Assembly: GCF_041146345.1 (NCBI RefSeq)
Contig: NW_027191402.1
Location: 1,054,001-1,118,000 of the forward strand
Direction of reading: 5' to 3'
Source of the DNA: Neodothiora populina
Taxonomy: Eukaryota
DNA: 64,000 bases
Shown: positions 1 through 64,000 of the stretch, in pieces
Layout: every line of letters starts with the position of its first letter
Position numbering within the stretch: position 1 is the first letter of the stretch
Notes under the pieces: generated by a model
What the model saw: the letters and a program-made list of their open reading frames with translations, nothing else
Databases searched by the model: none
What the model was told of the DNA's origin: nothing
Position numbers and translations under genes: made by a program

Positions 1-252
1 TATTACCATAAGTGAGCCCATTCGCGGTGGGTGAACTGCATCTAGATCTTTTATTGCGATGTATCCTTCTATAGTAATATACGATGAACCGAGATGAATG
101 TGGTATCACAAGTAGCATGCCGTAGAACCATACAACCAAGAATAATGCTTAGCTTGCAGCTGCTAGAAAAGCATGGCGGATAAAGCGCAAAACGATAACC
201 CCGCGCAATCCCCTCTATTACTCTAGAAGCACTCTGTCCTCAACATCAACAC

Positions 253-1024
253 ATGACATCTATCAATATGGCCCCAAATAACGCCGAACTCTCGTTGATT
301 GCCCCTGTTGTGAAAGCACCCTTCGTTTGCAGACCGGCTGATCAGAGCGATGTCAAGGCTCTAGCTTCAGTTTTCTTCGATAGTTTCAATGCTCCCTTCT
401 TCAAATATGCTATGCCTGACACGCCCAGAACCAGAGAGTGGTGGGAAAAGGCTTGGCTGATGGGTATCAAAGACGACCCTACCGCTCGCACTTTTATAGT
501 GTTCGACTCCTCCACGAAAGATGAAGTTCGGCACGAGGGAAAACCCGTGGCTTTTTGCAGATGGATTGTGCCGCAGTCTGATGGCAATCTTGATCGCTTG
601 TGGCCGGATCTGCTAGAAGACGAATGGGACATGGGGGTCATGGGCTCATTTTTCCACGGCATGGACGAGAACCGAGCAAAACTCATGGGCAAGCGCCCGC
701 ACTGGAGTAAGCCATGCTATATCTCTTGCGTACTTTTATCTGTCTGTATGCGAACTGCGCTTACTTGGTCATTCAGTGCTTGAGATGCTCGGAACTCACG
801 AAGATTACCAAAGGCACGGTCTCGGCAGTGCCCTTGTTAAGTGGGGCTGCGATCTCGCGGATCAGGACGGCTTGGAGGTGTATCTTGACGCAAGTGAAAG
901 AGGCGCCCCCGTATACCAAAAACATTTCGCTTTCGAAAGTAGAATGCAGATAAACATTCCCGACAGACCAGCTTATGGTAGTTTTGTCTATCTAAGTCAC
1001 GTCAGGCCCCATCAGTCGGTATGA
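253..1024 (+). CDS. GNAT-family N-acetyltransferase, 2 exons (intron 707-776)
   Basis: Splicing GTAAGC..TTCAG joins ORFs 253 and 776 as ..KRPHWMLEMLGTHEDYQRHGLGSALVKWG, the acetyl-CoA motif A (QxxGxG), followed by YLDASERGAPVYQK. The start could be ATG 253 or 268. Confidence 0.88.
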
Positions 1025-1316
1025 AGGAGCAAGACAGTCGTGTCACCTGTTTTCCATATAGCCAGATTACAGCCAAGATGTTATGTACAGTCTGGAATGA
1101 TTGATCTCCATGCACGGTCTGTTTCGCTCGGCCTTTCCTCCGGTATACAAGATGACTTTGGACGAAGCTCTTTTCATTCGGGCAGTTCCCGCACTGGAGA
1201 AATGAAAACTTGATTGAAGGATTATATCGCAAAAGAATTGATCGATAGCAACGGTGAGTGAGAAAGATTGCGAACACTTCGCCTTCTGTTTAACGCCAAA
1301 CGCCTTGATTGATACC

Positions 1317-2115
1317 TTAGAACTTCAGGGGCTCGCCTCTCTCCATCATCCTTCTTTCACTTGCTGCAACCATGTCTGGGTGGTCTGGGTCAGCTTAAAT
1401 ATATGCCAAATACCGGCTGCTGGGCTCACCTTTCCATTGGTTCCTGGCAGCATTTTCCAAGGACGGTAGAGTGACACCCTGGGTCTTGTCGTGGGTTTCA
1501 AGAGCCAGTGTTGCAACCACGACAGCCATGGTCAGACCTTGTGCATAAACACGTGCCTGCATGAGTTTCTGCTGACCACTGAGATATCTGTTCTTCGACA
1601 CCACCGCCAACGCAGCAGCCATGGAGACGACCCAAGAGCCAAGGACGATACTATACTTGTTCTGCTGAGCCCAATCCTGCCATCTTTCTGTTGGTGTCTT
1701 CTGTGCTTTTAATTGCTTCCTCACCGAAGAGACCTCCTGCTTCGTTGTTGTGTGGTAAGCATTATCAGGATGATGCATAGCCTCGAAGCTACGAGACCAG
1801 CGGTCTGCAGACAGGTATCCTTATCGGGTGTCAGCTGGCATTCCACGAAAGGGGACAAGTGCTACACACCAGCTCCCAAGCCACTGCTGGCTACTAAAAA
1901 AGATTTGAACGGAAGGGTAAGGGCTCTGCTGAAGGCTGGGAACCTCCGCGATGCTCCCCACAAGGCAAAGGCTCCAACCGCTGTGCCGGCAACACCTCCA
2001 CCGATACCTCCTCTCAACATGTATCTGGTGATATCATCAGCTCTGGACTAGAAGGATCCTGGTGTGCTCATTACCTGTAGTGAGCATCTTCATGTTCCTT
2101 GCTGAGGACCTTCAT
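1317..2115 (-). CDS. RCF2: HIG1-domain respiratory supercomplex factor 2-like protein, 4 exons
   Basis: Manual splicing gives MKVLSKEHEDAHYR-YMLRGGIGGG..LTLPFKSFL..SADRWSRSFE..KYSIVLGSW..QKLMQARVYAQGLT..QWKDMVAASERR. QxRxxxQ is the HIG1 type-2 motif. Confidence 0.85.
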
Positions 2116-3661
2116 GTTTGTGTTGATGAGATTGATAGATTAGCAAGATGTTCTTGTCTACTCTCCAAGACACGAAGAAGGAGCCTAATTATATACACCT
2201 TTCACGACGAGCATATGCATGGCAAGAGCTCCACGAAGACGCATCAGCCTTGTGAGAACTGATAGTCTGGGATGAGAGGTATCATATCAGGTGGTCAGTC
2301 GTTTCGTCTCTCGCGGTTATGCAATGTCCCACACGGCGATAAAGCGGAGCTTTAACGTGCATCCTAGGTAAAAAGTGGTCCGTTTCTGCGGGATTGTGCA
2401 AGTCGTGCTCCGTGTAACCTTCTATCTGAGAGCTTGAGCACCTTATGATTCTTTCGGTGTACTGTAAGTGTCGTGATAGAATAGAAGAGCTGATAAGAAT
2501 GGTGTATGTCTTTTCATTATTCCAAAACCGGCAGCAACGCGTCTCCTGTGTGGGTCTAGGTGAGGAACAATTCGATATCGAACGATCTTTCGTAGCTAGA
2601 GTCGCTCGATCTTGCGTCCATTCAGGTGATTCCACTGGCCAAGAGAGCCTGCAAGGTTTTTGAAACTGTTCAAGTCATCCATACAGTAGGCAAGATGCCT
2701 CGAGTCTCGCAGTAACACTTCAGCTATTGGTCACCCAGAAGGACTGTATTCACGCTAGTGGTATAACGACGACTCTTCTGTACTTCACACGATGCAGCTA
2801 GGTCGTTACACTTGATGCGCGAGTCACTCCATCGAGAGTTGTGGGGATGTCGTCTTGCGAGAAACAACGCGCCCTGCTTCTGCTACACGGTGTCACATAG
2901 CTAACTCGTGCAGCTATCTTTCAAACCATCCTTGCAACAGTTCCATGAGTCGGGTCGATCGCATGCTCGAACGTCTTCATCACGTCAGTGCTATAGCTGT
3001 TCGGTGTATGCATATCACGCGATATAGATGATTGCCACAATCGAATGAGGTGTTGTCGGCGGCTCCCGACCTCCGTATTCTTGAACGATCAATGACCAGG
3101 GTCGCGGTCGTGCAATAACACACGTATCAATTTTGTGTAGTACATTTATGCAATGTTGTGCAAAGGTCCATGTTTATCAGCTGTCATCACGTAAATTAAA
3201 GGCAGGAAATAAATTGTTTCATAGTTGAAGTTCAGGCTCGAGACCGAGGCTAGACGTGGAAAAGTACTTGGAGACAAGCATCGCTAAGAATTTCTCAATA
3301 ATTTTAAGGTAGTTGAAGGCGTAGTTGGTCGAACTGTCTTTGCATTTGCAGCCGTCGGCCGTCGCGGCGAAGAGCTGACTGTGGACAAAGGAATATAAGC
3401 TTGGCATTCCTCGAATTGAACCGGTGGGGGGAAATTGACCTCCAAATGCACAGGGGGGCTGCGGGTCACCATACGAACCGTGGATCTCCGAGAGTTAATC
3501 TTATCTCACAGGAGGGTCTGGAGTATCCCCAAACAATTCAACAAGAAAGGGAGACTTGCGTGATTGTAGAGAGCATTAGCTAGTTTCGATATCGTGGATT
3601 GCTGTGCCATGATTACGAATCAGACCACGTCTTGATCATAACCAAAACGACTACCAGTCAG

Positions 3662-6004
3662 ATGGGCAAATGTACGCATGCGTAACCTCGCCCATTCATT
3701 GGTTTCTGCTGACCACCTCTTGCGACAGGGCGATATGGAGTCATACTCGATGCTGGGTCATCTGTATGAATTTCTAAACACAAGATGATGTAGCAGCTTC
3801 TTATCTGTTTCTAGGGCACCCGCATATACATCTATAAATGGCTCAACTCGGCGCGCGCAAAAGCGGACGCGGATGAAACGCAATTGCACAGTCTTCCCGT
3901 CTTGAAGACTAAGAAACACTGGACTAAAAAAATCCATCCTGGAGTGTCGACCTTCGGAGAAAAACCAGAACTTGTCGGTCCGGATCATCTGGAAGGCTTG
4001 GTCGAACATGCACTCGATATTATAGGAGAAGACGACGTACCAAACACACCAATTTTCCTCCTGGCGACTGCTGGAATGCGATTGCTACCGGACCATCAAC
4101 GCAACGCAGTGCTCGAGAACATTTGCTCGTACATGCAGAGAAACACAAAATTCCAGCTTCCTGACTGTGATTTACATATTCAAGTGATACCGGGAGAGAC
4201 TGAGGGATTGTACGGCTGGATTGCCGCAAACTATCTACTAGGGGGCTTCGATTCACCTTCGTCACACGATCATGGAAAAGGACATCATACATATGGATTT
4301 CTTGACATGGGAGGAGCATCAGCACAGATTGCCTTTGCGCCGAATGCGACAGAAGCCGACAAACACGCCAATGATTTGAAACTCTTACGCATGCGCAACC
4401 TCAATGGAGAATCAATAGAATACAGGGTGTTCGTGACGACCTGGCTGGGCTTTGGCGTCAACGAAGCGAGAAAGAGATATGTCGAGGCCTTGCTCGATGC
4501 GAGCCCGGATGTGGTCGAGTTGCCTGACCCGTGCCTTCCCTCTGGCTTGACGGTCACCAAATCCGGACATATCATAAAACCTAATGCGGACGAAGCCAAA
4601 GGCGAGGAACCGCATTTGTTAGGAACAGCCAATTTTCCTGAGTGTCTGCGTCGCACCTTCCCTCTGCTGGACAAGGACGCCCCATGCGAGGATTCGCCCT
4701 GTTTACTACACGGCGTGCACGTACCTGCCATTGATTTCGATGTGAACCATTTTGTAGGAGTATCCGAATACTGGCACACTACCCATTCGATATCTGGAAA
4801 CGAAGAGGACGAGATCGCATACGATTTCCACACATATCAGCAACGCGTCAGCGAGTTTTGTAGTCAAGACTGGCAGTCGATTGACAAGGGCGTCGCGAAA
4901 CACAAGTGGGGCAAGAAGTTTGATGAAGAGACTGCGGTGCAAGTCTGCTTCAAGGCAAGCTGGTTGATTAATATGTTGCATGATGGTATAGGCATACCAA
5001 GAGTAGGATTGGAGTCAACAAAACCAAAAGATGGTCAATTTGTCAATGGCACGAAAGGCATCATCGAGGGCGCCAAAGAAAAAGGGTTTCTAGATCCCTT
5101 TCAAGCCGTCGACAAGATTGACGGCAAGGAGGTCAGCTGGACACTAGGAAAAATGTTGTTGTACGCAGCATCACAAGTACCTCCTGCTGATGACACTCTT
5201 GCCGTCGGATTTGGGAGTAATATCAAAGGTGTGCCGGTGCCAAAGGACTTCCAATTCGCTGGCGGCAACTACACACCTCTTCCCGACGACCTAAGCAATC
5301 ACGACAACTCAGAAAGCGAAGGAACCGATTGGCATGACACCCTGCTTGCACACGGCTCGTCCAGACGGATCCCAGGAATGCTGCTATTTGTTTTCATACT
5401 TGTCGTAGCAGCTTTCCTTCTGTGTGGCAGAGAACGACGAACCAGCCTCTATTACCGCATCACATCTCTTATCGGAGGCAAGGGATCTCGACGACGAAGA
5501 TTCGGTGGTGCATCGGGTGGGGGGCTGACATCAAAGTTCTTTGGCAATGGCTCCTCACGAAATGCATCCTATGAACGAGTAGAGCTCGGCGATCCGTCAG
5601 AGTTTGAACTCAACGACATATCACCCACATCAGACTCTGACTCGGACACGCAAAGACCTCCCAGCATCCGTAGCGTTAGCGGGAATGGTCGTACCTCTGG
5701 CTGGGCAACCCCGACACCAGGCTTCACTTCTCCGGTCTTGTCTCAGTCTTCTCCAAAGCGCGCCAAGGGACCGAGCTATCTCGACAGTACACCATTACCT
5801 GGAGTGGAGGTGTCAGGGTATGCAGTTCCCGGCACACCTGGTCTAGGTGTGGGTGACATGGGTATGGGCATGGGCATGGGCATGCGCACTGTAAGCACAG
5901 AGCGCCTCGCTCCTGGGCCAATGCTTCGAAGTACCAGCCGCAACGGCAGCAGAGCGACGAGCCCACGACGAAGTCCCTCTTTTATTGGCACCGTTAGAGA
6001 GTGA
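3662..6004 (+). CDS. YND1: Golgi apyrase (GDA1/CD39 family); introns 3672-3728 and 3764-3814
   Basis: Spliced N-terminus MGKWRYGVILDAGSSGTRIYIYKW (ACR1), then LATAGMR, EGLYGW, DMGGASAQ and SWTLG, a C-terminal TM helix and a long low-complexity tail. Confidence 0.92.
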
Positions 6005-8306
6005 TTGATCGTTTGTCTGGACCTGGATGATTTGTGGAACTTTCGCGGCGTTGTTGGCACTGGGGGGCAAAACAGACCTTGAATGTGGATAAGCAAAGCC
6101 ATGTTCATTGGATCTGAAAACCATGAGAACTGTTTCAATTCGGCTTGTGATGAAGTTCCGCTATTATTGTAATGATTACTGTACATACATACTTCCTGTT
6201 TGATATCAGCCAAATGCAAATGGTTTGCGGATAATGCGGATCAACATATCAGACTTCACTTCAAAGATCGTCATCTGTAGGCGCTGCAATAAACCGACTT
6301 ATAGCTAGTCATATGTCTGTCAGATACTGTTGTACAAGTGTTCTGTCCCGTTACTAAGCGGAGACGATGTACCGGAAGTCGAAACGGAAGTGGAAGCCAT
6401 CATAGCTATTCTTCCCGCAGTGTACCTACCCAAATCGTCACCCATCACACCTGTACATCATCGATCGTCAAGATATATTGAACATCGCACGATCGACTTC
6501 CGCTGAATTCTGCGGATCAAGAAGGAAGAGGTACAGCAAAGTCAGGACTTGGGAAGGATTTGTTTCGACTGTATGTATGCACACGTGGTGCATATTGCGT
6601 GTGAATGAACCTGACTAGTTCGGTGTGACTTGTTATGCCATAGCGATGATACTCTCTGGTAAAGAATGCTGAGTATTGACAATAGTCACCGCTATCATTA
6701 GCGCTGCACTTTCGCATCAGACTCGAATGTGGTAGAAAAAGTAGCTAGAGTCTACCTGATCTGCAGGCTGAGAGAACCACCAGGCGGACTGGTCTCGTAG
6801 ATCCATCGGGGAAGTAAGGTGCGTCAGAACCAGAATCATCGATTTCGTGACCTACCTGCTGCCTGGAGAGAGATTCCTACCCACAAGTCTGATCTAGAAT
6901 GTATATGACAAGATCACGATCAAGGAAAGAACGAAAGAAGGTCCGCTCCGCAAGAAGCGAAGGAACCGCCGAAGCCTCACATGTGTTTAGGGAAGTCGCT
7001 TTGTGGCTGCCAGAAATGACAAGATATCATTGGCCAGGGTCTCCCTCTAGTCTACCCTGTTTTGTACCTGTCTGTTCTGACGGAAGGAAGCGAGGACAAC
7101 AGGTGGAGCTTGCGGCTTTGCGGCGGATTATCCGGCTGATGTTTGTGGATTGGTTATAGGTCTTGCTTGACAACGAAAATCATGCAGCAAGACAAAATGC
7201 CATCCCAGCCTTGCGAGGCGCAATATCCGGGGAGCTGTGAAGATCCGCAACGGAGGCGGATCGCGGGACTGATTCATGTTACGCCTCGATCATCTGTACT
7301 TCGATCTCTCTGATCCCCCTTCGATATACAACGTTCGGGAAAGTACGATGGAAGAGGCTACTGCATGTTCAACAATTACGTATGTCTATGTGTGTTATGA
7401 CCTTATGACCTCGATGAAACTTCTCATCGTGAAGTTGAAATGTTCGATAGAACAAGCATGCCCCACTGGTTCGACTACAAGTTTATCCACTTCCACCTCC
7501 CCAGATAGTTCTTTAGACTTTAGACATCCTGAAACATACCATATCTTACTAAACTTCATGTGTACAAGACGCAGTGTGTTACAAGCTGCAAGGGACGCAC
7601 TGCACGTAGCCAGAATGCATCTATGATGTAAGTGTATCTGATACAACGCCATTCCTTCCCACTAATTCCTGAATTTTTGCCCTGCATATGCAATCAACAG
7701 AGCAACCTCACCACCACTGAGACATTGCACAGCAGCAAAACCAGCTTCCGGAATATTCGGGCAGCGGAGTCGTTCGAGTTGATCAGATCCTTTCATATAC
7801 AATCGAGCACTGCGCTTGCTTAACAATCGCCATGGAGGATCCCACAATTTTCGATGGCTCACGACTCGTTCAATCGACTAAGGATCCTCCCGCGATACCT
7901 AAATGTTTCCACTCCGATCTGATTTTGGGATGTGTGAGTGCGCGGCTGCTGCTTTGGCTACCTCTGAGACAAGGATTGTGTAGGCAACTGTTGTGATAGC
8001 TCCCGCTCTCTCTTCGCTCGAACGCATTCAGTTCCTGACCCCGGTATCGAGTTTGTGGTTGAGATAGCATCCTTCAGCGATCCTTCTGGCTATGAGCGGA
8101 GGTACTTGCGGCAGTGGAAAGGAAAACATCGAGGGCTAGCCACGAGAGTGATATGTCCAGCGATTATCTCCTCTACAACGCCATATAAAAGATGAGAGCC
8201 CGACTATAGGTTTTTGACTCTCAGAGCATCATAAACTCAATCATTCTATCTTTCTTACCTTGACTTGACTTTGCCTGTCCGATTTAGCCTTTACAACTCA
8301 GGAACA

Positions 8307-9817
8307 ATGGCCATCACTCAAGAAATCGAATCTACCACCTTTTCTTCCGACTACCCAGTTCCTCTGTGGCTAAACGGCAAAGAGGTGTCCACCTCCAACA
8401 AACTCGAGGTGATTTCTCCTCTGACAGGCAAGCCCGTACACTCAGCCAGCGCGGCATCTGTTGAAGATGTGCATGCAGCAGTCGCAGCAGCCAAAGCTGC
8501 CCTGCCCGCATGGAGCGCGACCAAGCCTTCTGAACGTCGCGACTTGCTTCTGCGCGCGGCCGATGAGTTCGAGCGCCGTCGTGGAGATCTCTGGTACTTT
8601 TGCAAGTACGAGACGGGTAGCACGCCGGGATTTCATGACTTTGATTTCAAGGACATGATTGAGAACCTGAGAAGCACGGCAGGGTTGATCGGTAGCGTCA
8701 CCACTGCTACCGCGCCAGTCCTGGGCCAGACTGGCAGAAGTGGGATGGTTGTTGTGGAGCCGTATGGGGTAGTGGTCGCGATCGCTCCATGGAATGCTCC
8801 ATGTATCCTTGGTTCTAGAAGCTTTGTCGGTCCACTAGCTAGTAAGTCATTTTTGCTTCTGACTCAAAAAAGACCTAACATTTAATAGTGGGCAACACTG
8901 TCATCCTCAAGGGATCTGAATACTCTCCAGGTCTTTACTGGGCTCTGGCCGATGTTTTCCATTCAGTCGGCCTCCCTGCCGGAGTCTTGAACACTCTTTA
9001 CAACAGACTCGAAGATGCCGCACAGGTGACCGAGGCGCTCATTGTCGCACCTGAAGTCAAGAAGATCAATTTCTGTGGTAGTACCATGGTCGGATCGATC
9101 ATCGCTGGTCTGGCAGGCAAGCACCTCAAGCCTGTCCTTACTGAGCTTGGTGGAAAGGCTCCTGCCATCGTGTGTGAGGATGCCGATCTCGAAAATGCCG
9201 CACTGCACTGCACCCTTGGCGCTTTCCTGAACTCTGGTCAAATCTGCATGTCCACTGAGCGCATTCTTGTCAACAGAAAAATCTATGAGCCATTCAAGGT
9301 CGCGCTCAAAGCTGCCATTGACCAGATCTTCGACCAAGACCCAGAATATGTCTGTATCAGCAGCCGCCCGGTCGAAAAAGTCAGGAAGATGATCTTTGAT
9401 GCTGTCGAGAAGGGCGCAAACACCGTACACGGAGATCTCAAGGAAACATTCCACCTGGCAACCCGTATGCGACCAATTGTACTCGAAGACGTCAAGAAGG
9501 GTATGGATCTTTATCATCAGGAGTCGTTCGGACCCACTGTGTCGCTCTTTGTGGTCGACAACGACGAAGAAGCGATTCACATCGCCAACGACACCGACTA
9601 TGGTCTTGCATCTTCGGTCTTCACCGAAGATCTCAGGAGGGGATTGAAGATTGCAAGATCGATTGAGACCGGTGCTGTGCACATCAACAGCATGAGCGTG
9701 CACGACGAGTCATGCATGCCGCACGGAGGCGCCAAGAAGAGTGGATGGGGCAGATTCAATGGTGTCGAAGGATTGAAGGAGTGGGTTCGAACTAAGAATG
9801 TGACTTGGAAGGACTAG
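8307..9817 (+). CDS. Aldehyde dehydrogenase, vanillin/salicylaldehyde-dehydrogenase-like; intron 8842-8888
   Basis: Motifs IAPWNAP, MGNTVILKGSE, FCGST, ELGGKAP (catalytic Glu), NSGQICMS (catalytic Cys), ESFGP and PHGGAKKSGWGRFNG. Confidence 0.92.
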
Positions 9818-10538
9818 GCGTCTCTTTCTTTTTTGGATGAAAGAATGATATTGTGGCGAGGTTATACAGTTACTCGATAGGATATTGGCGTTATGAATAT
9901 TTTTTTCTTGCAAAAGGGGTCATGAGTTTAATGCGGCGAACAACGCTCCGTGATTGGGACGGCATAAAAGCAGATTCGCAATTCAGAGCATGTCAACCAC
10001 GTGTGACTTGGATGGTGATCTCTTCCATGATGTCTGACCACTCATTAATATCATTGATACCTTGCCGTCGACAGCAGGGGAGGGAGGGCAATGCTATTGT
10101 GGGTATGAGTTGGTGCAGTCTGAAACTCACTCTATTTGTTAGCGTCCGCAAGCTTGGCTGAGCCAATGGCCCGAAGCGAAAGAAATGCTCCAGTCTTTCC
10201 CATATTAATTTACAAGAGCCGGACGCGCATTTTAGTGAATTGACCTGCATTAGACTGTGCCTTGACACCTCGGACTCTTCACGACAAAGGCCCAATGAGG
10301 ATTTGCCTCGCCAGTGTCATCCCTATTCTGTACTGATCAGGGTCTCATGCACGTTCGTAGGATATCTTTCTCGGCCAGGACGAAGGGGAGGCGCGGTGAT
10401 TACCAAGAAGAGGTCACCCGAGTTATGACCCACGTAGATCTTTTTTGTTGAGCAAAAGACCTCGGCATGTTGGTTTGTCTTCGAGTACATAAATCGCATC
10501 CTCCGCGATTGTACTGTTCAAAGAGGTAAACCACAAAC

Positions 10539-11509
10539 ATGGAGTTCTCACCCGTATTCAAGCCTTTTGAAAAGGCGCCTTGCCAGTATCTGAACAATGA
10601 CTGGGCCTCGTTGTCAATCGTGAGTCTTCTCTTCCAAGTATCCCAGAAACACTTCTCTAATGTGCAAGCAAGGTCATTCGCGATCAATTCTACATCTCGA
10701 CATGGCTTCTCATCGGTGCCGTCCTTCAGGGCACTTTCATGATGGTTCTGCCGTACCGTAACATTGCTCTTGTAGCACCGCTGGCATTGATCTTACTTTA
10801 CCGCATTGCGGTGCCGCTCGCTATGCATTTTGGATTGATCAGAAACACCTACATGGATGGTGTTCTCCCTGGTCGTACTGTACCAGTTTTTGCCGATGAG
10901 TATGGAAACAGAGACAAGGGCAGAGAGCAAATCTCCGACCGGGAAATGTGCGTTATCATGCTGGCGGCACGATCCAACCACCCTCTCGGAATCCTCGCGC
11001 CTGGCTTCAAGTATGTTGGTGACGTCTTCAAGGAGATGATTACCGAGCTCAACGAGACTGCCGAGGAGAGTGGTTTCCTCGGAGCCAACAACTGGATGAG
11101 CGCAGCAGACAAGGGCACAGGATCCGAGACCATGGGACTGCTTTATTTCAGATCTCTCGAGGATATGCACAAATTCGCTCATGGCCCGACGCACATGAAA
11201 GTCATGGACTGGTTCAAGAATGGCTACGAGAAATTTGGTCATATCGGTCTGATGCACGAGGTTTACTGCTTGCCTAAGCATGGATGGGAAGCTGTGTACA
11301 ACAACTACCACCCTACCGGTTTGGCTGCTACGGCCACCCCGATGACAGTCAAGGATGAGGCGGGCGAGAAGACGATGTGGAGCAGTCCATTGGTCTGGGG
11401 TAATGGTCCATTGAGATATAGCAAGGGCAGATTGAACAAGCAGATGGACGATGCCGAAGTCAAGTTCGTGGATAAGTACACCATTGACGATGAGATGGGC
11501 GATAATTAG
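10539..11509 (+). CDS. DUF4188 / Af470-like (ABM-fold) monooxygenase; one intron about 10620-10671
   Basis: Spliced IRDQFYISTWLLIGAVLQ, then ARSNHPLGILAPG, GFLG, YFRSLEDMHKFAHGPTH, IGLMHEVY and WEAVYNNYHPTGL, typical of fungal DUF4188 proteins. Confidence 0.78.
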
Positions 11510-11745
11510 ATGCGAAGGTTGCGTGATCCTGAGGTAGTAAATAAACAAGAACAATTGAAGGCGGAAAAAGACTTGGCATATAGCGGAGTTCCGCGCTCGG
11601 TTGAACCTGCCTTACTCGTCGCCAAGAACTTCCGCGCTCCGAAAGGTCCTCTTTCCTTTGGCTTTGGTAAATCCTCTCCCATAGCAGCAACAAGATTGTA
11701 GAAGTGATTGCGCAACAGCCATTCAGAACAGCAAAAACCGCAGCC

Positions 11746-12236
11746 ATGGCCGACGCGACTCTTTTGGACGAGACCTTCACCATCACTTCTCTCAACGCGC
11801 AAAAGTACGACCGCGTTTCGCGCATCACGGGCACATCATCTGACAGTTTGACTGTCCTATCACTCGATGTCAACACCGAGATCTATCCCGTTGCCGTGGG
11901 AGAGCCTATCCAGCTCGTGTTGGCCAGTACGTTAAACCTCGATGGATCAAAGGATGACTCAGGCAATGCTGGCTGGAGAGACATTGGAGGAAAGAAGGTA
12001 AAGACGCGCGAAAGACGTGAAGACTCGGTGCATGATACTGACTTTTGTTTCAGGCATCCCTAGCAGACATGTTCGACTACGTATGCTATGGCAAAGTCTA
12101 TCGTTTCGAGGAAGGCGACGGCGAGAACATCAAAGTCTACATCAGCTTCGGGGGTTTGCTGTTGTATATCGAGGGTCCTTACAAGAAGTTGACGTCGTTG
12201 CGCATCGATTACTGCTACCTCTTGATCAAGAAATGA
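11746..12236 (+). CDS. RPB8: RNA polymerases I/II/III shared subunit RPABC3; intron 11998-12053
   Basis: [49 protein letters not shown]. Confidence 0.96.
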
Positions 12237-12613
12237 GCGCTTCGCAAAGAGTGGATTGAAACAAAAAGCAAGGGACGATACAGGACGAACCTCCCGAGGG
12301 TGGAAGGCGCAATACCAAACGAGGAGAGAGGCACGATACAAGACGAAGAGCTCGAAGTTGGAAGGCGCGATACCAGAAAAAGGAAGGACGAAACGAGATG
12401 AAGAGCCCGAGGACGGAAGGTGCAACATCAAACAAAAAAGGCGGGAACGGTCGCGACTGCGCGTGTCCGAGGCATAGCGAGGAGTTTTGGCGCATGGAAG
12501 CAAATTACACATTACAATATGGGAGGAAAAAGATGGATTAGATATAAAGACGATGAGGATAATCTACATGTCCAGCATGGGTGCTCCTTCCATACGATTC
12601 TCTATCTGCTTCT

Positions 12614-13786
12614 TCATCCACCAGTGGGAAACTCCAAACGTCTGTGCAATCGCGACACAATTTCGACATAATCCCTCTCTTGTTCGGCCGTCAACACGCC
12701 ATGGCGGACGAAAAAGTCTATGAGGACAACGGCACAATTGGGTTTGAATTCTCCCTTTGCCAATCTTTCCTTGAGCTCGTCAATACCGAGCAGATAGAAT
12801 TGCTCCACTTCATCATCACAAGGCTTGGGTTCCACATCTGCAGGTAACTCAAGATCAAATATGAACTGGCACTCGGGCTGTAGCAATTTTGTTTCTCCTC
12901 CTGCGCGGTGATCGCGAATGTGAAAATAAGTCACCGTACCAGCAGGCTTGGCACCTTCCCTGACAAGATCCTCTGGGAGGGAGGCTTCCTCGTGAGCTTC
13001 TCTGATGACACACTCGAGAGGTTTCTCGTTTGTTGCCATGCCGCCTGCGACTGTGTTGTCGAGCATACCGCCATAGGTCTGTTTTGTTGCTGCACGACGC
13101 GGTGTCCACAGTTTCAGTTCTTTCTTGTCTTTTTCTGAAGTGACGTAGGTGTAGGCAGTCATGTGCACTCCATAACTCACGATGCCAAACAATGGACTCG
13201 CAGCTCTCTCGATTGAAAAAAGAAGCTCTTTTACGGGAGATGGTCCATAGACTGGATACAACTCATTGCGCCAGCCCTTGAGGACAGAAAAGTATTCCGT
13301 CGCTCGCATGGCAGCAGTGGTAGCAGCCACAACGGCGCTTCGCTCTTCCTCGTTTGTGCCATCACTCAGTGTAAGAGTACGTTCGTCGTCGTCTAGGGTC
13401 CACCCGGGAATGCCTCGAAGCACTTCGGCTACACTGGGCAGGACATACCCCAATGTCGTCTCAGGGTATGCCACAACGCGTAGGTGGTAGTAAGTGTTGA
13501 TGTGCTGAAGATAAAGACTCGGAGAGTCTTGGAAGTATGGGAAGCTATCGCATTCATTAATCAAGTCGAGGTTGGTCTTGGGTCTGGACTCGTCGATGGG
13601 CATCGGTGATAATACATAAGGTGCAGAAGTGGAAGGCGCAGGTTCGGCCGCGGTTTCTTTCTCTGCTGCGGCGTCGAGCTGAGCAGTTTGGTCCAAAGTT
13701 GTCTCTTGATCCATTTCTGCCTGAGGTGAGAGTTGCGGCAATGATGGAAGGAGGTCGCGTAGTTTCGAAAGCGAAAATCCTTCCAT
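12614..13786 (-). CDS. NUDIX hydrolase (thiamine pyrophosphokinase-related, YJR142W-like)
   Basis: GWRNELYPVY, ERAASPLFGIVSYGVH, Nudix box GGMATNEKPLECVIREAHEEASL, and FKPNCAVVLIDF. Confidence 0.88.
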   Translation of the reverse strand: MEGFSLSKLRDLLPSLPQLSPQAEMDQETTLDQTAQLDAAAEKETAAEPAPSTSAPYVLSPMPIDESRPKTNLDLINECDSFPYFQDSPSLYLQHINTYYHLRVVAYPETTLGYVLPSVAEVLRGIPGWTLDDDERTLTLSDGTNEEERSAVVAATTAAMRATEYFSVLKGWRNELYPVYGPSPVKELLFSIERAASPLFGIVSYGVHMTAYTYVTSEKDKKELKLWTPRRAATKQTYGGMLDNTVAGGMATNEKPLECVIREAHEEASLPEDLVREGAKPAGTVTYFHIRDHRAGGETKLLQPECQFIFDLELPADVEPKPCDDEVEQFYLLGIDELKERLAKGEFKPNCAVVLIDFFVRHGVLTAEQERDYVEIVSRLHRRLEFPTGG

Positions 13787-13974
13787 TTGTTTCAGTTGAG
13801 TAGATGTTTGTGGGTGCAAGACAAAGTTACCGTTGAGCAGAATGTTTTATGATGAACCACGAACTGGATATTAGTGGGTGACTTCTGACTTCATACAGGA
13901 CCCTGCCAAGACACACTCAAAGATGAAGACCATCAAAAGGCGAGTCGATTGTATCCATATTTATATATTCTTCA

Positions 13975-14973
13975 TCAAGCGAGCTTTCCAGGCACAAATG
14001 GATGGCCAGCACTCAGGCCTCCGCACACAGCCCAAGCTTGGCCATTCACATAACTCGCTTCGTCGCTTGCTAGGAACAAGGCAACTCTCGCAACCTCATC
14101 GGCTACTGCGCCTCTCTGCAGCGGATTAAGTTGACCGATCTTCTTCTCTGTGCCTTTCTTTCTTGCATACTCATACATGAGGCTAGTCATGCCAGTCTCA
14201 ATGACACCAGGACAGATTGAATTGCATCTGATTCCTGTACCAGACAACTGATAGGCGCATGTTTGCATGATTGATACAACTGCAGCTTTCGAGGCGGAGT
14301 AGTCTGTCCCACCCGCGTTTGAGCGCAAGCCAGCCACCGAGGCTGTGGCAACGATTGAACCCGAGGGGTAGGCCTTCTCAGGACCGGTCAACATCATGGC
14401 TTTTGAAGCGTGTTTGGCTGCAATAAAAACCCTGTTGCCTGTCAGTCTAAGCCTCGATTTTCGATCAGCAGATACCTACGACAAAGCATTCGTCTTCATG
14501 ACCTGCATGAACATATCCCCCGTACTATCCTCATCGAAGAATCTCGAGTAACCGCCCACTATACCGGCGTTTGCAAAGAAGACATCTAATCGTCCGTATT
14601 TTGACACAGCCTCGTCGACTACGGCTTTGACCTGGTCTTCGTTGCTTGCATCGAGTTGCCGCGCGTGAACCTCGCAAGTCGGGTAAAGTGAGTTAATCTC
14701 TCTAACATGTGTCTCCAGATTCTCTTTCGCAAAGTCACATATATAAATCGCCTTGCATCCATTCGCGGCGTATTGATGCGCCGAAGCTCTACCAATTCCC
14801 AGCGCAGAATTACATCCTGTGATTATCGCTACTTTGTTCGATAGACGCTGTCCTGTGCTATCTCCAGCGATCTTGGGGATTCGTGGTATGTTCTCAAACT
14901 TTCCAGGATCAGCACGAGGGACAGAGAGTTGCTCGCTCAGCTGTTGGAGTCGTTTCGCAGGTGCGCCAGACAT
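13975..14973 (-). CDS. Short-chain dehydrogenase/reductase; intron 14432-14479
   Basis: TGCNSALGIG cofactor motif, FANAG, catalytic YSASK and ICPGVIETGM. Confidence 0.9.
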
Positions 14974-15548
14974 TTTTATCCACGTTATAAACTGAAGAAG
15001 TCGGCAGGATATAAAAGTGAACAAGTTACCAAGGTCATTGATGATAAGCAAGCGAGGCAGGGTATCATTGTTGGACCTCGGCATCTCCAGGTGTGGGGTC
15101 TCCGCATTCGTTCGTAACAACATCGAGGTCCATGCACAGAACTCCTGCGAACTCTTCGATCTACTCTGTATGAGCCATAACGCATCATTGAACTCAAGAT
15201 AAGATTATGAATGAGACCATTTTATGATCGTGTCTGTCTGGGTAATTGACATATCATCGCCTGATTTTGCTGTCAATCGATGTTGACATGCATACTGCTC
15301 CGCATGCAGATCCACATAGCGGCCTTAGCCCCCCTCCTTAGCCCGCATATAATTTGCCTTTTTGATCATGAATTATTCCGGTCGTCACCTGGATACTCAT
15401 AGAAATTGGTAGGTAGACTCGCTTAGGCGAGCACGTCGTCATGCAATGTATGATAGTTCGATTCGCCCAGAGAAACCGGGTAAAAGAGATTGTACAGCAG
15501 TCTATATAAGTATTATTTCTTGCCATGACCCCCAATCTGTAAACAAAA

Positions 15549-18500
15549 ATGAAGGCTCTTGCTGGTCTTTTGCTTGCGTCGCAGCTGTTATTGCCCTTCG
15601 TGTACGGTTCAGAGAAGCAATGGCCATTGAAGAACGATGGAGAAACCGACCTGGTTCAATGGGATCATTACAGTATGACCATCGACGGTGAACGTCTGTT
15701 CGTCTGGTCTGGCGAAATGCATTATTGGCGAATCCCTGTACCTGAGCTCTGGGTTGATATATTGCAGAAAATCAAAGCTGCTGGGTATGCTCTTCAAATA
15801 TAATAGTTATGACACCTGCTGAGGCCTGTTATAGCTTCAATACCGTGAGCTTTTACTCTCATTGGGGTCAGTAATCTGTTTCTTGTGCTTCCTTTCTGCC
15901 GACTGACACCGTCAGGTTTCCACTCGGCAAGCAACGGAACTCTGGACTTCGAGACTGGCGCTCACAACATTACGAGTCTGTTCGAAATATGTCACGATAT
16001 AGGACTTTATATCTTGTTCCGTCCTGGACCCTATATCAATGCTGAAACCACTGCTGGAGGCTTTCCACCTTGGGTCACTACAGGCGAATATGGTACCTTG
16101 CGTAACGACGATTCTCGATACACTGCAGCATGGACCCCATACTTTGAGGCTGTCTCAAAAATTGTAGCCGAGCACCAAATCACCAAGGGGGGCAATGTGG
16201 CATTCTATCAGATTGAGAACGAATACGGACAGCAATGGACCAATATCTCTGCTCGGACTCCAAATGAGACTGCAATAGCCTACATGGAGCTCCTCGAGGC
16301 TTCGGCTAATAGCAGCGGTATCGAAGTCCCCACCTTGCACAACAACCCCAACCTGAACACTCGATCTTGGTCGACGGACTATGATGTGGACAATGTCGGT
16401 GGAGATACATGGCTGTATGGTCTCGATCACTATCCGTCCTGCTGGAGTTGTGATCTATCCGAGTGTACAGGCACCAACGGAGTTGTTCCTGACTTCACCT
16501 TGTTCGACTACTACACCAACTTCCAAACTACTGCACCCACGATGCCTAGTTTCTTAGTTGAGTTCCAGGGTGGTGCCTACAACCCTTGGACAGGACCAGT
16601 AGGTGGCTGTACCAGTAACACCGGTCCGGACTGGGTGAATGTCTTCTATCGTCACAACATCGGACAAAAGGTCACTGCCCAAAACATCTACATGATATTT
16701 GGTGGAACGAATTGGGGAGGCCTCGCGTTTCCAACCGTCGGCACGAGCTATGATTACTCTGCTCCAATTGCAGAGAACCGTCTGCTAGGGGACAAGTACT
16801 CGGAAACGAAGCTGATGAGTTACTTCATTCGTGCGGCCAAGGATCTAAACATGGTCGAAAGGGGAGCGAACGGCACGAACCTGACCACGAATGCGGACGT
16901 CTTTACGCAAGTCTTGTATAATGTCGAGAAAGACACGAGGTTCTACCAGACTGTGCACGCCAACAGCACATTGCAGACCGTTGTTTCATTCAAGCAGAAG
17001 ATGACTACTTCGGTTGGACCTTTGCTAGTGCCCCAGTATGCGCCTGATATTGTGTTGAACGGCAGACAGTCTAAGATCTTAGTTTCGGACTTCGCTGCTG
17101 GGTCGCAAAATATCATCTACTCGACTGCAGAGGTACTGACTGTCTCTATCATTGATTTCAAAACTGTCATTGTCCTTTGGGTACCTACTGGCGAGAGCGG
17201 AGAGTTTTACCTCGAAGGGATCAACCACGGGTCTGTGACTGAATGCAAAGGCTGCTCGAACACTGGCTTTTACCCTGCCGACAAAGGCATTATCACCAAG
17301 TTCACTCAAGCAGAAGGCATGACCGTTTTCGAGTACGAAAATGGTATGACTGTCCTCGTATTGGATAGAAGCTTTGCCTACAAGATGTGGCAGCCTGTAT
17401 TGACAAACGATCCTCATGTTCCACTTGACAAGACCATCTTGGTGTTGGGACCTTATCTTGTCAGGACGGCGTCAACCTCGAATGACACATTGGCCATTAC
17501 GGGTGACTACAATGGCACAACAACAATCGAGATCTTTGCACCCTCGGTCAAACAGGTGACTTTTAACGGGGAGATTGTGATAGTCAAGCCGACCGATCAC
17601 AACAGTATCATAGGCACTCTATCCTCTTCTGATGTCACGGTAGCTAGCTTACAGGCCAGTCTTCCAGCACTAACTGCATGGAAAGTCAAGGACAGTCTGC
17701 CAGAAAGATTCGCCGAGTACAACGACTCTGGTGCAGCTTGGGTCAATGCAGACCACAACACTACCCTCCACCCGGTCCCGCCAGCGACTTATCCTGTGCT
17801 GTTCGCGGACGAGTATGGATTTCACACCGGACCACTTCTCTGGCGTGGACGATTTGCCGGGAATGCATCAGGCGTGTTCTTGAATATCATTGGCGGTAAA
17901 GGCAGTGGGTGGTCAGCGTGGCTCAATGGAGTCTTCCTCGGTTCTTCGTATGGCAACACAACACTCTCACAGTCGAATCAGACGCTCGAATTTCCGGTCA
18001 ATTCGACAGCTAAAGAAAATGTGCTGTTCATTATCCAAGACCATATGGGCAAAGACGAGACGGCAGGAGCGCTTGACCCTCGTGGTATTTTGAATGCCAC
18101 TCTCTTGGGCGCCTCACATTTCACGTCATGGAAACTCGCTGGCAAAGCAGGCGGTCAAGCTAACATTGACCCCATCCGCGGACCACTAGCTGAAGGTGGC
18201 CTGACAGCTGAGCGTCTAGGTTGGCACTTGCCCGGTTTCGACGACAGCAATTGGAAGAGCAGCAGCTCGATCCAATTGTCGGGACCTGGCGTGAAATTCT
18301 ACAGGACCATGGTTCCTCTCGATATGCCTTCAGGTCACGACATCTCTCTCGCTTTTGAGCTAAGTCCGCCCACTCGCTCCAAGATACGAGTGCAACTGTA
18401 CGTCAATGGATACCAATTCGGCAAATCCGTTCCGTACATTGGTAATCAGATTGAATTCCCCGTTTTCCCTGGTATATTGGATTATCTCGGTAATAACACT

Positions 18501-18653
18501 ATTGGGTTGAGCATCTGGACACAAGACAACAGTGGTGGAGAAGTGGGCATTGAGATGAAAGTTCTGGGCATCTACAAGTCTGGGTTTGATGTCGGGTTTG
18601 ACGGGGCATATCTAAGGCCAGGATGGACGGTCGATAGGTCAAAGTATGTTTGA
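15549..18653 (+). CDS. Secreted beta-galactosidase, glycoside hydrolase family 35; introns 15785-15834 and 15867-15915 (32-nt exon 2)
   Basis: Signal peptide, [25 protein letters not shown] (acid/base), EFQGG (nucleophile), GGTNWG and TSYDYSAP. Confidence 0.94.
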
Positions 18654-18947
18654 TTGACATGGAAGTATTGTGTACCAAAAGACCAATTCACCAATGAAAA
18701 TTGCCGATACCGCGAGTGACGTCTTCATCTGTACCAGCGACCGGAGATTGGCCGGAGCTTGAATTACCCCCGGACTTCCTTGGCTCTTTTGGGTATGGAG
18801 CAAGAGATGAAGCACGTAATTGAGTCACAAGGTGAGGACATACAACCTCTGTATCTATTTTCCCTTCATATCAACAAATTATCGCCCTATCCATAGTGGT
18901 AGAGGATACGGGGTTGTGTGTGCGGGAGAGCAAAGATAACAACACAA

Positions 18948-20839
18948 ATGCCGTCTAGACCAGCAAGCAGCGGTCACAAAAATGGCAGGAACGGAAATGG
19001 AAACGGCAATGCAACACCGACAATAGATAAACTGGACTATCATCCAGGTAGACCTCTATTGCGCACGCCGGCGGATGATGAAGCGGACTCGACTAGTAGA
19101 GCCAGCGGAGAACATAGCTATGCAGGCAGTTTCTTCGAACAAGTCGCCGAAGGCATACTCGAACGGGACAGAAAGAGGATACGGAGAGATGGAGTCAGAT
19201 ATATCGGGTTCATATGGGCTTTGATAAATTGGTATGACTATATCCATTATTGTATCATTATGGCAACTCATCTCTATACAGTCTTTGCGCCGGCTCGATC
19301 AGTTGTTATTCGGTATACGCTCCTCTGTTCCAGCGACGACTACATTACACCCAACTCAGCGTCAACACGATATCCATCACTGCCGAATTGGCCATGTATC
19401 TACCTGTTCCTATTTTTGGCTATCTCTGTGACCGCTACGGACCAGGTGTGCCTTCTTTGCTATCTGGGTCTCTATTTGGCATTGGCTACTTTTTGGCTGC
19501 ATTCACTTACAAGAGCGGACCTCCCGAGGCCCACGGCTGGCCCTTTGGGTTCATGGTACTTGCATATGTTTGTATCGGAATGGGTACGAGTTGCATGTAT
19601 CTGAGCGCCGTCACCACTTGTGCGAAAAACTTTGGCCGCGGAAAACACAAGGGTTTGGCTCTGGCATTGCCCATTGCTGCTTTCGGACTCAGTGGCATGT
19701 GGATCAGTCAGGTTGGCAGTCGTTTATTGTATGAAACGCGCCATGATGGATCTCGTGGAGAAGTCGATGTTTTTCGCTTCTTCATTTTCCTCGGATGCAC
19801 ATTACTCGCTGCGGGAATCATCGGCACTTTTACGTTACAGATTGTCGACGAAGACGAGATGATTGACGAGGCCGTGGAGGAGCTGGAACAAAGTGGACTA
19901 CTCGAAGACAGTGCCTTTTATCGCTCCGAATCTCACGGGAGCGGATATGGCGCTATCGAAGATGGCGATTCTGAAGATGAAGAGTCTCGCAAGGCACGAG
20001 TCGAGGAAGAGCAGCGTAAGAAGACGTGGCTATTGAATGAAGAGACTCGTCTTTTCTTATCCGACCGCAACATGTGGCTGCTGGCCGCAGGTTTCTTCCT
20101 GGTCACCGGGCCTGGAGAGGCCTTTATCAACAATCTGGGGACGGTCATCGGCACTCTCTATCCTCCGGATATGCCTATTGACAAAATCCCTACCTCGGCT
20201 GCCACACATGTCTCGATCGTTGCTTTTATGAGCACCGTCGCTCGTATCCTTACAGGAACACTGTCCGACGTATTCGCGCCTACGGTGGTCAAACATCAAC
20301 ATCGTCGCGGTCCAAATTCTCTTGTCTCATCAATGGCATCCCTGCCTGGCGCTGACGAGCCCGAGCCTGGCAAGAAACGCATCGAGATTAGTCGTATCTT
20401 ATTTTTGATCATTTTTTCGTTGATCATGTCAGTCGGGCAATTGGTTCTCGCAAGCGGTGCAATTCAAGGTCATGGCGAGCGTTTCTGGATCGTTTCTGGT
20501 ACCATTGGCGCAGGTTATGGAGCAGTCTTTTCACTTTGTCCCATCATCGTTTCTGTCGTATGGGGGGTAGAGAACTTCGGCACCAATTGGGCTTGCGTAG
20601 CGACTGTACCTGCAGTTGGCGCAACACTATGGGGGTTGTTGTACTCCGCCGTCTACCAAAAAGCGACCACTCCTGCCGGCGAAGGCACCCCGTCTGCGGC
20701 AGAAAACTTATGTTATGGGTCGCAATGCTATGCGCCGACTTTTCGGGCCATGGCCGTCAGTGTGTGGGTGGCCGCTTTGCTGTGGGTCTGGGCGTGGAAA
20801 GGTCCGGGAGGTTTCAACAGGCGAGGCACTGTTGTATGA
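18948..20839 (+). CDS. MCH1: MFS transporter of the MCH1 family; intron 19232-19281
   Basis: CLCAGS, FGYLCDRYGP, SAVTTCAKNF, TGPGEAFINN and WGVENFGTNW, with many TM segments. Confidence 0.85.
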
Positions 20840-21354
20840 ACAGAGCAACCTTGTAAATACATTGACATATTGTTTCCTCGCGTTCAATTTCCTCATTTTA
20901 ATGTGATGATCCTTTCCGTATGGAGATATCGCGATAGGCTTAGACCACCATGTTCGGACTTGGAGCGGAGAAATCCACTTGTCTTCAAGTGAAAAAGGTT
21001 ATTCGGCCATTTCATTGATGATGCGAACGTCATTATCACCCAAATTTCATATTGTGATTTATCACCATATACCTTCATACAAGCACTGAAACATGATTCT
21101 CTTTGGTATACCCTCTCCTTTACCGGCAATCTCCATCTTTGCATCTGAGAAGTGAGATCATCGGTCCACATGGTCCACATGACGGCCTTATCCATACTTC
21201 TCTCCGCTGCTAACCCGCACTCCATACCATGAACATCTCGTGTCAAGCCAAGACTGTCGCTTGATTGGCATCTCATCGTAGGTCTGATCGTCGTACAATC
21301 ATACGTATATATAGTTTGTTCAGTAGGTAAGTTTTCTACTACAATGCCCCAAAA

Positions 21355-23556
21355 ATGCCTTCCATTCTTGCTTTGGGAAGTGCTCTTTCTATAGTGCCTC
21401 TGGCCGCGGCCATTCCACATAGCACACCAAGCACAGTAAATCACACTCTTCCCAACTTCAACTCTCCGCCGCCATTGAACCTTTCACTTCTGGCCAACGG
21501 GTCGTTGTACTACCAATGGCGTCCGAAGGCGAGATTCAATCACCCATCTGATCACCTTGGAGACCCGACGGCACTCTGGCAAGACGACAATGGAACTTTT
21601 AGAATCAGTGCTCTACTCAGTAACTTTCGCACGCCGAATGTATCGCTGACATCTGGCATTGCTGGCGCCACCACTGACGATTTCTTGACTTTCACCGACT
21701 ACCACAACTACAGCAACAATGTTGAGATTGGTCCAGGCAATAAAAACGACATGATGGCCGTCTTCGATGGTTCTGTCATCCCCAAAGGTTACAAAGGTCT
21801 TCCGACTCTGATCTTTACTGGTGCAAACTACGCGCCCATTACATGGAGTAAATTTTACATCAAGGGAGCCGAGAGACAAAATTTAGCATATTCCGAGGAT
21901 GATGGAGCTACCTGGATCCTGCCGGATATAGATCCGGTCATCCCTGAAGCTCCTAATGGAAACAATGTGACTGGCTTCCGTGACGCCTGGGTCTTCCAGT
22001 ATCCTCAGATTGCTTCTTTACTTGGTGACGTCCCAGAGACTTGGTATCTGACTGTTTCTGGTGGTATCCACGGAGTTGGTCCTCGTGTCTTTCTCTACAG
22101 ATGCAACAGCGAAGACTTTTTGGACTGGGAATTCTTGGGCGTCGATCTTGAGAAGCCGGTCAACACTACGACTAGTTTAGGTGGATTCTCTGGAGGTGAC
22201 GGGTCGAATTATGAATGTGCCAACACTATTGCTCTGGATCACCATGGCGAAAACCTCACTCATGGTATCTCGTTTATGACCGTGGGTGCAGAGTCGGGCA
22301 GAGACAATCACAGCTCTCACTGGTCAATGTGGAAGGTTGGTGAATTTGCCAAGAACAATGAAAGTGGTGTCACCTTCCAGGATCATGCGACTGGCATCGT
22401 GGACTGGGGCGTCGGATATGCTTGCTCTACTGTTCCTGACGAAAAGACCGATAGACGTCTTATGTTGTGCTGGACGAACGAAGACTTCAACACAACCAAT
22501 GAGCCCGATTTTCAAATTGGCCAAGCTGGCGCACTCACTTTACCTCGCGAGCTTTTTGTCAAAGAGATTGAGAATGTTGTCGCTGATGGAAATGCCGCCG
22601 AGCCTGGGTCATGGGCGGTCATCACTGAAGGTCTGAAGACTGTCAACGCCGCAGAGGGCGTCCGCAAGGCCCAAAGCAGTGGCAACAAGACGGTCAACCT
22701 TGCAGCACTGGGAGTTCGTCCTGCGAAGGAAGTGTTGAAATACAGAGATCACGCAGAGCATATCTGGAACCAACAAGACACCGGACTCTCGCCCACCGCA
22801 CTCAACGGTACTGGTGCGCACATCTCTAACAATGGAAACGTCACCAATGCATTCATCCCCTTCTGGCAGAGCCCTCAAAGCCGTCACTGGGAACTTCAAG
22901 CAACTGTCGAGATCCCGTCACAGGCTCTGCGCAACGGAGACTACAGCGACTTCGCCGCCGGATTCACTCTTCTTCGCAATAATGTCGCACAACCCGCTGA
23001 CTGGCCGACGGAGAACGCAACGATCTATTACAGGCCATCCAACGAATCATTCTTCGTCACTCGCGACGTCGCCCTCAACAGTGATTTCGTGAATCCTCAA
23101 CCCGAAATTGGCAAGCTACGTCTATTCGAAATCAACGACAACAACTCCACCTCTTACGAAAAACTCCATATCCGCGCCTTTTTGGACGGCAGTCTGTTCG
23201 AAGTCTACGTCAACGATCTCTTGACCATCTCCACGCGCATTTACTACTGGTACGAAGACAGCACGGACATGGGCTTCTATCTTCAATGGCCCAGTTCATG
23301 GTCTTCGGACAACACTCCTGAAAGTACAACTGTGACCTTCTCGAACATTACAGTCTGGGAAGGTCTACCCAATGTGTTTCCCTACAGGCCTTCGTCGACG
23401 GAGCTGTTGATCCAGAACAGGACGGGATTTGTGGAACCTGTGCCGAATTTTAATGCGGATACTATGGTCTATGATGGCGTGGGCCCGCCGCCGCTGCCTG
23501 ATGCGGAGAATATTCCTGCTGGGCTCAGTGATGAGCAAATTGCCAGTATTGATTAG
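21355..23556 (+). CDS. Secreted GH32 beta-fructofuranosidase / fructosyltransferase-like enzyme, intronless
   Basis: Signal peptide, WRPKARF..HLGDP (nucleophile Asp), VFDGSVIP, GFRDA, NYEC (acid/base), GALTLPREL and C-terminal FLDGSLFEVYVN..STRIY. Confidence 0.9.
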   Translation: MPSILALGSALSIVPLAAAIPHSTPSTVNHTLPNFNSPPPLNLSLLANGSLYYQWRPKARFNHPSDHLGDPTALWQDDNGTFRISALLSNFRTPNVSLTSGIAGATTDDFLTFTDYHNYSNNVEIGPGNKNDMMAVFDGSVIPKGYKGLPTLIFTGANYAPITWSKFYIKGAERQNLAYSEDDGATWILPDIDPVIPEAPNGNNVTGFRDAWVFQYPQIASLLGDVPETWYLTVSGGIHGVGPRVFLYRCNSEDFLDWEFLGVDLEKPVNTTTSLGGFSGGDGSNYECANTIALDHHGENLTHGISFMTVGAESGRDNHSSHWSMWKVGEFAKNNESGVTFQDHATGIVDWGVGYACSTVPDEKTDRRLMLCWTNEDFNTTNEPDFQIGQAGALTLPRELFVKEIENVVADGNAAEPGSWAVITEGLKTVNAAEGVRKAQSSGNKTVNLAALGVRPAKEVLKYRDHAEHIWNQQDTGLSPTALNGTGAHISNNGNVTNAFIPFWQSPQSRHWELQATVEIPSQALRNGDYSDFAAGFTLLRNNVAQPADWPTENATIYYRPSNESFFVTRDVALNSDFVNPQPEIGKLRLFEINDNNSTSYEKLHIRAFLDGSLFEVYVNDLLTISTRIYYWYEDSTDMGFYLQWPSSWSSDNTPESTTVTFSNITVWEGLPNVFPYRPSSTELLIQNRTGFVEPVPNFNADTMVYDGVGPPPLPDAENIPAGLSDEQIASID

Positions 23557-24354
23557 ATGAATAAGATGAATGTTCTTCTCGTCATCGTGTAGATCATGGG
23601 TTAGTCACAAATACTCATGCAATGTATAGTTACAGTATCATCAACGGCTTTCTCAATGATTAACCAAAACAAGTCCCATATGCTGAGACGGGATAGACGA
23701 AGAAAATAAGCGACATACAGCTGAGCTATAGTGACAGTAGTAGTATTGTGGATACAAGGCATCAAAACTCATGCCCAGCCACAAGCGGATGGCGTAATCG
23801 ACCGATTACTTCGCGTGATGCCTGCCGTGCACTGCGGGGTGTGTTTGTACTTGTACAGTTCTGTAGAGCAGTGGTGCGGGATCGTGCTCATTCTTCGTTG
23901 AACACTTAGTCTTCAAAGTTTTGTAAAGTACTTGCACCACAGCCTAGCGCAGATATATAGACATGGATACGCCCGTCGACGCTTTCTACCTTTCTGCCTG
24001 TGTGATTAGGTGGTTAGACAGCGAACATCTCGGAGATACACTCGTCATACCACAATAGCCTTTTCGTGGGGGTCCTACTTCTTTTCTTAATTCCGGGTCA
24101 TACCCAACTCAACGGATTTAAGGGACGAGCAAGCAGGAAAGGTTTCTCTACCACCTTATCAGTATGATTTTTTATCCTCTCGGATATCTTGTCTACGACT
24201 AAGTTACTGCTTCACTTGCGGTCTCAGTATCAGACCGGCTCTTCTGCCCGAAAAAAATCTCTTCGAGACTGGTTGAAACTTCAGGATCTGGTGAATTAGA
24301 CATCTGGACTGGCGAAACACAGCTTTTCGCCATATACAATAGCACAGCACAAGC

Positions 24355-26007
24355 ATGTTTGATTTTATACGCAAAGAACCTCGCTCGGAGGTTATAACTT
24401 CAAAAGATGCAAATACCCCACAGGATCAGTCCTCGGGTCATCTTGTCCAATCCGATGCAGGTCTCATGGACCCCAATTCGGGTGTCAAGCGCGCTCTCAA
24501 GACTCGCCACTTGTCCATGATGGCACTCGCAGGCATTATCGGTCCTGGTTTACTAGTTGGTTCAGGTGGTGCTTTGGCAAGTGGTGGCCCGGCTTCGTTA
24601 TTGATCGGATTTGGAGTCATTGGCATAATCGCTTTTAGTATCATGCAGTCACTCGGCGAGATCACGACTCTCTATCCCTCTGGAGGCGCATTCACTGGTC
24701 TTGCGGATCGCTTTGTCGACAAGGCTTTCGGTGTCGCTGTCGGATGGAACTACTTCATCATCTGGGTTGCTGTGCTGGCCAACGAGTACAACACTGTCAG
24801 CAGTATTTTTGTGTTCTGGTCTGATAAAGTGCCGCTCTGGGGCTACTTTCTCATTTTCTGGTTCTTCTTTCTTGGGTTTCAGCTTCTTGGTGTTGAAGCA
24901 TTCGGAGAAGCCGAGTTCTGGTTGGCTTTGTTGAAGTTGGCTGGATTGGTCGCATACTTTATCTTTGCCATTATTTACGCTTCCGGAGGTTTGATCGGCC
25001 AGGCCCATGCCATTGGATTTGAGTACTGGCACAACCCGGGCGCGTTCAACGGCAATGGATTCAGAGGTGTGGCGACGGTTTTTGTCTTCTGTAGCACCTT
25101 TTACGCTGGAGTCGAATCTGTTGCAGTCGCCGCAACCGAAACCAAAAACCCATCTGTTGCTGTGCCTTTGGCCATTAGACAAGTCTTCTGGCGCATTATC
25201 TTCATATATATGGGATCCGCATTCTTTTTTGGACTTAGCTGTCCCGCCGATGCCGAGGGCCTGGCAAGCGGCGCCAGTAGGGCCCTCAAAAGCCCAATGA
25301 CTATCGCCATACAGAACGCAGGATGGAATGGAGGCGTTCACCTGATCAATGCCTTTATATTCTTGACTTGCCTGTCTGCTGTCAATTCTTCAATCTTCAT
25401 TGGATCGCGTACGCTATTGTTTATGGCACAGGACGGAAAAGCCCCGAAGCAGCTGGGCTGGGTCGACAAGAGAGGTGTCCCGATGTCAGCGATCGTCGTG
25501 ACAAACCTGTTTGGTGCCATCTCCATGATGAACGTCTCAACTGGAGCCGGCGCAGCTTACACATACATTGTCAATCTCTCCGGCGTCTCTACCTTTCTAG
25601 TCTGGGGAAGTATTTCGTTCACCCACATCCGATTCCGACAGGCATGGAATTATCAAGGTCGGTCGGTGGATGACCTGCCGTTCAAGTCGTTTGCTTATCC
25701 ATACAATGCTTACTTTGGACTTGCGGCGAACCTGTTCCTTGCTCTCGTGCAAGGCTGGACTACTCTCTCGCCGTTCAACCCTGGAAACTTCGTTGATGCT
25801 TATATCTTGTTACCGTTGTTTCCAGTCATATACATTGTGTATAAGTTGTGGAACAAGACGAAATTCTGGAGATTGGGAGAGATTGATCTCGATGAAGGCA
25901 GGAGAGTGGATGTGGACAGCGCTGTTGTTGTGGATGTAGTGGATGACAAGCCTCTGGACAAGCAAGGCATCACGGGGTATACGAAGAAGCTATGGAGGAA
26001 TTTTTGA
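24355..26007 (+). CDS. Amino acid permease (APC superfamily, YAT family)
   Basis: RHLSMMALAGIIGPGLLVGSG, FGEAEFW and ETKNP, with about 12 TM helices over 550 aa. Confidence 0.93.
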   Translation: MFDFIRKEPRSEVITSKDANTPQDQSSGHLVQSDAGLMDPNSGVKRALKTRHLSMMALAGIIGPGLLVGSGGALASGGPASLLIGFGVIGIIAFSIMQSLGEITTLYPSGGAFTGLADRFVDKAFGVAVGWNYFIIWVAVLANEYNTVSSIFVFWSDKVPLWGYFLIFWFFFLGFQLLGVEAFGEAEFWLALLKLAGLVAYFIFAIIYASGGLIGQAHAIGFEYWHNPGAFNGNGFRGVATVFVFCSTFYAGVESVAVAATETKNPSVAVPLAIRQVFWRIIFIYMGSAFFFGLSCPADAEGLASGASRALKSPMTIAIQNAGWNGGVHLINAFIFLTCLSAVNSSIFIGSRTLLFMAQDGKAPKQLGWVDKRGVPMSAIVVTNLFGAISMMNVSTGAGAAYTYIVNLSGVSTFLVWGSISFTHIRFRQAWNYQGRSVDDLPFKSFAYPYNAYFGLAANLFLALVQGWTTLSPFNPGNFVDAYILLPLFPVIYIVYKLWNKTKFWRLGEIDLDEGRRVDVDSAVVVDVVDDKPLDKQGITGYTKKLWRNF

Positions 26008-26301
26008 TAGCAATTAGCAGAGATATAATCGGGCATTACCGGTTTGTTTGGTGGTATGTCAAGAGAAATGGTCGGCGGTTCGGCGAAATAGTCACAAGCA
26101 AGCCCGTGTCTCAAATCACCGGATGGCGCGTGTTCCCGACCGAGGTACCCTGGCGTGATTTCCTTTTTGAGACTAGAAGGTCATGCAGGCCTGATGTGGG
26201 GTGTTGTGTCTCCAATAGCTTTATCTCTTATGATGTGTCTAGACCAATAAAATATATTGTTCTTTTCTTTCTTGACACAGGAAAATCGAAAAGAACCAAG
26301 A

Positions 26302-29068
26302 ATGTCTAATGAATCAGCAGTAAATGAGCGAGCGGAATCGTTGGCATCCCAAGCCAAGGCGTGTGTGGAAAGGAGAGAGCTCCAGAAAGCTTACCAGCTA
26401 GCCAAAGAGGCACTTTCGCTAGCACCACAGAACAGCAATGTGCAATCAGTGATAGCGAAATTGCAACAATCAGACAGCAATTCACAGATCCTGCCACTGT
26501 GCAGGAGCTATCTCTGGAGCAAGAAAGTGGAAGATGGAGAAACAGCTTCACAATACCTCAAGAAAAAAGAACACATTCCATTCGGAGATGTGGAGGAATT
26601 AGCGACTCTCTTCTTCGATCAGGCGGGTGCAACAAGACGAGCGAGTGTTCCGGAGACCTCACCACTACTGGACGAATTGAGTGCTGCATTACTCGCGAAC
26701 AACCACGCAATAAGAGTAGAGTTTGCCACTCGCTTTTCCAAAAAGTACGCAGTCGGCGATCCAACTCGACTTTTCAGACTCTTCTACGCACGTGGCGAGA
26801 AGTCTTTCAATGCACTCGAACAGACCATCATTGACGAGTCAATATGGTCATCAACAGAGCAATACAAGGCAGCAAAGCGAGACGCCTTTCTGCTTTCGCT
26901 CAGCAAGTTATTAGAACCTGCCGTGGAACATGCGGAATGGGTGATGCTTTTTGTTACCAGACTACTATCGACTCACGCCGAGGACCTCAGACAGCAGCCC
27001 CAGCTCAGATGGCCCACTTTGCTGACCTCGGACAATTTCGAGATCGTGCTCATGTGGCTTGACATACGCGCTCCGGTAACAGTCCGAGCTCAAGCTACAT
27101 TAGCAACGACCAGATTCCTTGAGGAAATGAAGGAAGATGGTAAAGGCGAAGAAACAGTGCACAACTTCATCAGAGACCAAGTGGCCAAGACTCACAATGA
27201 CGATCTGATTATTGCATTTTCTGCTGCCACGACATGTTTTCCTCTGTGTCCACAGACAGTTACTAAACTATTCCTCACTCCGGGATTTCTGGAAGGGCTT
27301 GTGCCGACGTTACAAAAGAATGCATATGGACATGGATCTGGAGGGTGCGTATTTCCTTCTCGCTTTTTGATAACACGTCGACTCACATATCCGCAGTAAA
27401 AGCCACAAGCTCGAAAAGGCATCGCTAGATCTGATGAGCGCCGCCTGCATCGACAAAGCATGCAGAGAGGCGATTCGAAAGCAATGTTCGGATTGGCTGG
27501 ACGACATTGCAAACACGCATGAGGAAGAGGAGTATGCCAGCTTGGCTGCACTGATCTTGTCGAAGATTGGGTAAGTCTTCCACCTACCTGTATGTTTAGA
27601 TCGACAGAAAAAGAAAATCCCGTTTGCTTGTTATTGCCTGCTTTGAACCTTTCGCGTGGCTTTTTTCGTGCTGCTGTCAGAAGAAAAGCTGACAGTCTTT
27701 TAAAGACAACAAGAAGTCACAGCCGAGTCTTCAGGAGTTGTGGCAAACTACGAAGGACTGCCTTCGATGCTCATGAATATGACCGTCAACTCCACGAGCA
27801 ACGCCGCCAAAGCCAGCTCAATCGAAGGACTTGCGTATACTTCGTTGAAAGGCAAAGTAAAGGAGGAAATCATCGCAAACACAAGGGTCCTCGATGAGTT
27901 GGTCAAGGTACTCAAGACAGGTTCACCGTCAGATCCCGCAGTATTTGGCATTTTAACTATCTTTGCCAACGTCACTGCGTATCGACCTGTATTGACCGAA
28001 GAACAAAAGAAAATGTCACAGCTGAAGTCGTATGCGAACTCGTCGAAGCCGACGCCCGACGATCCGCTGGACGACGATGCACAAGTCACAATTCGATGCA
28101 AGAAGGTGATAGATGCGGGTCTAGTGCCTGCAATAGCGAGCCAGCCGGTCAAGACTATGTCGGCCATTGGACTCAATCAATTTGCCATGATTCTCAATTC
28201 CCTGGCGAGAGAGCAAAAGAGCAGAGGTATTCTCGCTCAGCAGGGTGCGGTCAAGATGCTCTCGCAAATCTTGGATCGACTTCAGGGCACCGGCGCTGCC
28301 CATGAGGGCCCATATCGTGTCGCGTCACATGCGCTTGCCAGAATACTGATCTCTGTCAATCCAGCTCATGTCTTTAGCGCTGTGCTTCCTGCCGCTTCAG
28401 CAATTCGACCACTCAACGCCCTCCTAAAGCAAGACGTCGACGCAGAGATTCGAGATCTATTGCCCACATTCGAATCCTTGCTGGCATTGACAAATTTAGC
28501 ATCAACAGACGACGACTCGCTCCGAGAGGCGGTCATTCGCACAACATGGCAGGATCTCGAGGATCTTCTTCTTGCACGAAACGAACTAGTACAGCGGGCA
28601 GCAGTGGAACTGGTCTGCAATCTCGTGGCATCACCGCAAGGAGTGATGAAATTTGCAGACGGCAGTCCTCAGGCCAATAATCGACTTCATATCCTTCTCG
28701 CACTTGCCGATGTGGAAGACCTAGCGACGCGACGAGCGGCAGGTGGCGCACTGGCTATGCTTACAGAATGGGACAAGGCTGCAGAAGCAGTATTGAAAAA
28801 GGACAGAGGAGTCAAGATCCTGTTGCAGATGTGTGAAGATACAGACGAGATGAAACACAGAGGTGTTGTGAGTCTGTTGAATCTGGTCTCGGTGCCGGAT
28901 GACCAAGCTGTGGAAAAAGCAGTCTCGATCATCAAGGAGGAAGAAGGTGTGGAGATACTAAAGGATATGTTGAGGGGAACTCGGGACCAACAGATTCTTA
29001 GTTTGGGCGTGGAGCTGCTTAAGAAGATTTTGAAGCCTGGGTCGGAGAAGAAATTGATCTCGGGGTGA
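26302..29068 (+). CDS. SHE4: UCS-domain myosin chaperone (She4/CRO1/Rng3/UNC-45 family); introns 27345-27396 and 27571-27705
   Basis: LMSAACIDKACREAI, SIEGLAYTSL, RGILAQQGAV, ALARILISVNP, FESLLALTNLAS, VQRAAVELVCNL and AAGGALAML. Confidence 0.9.
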
Positions 29069-29389
29069 GGAAAACAAAACGCAAAGCGGCATGTCTATAC
29101 CGGACCCTGGAGTTAGTAGCAAGAGGACGGGCGTTTCTGGAAGGAGCGGGATGTTTCCGCGCCAAGACGCGAAGCTCTCCAACTTGCGTCACGCGATTAC
29201 TTGTTCGTCTCTTCAGATTGTAGATGAATTGACCTGTGAAACTTGATCAAATCTTCTGTTACCGTCGTCTCTCCACTGTCTTCGAGTGTGATCTCACTGT
29301 GATTTGCTTCCCTTGGTCCCGAGTGAAGCCTGCTTGCATCTTACCGGTTACAACCAGTTATAGAGCATTTTCCTCGAGCTGCTCTAAGC

Positions 29390-30064
29390 ATGTTCGGCCT
29401 CGTGATATCAGGACGACCACTGAACGCACAACCGACCCAACTGGCCGAAACCCAATACGCCTTCCGCATCCCCTCGGTCCCTTCATTCTCGCACTTTTCT
29501 CTGTTTCTCTTACCCGGAGCCGCGTTACCCGTCGACGTAGGTGCGACAGTATGGATTCAGCTGCCAGGAAGTCAAGACTTTAAGCTGCTCGGTGCACTGA
29601 GCATGCAGAAGCCATCTGCGATCTTCAAGATCTCGGGAGTTGGAAACACGGGGGCGCAAGGAGGTGTATTGGATGTGGATGCCATGACGGATGAGGGAGA
29701 ATCACAACCCACTCTGGATACCGCAAATTCAACTACAGATGCCCCACTGCAAGGGGAGATTGTATTGGGTATTTCCATCGAGCCTGCAGCTGCGGTCGAG
29801 CAACAACTAGCAAATTTACGGCCGTCGGCTGCCGCTACGACGAATCCGCAGTCCGCGCTCGTCAGACAGCAGCCTCCATCCGGTGTGCACAAGGTCAGCA
29901 CCAAAGTCCTGGCTCAGCGGATTATTGGGAACGCGTTTAATTTCCTGTCGAGCTTTGGCGATGGCCAGAGTGTACCTATCAAGGCGTTCCAGGAGTGGTG
30001 GAATAAATTCGAGAAAAAGATTGATCTGGATCCTACTTTTCTTGAGCGCGCGGAGCAGCAGTAG
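29390..30064 (+). CDS. OPI10: Hikeshi/OPI10-like (DUF775) Hsp70 nuclear import carrier
   Basis: MFGLVISGRP, LLGALSMQKPSAIFK, LGISIEP, IIGNAFNFLSSF and FQEWWNKFEKKIDLDPTFL. Confidence 0.9.
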   Translation: MFGLVISGRPLNAQPTQLAETQYAFRIPSVPSFSHFSLFLLPGAALPVDVGATVWIQLPGSQDFKLLGALSMQKPSAIFKISGVGNTGAQGGVLDVDAMTDEGESQPTLDTANSTTDAPLQGEIVLGISIEPAAAVEQQLANLRPSAAATTNPQSALVRQQPPSGVHKVSTKVLAQRIIGNAFNFLSSFGDGQSVPIKAFQEWWNKFEKKIDLDPTFLERAEQQ

Positions 30065-30901
30065 ATGAAGCTTTACGTCTGGAACAAGTCATGAGAGTAG
30101 ACGTGCCTGACACAATCTGATTATTCGAACATGATGTGCAATGTCATCGTTCGGCTGTATGCAAAACAAGCAAGCAAGCCGAGAGCCGTACATCAGGTCA
30201 AGCTCTGCCGCAGAGCATCACCACACGCGATACCTTGAACCAAGCAGCAAGAATCAATTCGCGGAGTTGCCAAAGTGCATTTGCTGCAGTTTCACACGAG
30301 TGCCGAGTTGAAGGACCACAATGAGACGCTGGCTAGGTGTGTGGGGCCCGACTAAGATAGCTTGAGAAGGTTGTCGTTCTTCTTGCCACTGACACACTTC
30401 GTCCATCGAGACTGCTTGTATAGCACTTGGCTAACAAAATTGCAAAACATGTCCTTGATGCAGATACTGTATTTCCGTGATGCAAGAGAGTCCTGCAGAA
30501 CTAGGTACACATCGGATTAATGGGCTCACCTTAAAGGGCTTCGTTCCTGCCTTTTTGGCACAAAGCTTGGCTTTCGAGGTCGTCACTGCCTTGGCTGGAA
30601 TTTACCTTAGGCTGCTTGTCACTGTTTCTCGATTCCGTGCATCCGGACTTTTAAGATGGAAGGCAGCCTCGTGGAAAGTGCGGGATTTGGCTGGGAATGA
30701 AGAGAAGCGACTCGGTCAGGTATCAGGCCACTTGTAGTAATGATGTACGAAGGGATATCGGAATACCAAGACATCATACGAACATATACAGCTTTCCTCA
30801 TCAATTTCCGCCGAGAACACGGCCCAAGTAACATAAGAGGAAATCCTGCTCGCTTCAGAACAGCCGTCACCACATTCTTCCGTAACCTCATTCAGCAGCG
30901 C

Positions 30902-31617
30902 TCACACAATGCGCCTAACCTTGCCGGTTTCGACCTCGTATATCCACCCACTGATTGCGATGTCATCCGCAACCAGCTTTGTCTGTCTCAAGAACTTGAC
31001 GTCGTTTTCGACTGCCGACTCCAGTCTATGCGTTGATTTTGTTAGTGACTATTAGGCGAGGTGAAGACCACGCTAGCTATTCCAGTCGACGTGACCAGAA
31101 CAAGGGAGGAAACGGAGTTACTCAACTCGTTGAATGGCAAGAAATCAAATCCGCCTAACTCATTCGCCGCTTCTTCGCCGAGGTTCTTCTCGACGATACC
31201 TTTGGCGTCCGCGTTGGTAAAGGTCAACATGCCGCAGCCTGATTTCTTTCTTCGTCAGCCTCTCGTATAATCTCTCGTGCTCTGATCGCCATCACGACAA
31301 CAACACCAGCTGCGGGAATTTATAAACGGAAAGAAGTACAAACCAGTGTGTTTAACAAGCACAATCTCCCTCGTACCCAACAACTGCTGCGAAATAACAA
31401 TACTCCTCAACGAGTCCTCTGCGCTGGCCCCAGCATTGCGAATCACATGTGCGTCGCCGAGTCCGATACCAAATGCTGCGGCGGGATCGATGCGCGCGTC
31501 CATGCATGTGAGGACGAGGTATTTCTTGCTTGGTGGAAGAGCGAGATCGCCTTGTGTGAAGGTTGAAGCGTAGGTCGCGTTGGAGGTTTGGAGGGATTGT
31601 TGGATTGAGGAGGACAT
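30902..31617 (-). CDS. Beta-class carbonic anhydrase; introns 31239-31343 and 31026-31126
   Basis: Zn ligands LTCMDARID and HTGCGM (spliced), HVIRNAG, and C-terminal GWIYEVETGKVRRIV. Confidence 0.9.
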
Positions 31618-33018
31618 TTTTATTTTATTTTATTTTATTTCTCTCTATAATCCTTCTCAAGGGATGGAGCAAGAGGGATGATGCGGTCTGGGGACTTTTT
31701 CTTGTCTGGCAAAGCTATGAAATCGCTGGAGCTTAAGCTGTGTATAGATCTGATTGATGTAGCTATACTAACTCAGCAGGGTTAAATTGGATCTCGTGCT
31801 TTGTAGGAACAACACAGTACAGTGCAAGGATAGTATGACACCGCGGGATGTATCGATATCTGTAACTTACCTACTCTACCCCTCAGTACTGTATTTCTGT
31901 TATGTTCCATATACCTGGGCAAGGTGGGGTCATTACTGTAGATAGGGGAACCTTGTAGCTCGCGTCAGCCGCGGCTATGATTGCGCCATCGAATCGAGCG
32001 TAGATCTCCAGGCAGCAACCCATCGTATCTTGTGTAATAATCATTCATTTATGTTGAACACACATGAGTAAGTCGTGTTCAGCCAGTACTCCCTGTGTTA
32101 TCGCTATGCATACTGCAGAATCTCGGGACCTGTGATGCGTATCTCAGGCTCAGAGCACTGTTGGCGGGGTTCCAGGACTTCTCTCGATGAGTCAGCTAAT
32201 GTAAATTATCGAACTCTCTGTCATCCATTGGGACAGGTTCAGCGATCCGGAATCATTGTATAAAAATCATATCCACTGTACGAAACATGCACGACAGAAT
32301 CTTAAAATATTTGTCTGTAGGATAAATACCGGAAGATATGGAGGATTTGGAATTGAAGATGCCGTTGTGAACGAAACATAAGTGGACGTTCCTAGGAAAG
32401 ATGTACTTGAGTCGAACAGAGAAGTCCTGTCCTTCGCGACCTCGAGGCCAGAAAGAATCGTGCCCTTCCTCACCTTACTTTACGATAATGTGCGACAAAA
32501 CGAGAAGACCTTCTCTATCTTAGCGAGATCTAATGTTAGACAGCATCATAGGGTAGGTATTTTGCTTTACTGTACTTTGTTACAATAATCAAGGTGAAGC
32601 GAGAATTCAGGGTCCACCAAGGTGCTCTAATCCACATTCGGACAACAATCCGGAAACGGACATTGTGCCCTTCCAGCTCGAGGCATTCGACAGTGACTCC
32701 AACATACTGTGCCAGCCCCCCGATTTATCACGACTATGGAACACGATGTTATTCCGCATGCGACAATACCTGTCATAGTGGTACAATAAGAAGAACACAA
32801 AGGATGTTGGATCATAAAGAGAAGGTGAGGTGAAGCGGCTGCGACTTCTATCTCTTCTCTCCTTCCCTTCTTCCTTGTGGCAAGTAAATACAATCCGTCT
32901 CCCTTGGTCTGGATTTCTTTCTCTGGTCATACGGGTCATACGCCTTGCAACTTATCAAGTCTCGATACACAACAAGAACTCAACAACACTCCTTTCTTTC
33001 CTTCTCGGTGTGACAACA

Positions 33019-34755
33019 ATGGCAGGACTGAGACGTCTGCTCGGTTATTTCAGCCCTGCATCTACTGCGCCCACGCGTAAACTCGCCGGTACCCGAAACA
33101 ACCACCAGCAACATCATCATCGTCAAGATCATCATAATCGACCTGTATACTATGATGAAGTGACCTCTCCGAGCGAGTTTCCTATATTCGACTTTTCACC
33201 TGCGCAGAATGCTACAAGTCCCTCACGTCGTAGTAATTGGGCGGCCTTCGACCTTTTGCCTGCTGATGCGTTGAAACACGATATCCCCGTCAAAGGTAGA
33301 AGTGTGCCCGGTGTTTCTCTGAAACGCAAAGCCAACGCTGAACATGAACTCGGTGCATCACGCAACGGCAAAAGAGCCAAGGTCATCGCTCTTAATGACG
33401 AGACAGAAGATGAACTAAATGGAAGTACGTTTGTTGATCTGACTACTGAAGATGATGATGATGGTGACGATGATGAGCAACTGAAGGATCTGCATGCTAG
33501 GGGTCATCAATGGCAAGATCATGACGAAGGGGATCAAACTTTGCTTAACGTCGACGTGGAGGAAGATGATACCATCGTTGTTGATCCTGTTCCTTCCTTG
33601 TCCAGTGTCGAGCAAGGCGACGATCATGACGACGAAGAGCAAGAACCCGCCCATCCAGAGGCTCGATTAATCCCTGGGTCCGTCGCACACACGAATCTGC
33701 AAGCTCAGCATCATGACCCACTGCCAGAGCAACTCCATGCACTGCCTGAGGTCCAAGCTGGACAAGAAGCAGCATCAGCAGCAGCGGACAACCGACCGCT
33801 TCGCATCATTCGCCAATTCCGTCGCACGCTCAATGCTCCTCATTCGCCCCTGACCCCATCCATTTTCATCAGCGAACAATCTCTTCTCGATCTCGGCTGG
33901 CCAGACGACACTGTGTGCCTTATCCAAAAGCTACATCAGCGTGGTCGTGAGCCCATTTTACCCTCACACTGGCAGATGGATTTTGAGTACCTTCCCGCAG
34001 AGCTTTTCTTTCCTGTCGCCATGGTCGATCGTTTGCCAGAAGACAGTTTGCCTTTCATTCGATCTTTAGGCCATCGACCTGACTTCCACGCGTCCAGAGC
34101 TCTCGGTATATTGTTTCGTCTACCTAGTCGAGCGCGTGATCGTGTTCAGATGGACTTGCCGCCCGAGGCTACGCTCGAACGGGGTATTGCAGCTTATCTG
34201 ACTTGGGCCTATGCAGATGCCGGCATACCTGCCCCGTCAACTGCAGATCTTAACCCTAACCGAACCCCTCGAAGGATTGCATTAACTCTTCAGGATCCCG
34301 GAGTTCAGCGGATGCCACAACTCGTCGTTACTCACACTTGTCCGCGAACGCTGGACTCCAAACATCTTGAGCACGCAGTTTTGAAAGAACTGAACACTCT
34401 ACATCAAGCCTGGAGAAGACATCTGGCACACCTCGAACAATGCCTGACGGACGATGCTGTCTTCTGGGACGAAGTCGAACCTCCAACCGTCTACGCAATC
34501 GTCATTTCCCATACGAACATCGCCATCGTATCATATGCCGGTACAGCGATGCGTCAAGTCGGCCATTTCGACCTCGGCGTCGATGGCCTGGATGTTTGGA
34601 ACGCACTCGCTTTGTCGATTGTAGCCATTCATGTCAGAAACGTGTGCAGTGCAGTCTTCGAGGTCTATGCGGATCTCTTGTCGGACGAAGGAGGGATTGG
34701 CAGTGGGGATGGAGGTGCTGCAAGTCACGATGACAATGATGATCCAGATCTTTGA
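33019..34755 (+). CDS. Hypothetical protein with an acidic/His-rich disordered N-half and an ordered C-terminal domain
   Basis: Long open frame with a good ATG context (ACAATGG). The C-half (RGREPILPSHWQMDF..PPTVYAIVISHT..DVWNALALSIV) looks like a folded fungal domain of unknown function. Confidence 0.75.
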   Translation: MAGLRRLLGYFSPASTAPTRKLAGTRNNHQQHHHRQDHHNRPVYYDEVTSPSEFPIFDFSPAQNATSPSRRSNWAAFDLLPADALKHDIPVKGRSVPGVSLKRKANAEHELGASRNGKRAKVIALNDETEDELNGSTFVDLTTEDDDDGDDDEQLKDLHARGHQWQDHDEGDQTLLNVDVEEDDTIVVDPVPSLSSVEQGDDHDDEEQEPAHPEARLIPGSVAHTNLQAQHHDPLPEQLHALPEVQAGQEAASAAADNRPLRIIRQFRRTLNAPHSPLTPSIFISEQSLLDLGWPDDTVCLIQKLHQRGREPILPSHWQMDFEYLPAELFFPVAMVDRLPEDSLPFIRSLGHRPDFHASRALGILFRLPSRARDRVQMDLPPEATLERGIAAYLTWAYADAGIPAPSTADLNPNRTPRRIALTLQDPGVQRMPQLVVTHTCPRTLDSKHLEHAVLKELNTLHQAWRRHLAHLEQCLTDDAVFWDEVEPPTVYAIVISHTNIAIVSYAGTAMRQVGHFDLGVDGLDVWNALALSIVAIHVRNVCSAVFEVYADLLSDEGGIGSGDGGAASHDDNDDPDL

Positions 34756-35082
34756 TTGTTGTTTCGCTCTGCTTTTGTCTGTCTTTTGTTGACGCCTTTG
34801 CTTTTTTCCACTTTGCACAGGACCACTTCGAGGTCCTTCTTCTTTGTCGTTTACCCTAGATACCCTCTCTAATGACTTGGTCCTCGTTATCGACCGAGTC
34901 TTGTAGCTTTCTATTGTTCATTCTCAATAGTAATTTTTCCTAGTTAGTATCAATCAAGATCTGTCCCTCTCAGTCGAACCTTTCCGTTTGTACGTTGACA
35001 TACACTTTGTCTACAGCTGCACCGCTCATGACTGGCTTTCCGTATCTCCTTTGTGATCTCATCAAGTTTTCCTGGACATCGG

Positions 35083-35420
35083 GTACAAATGGAGTCGTTT
35101 GTCGTCATGAACCATTTACTTACCATGTAGTCATTAGGGATACACCATGTAGTCATTAAGAACTCACATAGTCATGAGGACATGGACAATCGATCAGTGT
35201 TTCATTGACTGTTCACTGAGAACCCGACAACTCTTCACTTGACACTCACTGATCATCTATCAGGAAGTCGTTGACCATCTACCGAGTGGTCATTAAAAGC
35301 TCGTTAACTGTTCATCGGGAGATCATTCATTATTCATTATTCGTTAGGAGTTCATTGTCTGTTCACCAGAGACTCATTACCTGTTCATCCTAAACTCATC
35401 AGTCTCACCGGCCATTCAAT
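35083..35420. repeat. Degenerate 11/22-bp tandem array, copy 1 (consensus about AGAGACTCATTGCCTGTTCATT)
   Basis: Units with a 22-nt period, e.g. ACCATGTAGTCATTA at 35122 and 35144, AGGAGTTCATTGTCTGTTCACC and AGAGACTCATTACCTGTTCATC. Confidence 0.8.
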
Positions 35421-35749
35421 ATCAGGCCATCAAGTAGAACGGAGCTGCTTCGCACAGGCATAACATTGAAGTGGACGAGCAGCGAGAGTAGCAATCCAAT
35501 CACAAAAAGCTAAAAAATTATCACAGGCAGGCATATCGAAGGCAGGAAGGAAAAGGAGCCCCACGCAGTGGCGCCGTCCGCGCAGGACAACACCACGGCG
35601 TGGGGAAACAAGATGGGAAGTCTATGGAATGTGTGCAATCAAATGAATCGGGCTAGCGTGTCTATGCACTACGTGTCACCTACTCGCGACAGAGGTGAGT
35701 GGGGGGTATATCTTTTTCTCGTCAATCGTTTCTTCGGGTCGTGCTTCAC

Positions 35750-38527
35750 CTAACTCGATTGCAGCGGCTTCTTGGCGGCTCTCATGCCCTGCAATGTGCC
35801 GTCTCTTCCCAGCTTCCGGCCGCATTCCAGCACGATCATCCTGACAAAGTCTTTCAGCAGCCAATACGAGCTGTGCGCTCCCAGCATGGTGAGGTATTGG
35901 ATTTCGAGTGGACCGCCTCCGTATCGCAGCAGAAAATCAATCTGACCATTGTCGTTTAGAAGCAGCATCCGTTTCTCTGCGACGTCTTCGCGGTTGAAGT
36001 CGTGGGTTTCGAGCTCTACATTGCTCGGCAGTCTGGGCAGTTGTTTTCGCAAGTCCGTCTTGTCGCCAGCTTTGTCTTCGGCAGAACCGTAGAACCAACT
36101 GCCCCAGCCTGACGTGGCGGATGGGATCCATGCGGTCTTGAGCACGTGGGCATAAGTGGCATCGACGGCAGCGTTCAGACGGTACGAGACAGGGTCATAG
36201 GGGTTGATGATGTTATAGATGTTGTCGACAGACAGACAGCCATAAGTTCCTTCTTCGCCACAGACCGGGGGCTGGAACAGAGCGTCGTCTGTGCCTGCCT
36301 TGTGTCGACCGGAACGCGGAAGCAACGAGGCTCTCTTGAGCAGAAGGAAAAAGCCAGCAGGGGAACCTGCCAGAAAGAGATTGCTGGTCTTGAAAATGAA
36401 GTGTGGAATAATACCGGATGCGTCGAGGTCTACTTGAGTGGGGTCTTGCAAGGACGCTGGGATATGAGTTGGTTGTTTGGACAGAATGTCGACAGCCATG
36501 ACAGAGCCGAGCGAATGAGCGATAATGTGAACACGACCATGGGTGGAAAATCCAGGGTTGTTGGTGCACCAGAGCTGGTAGATGCGATTGGCCTCTCCAA
36601 TCACAGCGGCGATCATTCTGGGCTGATGATGCGACAGATAATAAGGAATATCGAGCATGACATCGGAGACAATGTTTCGCACAGAAGGCAAAGTCTCAGG
36701 GGTGATGTCTTTGAGCGAGAAATCATTCGAGGTCGGGTCAGGAGGACCATCACGGTAGCCGCCTTCTTCGAAAGACAGACTCTGTCTCCAGTTGACCTGT
36801 CGAGTAGAATCAGTAGCCGTTCCGAATGAACGAATAAAAAGACAGAGACTTACGGGCAAGACCATGATGCCGCCCATGTTCTTTCGCATTTGCGCCTTGA
36901 CACTGTCTGTGCCCAGTTCTACGTTGACTTCTCTCCTGAAGGCGTTGATGGCGTGGGTAAAGTGGAAACTCTCCATGCGCTCACTCAATTTCTGCCCGAT
37001 GCCGTGGATGACAAAAACCAAGTCAGTGACCTGAGGTCTGTGCGAATCGGCGAGATCAGCGTCGTCTTTGGCTCTCCGATGAGGGGGAGCCCCTGACTGT
37101 GAACTCGACACGCCTTCTCTTGCCTTGGCCATTTTGGCGCCTTTCTTGGGTGGGTAGAGCTTGTCCCAGACAGCCTGATCGAAGCCTCGGACGACGGGGA
37201 TGCCGAGTTTGCGACCCTTGCGGATGTAATTCGCCAGGGGACGACGGCCGTAGTACGTGGACGGCTGCAGGTTTGGCTTGACGATATGGGCCTCGGTGGC
37301 ATTTGCGTAGATGACGCCGGCGGTGGGGTAACTCCTGACGGTGCCGTTGTAGCCGTACAATGCAGGGCCTGACGCCTTGTTGTCGGGACCGTCAGCACCG
37401 GTGGAGATGTCTATGATGTCGCACGCTGCTTCGACCACACGTTCCTGCTCTTTCTCGGGAGTCTTGTGCAGTTCGGGAGCGGCGGTAGAAAGGACCTCGA
37501 CCATGTCGTTTCTCGCCGACGACGTTCCTGGCCGGACGCTGTCTTTGCTTCTCGTGGGCCCCGGCCAGAGGCGGTGAACGATCTTCTCTTCGCCGGCGGC
37601 TCCGACTTCGACGGCCGAGTTGAGTTCGTCTGTCCAGGTCTCGGTCCAGGGCTGGAGTTCGACATAGCCCGCCTCGAGCATGTTGGCGACTTTGGTCTCG
37701 ACGGGCAGCATCGTGTCTCTGTAGAACCAGGTGGCGCGCATGACGGGGGCGGTGTCGTTGACAGGTCGCCAATAGATGGGCTCCATCTGCAGGTTCGGCA
37801 TGACGACATGGTGTAACCGACTGATGCCCACGGCAACTCTTGCATCTGGCCCTTGTGTTGAGACTGTCTCTTCCGTTCTCTGTAGTTTATCGTCCCAGTT
37901 GTAGCTGTCGACCAAGTGCGGAGGGGCGGGACGAGTGGTGCGGCGAAAGTCGGTGTTTCTGCGAGAGGGAGCTCGAGCGAATGGTCTGCCTGTCGTGTTT
38001 GGCAGGTCGGCGTCGACGGGCAGAGCAGGACCATCGAGGAAGGAGTTTCTGTTGTCCCAGCTCTTGGAAGTCGCTGCTGCTGCCTCAGGCGCCCGGTAGA
38101 GACTCGACAAGGCAGCAGCGGCAGTTCGGTTGGTCGACGAGGCGTCACTTCTCGACGCTGGTCTTCCTGTTGATAGCAGATCCCTCCTTTTCGCCTTTCC
38201 TTTATTGTTGTTGTTGTTGTTGTTGTCGTCGTCGTCGTGACTTGGCCCAGTTCCATCCGCCTTGTTCTTCTCTCCTCGTTCTTCGTTGTATTTCAAGATT
38301 TCCCTTCTCAGCTCGTGCCATTTCTTGTCCAGTGCCAAGTTGTCGTACTCGGAGAAGGGATGAGGGAGCTGGTTCGTGGGTGCAGAACCCGTCGACACCG
38401 GTGGAGGCAAGGGCGACAGGGGATCATCAATGGTCAGAGTCGAGGTATAGAAGAAGCGAGCATTCGCCGCAGGAGGTGCTTCGTGGTGATGCAGCACCTG
38501 GCGGATGTACTGGTTTGTCGCCGACAT
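35750..38527 (-). CDS. DDHD-domain intracellular phospholipase A1 (Ddl1/YOR022C-like); in-frame intron 36797-36853
   Basis: DLVFVIHGIGQ, VNWR, DIPYYLS, lipase motif AHSLG, GSP, NIINPYDPVSYRL and AHSSYW. Confidence 0.9.
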   Translation of the reverse strand: MSATNQYIRQVLHHHEAPPAANARFFYTSTLTIDDPLSPLPPPVSTGSAPTNQLPHPFSEYDNLALDKKWHELRREILKYNEERGEKNKADGTGPSHDDDDNNNNNNNKGKAKRRDLLSTGRPASRSDASSTNRTAAAALSSLYRAPEAAAATSKSWDNRNSFLDGPALPVDADLPNTTGRPFARAPSRRNTDFRRTTRPAPPHLVDSYNWDDKLQRTEETVSTQGPDARVAVGISRLHHVVMPNLQMEPIYWRPVNDTAPVMRATWFYRDTMLPVETKVANMLEAGYVELQPWTETWTDELNSAVEVGAAGEEKIVHRLWPGPTRSKDSVRPGTSSARNDMVEVLSTAAPELHKTPEKEQERVVEAACDIIDISTGADGPDNKASGPALYGYNGTVRSYPTAGVIYANATEAHIVKPNLQPSTYYGRRPLANYIRKGRKLGIPVVRGFDQAVWDKLYPPKKGAKMAKAREGVSSSQSGAPPHRRAKDDADLADSHRPQVTDLVFVIHGIGQKLSERMESFHFTHAINAFRREVNVELGTDSVKAQMRKNMGGIMVLPVSLCLFIRSFGTATDSTRQVNWRQSLSFEEGGYRDGPPDPTSNDFSLKDITPETLPSVRNIVSDVMLDIPYYLSHHQPRMIAAVIGEANRIYQLWCTNNPGFSTHGRVHIIAHSLGSVMAVDILSKQPTHIPASLQDPTQVDLDASGIIPHFIFKTSNLFLAGSPAGFFLLLKRASLLPRSGRHKAGTDDALFQPPVCGEEGTYGCLSVDNIYNIINPYDPVSYRLNAAVDATYAHVLKTAWIPSATSGWGSWFYGSAEDKAGDKTDLRKQLPRLPSNVELETHDFNREDVAEKRMLLLNDNGQIDFLLRYGGGPLEIQYLTMLGAHSSYWLLKDFVRMIVLECGRKLGRDGTLQGMRAAKKPLQSS

Positions 38528-38574
38528 TGCGAAACATTTTGTTTTGTGTCTGATGAGTTGATGGATTATTGAAA

Positions 38575-38600
<26 letters not shown>
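38575..38600. repeat. (AG)13 microsatellite in the 5' region of the DDHD gene
   Basis: Perfect dinucleotide run. Confidence 0.95.
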
Positions 38601-38607
<7 letters not shown>

Positions 38608-38652
38608 CTTGAAGTCAGTAAAGCAAAGCACAAAAGGGCAACTGCCTGCCTT

Positions 38653-38662
38653 TGACGTCACG
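38653..38662. promoter_or_regulatory. CRE-like palindrome TGACGTCA(CG), candidate ATF/CREB bZIP site
   Basis: Perfect TGACGTCA about 125 bp upstream of the DDHD start codon; the same 10-mer recurs at 39300. Confidence 0.4.
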
Positions 38663-39299
38663 CTTTGTTTCAGGCAGCAGCTGCCGCCGAAAGGGCGACC
38701 CTGTCCTTCTTTTCACTACATCTGAAAAGACACTTCTTGCCTGTCGGTGACACGGATATCCAACTTGTACTTTACAGTCTACAATAGAGTGCCCTGTCTC
38801 TCACCGCTACCACGAGGAATATACGACGTGGACCTAAGCGACGTGCATGAAGCTGCACCTTCTGACGCTTCTGGCTGTTCCATGTGCGTGCAATATCATT
38901 AGACAAGAAAGCCACCTCCAGCCGGGAGCTTACGAGTTCCTTGAGAGACCTCGACAGCATTCAGATCCACTTCGAGGCCGCTCCTTGTACAGTGCTATAT
39001 CGAATTCGTGAATCTGTGGGGAACTCCTCTGCTTGATGGATTTTAGCAGACCTTATGACCGAGGACAATTTCTTTCAATTCATATCTGCAAAGTAAGTTG
39101 AATACTGTTATCCTCAGGATAGAGAACCACGAGCCTAGCAGCAAGAGACAAGACACTTTCGCATGCAAGTCACCAAGCATTGCAAAGATCTAGTGAGATT
39201 CGGGCGGATACCGGTCCGGCGCAATTGAAGAGGTACCTTCCTTGGTACCTGTACCAGAGAGCTGCCTTGACTGAGGTGTTCCACAGAGCGCCCGCCCCC

Positions 39300-39309
39300 T
39301 GACGTCACG
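39300..39309. promoter_or_regulatory. Second CRE-like palindrome TGACGTCA(CG)
   Basis: Lies in the divergent DDHD/GDE1 intergenic region. Confidence 0.4.
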
Positions 39310-39847
39310 ACCGACCCTTCTCGTCTTGTGTTCATCTTGTCCGACAGGCAGATGACTTGGTTGCTAGAAGACAGCTGCCAGGTTGTGAATCAAAGGAGAA
39401 GAGCACCGTGTCCAATCAATCACCGCCCTCAACATTACCGGTACGGTATGCAATCAAAATAACAGGCAGTCTTTATTGCAGCTTCGGAAGGCGACTAACA
39501 AAAAGTACCGCCGCGTTTACCCCAGAAAGGGGACCGGACCCTGTGAATCTCCGTTCTCTCCTCCCTGTAACGACAAAGCGGAAAGCAGTAGCCAACCAAC
39601 GAGAGAAAAGAAAAGCTGCACGCTGCTGTCTCTTGTCTCTTGTCTCTCGTCTCTCGTCCTACCATTTCTCTTCCTCCCTCTCGTCACCCCCCCCCCCGTG
39701 TCACACCAGCAAATCACTCTTTACATAGTTCGAATGGCCACCGAGGCCTCTTTCACTCGTCCTCACCCTTGGTCTTGTCCGAAATCGACTGTTCGATTAC
39801 GTGCTTCTCTTTGACCCGTAAACACTAAGACGTAGACAGGTCTGAAC

Positions 39848-42800
39848 ATGAAGTTTGGCCAGCAATTACCTCGTAATCAGGTGCCGGAATGGGCATCTGC
39901 ATACATCAATTACAAAGGCTTGAAGAAGCTCATCAAGAGCGCTGCTGCTCAGGGCGCTCAGGGAGGCGGTGAAGTTGACCTGGCCGGTTTGTTTTTCTTG
40001 TTTTCTCTCGTCTTTTCCTGCACTGATGCCCATTAAGAGTTCTTTTATGCTCTTGACCGTAATCTCGAAGATGTCGACAGCTTCTACAACCGCAAGTATG
40101 CCGACTTCTCCCGGCGCTTGCGACTGCTTTATGATCGATATGGTCAAGCCACTCATGCACCCGAGGGCACCATCGACAGAGACGAGATGGAGGACCTGAT
40201 GGGCGCCTTGCTCGAGCTGAGAGGCAACTATAGAAACCTCGCGTGGTTCGGCGAGGTCAACCGTCGTGGCTTCACCAAAATCACAAAGAAGCTCGACAAG
40301 AAGATCTCGACATCGTCTTCGCAGTCTAGATATCTGGCGACCAAAGTCGACCCAAAGCCCTTTGCTTCGAACCGCAGGGTCGAGCAAGACATGCGTGCCA
40401 TTAACGATTGGCTCTCGAATCTGGGAGATGTCAAGATCTTTGACGACAATGCATCTGTCACATCGCAAAGCTCTCTGCATCGAGTCTCTTCCAAGTCTGC
40501 GTTGAAGCTGCCGACGAGCACTGTCGATGCTCTGGAGTCTGCAGTGAGGGCCGACGACTCCGATAAACTCAAAGAACTGCTCGATGCTTCCACTCACGAC
40601 TCACAAAGACAACTCGTCCAGAAACTGCTGCTCAACATCCTGCAGCGATCCATCTCGTGCAAGTCGACCGACTCGGTTTCTTTGTTGTTGCCGCAGATTG
40701 ATTCTCTGATTGAAGAGGACGACATGAACAAGCGCAACATTATACATCGACTGATTGTCACCATCGGTCGTGCAAGAGCGTTGGAAGAGAACGGGGCTGC
40801 ATCTGTACCTTCGGGCGAGGCGAAGCCGTTCATCACTGCTGCCGAACTCCCCTCGCGCGTCCCTCAGGCATACAATGTCAAAGAACGTGACCCTGCAAAG
40901 ACACTCGGCAGAAACGATCCCTCGGCCAAACTTCTTGCTCACATTCTCGATCATCTCGAAGAGTCTCAGAGGGGTATCTTGTTGGCGCGCGATAGCTATG
41001 GACGCTTCCCTTTGCATTATTGCGGGCAGTACGGTCTGGTTGCTGCAACCGAAATCATAATCGAAAAGATGCAGCAGTGGGGCCAGTTCGACGTCTCCAA
41101 AGGCATCGACTCGGAAGCATGGCAGGACAACGACGGCTATTCTCCTGTCCATCTTGCTGTCATGAGTGGGCATTACCGAACCACAAAGGCCCTGTTGCGT
41201 GCCGAAGACTGGCATGGCGACACCAGAGGCAAGGTTGCATCGAGAAAATCAGTCGCAAAATCAGGAGCCTCGCTCGCCCTTGCCACCAAAGCCAACTACC
41301 ACAAGATTGTCAAGCTGCTCGTCGAGGCTGATGTCGACATCAACTATCAAGACGATCATGGCGAGACCGCTCTGCATATCGCTGCACGTTTTGGCTTCGA
41401 GGACTGTGCCAAAGCTTTACTCGAAGGTTCAGAAACCCAAAAGCCAGATGTTGAAATCGCAGAAAATGTGTATGGATGGACTCCTCTGTTTATTGCTTGT
41501 GTTGATGGACATGCCGCCATTGTAGAGCTCTTGATCTCTGCCGGTGCCGAAGTCAACAAGCCCGACATCTCTGGTTGGCGTCCTATCGAGCATGCAGCAT
41601 TGAGAGGTCATCTTGACATTTCCGAGAAGCTGCATGGTATCGCAAAACTCGAACCGCCTTCTCCTCGTCTTCGTCCACAGACGACTGGCGCACCTGGTGG
41701 TACCACAGCGTCCATCGGCGAACGGAGATCGAAAGGCTCGAACGGGAGCGGACGTCCACAGGAGCCAGCCATCAAGACTTTTGGTCATCGTTATCTTACT
41801 GACAAGTCTATGGTACTGGTCAGTCTCGGATCCATGGATGCACGAAAAGGTGTGCCCGCCGTCAGCTTGGATAGCATCCCGTTGACAGACGCCCACGCCA
41901 CTCAGCTTGACACTGCACTCTCGATTGTTGTGACCGCAAGCGGCGCCGAGGGCGAGCCTACGGTCATTGATCTGCCTGTGCAAGAGAACATCAGTACTTC
42001 TCCAATCACTTTCTTGACGGCAGATCCGACCAAGGTCAAGCTCCTTTTCGACATTGTCCCTACCTTTGCGGGCTCCAAAGACAAGATTGTCGGTCGCGGA
42101 GTTGCGATGCTGTCCAGCATCAAGCCCAGCGTCGGATCAAAGAGAATGTTGCTCCAGGGTGACCTGAGTGTGCCCATTGTCGCAGCAGAAACGCTCGACG
42201 TTCTCGGATCGGTCAACTTCAACTTCTTGATCATCACACCTTTCAAGCACCCTCATATGAGCATCTCGGAAAACCAGACTTACTGGAAGAGTAATTCCAC
42301 CGTAGTCATCGGACACCGCGGTCTCGGCAAGAACCAAGCCAGTCTCAAGTCTTTGCAACTCGGCGAGAACACAATTCAGTCTTTCATTACTGCTGCAAAC
42401 TTGGGTGCTTCCTATGTCGAGTTCGATGTCCAGCTTACCAAAGACATGGTTCCGGTCATCTATCACGATTTTCTGGTCTCGGAGACTGGTGTTGACGTGC
42501 CCGTTCACAACCTCACTCTGGAACAATTTCTTCATGTCAGTGAAGGTCAGACACCTCGTGCATCTCGTCCACCTTCACCAAAAGAGAACGTCCCTGGTGA
42601 TAAACGTTCTCGGCCAGGTCGTTCTTATTCTGTCGGTGGTCCTGTTGGTGGAGCAGACGACTTGTCCGAGCGAATGAAACATACACGAGATTTCAAAGAA
42701 AAGGGTTACAAAGGCAACAGTAGAGGCAATTTTATCCAAGAGCCTTTTACCACTCTCGAAGAAATGTTTAGAAAGCTAGAGCCTCACATTGGATTCAACG

Positions 42801-43445
42801 TTGAGCTGAGTAAGTCTGCTTTTCTCATCGCATCAACAACATAAAGCTAATCTCAACACAGAATATCCTATGCTGTTCGAATCTCAAGAACACGACATGG
42901 ACGACTACGCTGTCGAATTGAATTCTTTCGTTGACACTATCCTGGATACGGTCTATACCCACACAGCAAAGGCACCTCGCAACATTATTTTCTCGTCGTT
43001 CAACCCGGATATCTGTTTGTTGCTTTCCTTCAAGCAGCCATCCATTCCTATTTTGTTTTTGAGTGACGCTGGAACAGCTCAAGTCGGAGACATCAGAGCC
43101 TCGTCACTACAGGAAGCTATCCGATTCGCGAGCAGATGGAACTTGCTTGGTGTTGTTTCAGCGGCTGAGCCTCTTGTGACTTGTCCGCGCCTGGTCAGAG
43201 TCGTCAAGGAATCTGGTCTTGTCTGTGTTTCCTACGGCACTTTGAACAATGTTAACAAGAACGTCGAGCTCCAGGCCAACGAGGGCATCGACGCAGTCAT
43301 TGTCGACAGTGTGCTTGCCATCCGTAAAGGATTGACCGACGTTCAAAAGGCCAAGATTGCGGGTGATGGCGCTTCGACACCAATCAGCGAGGATGGCGAA
43401 GTTCTCAAGAAGGATCTTGTCGCGGTCAATGGTACCGTTGTTTGA
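39848..43445 (+). CDS. GDE1: Glycerophosphocholine phosphodiesterase (SPX + ankyrin + GDPD); introns 39987-40037 and 42810-42861
   Basis: SPX start MKFGQQL..YINYKGLKKLIK, ankyrin repeats (GETALHIAA, GWTPLFIAC), and GDPD motifs IGHRGLG, EFDVQLTKD and IIFSSFNPD. Confidence 0.95.
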
Positions 43446-44694
43446 TCTGATACGGGTCATCGTATCGAGGCAAAGGTTTGGTTTATATAGAGCATTCAGC
43501 TATCCATTCTGATCGGAGTCATCTTTTCGCCATCCAATGGCTCAATCCAATCTCACCGGGCATCTGGTCTCAACACCTCCCGGCTTGTCTCTCTCTTAGT
43601 CTCTCCTTCCCGCCATTGCGATTGCCTGGATTGCACCATTCTGTGCACTGATCCTAGGTCTAGGTCTTTATTCATCACGGACCTCAATGCGTAAGTTTCC
43701 AGCTGGACAGGAAGACTCTTTCCAGCTCTCAAGGTACTGCATTATCGCCAGATATGACTTTAGTGCGTCCATGCGTCGACGCGAAAACTACGACTCAGAT
43801 GGAATGTGGTATCTTTGCCGAAATTGCTGGCGCTGATATAGCTCCCCCCACCCCGCACCATGTGTCCTGATCTGCTGATCCCCCAAAACCATATACGGGA
43901 GATCTACTTCTACTATTTTATACGAATCCTATCAATATACTTAAAAATTCTGCTTCTAACATCAAACGATTGATATTGTTATTGATATACTCGTTATTCT
44001 CTGGTCAGTAAGCAACGGCTCACCTTCTCCACAAACAAGTGGCACGGTCGGGGTTTCCTCCACTTCAATTTAACTAACGTTTGGCCGGGCTGGCATTTTT
44101 GAAGCGGACGGCTGTGGCTTTTTACAGCTTACCCAACTTCGCTCGTTCCTTGGCTTCCACTACTGGCTATACCAGACACCTCGAGACTCTCCAATGTGGC
44201 TGATAAGAACGAAGTCCAAGAATACATCTCATCTCCTCTTTTCGCCCACTCCGTGATGGCTGGCGCTACCATCTCAAGAGCAGCTGAGAGCAGTATACCT
44301 TTTCGTCTATTCTTGCAATGAGTATCTTCCGTTTTACGCCTACACCTGACTCTGGGGATTGCGAACATGGAGATGGCTTTGATGCTTGACATGTTCAGCG
44401 AACCCTTCGCAAATTCGCATCCCCCGGGATGGTTCTCCGAATGGTGCCACAACACCGCACGCCGAGATGGTAAGTCAGCCAAGAATGACTGTAGTGAACA
44501 ATGGTCCCTCCGAGGGCATCCTCCTCGATACATACATATACTGTGGTTACAAAACGCCTGCTCTCTTCATCTTTTCTCTTCCGACCCTTCGTCCACTCTT
44601 CTCATACAGGAAGCGTGTGCTACGCTTCTGTCCACGGTCCGAGATACCACAAAATCTCCTCACTCTTTTGCATTCTTAACTAGTATATACGAAA

Positions 44695-47365
44695 ATGGGG
44701 TTTCTTACTCATCTTACACCGAACGGGGTGAGAAGTGCGGCACCTCCTAAACTTTCATTGGGTTCGTTCGATGAGAAAGACACGGTTCCAATGGCGAGTG
44801 CAGTCACACCCACAAGTCTTCTCTCTCCCGCATTGTCGTTTGCTGGATCGAATGATGCAAGGAGCATTATATCCGACTCTCCGAGTATCCGATCCGAGAT
44901 GTTGGTCAGTCGGATTTACCAGCAACAGATGGAACTCTTATGGAATTATGGAGGTACAGACGAGGGAGTGATCGTCAAGCAATCTCCCGGTTGTCACGCC
45001 TGCTACCCTTCCGGCCATTTCTTCGATTCTGTCAAGGCTCTTGGTGTCAGGTGCGCCATGACTGTCAACAGTCGAGTCATTCGGTTGTTTCTCCATAGCA
45101 ATCCTGCAGCGAGTCATGTGCCTCTGAAGAACGGCCTTCGAGTGCAAGTTATTCCAGACCTGACTTGTTTGCCAGTGGCCCAACGCCATCACTTTGCAGC
45201 GTTCATTGCGGATAGGCAGCTCTTGGTTGTTTGGGACGACGAACCGAAATATCTCATCAAACGAGCCAAGAATGTCCAGCTTTCGCTCATGGATGTCATG
45301 TGGCCTGAAGAAGGAGAAGAAGAAGAAGAAGAAGAAGAAGAAGAAGAAGAAGAGGACGTCTTCAGCAAAGAAAAAGAAATTGTGGTCAACGTCGACGAAG
45401 TCAGCAACGATGGGTCATCGTACATCGAAGCTCAAGAATCGGAACCGCCACGTCGTATAGTCCTCAACCAGGCGATCTTGACTGCTTTCTCGTTGTGTCT
45501 CTGCACGGTGTCCATCGGTGCCGGATACGCGCAGATTGCAAAAGAGATATACGTCGACGGCGATTATTCTCGACTTGCATTTGTCGCTGCGCTGCCAGCA
45601 CAGATCTGGTTGTCTCTGTTTTTCTTCCAAGCTCTTTGTGGCAACGTCGCTCAAGTCATCGGTCCAATCAATCAAGTGAACCAGAACTCGAAAACTTATT
45701 CGGGCATCGCCCCGGCACGCCGTCTGAATAGATCAAAAGGGCCACTGCCGCATGTGACTGTTGAAATCCTAGTGTACAAAGAAGGACTTGCAGCAGTGGT
45801 CGAACCGACTGTCCACTCGATTAAAGCTGCAATCTCAACCTACGAAATGCAAGGCGGTTCAGCCAACATTTTTCACCAATGACGATGGCATGCACTTGCT
45901 CTCGCAAGAAGAAGCACAAGCCAGACAAGAATTCTACGACGAACACAATATCGGATGGGTAGCTCGACCTCGACATGATCCGCGAGGCGAACACGGGGCT
46001 CCTTTCATTCGTCGTGGTAAATTCAAGAAGGCCTCGAACATGAATCATGCGTTGTGGATCAGCAACAGAATCGAAGAGAAGCTACTGCAGGTTCAGCGAT
46101 CGTTCTCGTGGACACAACAAGATGAAGCGCGCGTGTATGGTGAGGCTCTCATCGCAGTCGTCAACGAAGACAACGGACGCACGTGGGCGGATGGCAATAT
46201 CCGTATTGGGGATTATTTGCTTCTGATCGATTCCGACACCAGGGTTCCGGCGGATTGTTTTCTTGATGCGGTGACGGAAATGGAACAGTCGCCACAAGTT
46301 GCAATCATCCAAATGAATTCCGGAGTCATGAATGTCACGTCGTCGTTTTTCGAAAATGGCATCACTTTTTTCACGAATTTGGTATACACCCAGATCAAGT
46401 ACGCCGTCGCCAATGGAGACGTCGCGCCCTTTGTCGGACATAATGCGATCATCAGATGGTCGGCAGTGCAATCCATCGGCTACGAAGACGAAGACGAACG
46501 CGAAAAGTTCTGGTCCGAGTCTACAGTATCGGAAGACTTTGACATGGCTTTACGACTGCAGGCTGCCGGATACGTCTTGGGCTATGCATCATATCTCGGC
46601 GAAGGCTTCAAAGAAGGCATCTCGTTGACCATCTATGACGAATTGGCTAGATGGGAAAATAACGCTTACGGCTGCAACGAGTTGATATGTCATCCCTTGC
46701 GATACTGGTTCACCCGTGGACCGTTCACGCCACTTTTCTGTCGATTCATCATGTCGGACATGTCCATCCCTTCGAAGATCACCATTATGGCCTACGTAGG
46801 GACTTATTACGCCCTAGGTTCATCCTGGATCTTAACGCTGATGAATTATTTCTTGATCGGCTGGTTTAACGGTTGGCTCGACCACTACTACCTCGACTCC
46901 TTCAGAGTTCATTTCTCGATTATCGTCGTCTTCACCGCACTAGGAAATTTCGCTCTCGCCATCCTGAGGTACAGAATCGCAGAACAGCCTCTTCTGCGCG
47001 CATTATGGACAAACCTCAAATGGATTCCCCTCGTGACTATCTTTCTTGGCGGCATCTCCGCCCACGTGTCTCAGGCGCTGCTATCCCACATGCTCGGCAT
47101 CGACATGAACTGGGGCGCGACAAGCAAAGAAGCGACCAGCACGACCTTCTTCGACGAAGTGCCGCGCGTGATCGAAAGCTTCAAGTTCACTTTCGCCGGC
47201 TGTCTTGTTTTGGCTGTCGTCCTGGGTTTGTTGGCTAGTGATGTGGTGCCAGAATTCTGGAGGATCCAGCTGCTGCCGGCGATTTATCCGCTTGCGTCGA
47301 CGATGGTGTGCCATTTCTTGCTGCCGATCGCGTCGAATCCATCGTTGATGCTGTTTACTTGGTGA
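44695..47365 (+). pseudogene. Fungal GT2-family membrane glycosyltransferase split by a 1-nt frameshift at about 45870 (pseudogene or assembly error)
   Basis: Two overlapping ORFs form one GT2 protein: VYKEGL, NDDG, KKASNMN, IDSDTR, FVGHNA, SEDFD and ELARWE. Deleting one T from the T5 run at 45869-45873 restores ANIFTNDDG. Confidence 0.78.
45316..45351 (+). repeat. (GAA)12 trinucleotide repeat encoding poly-Glu in the GT2 gene
   Basis: Perfect triplet run. Confidence 0.95.
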
Positions 47366-49643
47366 GAGAATGGAAGTAATGAGGTTTATTCTATGCTGTT
47401 GGGGGGTTTTCCTTCTTCTCGTGAACGATGGTCATTTCTCTCCTTTATTTCCTTTTCCTTTCCTCCCTTCTGTACATACTTACCATTCACTTGTACATAT
47501 CCCTCTTCACTACTTTCTTTAGATCAATATCACGTCGACGCGACGCAGCAATTACATAATCCACTTCTTACTTAGATAAATAAAATGGTTAAACGTCAAT
47601 TGATGGTGAATCTTTCGCGCAAAAAGTACTTCAACCCCTGGAATGTGCACTCCGTCTACGACTTCCTTGCCATATTCATACCTCCCTACAATCTCACCAT
47701 GGCTTACTTCGCTAACAACATCATCACCATAATCATCGTAGTAGCAGCAGCAACGACGACGATGACGACGACGATGACGATGACGTCTAGAGTGGAGAAC
47801 GAAAGATACCCAGGGAAGAGACAAGAACAGATGCGGATGGACTCTGGCTTGTATCTCCGCCAAGTCTGATCCTATACAAGTCCACGAGATTGGAGGCAGT
47901 GAGCGTGTCTGTGTCCCGTCTGTCCTCTCTCTCTCTCTCTGCCTGTCAGGAAGCTCCAGCGCACGCTTCTCACATGTCGTGGTAGTGGGATGCCGCTGCT
48001 ACACGTCCGGTCTGCGCGGAGGAAATTCACCAAGATGACCACTATGTTGTCGTGTAGAGCTGTCTGGAGGCATTGTCGTTGGCGGCGAGGCTTTTGATAC
48101 GCGGTGCGAGTGACGCCTTCCTCCGCACTGATGAAATGTTGCTTCTGGACTGGGAAATTCTCACTGGTCTCTGGTCACAGTGCTGCACCGAACAATGCTA
48201 TCATGTGAGAGATGGGACTTCGATCTCTCCCCTACGATGTCGTCGTGAGAGCATGCTCTTGTTCCTGTTCGCAACTCACTTTAGATGACGCTTCCGAGGC
48301 TATTGGTCGGAGCCAAGATTAGACGCATAGGTAGGCTCTCATCCTCATCTCCGCCGTTTCGCGGTTATATATATATATATATGTAGGCTCGTGGAGATCT
48401 CCACAGGGTAATATACATCTATGAAAGTCTACGAGAGTGCAGGCAGTGGAATGCTTGTGCCCTGCCCCGTCGGCTCTCTCCTCTGCGCGGCATCCGAGGG
48501 GGTCCCGGTCCAAGATCACCACCATGTTGTCGTGGTGATCTTGCCAGTCCTCCAACATGGGCTGTCCATGTTTTGAAAAATGTCTCCCCGAGGATGGCAT
48601 TGTGACATGCCGTATCGAGTACGTAGTCTACTGACAAACCCCAGGGGTGGCCATGTACCTTCCTTCTCGAGTGAGATTTTTGTGTTGAGGAAGAGGGGTT
48701 GTCTTTCACTCACTGTCTTGACTTTGTGCGTAGCGTGGTTGATATGGAGGGAGTGATTCGGAAACTCGTCACTTAGCCTTGTGTCACGAATGATTCGTCA
48801 AAAGTCAAGTGTGTTTAGTAGAATCTGATGAATGAATGAATGAATCTTGCTGCGAAGCTTGTCAAAGGATATTAAGAATAGTATTCTCTGCATCCAATCT
48901 TGTTGGCGCAAATGTTATTGATACAATCGATGAATGAATAGCAGACGATAAAGAAACTTCCTTCCGTCTTCGTTTCTCTGCTCTTTCCTTTTCCGTGGTG
49001 CTTCACTTTCCGAAGACTTTCTCTCCAACGCTGACTTCACTCGCCTGCTCCTTTCATTTGTAATTAAAAAGCCTGACTGTGTGAACTAAACACAAGTCAA
49101 CAAATAAAGAGTGAAAATAAAGACAGACGCCAGACAAGTCTCGCATTGCTGCCCTGTTCGTAGACTTCATTTCGCTCGCTCTCTTCTTCTCGATTTGTTC
49201 ATTTTGAAACATGTGAGAAAGGAGTACCGGTCATTAACCCTGCTAACGCCGGACGTAACCAAGTGCATCATTCATTACACATGGTTCGAATCGAATACAG
49301 CCGCACCTTGCGACCCGAAACTCCAAGCGCCGGAGCAACTAATCTGTCTCTTCTGGGGCCTGCGAATCGAGATGCTTGTGAACATTTGCGTTGAAAAACG
49401 CGTGGCGATCCATCCGAACCCCGCGACTGCAACATCACTGCTCGCAATGTCAAGACTCGACGTGCAAAGACCGAATCGTTGAAAGGCTAAGCGGTCGAAC
49501 ATCGACCTCCCTGGTGTCGCAGCTGTGCCGTTGTACTGGTAGAACTGGACTGTGATTCAAATAGAGTAGCGCTCCGGCATGTTTTTGCGACCTGCGAAAG
49601 GCCGCCTTGGTTCTTGTTTCCATGACCATCTCTCTTTCGTCTC

Positions 49644-50921
49644 TCACTCGATCAAGGGCTTTCGATGACCACCGACGATGACCATGCCCAAACTCTTGAG
49701 GCCTTCGCGGTCACTGGCTTTGATGATTGTGGGAGCTGGCAGCATGGGGTTGTCCGGAGATATGTGGGCGGCGTCTTTGGCCGCTTGTTCTATGGCTTCC
49801 ATTTCTTCTTTGCATCCCTGATGGTCCCAAGGGCACACGACGATGGGTTGTCTTAGCAGAATATCTTTGGCGCTGGACATGGATGCCTGTTTCTTGTCAG
49901 TCTTCGATTGATCCAAGCGCCGACAGGAAAAGCGACACACCTTGACGAACAGATAGTACTCGATCTTGTAGAGAGTACCGGTTGTCGTGAAGCCACTGAC
50001 TCTCCACAGCGGCATGCCATTCCTCCCTCGTGGTAAGACGCCATCTGAGTCTCGGAGTTCTCGCGCCGGAAAGACGAGTCCTAGATTCGTGAAATAGCCC
50101 GCCTCTGGCATCTTGATCCCGACCTTTGTGTCTTGCCGCGTCAAGACCTTGACCTTGCGACTGGGCTCATCGCCCTCGTGGTTGTATATGATCTCTTCCT
50201 CTATTCCAATGCTCAGACTCTTGATGACGACCTTTTTCGCCTTGCTCATCCAGTCCGGGTTCGGGCTCAGCTTGATGTAGACACTGACAGGATCCAGGGG
50301 CCCATACGACCATCGCGGAAGGGAGATACCGAGGGTCACCAAATGGTCGGCCACGCGCTCTGCGGCTTCAGGCCGATTGTACATGCCAAAAGTGCTCAAG
50401 GTGTCGTATCGCAGGATAGGAACGGGGAAGAAATGTTTTTTCTGTTCGGCATGGTTGTGTTGAACGGTAACGACAATCTCGTAGAGGGTTTCGGCCGCTC
50501 CTCGTCCTATGGATATGCTCGCAGGCGGTACTCGTCGTGCCATCTCCTCGCCTCCTCTGCCGTACGGAATGAAAATGACGAACGGTAGGTCCATTGACAG
50601 GATCGCTTCTGACTCTCTTCCAGGAGGCGCACGAAAGAGCAGCATCTCTTTGCCAACAATGTCTGTGATTTCGCGACGTGACGACGACGACGTGGCAGGT
50701 CGGAAGTGGCCTCTTGTGAGAGTGTCGGCGGATGGATGTATTGACTCTCGTCGCTGCAGATGGATGGTGACAAGCGAAATGAAGACGGGCGCAGACACTC
50801 CTGAAGCCGGACGGATCTCGACTCGACCCTCTATGCGCGGACATGTCGCCGATATCCCTGGATACCCGACTAGAAAATTGCTGTTGGGCGGGCCAGACAC
50901 GCGCACAAAGGCCGAGGTCAT
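49644..50921 (-). CDS. Arrestin-like domain protein; in-frame intron 49887-49940
   Basis: MTSAFVRVSGPPN..FLVGYPGISAT.PRIEG.VEIR, MDLPFVIFIP, RYDTLSTFG and GFTTTGTLYKIEYYL, typical of the fungal arrestin-N-like family. Confidence 0.75.
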   Translation of the reverse strand: MTSAFVRVSGPPNSNFLVGYPGISATCPRIEGRVEIRPASGVSAPVFISLVTIHLQRRESIHPSADTLTRGHFRPATSSSSRREITDIVGKEMLLFRAPPGRESEAILSMDLPFVIFIPYGRGGEEMARRVPPASISIGRGAAETLYEIVVTVQHNHAEQKKHFFPVPILRYDTLSTFGMYNRPEAAERVADHLVTLGISLPRWSYGPLDPVSVYIKLSPNPDWMSKAKKVVIKSLSIGIEEEIIYNHEGDEPSRKVKVLTRQDTKVGIKMPEAGYFTNLGLVFPARELRDSDGVLPRGRNGMPLWRVSGFTTTGTLYKIEYYLFVKVCRFSCRRLDQSKTDKKQASMSSAKDILLRQPIVVCPWDHQGCKEEMEAIEQAAKDAAHISPDNPMLPAPTIIKASDREGLKSLGMVIVGGHRKPLIE

Positions 50922-51466
50922 GACGACGACGATGTCGACAGCGACAATGTTGATGCTGAAGGTCGACGGTCGCGGCGATGAGTTGATGTGTCTGTGGATA
51001 TAATGGCCCACATGGGCGGCGCTGTGGGTGGGAGATGTCCCAGTGAGGGTGCAAGAAGACGATTGTCAGTATTGGGCCAAATGCGACGCCTGACAGCTGG
51101 ATGTCGAGGCTGTGACGTCTTCGCGGGCACTGGCACTGATGTCCGGCGGGTTACGGTAAGACGAGGCAATGTATGTACTGAATATGCTAGGTCAGTCACA
51201 GTGCGCTTGTTGTCGATGCGTCGTTGCAATTGAGGTGGATCTGTCATGCGCAAGAGAGTGTTGACGACAGAGCTGTGTGTGTTGCTGCTGGACACATGCA
51301 GTATAGCGCGTCCGTTATATGACGGCAACAGAGTGTTGATTTGACCGACTGTTGATTGTGATTCGGGGTAGATAGATTGGCGCACACACGGACTATCAGG
51401 ACTCCCGAGGCAAGTCTGTCTGTTTTGAGATGTCGAACAGCTCAGAGTCAGCCAATATAATCGTCA

Positions 51467-51520
51467 GACGACGACGAAGACAACGAAGACAACGACGACG
51501 ACGACGACGACGACGACAAC
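51467..51520. repeat. Imperfect (ACG)n microsatellite upstream of the arrestin-like gene
   Basis: Run of ACG/GAC triplets with a few variants. Confidence 0.85.
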
Positions 51521-52312
51521 ACTCGAAAAGTCCGGCGGGGTTGTGTTTCGGAGGTACCGTGAAGAATACAAGAGTCATGATGGTCTCTTCCACTTCCAAG
51601 GCTAGCTAGCCAACATCACTGACCGGCCAACTTGTGGAACGCTGATCAAGCCAAGTTGTCAGCTAACAGGCATCATGGACCGGTGAAAGTCAGATTCTAG
51701 ACCAAAGTAAAGTACCTTTCTACGCAGCTTCACAGACGTCGAATACAGTGACGATGATGCCACGACCTGCTTACCCAGGTACCTTACTGTACATATCGAT
51801 TTACTGTCTCCTGTCCCGTGGTGGACTCTCCTGTACCTCGTCGAGCCGGTCCTCCCTAGTGCAGCCCTGCAAGGCGAGATCTTTGCTGCAACCGAAAACT
51901 CTCCCCTAAAACGTACAAAGCTCTGTCCAATCACAATGGTCCAAGTGTTTGTCTTTCTAGATGGTCAAGGTCTGTGCATTTGAGCTTCAGATCACTACCG
52001 CCTCTGGTCGTCGAGCTGGAGTGTCACGCAGCCGCATCGAGCAAGGCAACCAGGCAGCAGTCATTATCATGGTCCGCTATACCACACAGATTGAGAGTGA
52101 AGAGAAGGTGAATACTCTGTGATACTCGAGGAGGTTGTCGGCATGTCTGAAAAGACATTCAAAGGCCACTACGGCGCAAGCCACGATCTGCTGCTTAGTC
52201 AGCAGCTCAATTTCAAAACTATACCGAAATCGTCCATAATGCTATACAGACCAAAAGAACTTTTTTGTCGCTACATTTGACTTCGCCATTATCGCTGTGA
52301 TTTGAACAAAGC

Positions 52313-53796
52313 ATGGCTGATTTTGAGAGCAAGTCGGCGACCTTCCTGGACTGGTTCAAGTCCCAGCCAGGTTCCACCTTTGACTCGAGGATAAAAATCA
52401 CCGATTTGCGGTCTAAAGGCGAAGGCAGAGGCATCATTGCCACAGAAGACATACCTGCCGAAACCGAGCTCTTCAATATTCCACGTTCGAACGTCATCAG
52501 CATTGAAAACTCGCAATTGTCCAAGAAACTGCCAAACATCTTCTCGACTCTGAGTCTACTCCAGGAAGCTACTGGCAATGAAGAAAAGGATGACGGAGAA
52601 GAAGCTCCTGACTTGGTTGAAATGCCAGATCCATGGCTTGACCTTATTCTCGTCATGATCTATGAATTTCTCCAAGGCAGACTTTCCCCCTGGCAAGCTT
52701 ATCTTGATGTGTTACCGGATCAATTCGATACACTCATGTTCTGGACGCCCGAAGAGGTCAAGGAGCTTCAATCGAGCGCTGTGAAGGACCGCATCGGTAA
52801 AGAAAGCGCAGATGAGATGTTTCAGACCAAAGTGCTTCCTCTTGTTCGAGAACACAAGCATGTCTTTTGTCCTGAAGGTGTCGCACATTTAGATGATGCA
52901 GAACTCATGAAACTCGCCCATCGCATGGGCAGCATCATCATGGCTTATGCCTTCGATTTGGATCAAGAAGACGAGGATGAAGAAGAAGACGAAGACGGTT
53001 GGACTCAGGATAGGGACGCCATGAAGCAAATGGGAATGGTACCAATGGCTGACATGCTCAACGCTGACGCCGAGTTCAATGTAAGAAACGTGATGTGAAA
53101 AAAAAGACTTTGGACAGAAGCTGATCGCAAAAGGCACACCTCAATCACGAAGAAGATAAGCTCTCAATGACTTCTCTGCGAGAGATCAAGGCCGGAGAGG
53201 AGATACTGAATTATTATGGACCTCTGCCAAACTGCGACCTGCTACGAAGATATGGCTACACTTCTGCAAAGCACCGACGCTATGACGTTGTCGAACTGCC
53301 TTGGGATCTTGTCAAGAAAGCCATTGACGAACGCTTCGGTCGACAGGGAAGCCCCATTGACGACGAAGATCTCGAGGAAGGCTTCGTCCTCGAGCGTGAA
53401 TCAGGGGACCCGGACGAAACGGGAATCAACACGTGCCCCGCGGAGTTTGTCAGTTTCCCCGAAGAGCTCGAAGATCAGATCCAGCAGTTTATTCCAAAGA
53501 CCAATGTAAAGCTGGATAAAGCTCAAAAGAAGAAGCTCAAAAGAACATGTCTTGAGATAATAGCCAGCTCTCTTGCTGCTAGGTTGAAGCAATACGAGAC
53601 CACCATCGAACAGGATCAAGAGCTCTTGAGGGATCAAAAGACTTCAGGAAGACTGAGAATGGCCGTGGACGTGAGATTAGGGGAGAAGCGTCTCTTACAA
53701 GAAGCCCAGGTATTCGCGAACAATCTGATGGAAAAATATAGCGAGACGGTGGACGGAGCTGAAGCATCACATGCCAAAAAACAGAAGCGCAATTGA
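52313..53796 (+). CDS. RKM4: SET-domain ribosomal N-lysine methyltransferase (SETD6/Rkm4-like); intron 53081-53133
   Basis: GEGRGIIATEDI, IMAYAFDL, MVPMADMLNA, GEEILNYYGPLPNCDLLRRYGY and a C-terminal LSMT-like region (MAVDVRLGEKRLL). Confidence 0.88.
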
Positions 53797-54626
53797 AACT
53801 GGCGTTACCAACAGCATGGGTCGACACGATAGTAGCGCTTCCTGTGTCGGAAGCTGCATGAATGACAGATGAGCATATCTGGCATTTGCACTAGATCTTG
53901 TTGTTCTCTAGATGGCGAACGTTATACTGTAGATTCGCATCGGATGAAGATCCGACTGGCCCGCCTTTTTTGCTTCTTCCGTAGCATCACTAGCACAACT
54001 CAGGGAGGAACTCGAGTCTGCTCCGAGATCCGAACATCCCATGCGGTTGATATTGGAAGTCTAATTTTTAGACTTTGGTAAATCAGCATCCGGATGCACA
54101 TTCTCCATGCAAACAAGAGGGGGAGAGTGGGGGGTTGTTCTTCTGATTCGCGCGATTGTGGAAAAGGAAGCAGCACCGCAGTTAGTTTCCAAATATCGGG
54201 ATGACACGCAGAAGCGTGGGAAAGCCGGGACGGATGTCGCCGAAGCAGACCCGTATATCCACGAGACCGTTCTATCTTGGCACACGCGAACACGAACGGT
54301 CGAAATACCAACGCGCCTACATCCCGATTTAAGTAACACCTTACAGTTTGGTTGTTGGCGCAATAGGTGGAAAGAAATGTTCCAGATGCGCACCATCTAC
54401 CTTAGTGTCACTTACCGGTAACCGAGAACATCTCGCATCTTATCCAAAAGCCGACGGTGCAGCGCTTGGCGCTTCTAGGCTCTCTTGCCGATCCATTAGT
54501 CTCCGCCCCTCGGCGACAACTCCTTTTACTATCAAAAGGCTTTTGCGCATTCGCTTGCTGCTTTGTTCATGCGCAGATGGATGGTCCTGAAAAAAGGGCA
54601 TCTTCTCCTCTCGACAACGACGAAAA

Positions 54627-55536
54627 ATGTCCACGCGGAGGAAGAGCGCCTTTCAGAAAAGACAATTCACCTTTGTCAATCTAACAGATCCTGTACAAGC
54701 AGAACACGAGATCATCCGCAAGCAGGTACGCTCGGCTGCAGCATTCGAAGGATGGGCGGAGACCAGAAAATCCGAAACGGAAATCCCAGTCGTAGTCCGA
54801 AAGAAAAAGTCCAAGTCCAGAAAATTTGATAGTGTTGCAGAATCCGACAGTTCAACAAGTCCTCCGGAATGCTCTGAAACGAGACATGACTCGAAGTCTC
54901 ATGAGATTGTTTTGAACTTGAAGGTGCTTGGGTCTGGAAATTCGGATCCATTCCGCGCGTGTCCGGTCGAATCGCAGCCATGGTTTGGATGGGTGATGGA
55001 CTACCGTAAGTCGATGCTTAATCGCGAAATTCGAATGTCACGTTTGACAAGTGTTAGTTCGCACGACCATCGCGCCTAGAGGTCTCCGTGCGCTACATTT
55101 CTCGTCGAATTCTATCAAACAGCATCTCGAATTCACCGACAGCCTAATGATGGACGAGCCTGCAATGTTTTACATGTGTCTCTTTCGATCAGCCAGCATA
55201 CTCTTGTCTCAAGGTCTATTGTCTCCAGAAGCGACTATTTGGCTTCGTGGGCAGACGATAAAATCGATCAGGGATGCTCTATGTGATCCGCGCCGTGCAA
55301 CGAGCGACGCCATGATACTGACAGTAGCGTGCATCTCTGCGCATGAGTGTATATATGGCGACAAGGATGAGTCCATCAACATTCACGCGCGAGCATATCG
55401 ACACATGATAGAATTGGTGGGCGGTTTGGAAGATTGGCAAACAAGGACGATCATGAAACAAATGATCATTCGCTACGATAACACAGTTGCACATTTAACA
55501 GGCACCGAACGAGCTTACTCTGCTCTACAACAGTAA
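54627..55536 (+). CDS. Hypothetical fungal protein resembling the regulatory domain of fungal-specific transcription factors; intron 55006-55057
   Basis: FTFVN..IRKQV, GNSDPF, SDAMILTV and H..AY..MIELVGGL patterns; no Zn2Cys6 motif seen. Confidence 0.65.
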
Positions 55537-56536
55537 GTAGAGTTGTCTCAACGTCTCATTATAATGCTAATTCTTCGTAGCAAATACGATTTAGGACATT
55601 TAGACACGTGAAGACACTGTCTACTGCTTCACTGCGATGCTATCCATTGAATCACAGGCTGCACGCACTCTCTTGAAGCGAGTGGCGTGATACCGAGGGG
55701 GGGCCACTTTTAGCCAGCTGCTCGCTCCTCCAGCACGTGCAAATGAACATGACTATCCGACCACGGGAGACTTACCCCATCTACCCTAAACATCCCTGCT
55801 CCTTCCGGACGCGAATCCCGGGGGTGGAGTTTTCTGATAGGAGCAAGGAAGAAATGCGCTAGATAGATTATGCAAAGATCAGATACGACGTGATACGACC
55901 GAGGAAGTCCTGATCTATGAGGCCATGACATTACAGGCATCTTTTTCTCAATTCCTTTTAGCCTGTCAGCATCGGTCGCCCAAGTCGGGGAGATACAACT
56001 TGGCCCCAGCTCCTAATCATGGCCGGCCCAAGGATTCTTGTCCTATCGCTTGGTCGTCGCACATCGACTCAGCGGCTCTGGTTTGTCGCCCTGTCGCCGT
56101 CGAATGAGCATAATCCTAGAAGTGAAGGAGAAGGTCGGCCTTCTTTCTTCCGCCCGACCAGAGACGTTATGCTAGATCAAAAGAAACGACAGCTCTGCTG
56201 TAAGGTAGCAATGCCTCCATAATCAGCGCCCCTGCCCCAGTCTGCATTGCCAGTCGTGAAAGACTCGGCACCAGGCAGCACGGATCCTCCTTCCGCCCCT
56301 TTTGCCACTCCTATCACTGCTGGTGCCGACAGGGGAGAGAGCAGACAGGGCATAAATTCGATACTCCCTCCAATATCCTCGAAATTCAATAGATATACAT
56401 TACCTTATGCTGAGATTCATAGGCTTATATGGCTCCTTATATATGACCTGGAGTCTGACTGAAATCCACCTGCTTGCCTCGCCACTCTTCTATCTGACCA
56501 CGCGCCCACGAGCCAATAAATGTATATGACATCAGC

Positions 56537-56938
56537 TAATGAATGGTCAATGAGCTTAGAGTGAACAGGCAATGAGTCTCTAATGAATAGGCAATAATTT
56601 TCTAGTAGACGAGTGATGAGTTCTCAATGAACAGGCAATGAGTCTGAAAACGATAATCAATAAGTTTTCAATGAACAGGTAACGGAATATCAGCGAATAG
56701 CTAACACATTTCTAATGAACAGGCAACTAGGTCTCAACGAATGGCCGACGAATCTCTGATGAACAGGCAACAGAGTTTCGAAAAATAGTTGAAGGGTTGC
56801 TAATGTATAGGCAGGTAATGAGTTCTCAACGAATAATGAATGATTTTTGAGTGTAGTGCCAACGAAATAGTCAATACAATGAGTTTATGTATGACTTCCC
56901 GGTGAATGGTCAATGACTCAAAACGAGTTCCTTTGTAC
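56537..56938. repeat. Degenerate 11/22-bp tandem array, copy 2 (inverted relative to copy 1)
   Basis: About 17 units of roughly 22 nt. RRTGAACAGGYAA starts at 56560, 56626, 56670, 56714 and 56758 (spacing 66, 44, 44, 44). Confidence 0.88.
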
Positions 56939-57038
56939 GGTAGGACACATATAAATGGGAAGTCAAAAAAGATGCATATTGCTGGTGGGTATAAGGCTAT
57001 CTAGGAAAAAATGCATAATAGAAGAAGCAAGGATATGA

Positions 57039-58313
57039 CTAAGGTCTGGGTCCTTTCACAGTTTTGAGTAGACTCTGAGTCTTTTGTGTACGGCTCAGCC
57101 CAACTCGATGCACACCGCCACTGCCTGTACGTCTTGCGATCGGGTTCCGCGGTGGATTACTGCGTGCTGCTTCGGTAGTTGTTGGTTCCGTTGCTTGGTT
57201 GGGTTCGTCCTCTCCGGCAGGGGGGTAGCGCTCATTAAGCGCGTCGAGTATCGACTTCACATCATGTGGCTTCTCGACTTCTATCGTTTGAGGTTTCTCT
57301 GGCGGCGTTATGACGACTTGCACTTCGCCTCTCACCGTGCCATGTGTTAAAGAAGTATCTTCAGTAATATTCTCAGGCTCTGGTTGCCGGATCTTCTTGG
57401 GTCTCCCGCGTTTCCTGGGAGTCTTTTCTTTTCTTTCGAGCAGAGAAGAGGATTCATCACCTACGAGCACCGGAGGTGACAGAGCTTCGAATTCGGGTGT
57501 CTGCAAGATTGGGTTCTGGGGGAAAATTGATGATGTCATGTCCATCGAAGATGATTCTGCTCCTCCCATTGTTTTCGCACGCTCTGGTTTCCTCGTCGAG
57601 GCTTCGTCTGAGGATTGAGTATCGTCAAAGGCAAAAGACATTTGCTCGGAACGTGAGCGGCCTGGACAAGACTGCTTGGCCACTCTAGGAAGGCTGGCAG
57701 AATGACTGTCTGAGTTGAGGCCAAGCAAATAATCATCAGAAGTAAGTGGATCACTGCCGATATGCTTTGTAACGTTTTCTTCGTTGCCTGATGCACCTCC
57801 AAGTACAATGGAACATGCAGACCAAGGCGTCATATTGTTGCCTCCTGAAGAAGTCTCTCCATGTTGAGGTTGATGGATAAGTTGGGATGTGCTCAGTTCC
57901 GGAGTTGGGACTGTCGGTCCCGGTATAGTGCTTTCGCAGGTAGATTCAACGACAGGAGTAGTCTTGATCCTCTTTAGTTTCCCAGCAAGAGGCATCGAGA
58001 CGGCGCTGGTAGAGACGGCACTGGTAGAGACGACTCTTTTTTTCGTGATTCTGGAAGCAGAGGGTGTGTTCGAAACAACGATAGTGTCGTTTCCATATTG
58101 AGTAGGAGCCATGAGGTCCAAATCAGCTCGTTGGAGAAGTTCACTAGTTGAGTCGGTACCTGTACTTTGGAGTTGTTTTCCTTCTAGCTGTATGAAAGGC
58201 GTTTCCCCGCTGGCTTTTGAAGTCATCGCGCCTTGGTGACGTCTGGACTCCAAAACAAGATCTAATTCAGGTTCCTCTTGAGAATCGGGTATTTCTTTCA
58301 ATGAACCCGGCAT
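57039..58313 (-). CDS. Disordered AT-hook-containing hypothetical protein
   Basis: The first in-frame ATG gives MPGSLKEIPDSQEE. The protein is Ser/Thr/Pro/Glu-rich, has an AT-hook (PRKRGRPKK) and ends HRVGLSRTQKTQSLLK. Confidence 0.75.
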   Translation of the reverse strand: MPGSLKEIPDSQEEPELDLVLESRRHQGAMTSKASGETPFIQLEGKQLQSTGTDSTSELLQRADLDLMAPTQYGNDTIVVSNTPSASRITKKRVVSTSAVSTSAVSMPLAGKLKRIKTTPVVESTCESTIPGPTVPTPELSTSQLIHQPQHGETSSGGNNMTPWSACSIVLGGASGNEENVTKHIGSDPLTSDDYLLGLNSDSHSASLPRVAKQSCPGRSRSEQMSFAFDDTQSSDEASTRKPERAKTMGGAESSSMDMTSSIFPQNPILQTPEFEALSPPVLVGDESSSLLERKEKTPRKRGRPKKIRQPEPENITEDTSLTHGTVRGEVQVVITPPEKPQTIEVEKPHDVKSILDALNERYPPAGEDEPNQATEPTTTEAARSNPPRNPIARRTGSGGVHRVGLSRTQKTQSLLKTVKGPRP

Positions 58314-58568
58314 AGTTGGAAATTCGTCCACATTTTGTCTGACTCCCAGATTGTTCCTGATGAGCGGAAAAATGAGATCCTCATAACTGTATCTTCTCTA
58401 CTGTATTGTGTAGGGAGATCGCGACTGGGAGGACGCGTTTTGACTATCAAGGAAGTCGCGTTGGCACGTGCAGCTTTGCCAAGAAGTTTATTGACGGACG
58501 TCACAGCCATGTGATTCTGGATGCATGTGCTATAACATAACAACTAGACACACCGATGGCTTGACAAG

Positions 58569-61500
58569 ATGGCCTTGACATCTGTTAGTATTGTCGACTT
58601 AAAGTATGAATAGATTTAGACTTACCTGAGATAGTGGAAAACATTCCGATTCTTCGATGTCGCTCAAGTCAAGGTGTCGGACGATGACAAGTCAATACTA
58701 AAGGTATATTTGAGACGAATAATTACATGCTCAAGGCAGCAAGTTGACCGACGATAGCAAGGCAATGTGAGCTGCATTACTACAGGAAGCAATTATGTCT
58801 ATGTGGGAACCCCGGACGGCAAGTTGCGACTTCTCGATAAGAGCTTCAGGACGGTCCAGTCATTCAAGGCGCACGAAACAGGAAGCATCACCAATATAAA
58901 ACAAATACCGCGCTCTTCATTGCTCGTCACTCTTGCCGAGGACTTGCCAAGCGAACCGGTACTGAAGGTATGGGCGCTTGACAGACCGGACAGAAAGACC
59001 GGCATCCCACGGTGTTTGTGCACTGTAGCTGTCCAGAATGGGAGGAAGCCTTTTCCCGTGTCTGCTTTTGCTGTTTTGCGTGACATGACGCAGGTCGCTG
59101 TCGGTTTCGCGAACGGTGCAGTTACTGTTGTGAGAGGTGACTTTATCCATGATAGAGGAACCAAGCAACGGACGGTGTTGGAGACCGATGAGCCCATCAC
59201 GGGTCTGGAGTTTCGGGAGGGCAACATTACGAATCTCTTCATTTCTACCACCAGTCGAATCTCTACTCTGATCATTTCTGGCAAGGGCCAAGGCCAACCA
59301 GCACGCGTCTTGGACGAGCATGGCTGTGCTGTTGGTTGTATGGTCAAAGACCCGTTTACCGCTGATCTTATTGTCGCAAGAGACGATGCTGTGTACACCT
59401 ACGGTCCACGTGGAAGAGGACCTTCGTATGCATATGAGGGTGCCAAAAAGATGGTCACAATGTACAAGGACTATGTCGTGCTTGTCTCACCCCCCAAGAA
59501 CAACAGCTTGACACGAACAACTCCTCTTAGGGCCTTTGGCTCGGCTCAAGCGGACGACCTCTTCAACACGTCGACTTTTGTCATACTTAATCCGGACCTC
59601 AAGATTGTTGCGCATTCTGAGGCAATCACTGCTCAAGTGGAATCGATATTTGCTGCTTGGGGTGACATTTATGTTGTCACTCTGGATGGCCGTCTCTTCC
59701 GATATCACGAAAAGTCCTTTCAGCAAAAGCTTGATATTCTGTACCAACGAGACTTTTTTGTTTTGGCAATTGAATTGGCACAAAAAGAAAAGGTCGACCC
59801 ATCGCAGCAAAATGTCATCTTCCGTAAGTACGGCGACTACCTTTACCTCAAGGGCGATTACGACACTGCCATGCAGCAATATCTTCGAGCAATCGACAAC
59901 ACTGAACCGTCACAAATCATTCGAAAATTCCTCGATAATCAACGCATACGAAACCTCATCGAGTATCTGGAAGAACTGCATGAGCACCACAAGGCGACTT
60001 CAGACCACACAACGCTACTACTAAATTGCTACGCAAAGCTGAAGGACGTCGATAAACTAGAAGATTTCATCAAGCAGCCAGGTGATCTAAAATTCGATCT
60101 CGATACTGCCATCAATATGTGTCGACAGGGAGGCTATTCAGATCAGGCCGCTTTCCTTGCGCGAAAACATAATGAACACATGCTTGTTGTGGATATTTTG
60201 ATTGAAGATCTCAAGAAATATGCAGAGTCTCTTGCTTATATCTGGCGATTACAACCTGATCAGGTAAATTCCTTTCGAACAAAGAGCTGTTCAAGGCTAA
60301 CCTGGGCGGACAGGCGTATAGCAATATAACAAAGTACGGCGTTGTACTTCTCGAACATGTGCCGGAAGATACTACACAGCTTTTCATCGACTACTTTACA
60401 GGCGACTTCCGACCGAAAAAGGATGCTATTATTACCCAAGACAATCCTTCAGCCCAGAGATCTGGCGGAATCGGGAGCATGGCAACATCAGCTGTGCAAA
60501 GTCTTGCCGCACTGATCCCTCTACCTTATATGAGCACCGATGTACCGCGCACGCCGGGTGGCAGCACTGCGACACAACAAGTCATCGAAACCACAGTCGA
60601 GGACGATTTTGTTGATTATGATGTACCAAAGCCGAGACAAGCCTTTTCCGCCTTTATCGACCATTCCAACGAGTTCATCGTGTTTCTCGAGGCTTGCATC
60701 AAAAGCAGCAACATCAAGAACGAGGACAAGTCGGATCTATACACGACTTTGTTCGAGATGTATCTCAATATCGCTAGCAAATTACACGGAGGCGAGAAGA
60801 AAGAGTGGGAGACCAAGGCAAAGAGACTTGTCGAGGAGCATAATGACCGCATGGGCACCTCGAATGTTTTGCTCTTGTCGCACCTGACCAACTTCCGCGA
60901 TGGCACGACGCTGGTTCGCGAACAGAGTGGCTTGTATTTTGACATTTTCCGATCTTATACCGCGGCAAATGACAACGCAGGCGCTCTCAAAGCACTGCGC
61001 AAATATGGTCCCGAGGAACCCCAGCTCTATCCTGCTGCATTGGCCTACTTTACGTCTAGTAGCGCCACACTCGCAGATACAGGTAGCGAGATCGACAATA
61101 TCCTAAAGAAAATCGACGACGACGGTCTCATGGCGCCTCTGCAAGTCATTCAGACATTATCCCAAAATAAGGTCGCAACGATGGGTCTTGTGAAGACTTA
61201 TCTCGCCAAAACAATTGAGCGGGAACGAGCCGAGATTTCTTCCAACCGAAAGCTGATCTCTACATACCGCACGGACACGGCCTCCAAAGCCGGCGAGATT
61301 GAAGCACTCAACTCGAAGCCTGTTTCTTTCTCAGCGACCCGCTGTTCGGCGTGTGGAAACCCTCTCGATCTGCCCACTGTGCATTTCTTGTGCAAACACA
61401 GTTTCCATCAACACTGCCTCAACGTCGAAACGGTGGACGACGAGGACGAAGACGTCGAATGCCCTCTGTGTGCTAATTCCAACGCGACGGTCAAGGCTAT

Positions 61501-61639
61501 CAAACGAGCACAGGACGAGAGCGCCGAGAGAAACGATTTGTTCCTTGATGCTTTGGCTAGGAGCAGCGATGGATTCGGTACCGTTAGTGAATGGTTTGGA
61601 CGTGGCGTCATGAGCAGAGGCGTCGCAAATATGGACTAG
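58569..61639 (+). CDS. VPS11: HOPS/CORVET subunit Vps11; introns 58584-58634, 58704-58757 and 60264-60313
   Basis: MALTSWKTFRFFDV start, a beta-propeller region, a clathrin-repeat region (KYGDYLYLKGDYD) and a C-terminal RING (CSACGNPLDLPTVHFLCKHSFHQHCL..CPLC). Confidence 0.96.
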
Positions 61640-61857
61640 TCGCACCACAAAGAGATTCGAACCATAATGTAATAGCATTGATCATTGTTCAACAGCATCG
61701 TGGAGATCATGAGCAGATGTGTCGCGAATACAGAGTAGTCACGATAAAGAGGCTCGGTATGATGTAATAACATTAAAATTCGTCAATAATAGCATCTTGA
61801 CTGCCGAGTAACCCGGACGGCATATACATGAACGACAGGTGAAGACACAGAAGACTC

Positions 61858-63503
61858 CTAAGGCCTCCAGCGCCAACTGGGATGCTTCCAGTCCATATCC
61901 TGTTGCTCCAACTGTGTCTTTCCAGCCAACTCGGCGTCGACATTCTTCTTGTCTCTGTTTCCGTTGTCTCTCTTCATCCACAACAGAAGACCGACGGAGA
62001 GCAGCAAAACAGTGCTCGAAGTGGCCAGATTGAGTCCGTTACCGATGTGATAGTTGGGGCCGTCAAAGGGCAAGAACGACCACGTCGAGATCAATCCACC
62101 AATGTTGCCGAACATGACGTTTGTGCCGATGGCGCTGGATCTCGCGGTGTCCGAAACAACGTTGGCGCTGACCTGCGCGTTGCAGAGGGCACCGAAGGAA
62201 AAGGCGCCGCTGGCAATGATGAATGTCGCTCCGTAGCGAACCTGGGCGGTCTCGGAGGCAAGGAACATGATGTAACCGCACATCATGAGGGGCGCACTGA
62301 TGATGAACAGAATCATGCGGCGGTCCATCTTCCAGCTGATGAACGGGAAGAGGACGGTGAAGAAGGCGCCGACGACGTAGGGTGGCACGGTGTACAGTTG
62401 TTGCGAAATGACAGTGTTGTGTGGGTAGATGGTCCTGACGATGGTGGGCAGGAAGAAAGCAAGACCCTGGACCGTGACGTTGTCGAGAAGGAAGATGAAG
62501 GCAGTGCCGAGGGTGACTGGGCTGAAAATTCCGCGCAAGAGCTTGGTTCGGTCGAACTTGTCGAGGACCTCGGTGGCTGCGACACGCTCGGACTTGACAC
62601 GTGCGATTGCCAGGTCTTTCTCTTCTTGGGTCAACCACTTTGCAGTGGCAGGACGGTCGGTAAGAGTAAGGAAAGCAATGAGAGATATGACACAAGTGAT
62701 GATACCCTCAATGGCAAAGATCATTCTCCATGTGTGTAGTCCACCGAAGTGAGGAATCTTGAGGATGGCGGATGCAAGGAGACCACCAAAGGCTCCGGCG
62801 AGAGGCGCCATGACGATGTAAAGAGACAAGCGGAAAGCCAGCTCGCTACGTCTGTACCATCTGGAGAGGTAGTAGGCGATGCCGGGAAGCATACCAGCTT
62901 CGAAGAGACCAAGAAGGAACCGGACGCCGCACATTGCTGACATGTTTGTGACAAACGCTGTGCAGATCGAGCAGATTCCGAAACCAAGAGAAATTGCAGG
63001 AATGAACCAGCCAGGGCCGAAGTATTTGCAAGCCATATTTGAGGGGATCTCGAAAAGAATGTAAGAAATGTAGAAGACGGAGAGGACGATGTTGTAATCG
63101 TAGCCTTTCAGGTGGAGGTCCTTTTCCAGACCAGCGAGTTTGGCGTTACCTGTATTCGTGTTAGATCGATACAAGATGATGGACTGCAGACAATACATAC
63201 CGACGTTTGCACGATCGATGAAACAGAAAAGGTAAAGCAGAGCGACGGTGGGGACGATGCACAAGTCGATCTTCCATCGAAGTCTAGCTTCGGCCTTGGG
63301 ATCGAAGTGAACGAGAGACACTCCATATCTGAGACGATGGTCAGCAATTGTAGTAGAAAAAGGATTGAGTAAACATACTGGTCAGTGGCAGCGATACCTC
63401 GCTCTGCGGCACCATGAGTTGTTTCTTCGGCATACTCCTTCTGGATGGCTCCGTGCTTCTCATCAGCGAAGCTGCCATTGACAGATGCTCCCATTCGGGC
63501 CAT
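61858..63503 (-). CDS. MFS transporter, anion:cation symporter (allantoate/nicotinate permease-like); introns 63329-63378 and 63150-63200
   Basis: FIDRANVGNAKLAGL, FEIPSN, RFLLGLFEAG, WYRRSELAFR and WRMIFAIEG. Confidence 0.92.
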
Positions 63504-64000
63504 AGCAGCAGCGGTTGTAGGTAGTGAAATTAAAGTTGAAAGGGAAGATGAGTCTACCCCATGGGGGAGGGTGCGCCAGATTATATAGACCAATGCGGCT
63601 ACTTATCCAGGTCAGCGGGGTGGTCTCTTCTGGATTGGATCCACTTCGCATCAACGTGGCTCGGGGAGGGCGGAGAACCTATCAGGGGAGGGCAATAACA
63701 AAATCAACAACGCCTTTTTGTCGGCTGGTCGACGCTACGGAGTCAATCCTGACCATCTTCCAGGGAAGGGGGGTGGGGAAGACATCCACACCCATATCGG
63801 AAGCGCAAGCCCCTTGGCACAACAGTATCTACTTATCTTACCATGTATTCAGCTTTAATGCGGTGTACCTACAGGTATGTTCAGCCCTTCGGAAGCAGGT
63901 CGAGGCTCCAGTACATGTTCAACGTATTTCTTTGGCTTTTCTTGGCTCGCGTGCGCAAGCTGTGCGCGCCATTCCTTGAGCATCCTAATTCTCTTGGTCC

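Follow-up and report, generated by a model that had tools for sequence, protein, structure and literature searches.

An apparently undescribed MITE family built on an 11-bp unit array and clustered in a few regions of the Neodothiora populina genome

Two 11-bp-periodic arrays on contig C4 of Neodothiora populina belong, very probably, to an old family of cut-and-paste DNA transposons that are non-autonomous (non-autonomous TIR transposons, MITEs) and no longer mobile, a family that is apparently undescribed, with 'undescribed' a provisional term. The window, i.e. the whole 64,000-bp stretch of DNA analysed (C4:1054001-1118000), lies in an assembly of 23.96 Mb and 18 contigs, and its gene content (VPS11, GDE1, DDHD, permeases) is of the filamentous ascomycete type. 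A scan of the window for matches at lags of 11, 22, 33 and 44 bp recovered only two strong periodic regions, copy A at about 56.5 kb (z = 9.9) and copy B at about 35.1 kb (z = 9.0), with the next unrelated scan window at 1.9, and these are the two arrays of 11/22/44-bp periodicity that the first-pass annotation had picked out. The 44-bp phasing described for the best units holds in copy A, where periodicity is maximal at lag 44 (0.53; 0.60 over four units); copy B instead has its maximum at lags 22/33. The features of the two copies are:

56534 to 56937, minus strand: copy A, a right-truncated member of the MITE family with a left TIR and about 34 units of 11 bp
56909 to 56937, minus strand: left TIR of copy A, 2/29 mismatches to the family consensus
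56919 to 56937, minus strand: 19-bp tip of copy A
56936 to 56937: TA of the copy A tip, a putative target-site duplication
56534 to 56918, minus strand: array of 11-bp units in copy A, in which two unit types alternate (22 bp) with a 44-bp higher order
35084 to 35454, plus strand: copy B (371 bp), an old family member that probably has both ends
35084 to 35112, plus strand: left TIR of copy B, 8/29 mismatches, PWM score 21 bits, TA at 35084-35085
35426 to 35454, minus strand: right TIR of copy B, degenerate (10/29 mismatches) and under the 10-bit cut of the profile scan, hence weak

The last unit of copy A (56534-56544) was called by eye from the sequence, and a TIR profile search found no right TIR for this copy. 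No listed ORF of at least 120 aa covers either array, in agreement with their description as non-coding, and the odd internal variant ATCATTCATTATTC is indeed present in both, close to the left end of A but to the right end of B. The array of copy A is not an assembly artefact, because a contig of the DNA run (54130-58371) spans it with zero substitutions and two single-base gaps, both outside the array. Single bases absent from the DNA run at window positions 54590, 55697, 48498 and 63768 suggest single-base assembly errors; the spliced gene upstream of copy A is the site of the first two, which lie at or within it. The spliced contig of that gene stops at 56484, and copy A starts about 50 bp beyond. 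Long ORFs adjoin both copies (32818-34755, plus strand, beside B; 57039-58397, minus strand, beside A), neither of them with a Pfam family, and the latter contains an RKRGRPKK motif, which we take to be AT-hook-like.

The first-pass annotation had counted the element as present twice; used as a query, copy A led to further loci, each with ends that are inverted copies of one 29-bp motif, and the family total came to about 60 copies on 10 contigs with unrelated flanks, a modest number for a MITE and a lower bound derived from genome-wide patterns and from profile scans of chosen regions. Genome-wide TIR patterns gave 27 and 36 matches (reversed controls, 0), and an internal-pattern probe gave 24 (0 in controls) and added seven loci, every one a genuine array; one further copy was found at C4:994k. 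Profile scans of selected regions yielded 49 array stretches, two of which are halves of one copy, and three array-less minis of 86-90 bp occur at three places. None of the 49 arrays overlaps an ORF of at least 200 aa. The many dispersed copies, together with the shared inverted ends, TA tips and subfamilies described below, support the option of an undescribed non-autonomous mobile element that had been raised for copy A. No paper on this family turned up in the literature searched (few subscription journals covered), only general MITE papers, and none of the publications found on N. populina concerns transposons as far as titles and the opening of abstracts indicate. Exact-pattern scans of metagenome collections, which are poor in fungal DNA, returned no credible relative, the lone match being a GC-rich, coding-like stretch without an array, and a pattern scan of viral contigs, also with little fungal DNA, returned 0 matches.

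An intact copy consists of a 19-bp tip beginning with TA, n head-to-tail 11-bp units and the inverted tip; inward-facing TIR pairs are spaced 90-740 bp apart and copy size is 86-553 bp excluding inserts. A TIR of 29-30 bp scoring above 20 bits is found at both ends in 17 of the 49 arrays, and seven of these 17 two-ended copies measure exactly 38 + 11n bases (1.5 expected, p = 4e-4). The unit consensus, taken from a profile of 319 units, is RKTCATYRRNN, best conserved at T3 (86%), C4 (79%), A5 (79%) and T6 (73%), and the profile resolves two alternating types. TCA stands at unit positions 3-5 in 60% of 330 units and GTC occurs in 30% of units; random pairs of units are just 50% identical. At either end the terminal unit is nearly palindromic (AGTCAWTGACY) and brings the TIR to its full 29-30 bp, and the interior units retain the left half of this palindrome in one direction. 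Because the first and last units are near-palindromic and complete the TIR, the array reads as the amplified TIR motif, and we infer from these motifs that the inner part of the TIR may have been amplified in tandem to give it. Subfamily 1 comprises 12 array-bearing copies (69-92% pairwise identity) and subfamily 2 five (67-85%); large indels between members are mostly 11, 22 or 44 bp, and unit number ranges from 13 to more than 40, changing by whole units. Many copies are truncated and three hold foreign inserts. In several cases a right-end fragment sits about 10-250 bp from a complete copy (C6:1433836-1434353, C6:1372751-1373348, C4:1165047-1165433, C15:278386-279000). Folding gave z = -2.8, largely owing to the TIR stem; structured RNA was rejected (0 Rfam matches at gathering score at four loci), as was tRNA targeting, because only two loci out of 28, each some 3 kb long, contained a tRNA.

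The hand counts of identity between copies A and B (28/37 and 28/33) were reproduced, and their collinearity 'at both ends' stands for the left TIR end only, whereas the 28/33 match joins internal units. Against unit-shuffled controls the interior alignment scored 90.5 (p = 0.002) with 11-mers shuffled and was weaker (p = 0.033) with 22-mers, and although A and B are mutual best raw-score partners among the 49 arrays, they are so only weakly beyond their shared units. Their likeness is mostly shared family structure. The claim that phase was kept despite divergence holds imperfectly: copy A has 24 consecutive units without a register break, with three breaks (1, 6 and 4 bp) near its left end, but the 17 two-ended copies contain 30 register-breaking gaps in 3,777 bases. 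What looked like kept phase is better explained by divergence of units before insertion, in mobile lineages, together with length changes by whole units (11/22/44 bp).

The substitution pattern bears on what the array was for. We aligned subfamilies 1 (12 copies) and 2 (5) and took unit positions 2-6 as the core: private substitutions amount to 75/1482 (5.1%) in the core and 114/1776 (6.4%) elsewhere (p = 0.11, from a test of limited power that leans to a lower core rate), and shared alleles to 30/1482 (2.0%) and 69/1776 (3.9%), respectively (p = 0.002, with the counts made on a MAFFT alignment of repeats, in which unit misalignment could skew them). Since private hits are about even and shared variants spare the core, we read the data as constraint on core and phase for as long as a lineage kept moving, followed by neutral decay of each copy, and this favours a role in transposition over a role for the host. 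The latter had been proposed for copy A in the form of a phased array bound by protein (at a boundary, origin, pairing or SMC-loading site). Such an array, which could have been domesticated from the transposon, would agree with the near-helical period, the intergenic position close beyond the spliced contig of the neighbouring gene and the nominally lower private rate in the core. That rate, however, is not significantly lower, core and linker being hit about alike, the register-breaking gaps are numerous, many copies including A are truncated, three are interrupted by foreign inserts, and the distribution is very uneven, with no copy in 160 kb of control stretches, all of which makes a host-functional array very improbable.

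For the array itself we consider the chances about evenly balanced that it arose by amplification of the inner motif of the TIR and thereby provided extra predicted binding sites that favoured mobilisation. Under such a scheme, tandem amplification of the motif would have produced the end-to-end 11-bp array, which may have supplied extra sites for the transposase or a host factor, about one per helical turn and on one face of the DNA; these extra sites would have favoured mobilisation, slippage or unequal exchange would shift array length by whole units, and inserted copies, copy A included, would decay neutrally. The array was not required for movement, because the three array-less minis also dispersed. 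The spread of the minis to three places, and a unit number that ranges without restriction from 13 to more than 40 in whole-unit steps, the outcome expected of slippage, are also what one would see if the array of the same MITE were a functionless minisatellite, expanded from the inner 11-mer of the TIR and merely carried along. A neutral minisatellite should, however, diverge evenly across the unit, whereas here the units keep TCA at positions 3-5 at the frequency given above in spite of their low pairwise identity, and shared variants avoid the core; we regard this alternative, which concerns the role of the array only, as possible but doubtful.

Evidence on the mobilising enzyme comes from the tips. 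TA begins 43 of 51 well-scoring tips; position 1 (T) varies in 8/51 and position 2 (A) in 0/51, and such T-only variation is not predicted by a duplicated TA. Target duplications of the hAT, MULE, CACTA and IS3EU types are 3 to 10 bp long; in the 17 two-ended copies no duplication of 2-10 bp outside the TA recurs (best single case, 6/7), which is at odds with these types. No empty site for copy A was found in four sequencing runs, nor a relative's version of the site in runs of which such DNA made up a small share, which leaves the TA a putative target duplication. TA targets characterise Tc1/mariner-derived MITEs (PMC12595863, available part). We think it probable, at somewhat better than an even chance, that the TA is the duplicated target, so that the mobiliser would be an in-trans transposase of the IS630-Tc1-mariner type, now lost or too decayed to be found; this superfamily call draws solely on the TA and the TIR length, as neither a partner nor a relative was found. 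The partner search covered the DDE_3 and DDE_1 families, and its candidates (PF13358, DDE_3, three loci; PF03184, DDE_1, four loci) were rejected for their unrelated TIRs or ends and lack of an array. The partner transposase may be extinct.

These searches also brought up other repeats of the host. Two near-identical pogo-type transposons with 46-bp TIRs are located at C6:2875k (L075:888-2697) and C14:1011k (L076:805-2627), one with an open 559-aa frame and the other with a stop, and pogo relics with TIRs of 62-64 bp at C2:4k (L077:789-2645) and C2:44k (L074:909-2577). A Tc1-type gene at C18:34k (L071) has an open 345-aa frame and no TIR that we could find, and is possibly domesticated. The inserts in three MITE copies (C16:1178843-1179776, equal to L092:8843-9776; L011:1005-1524; L002:810-1547) are non-periodic and 300-700 bp long; two are single-copy in the genome and the third includes 92 bp of another dispersed repeat. 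The inserts carry ORF-like pieces, and the one on C16 resembles a frameshifted coiled-coil gene fragment. ORFs of the two single-copy inserts matched no Pfam family and gave weak Atlas matches with low recognition; three low-scoring matches to repeat-rich proteins were judged to be chance, and none was obtained among longer proteins. Another dispersed repeat, unrelated to the MITE, is some 170 bp long with 79-96% identity (L036:1497-1668 and L037-L040) and was found at C16:1397k, C14:7k, C5:1363k and C7:4k and 11k, all five copies within about 75 kb of contig ends, and part of it lies inside one MITE copy (L002:1280-1371).

The copies are strongly clustered. Phased scans detected 12 arrays in C16:1130-1230k, 13 in C6:1350-1440k (two weak), nine in C6:60-170k (one weak) and four in C4:994-1158k; 16 control stretches (160 kb) contained none, and 112 kb of 8-kb flanks around seven single copies contained no further array. 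The regions of the phased scan had been chosen for matches, and for this reason clustering was tested on the 28 elements found with genome-wide patterns: 16 of them have another element no more than 30 kb away, against a null expectation of 1.8 and at most 10 in any of 5,000 draws, and 12 lie near a copy of a different subfamily (null 1.4). Of the seven copies new to an independent probe, four have a known copy at a distance of 60 kb or less (p = 0.002). The same four regions of about 100 kb hold two copies each of subfamily 1 and one each of subfamily 2. Best partners fall within the same region for 13 of 41 copies (null 8.0, p = 0.08), mean similarity is 0.175 within and 0.179 between regions, and the closest pairs of copies sit in different regions. 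Segmental duplication of clusters was rejected, the best pairs having unrelated flanks (by eye).

The clustering itself is thus shown, and our preferred reading of its cause is regional insertion targeting. We give a shade more than an even chance to an ordinary origin of the clusters, namely local hopping in one ancestral chromosome or 3D neighbourhood that has since been split apart, a preference for certain chromatin, or tracts introgressed from a MITE-rich relative. Local hopping is well known for DNA transposons, and a few neighbours are close kin (C4:1032k/1037k, C6:1430k/1434k); none of the 28 TIR-found copies is on C1, C3, C13, C17 or C18 (35% of the assembly), although one C17 copy was found later, 18 of the 28 are no farther than 300 kb from a contig end, a zone that makes up 36% of the assembly, and introgression would also account for the absent partner. 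Such an origin is at odds with the closest pairs being in different regions and with the nature of the cluster regions, which are gene-rich, of normal GC and with housekeeping genes, and no AT-rich block was detected beside the C4 and C16 clusters in 20 sparse 500-bp probes (GC 0.41-0.60); on these probes, clustering next to centromeres was rejected. Local hopping in its simple form fits poorly, because the subfamilies co-recur, the closest pairs are interregional and similarity is the same within and between regions.

The same pattern, with copies of any subfamily near one another, both subfamilies in the same four regions, best partners not clearly enriched within a region and copies from the independent probe near known ones, would also be produced by self-homing, in which a copy on the move is held by its phased array to resident ones (by protein bridging or by RIP-like, recombination-independent DNA-DNA pairing), so that insertions pile up near older copies. 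For Drosophila, the idea that transposons home is an established one. In Neurospora, RIP recognises trinucleotide homology that recurs every 11 or 12 bp, with GAC the most efficient unit and TGA also enriched in the proficient pattern (PMC4858203, available part). The unit core of our arrays holds GTC and TCA, which are complementary to GAC and TGA, and a shared stretch of at least three bases occurs in 65% of unit pairs drawn at random (controls, 11%). With one core per turn and shared triplets, copies could therefore be mutually recognisable, which could produce homing. However, this match in geometry follows by construction from any repeat with a conserved core; C-to-T changes in the arrays are without RIP bias (CpA 0.112, CpT 0.111, CpC 0.123, CpG 0.133), although six of eight substitutions between the pogo copies at C6:2875k and C14:1011k are CpA/TpA, hinting at mild RIP in this host; the seven single copies have no neighbour in their 8-kb flanks; and the clusters are about 100 kb wide, more than direct tethering needs. 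We consider self-homing unlikely, and its further-reaching form, in which pairing or tethering would be open to every two copies at whatever 11-bp shift and new insertions would home to occupied regions, slightly more unlikely still.

Comparison with known systems sets the family apart in its interior. Short motifs repeated many times inward of the ends also occur in CACTA/EnSpm and hAT (Ac) elements and in foldback elements (Drosophila FB, Galileo), where they are usually read as transposase sites and are, as a rule, subterminal or mirrored in long inverted arms; unlike these, the present elements consist of one array from end to end, in a single direction and with a constant period, and a search for duplications of 3, 8 or 9 bp found none. 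The fungal mimp elements of impala are comparable MITEs that share the features next listed. As in Stowaway-like or Tc1/mariner-derived MITEs (PMC12595863, as far as its available text goes), the copies are short, non-coding, TIR-bounded, tipped with TA and near genes, and form subfamilies with common ends and different interiors. In contrast to Stowaway-like MITEs and mimp, the interior here is almost wholly a one-directional 11-bp array from the TIR's inner motif, copies number in the tens, regional clustering is strong and no partner transposase was found; the TIR is also unlike those of the pogo and Tc1 copies of the host. The conserved core per 11 bp with variable spacers recalls the synthetic RIP substrates of Neurospora (3H-8N, 4H-7N, 5H-6N), but those, in the available part of PMC4858203, are engineered, closely placed pairs with a 500-bp pattern, whereas the natural arrays are mostly 150-550 bp long, dispersed and free of RIP bias, and the resemblance is geometric only.

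The family represents an unannotated fungal MITE of unusual design, in which the TIR motif was, on our reading, amplified end to end at a near-helical period and the register of the array was kept across subfamilies with diverged spacers. It offers a clean natural case for selection on the phasing of binding sites in mobile DNA, and also a warning that arrays of this kind can mimic functional chromatin elements. The co-clustering of different subfamilies in a few core regions of 100 kb is a real pattern; if it were due to homing by the array, the targeting of a transposon would be tied to the recognition of 11-bp-periodic homology seen in RIP, and the family would then exploit, in nature, a recombination-independent form of DNA-DNA recognition that has until now been demonstrated with synthetic patterns in Neurospora.
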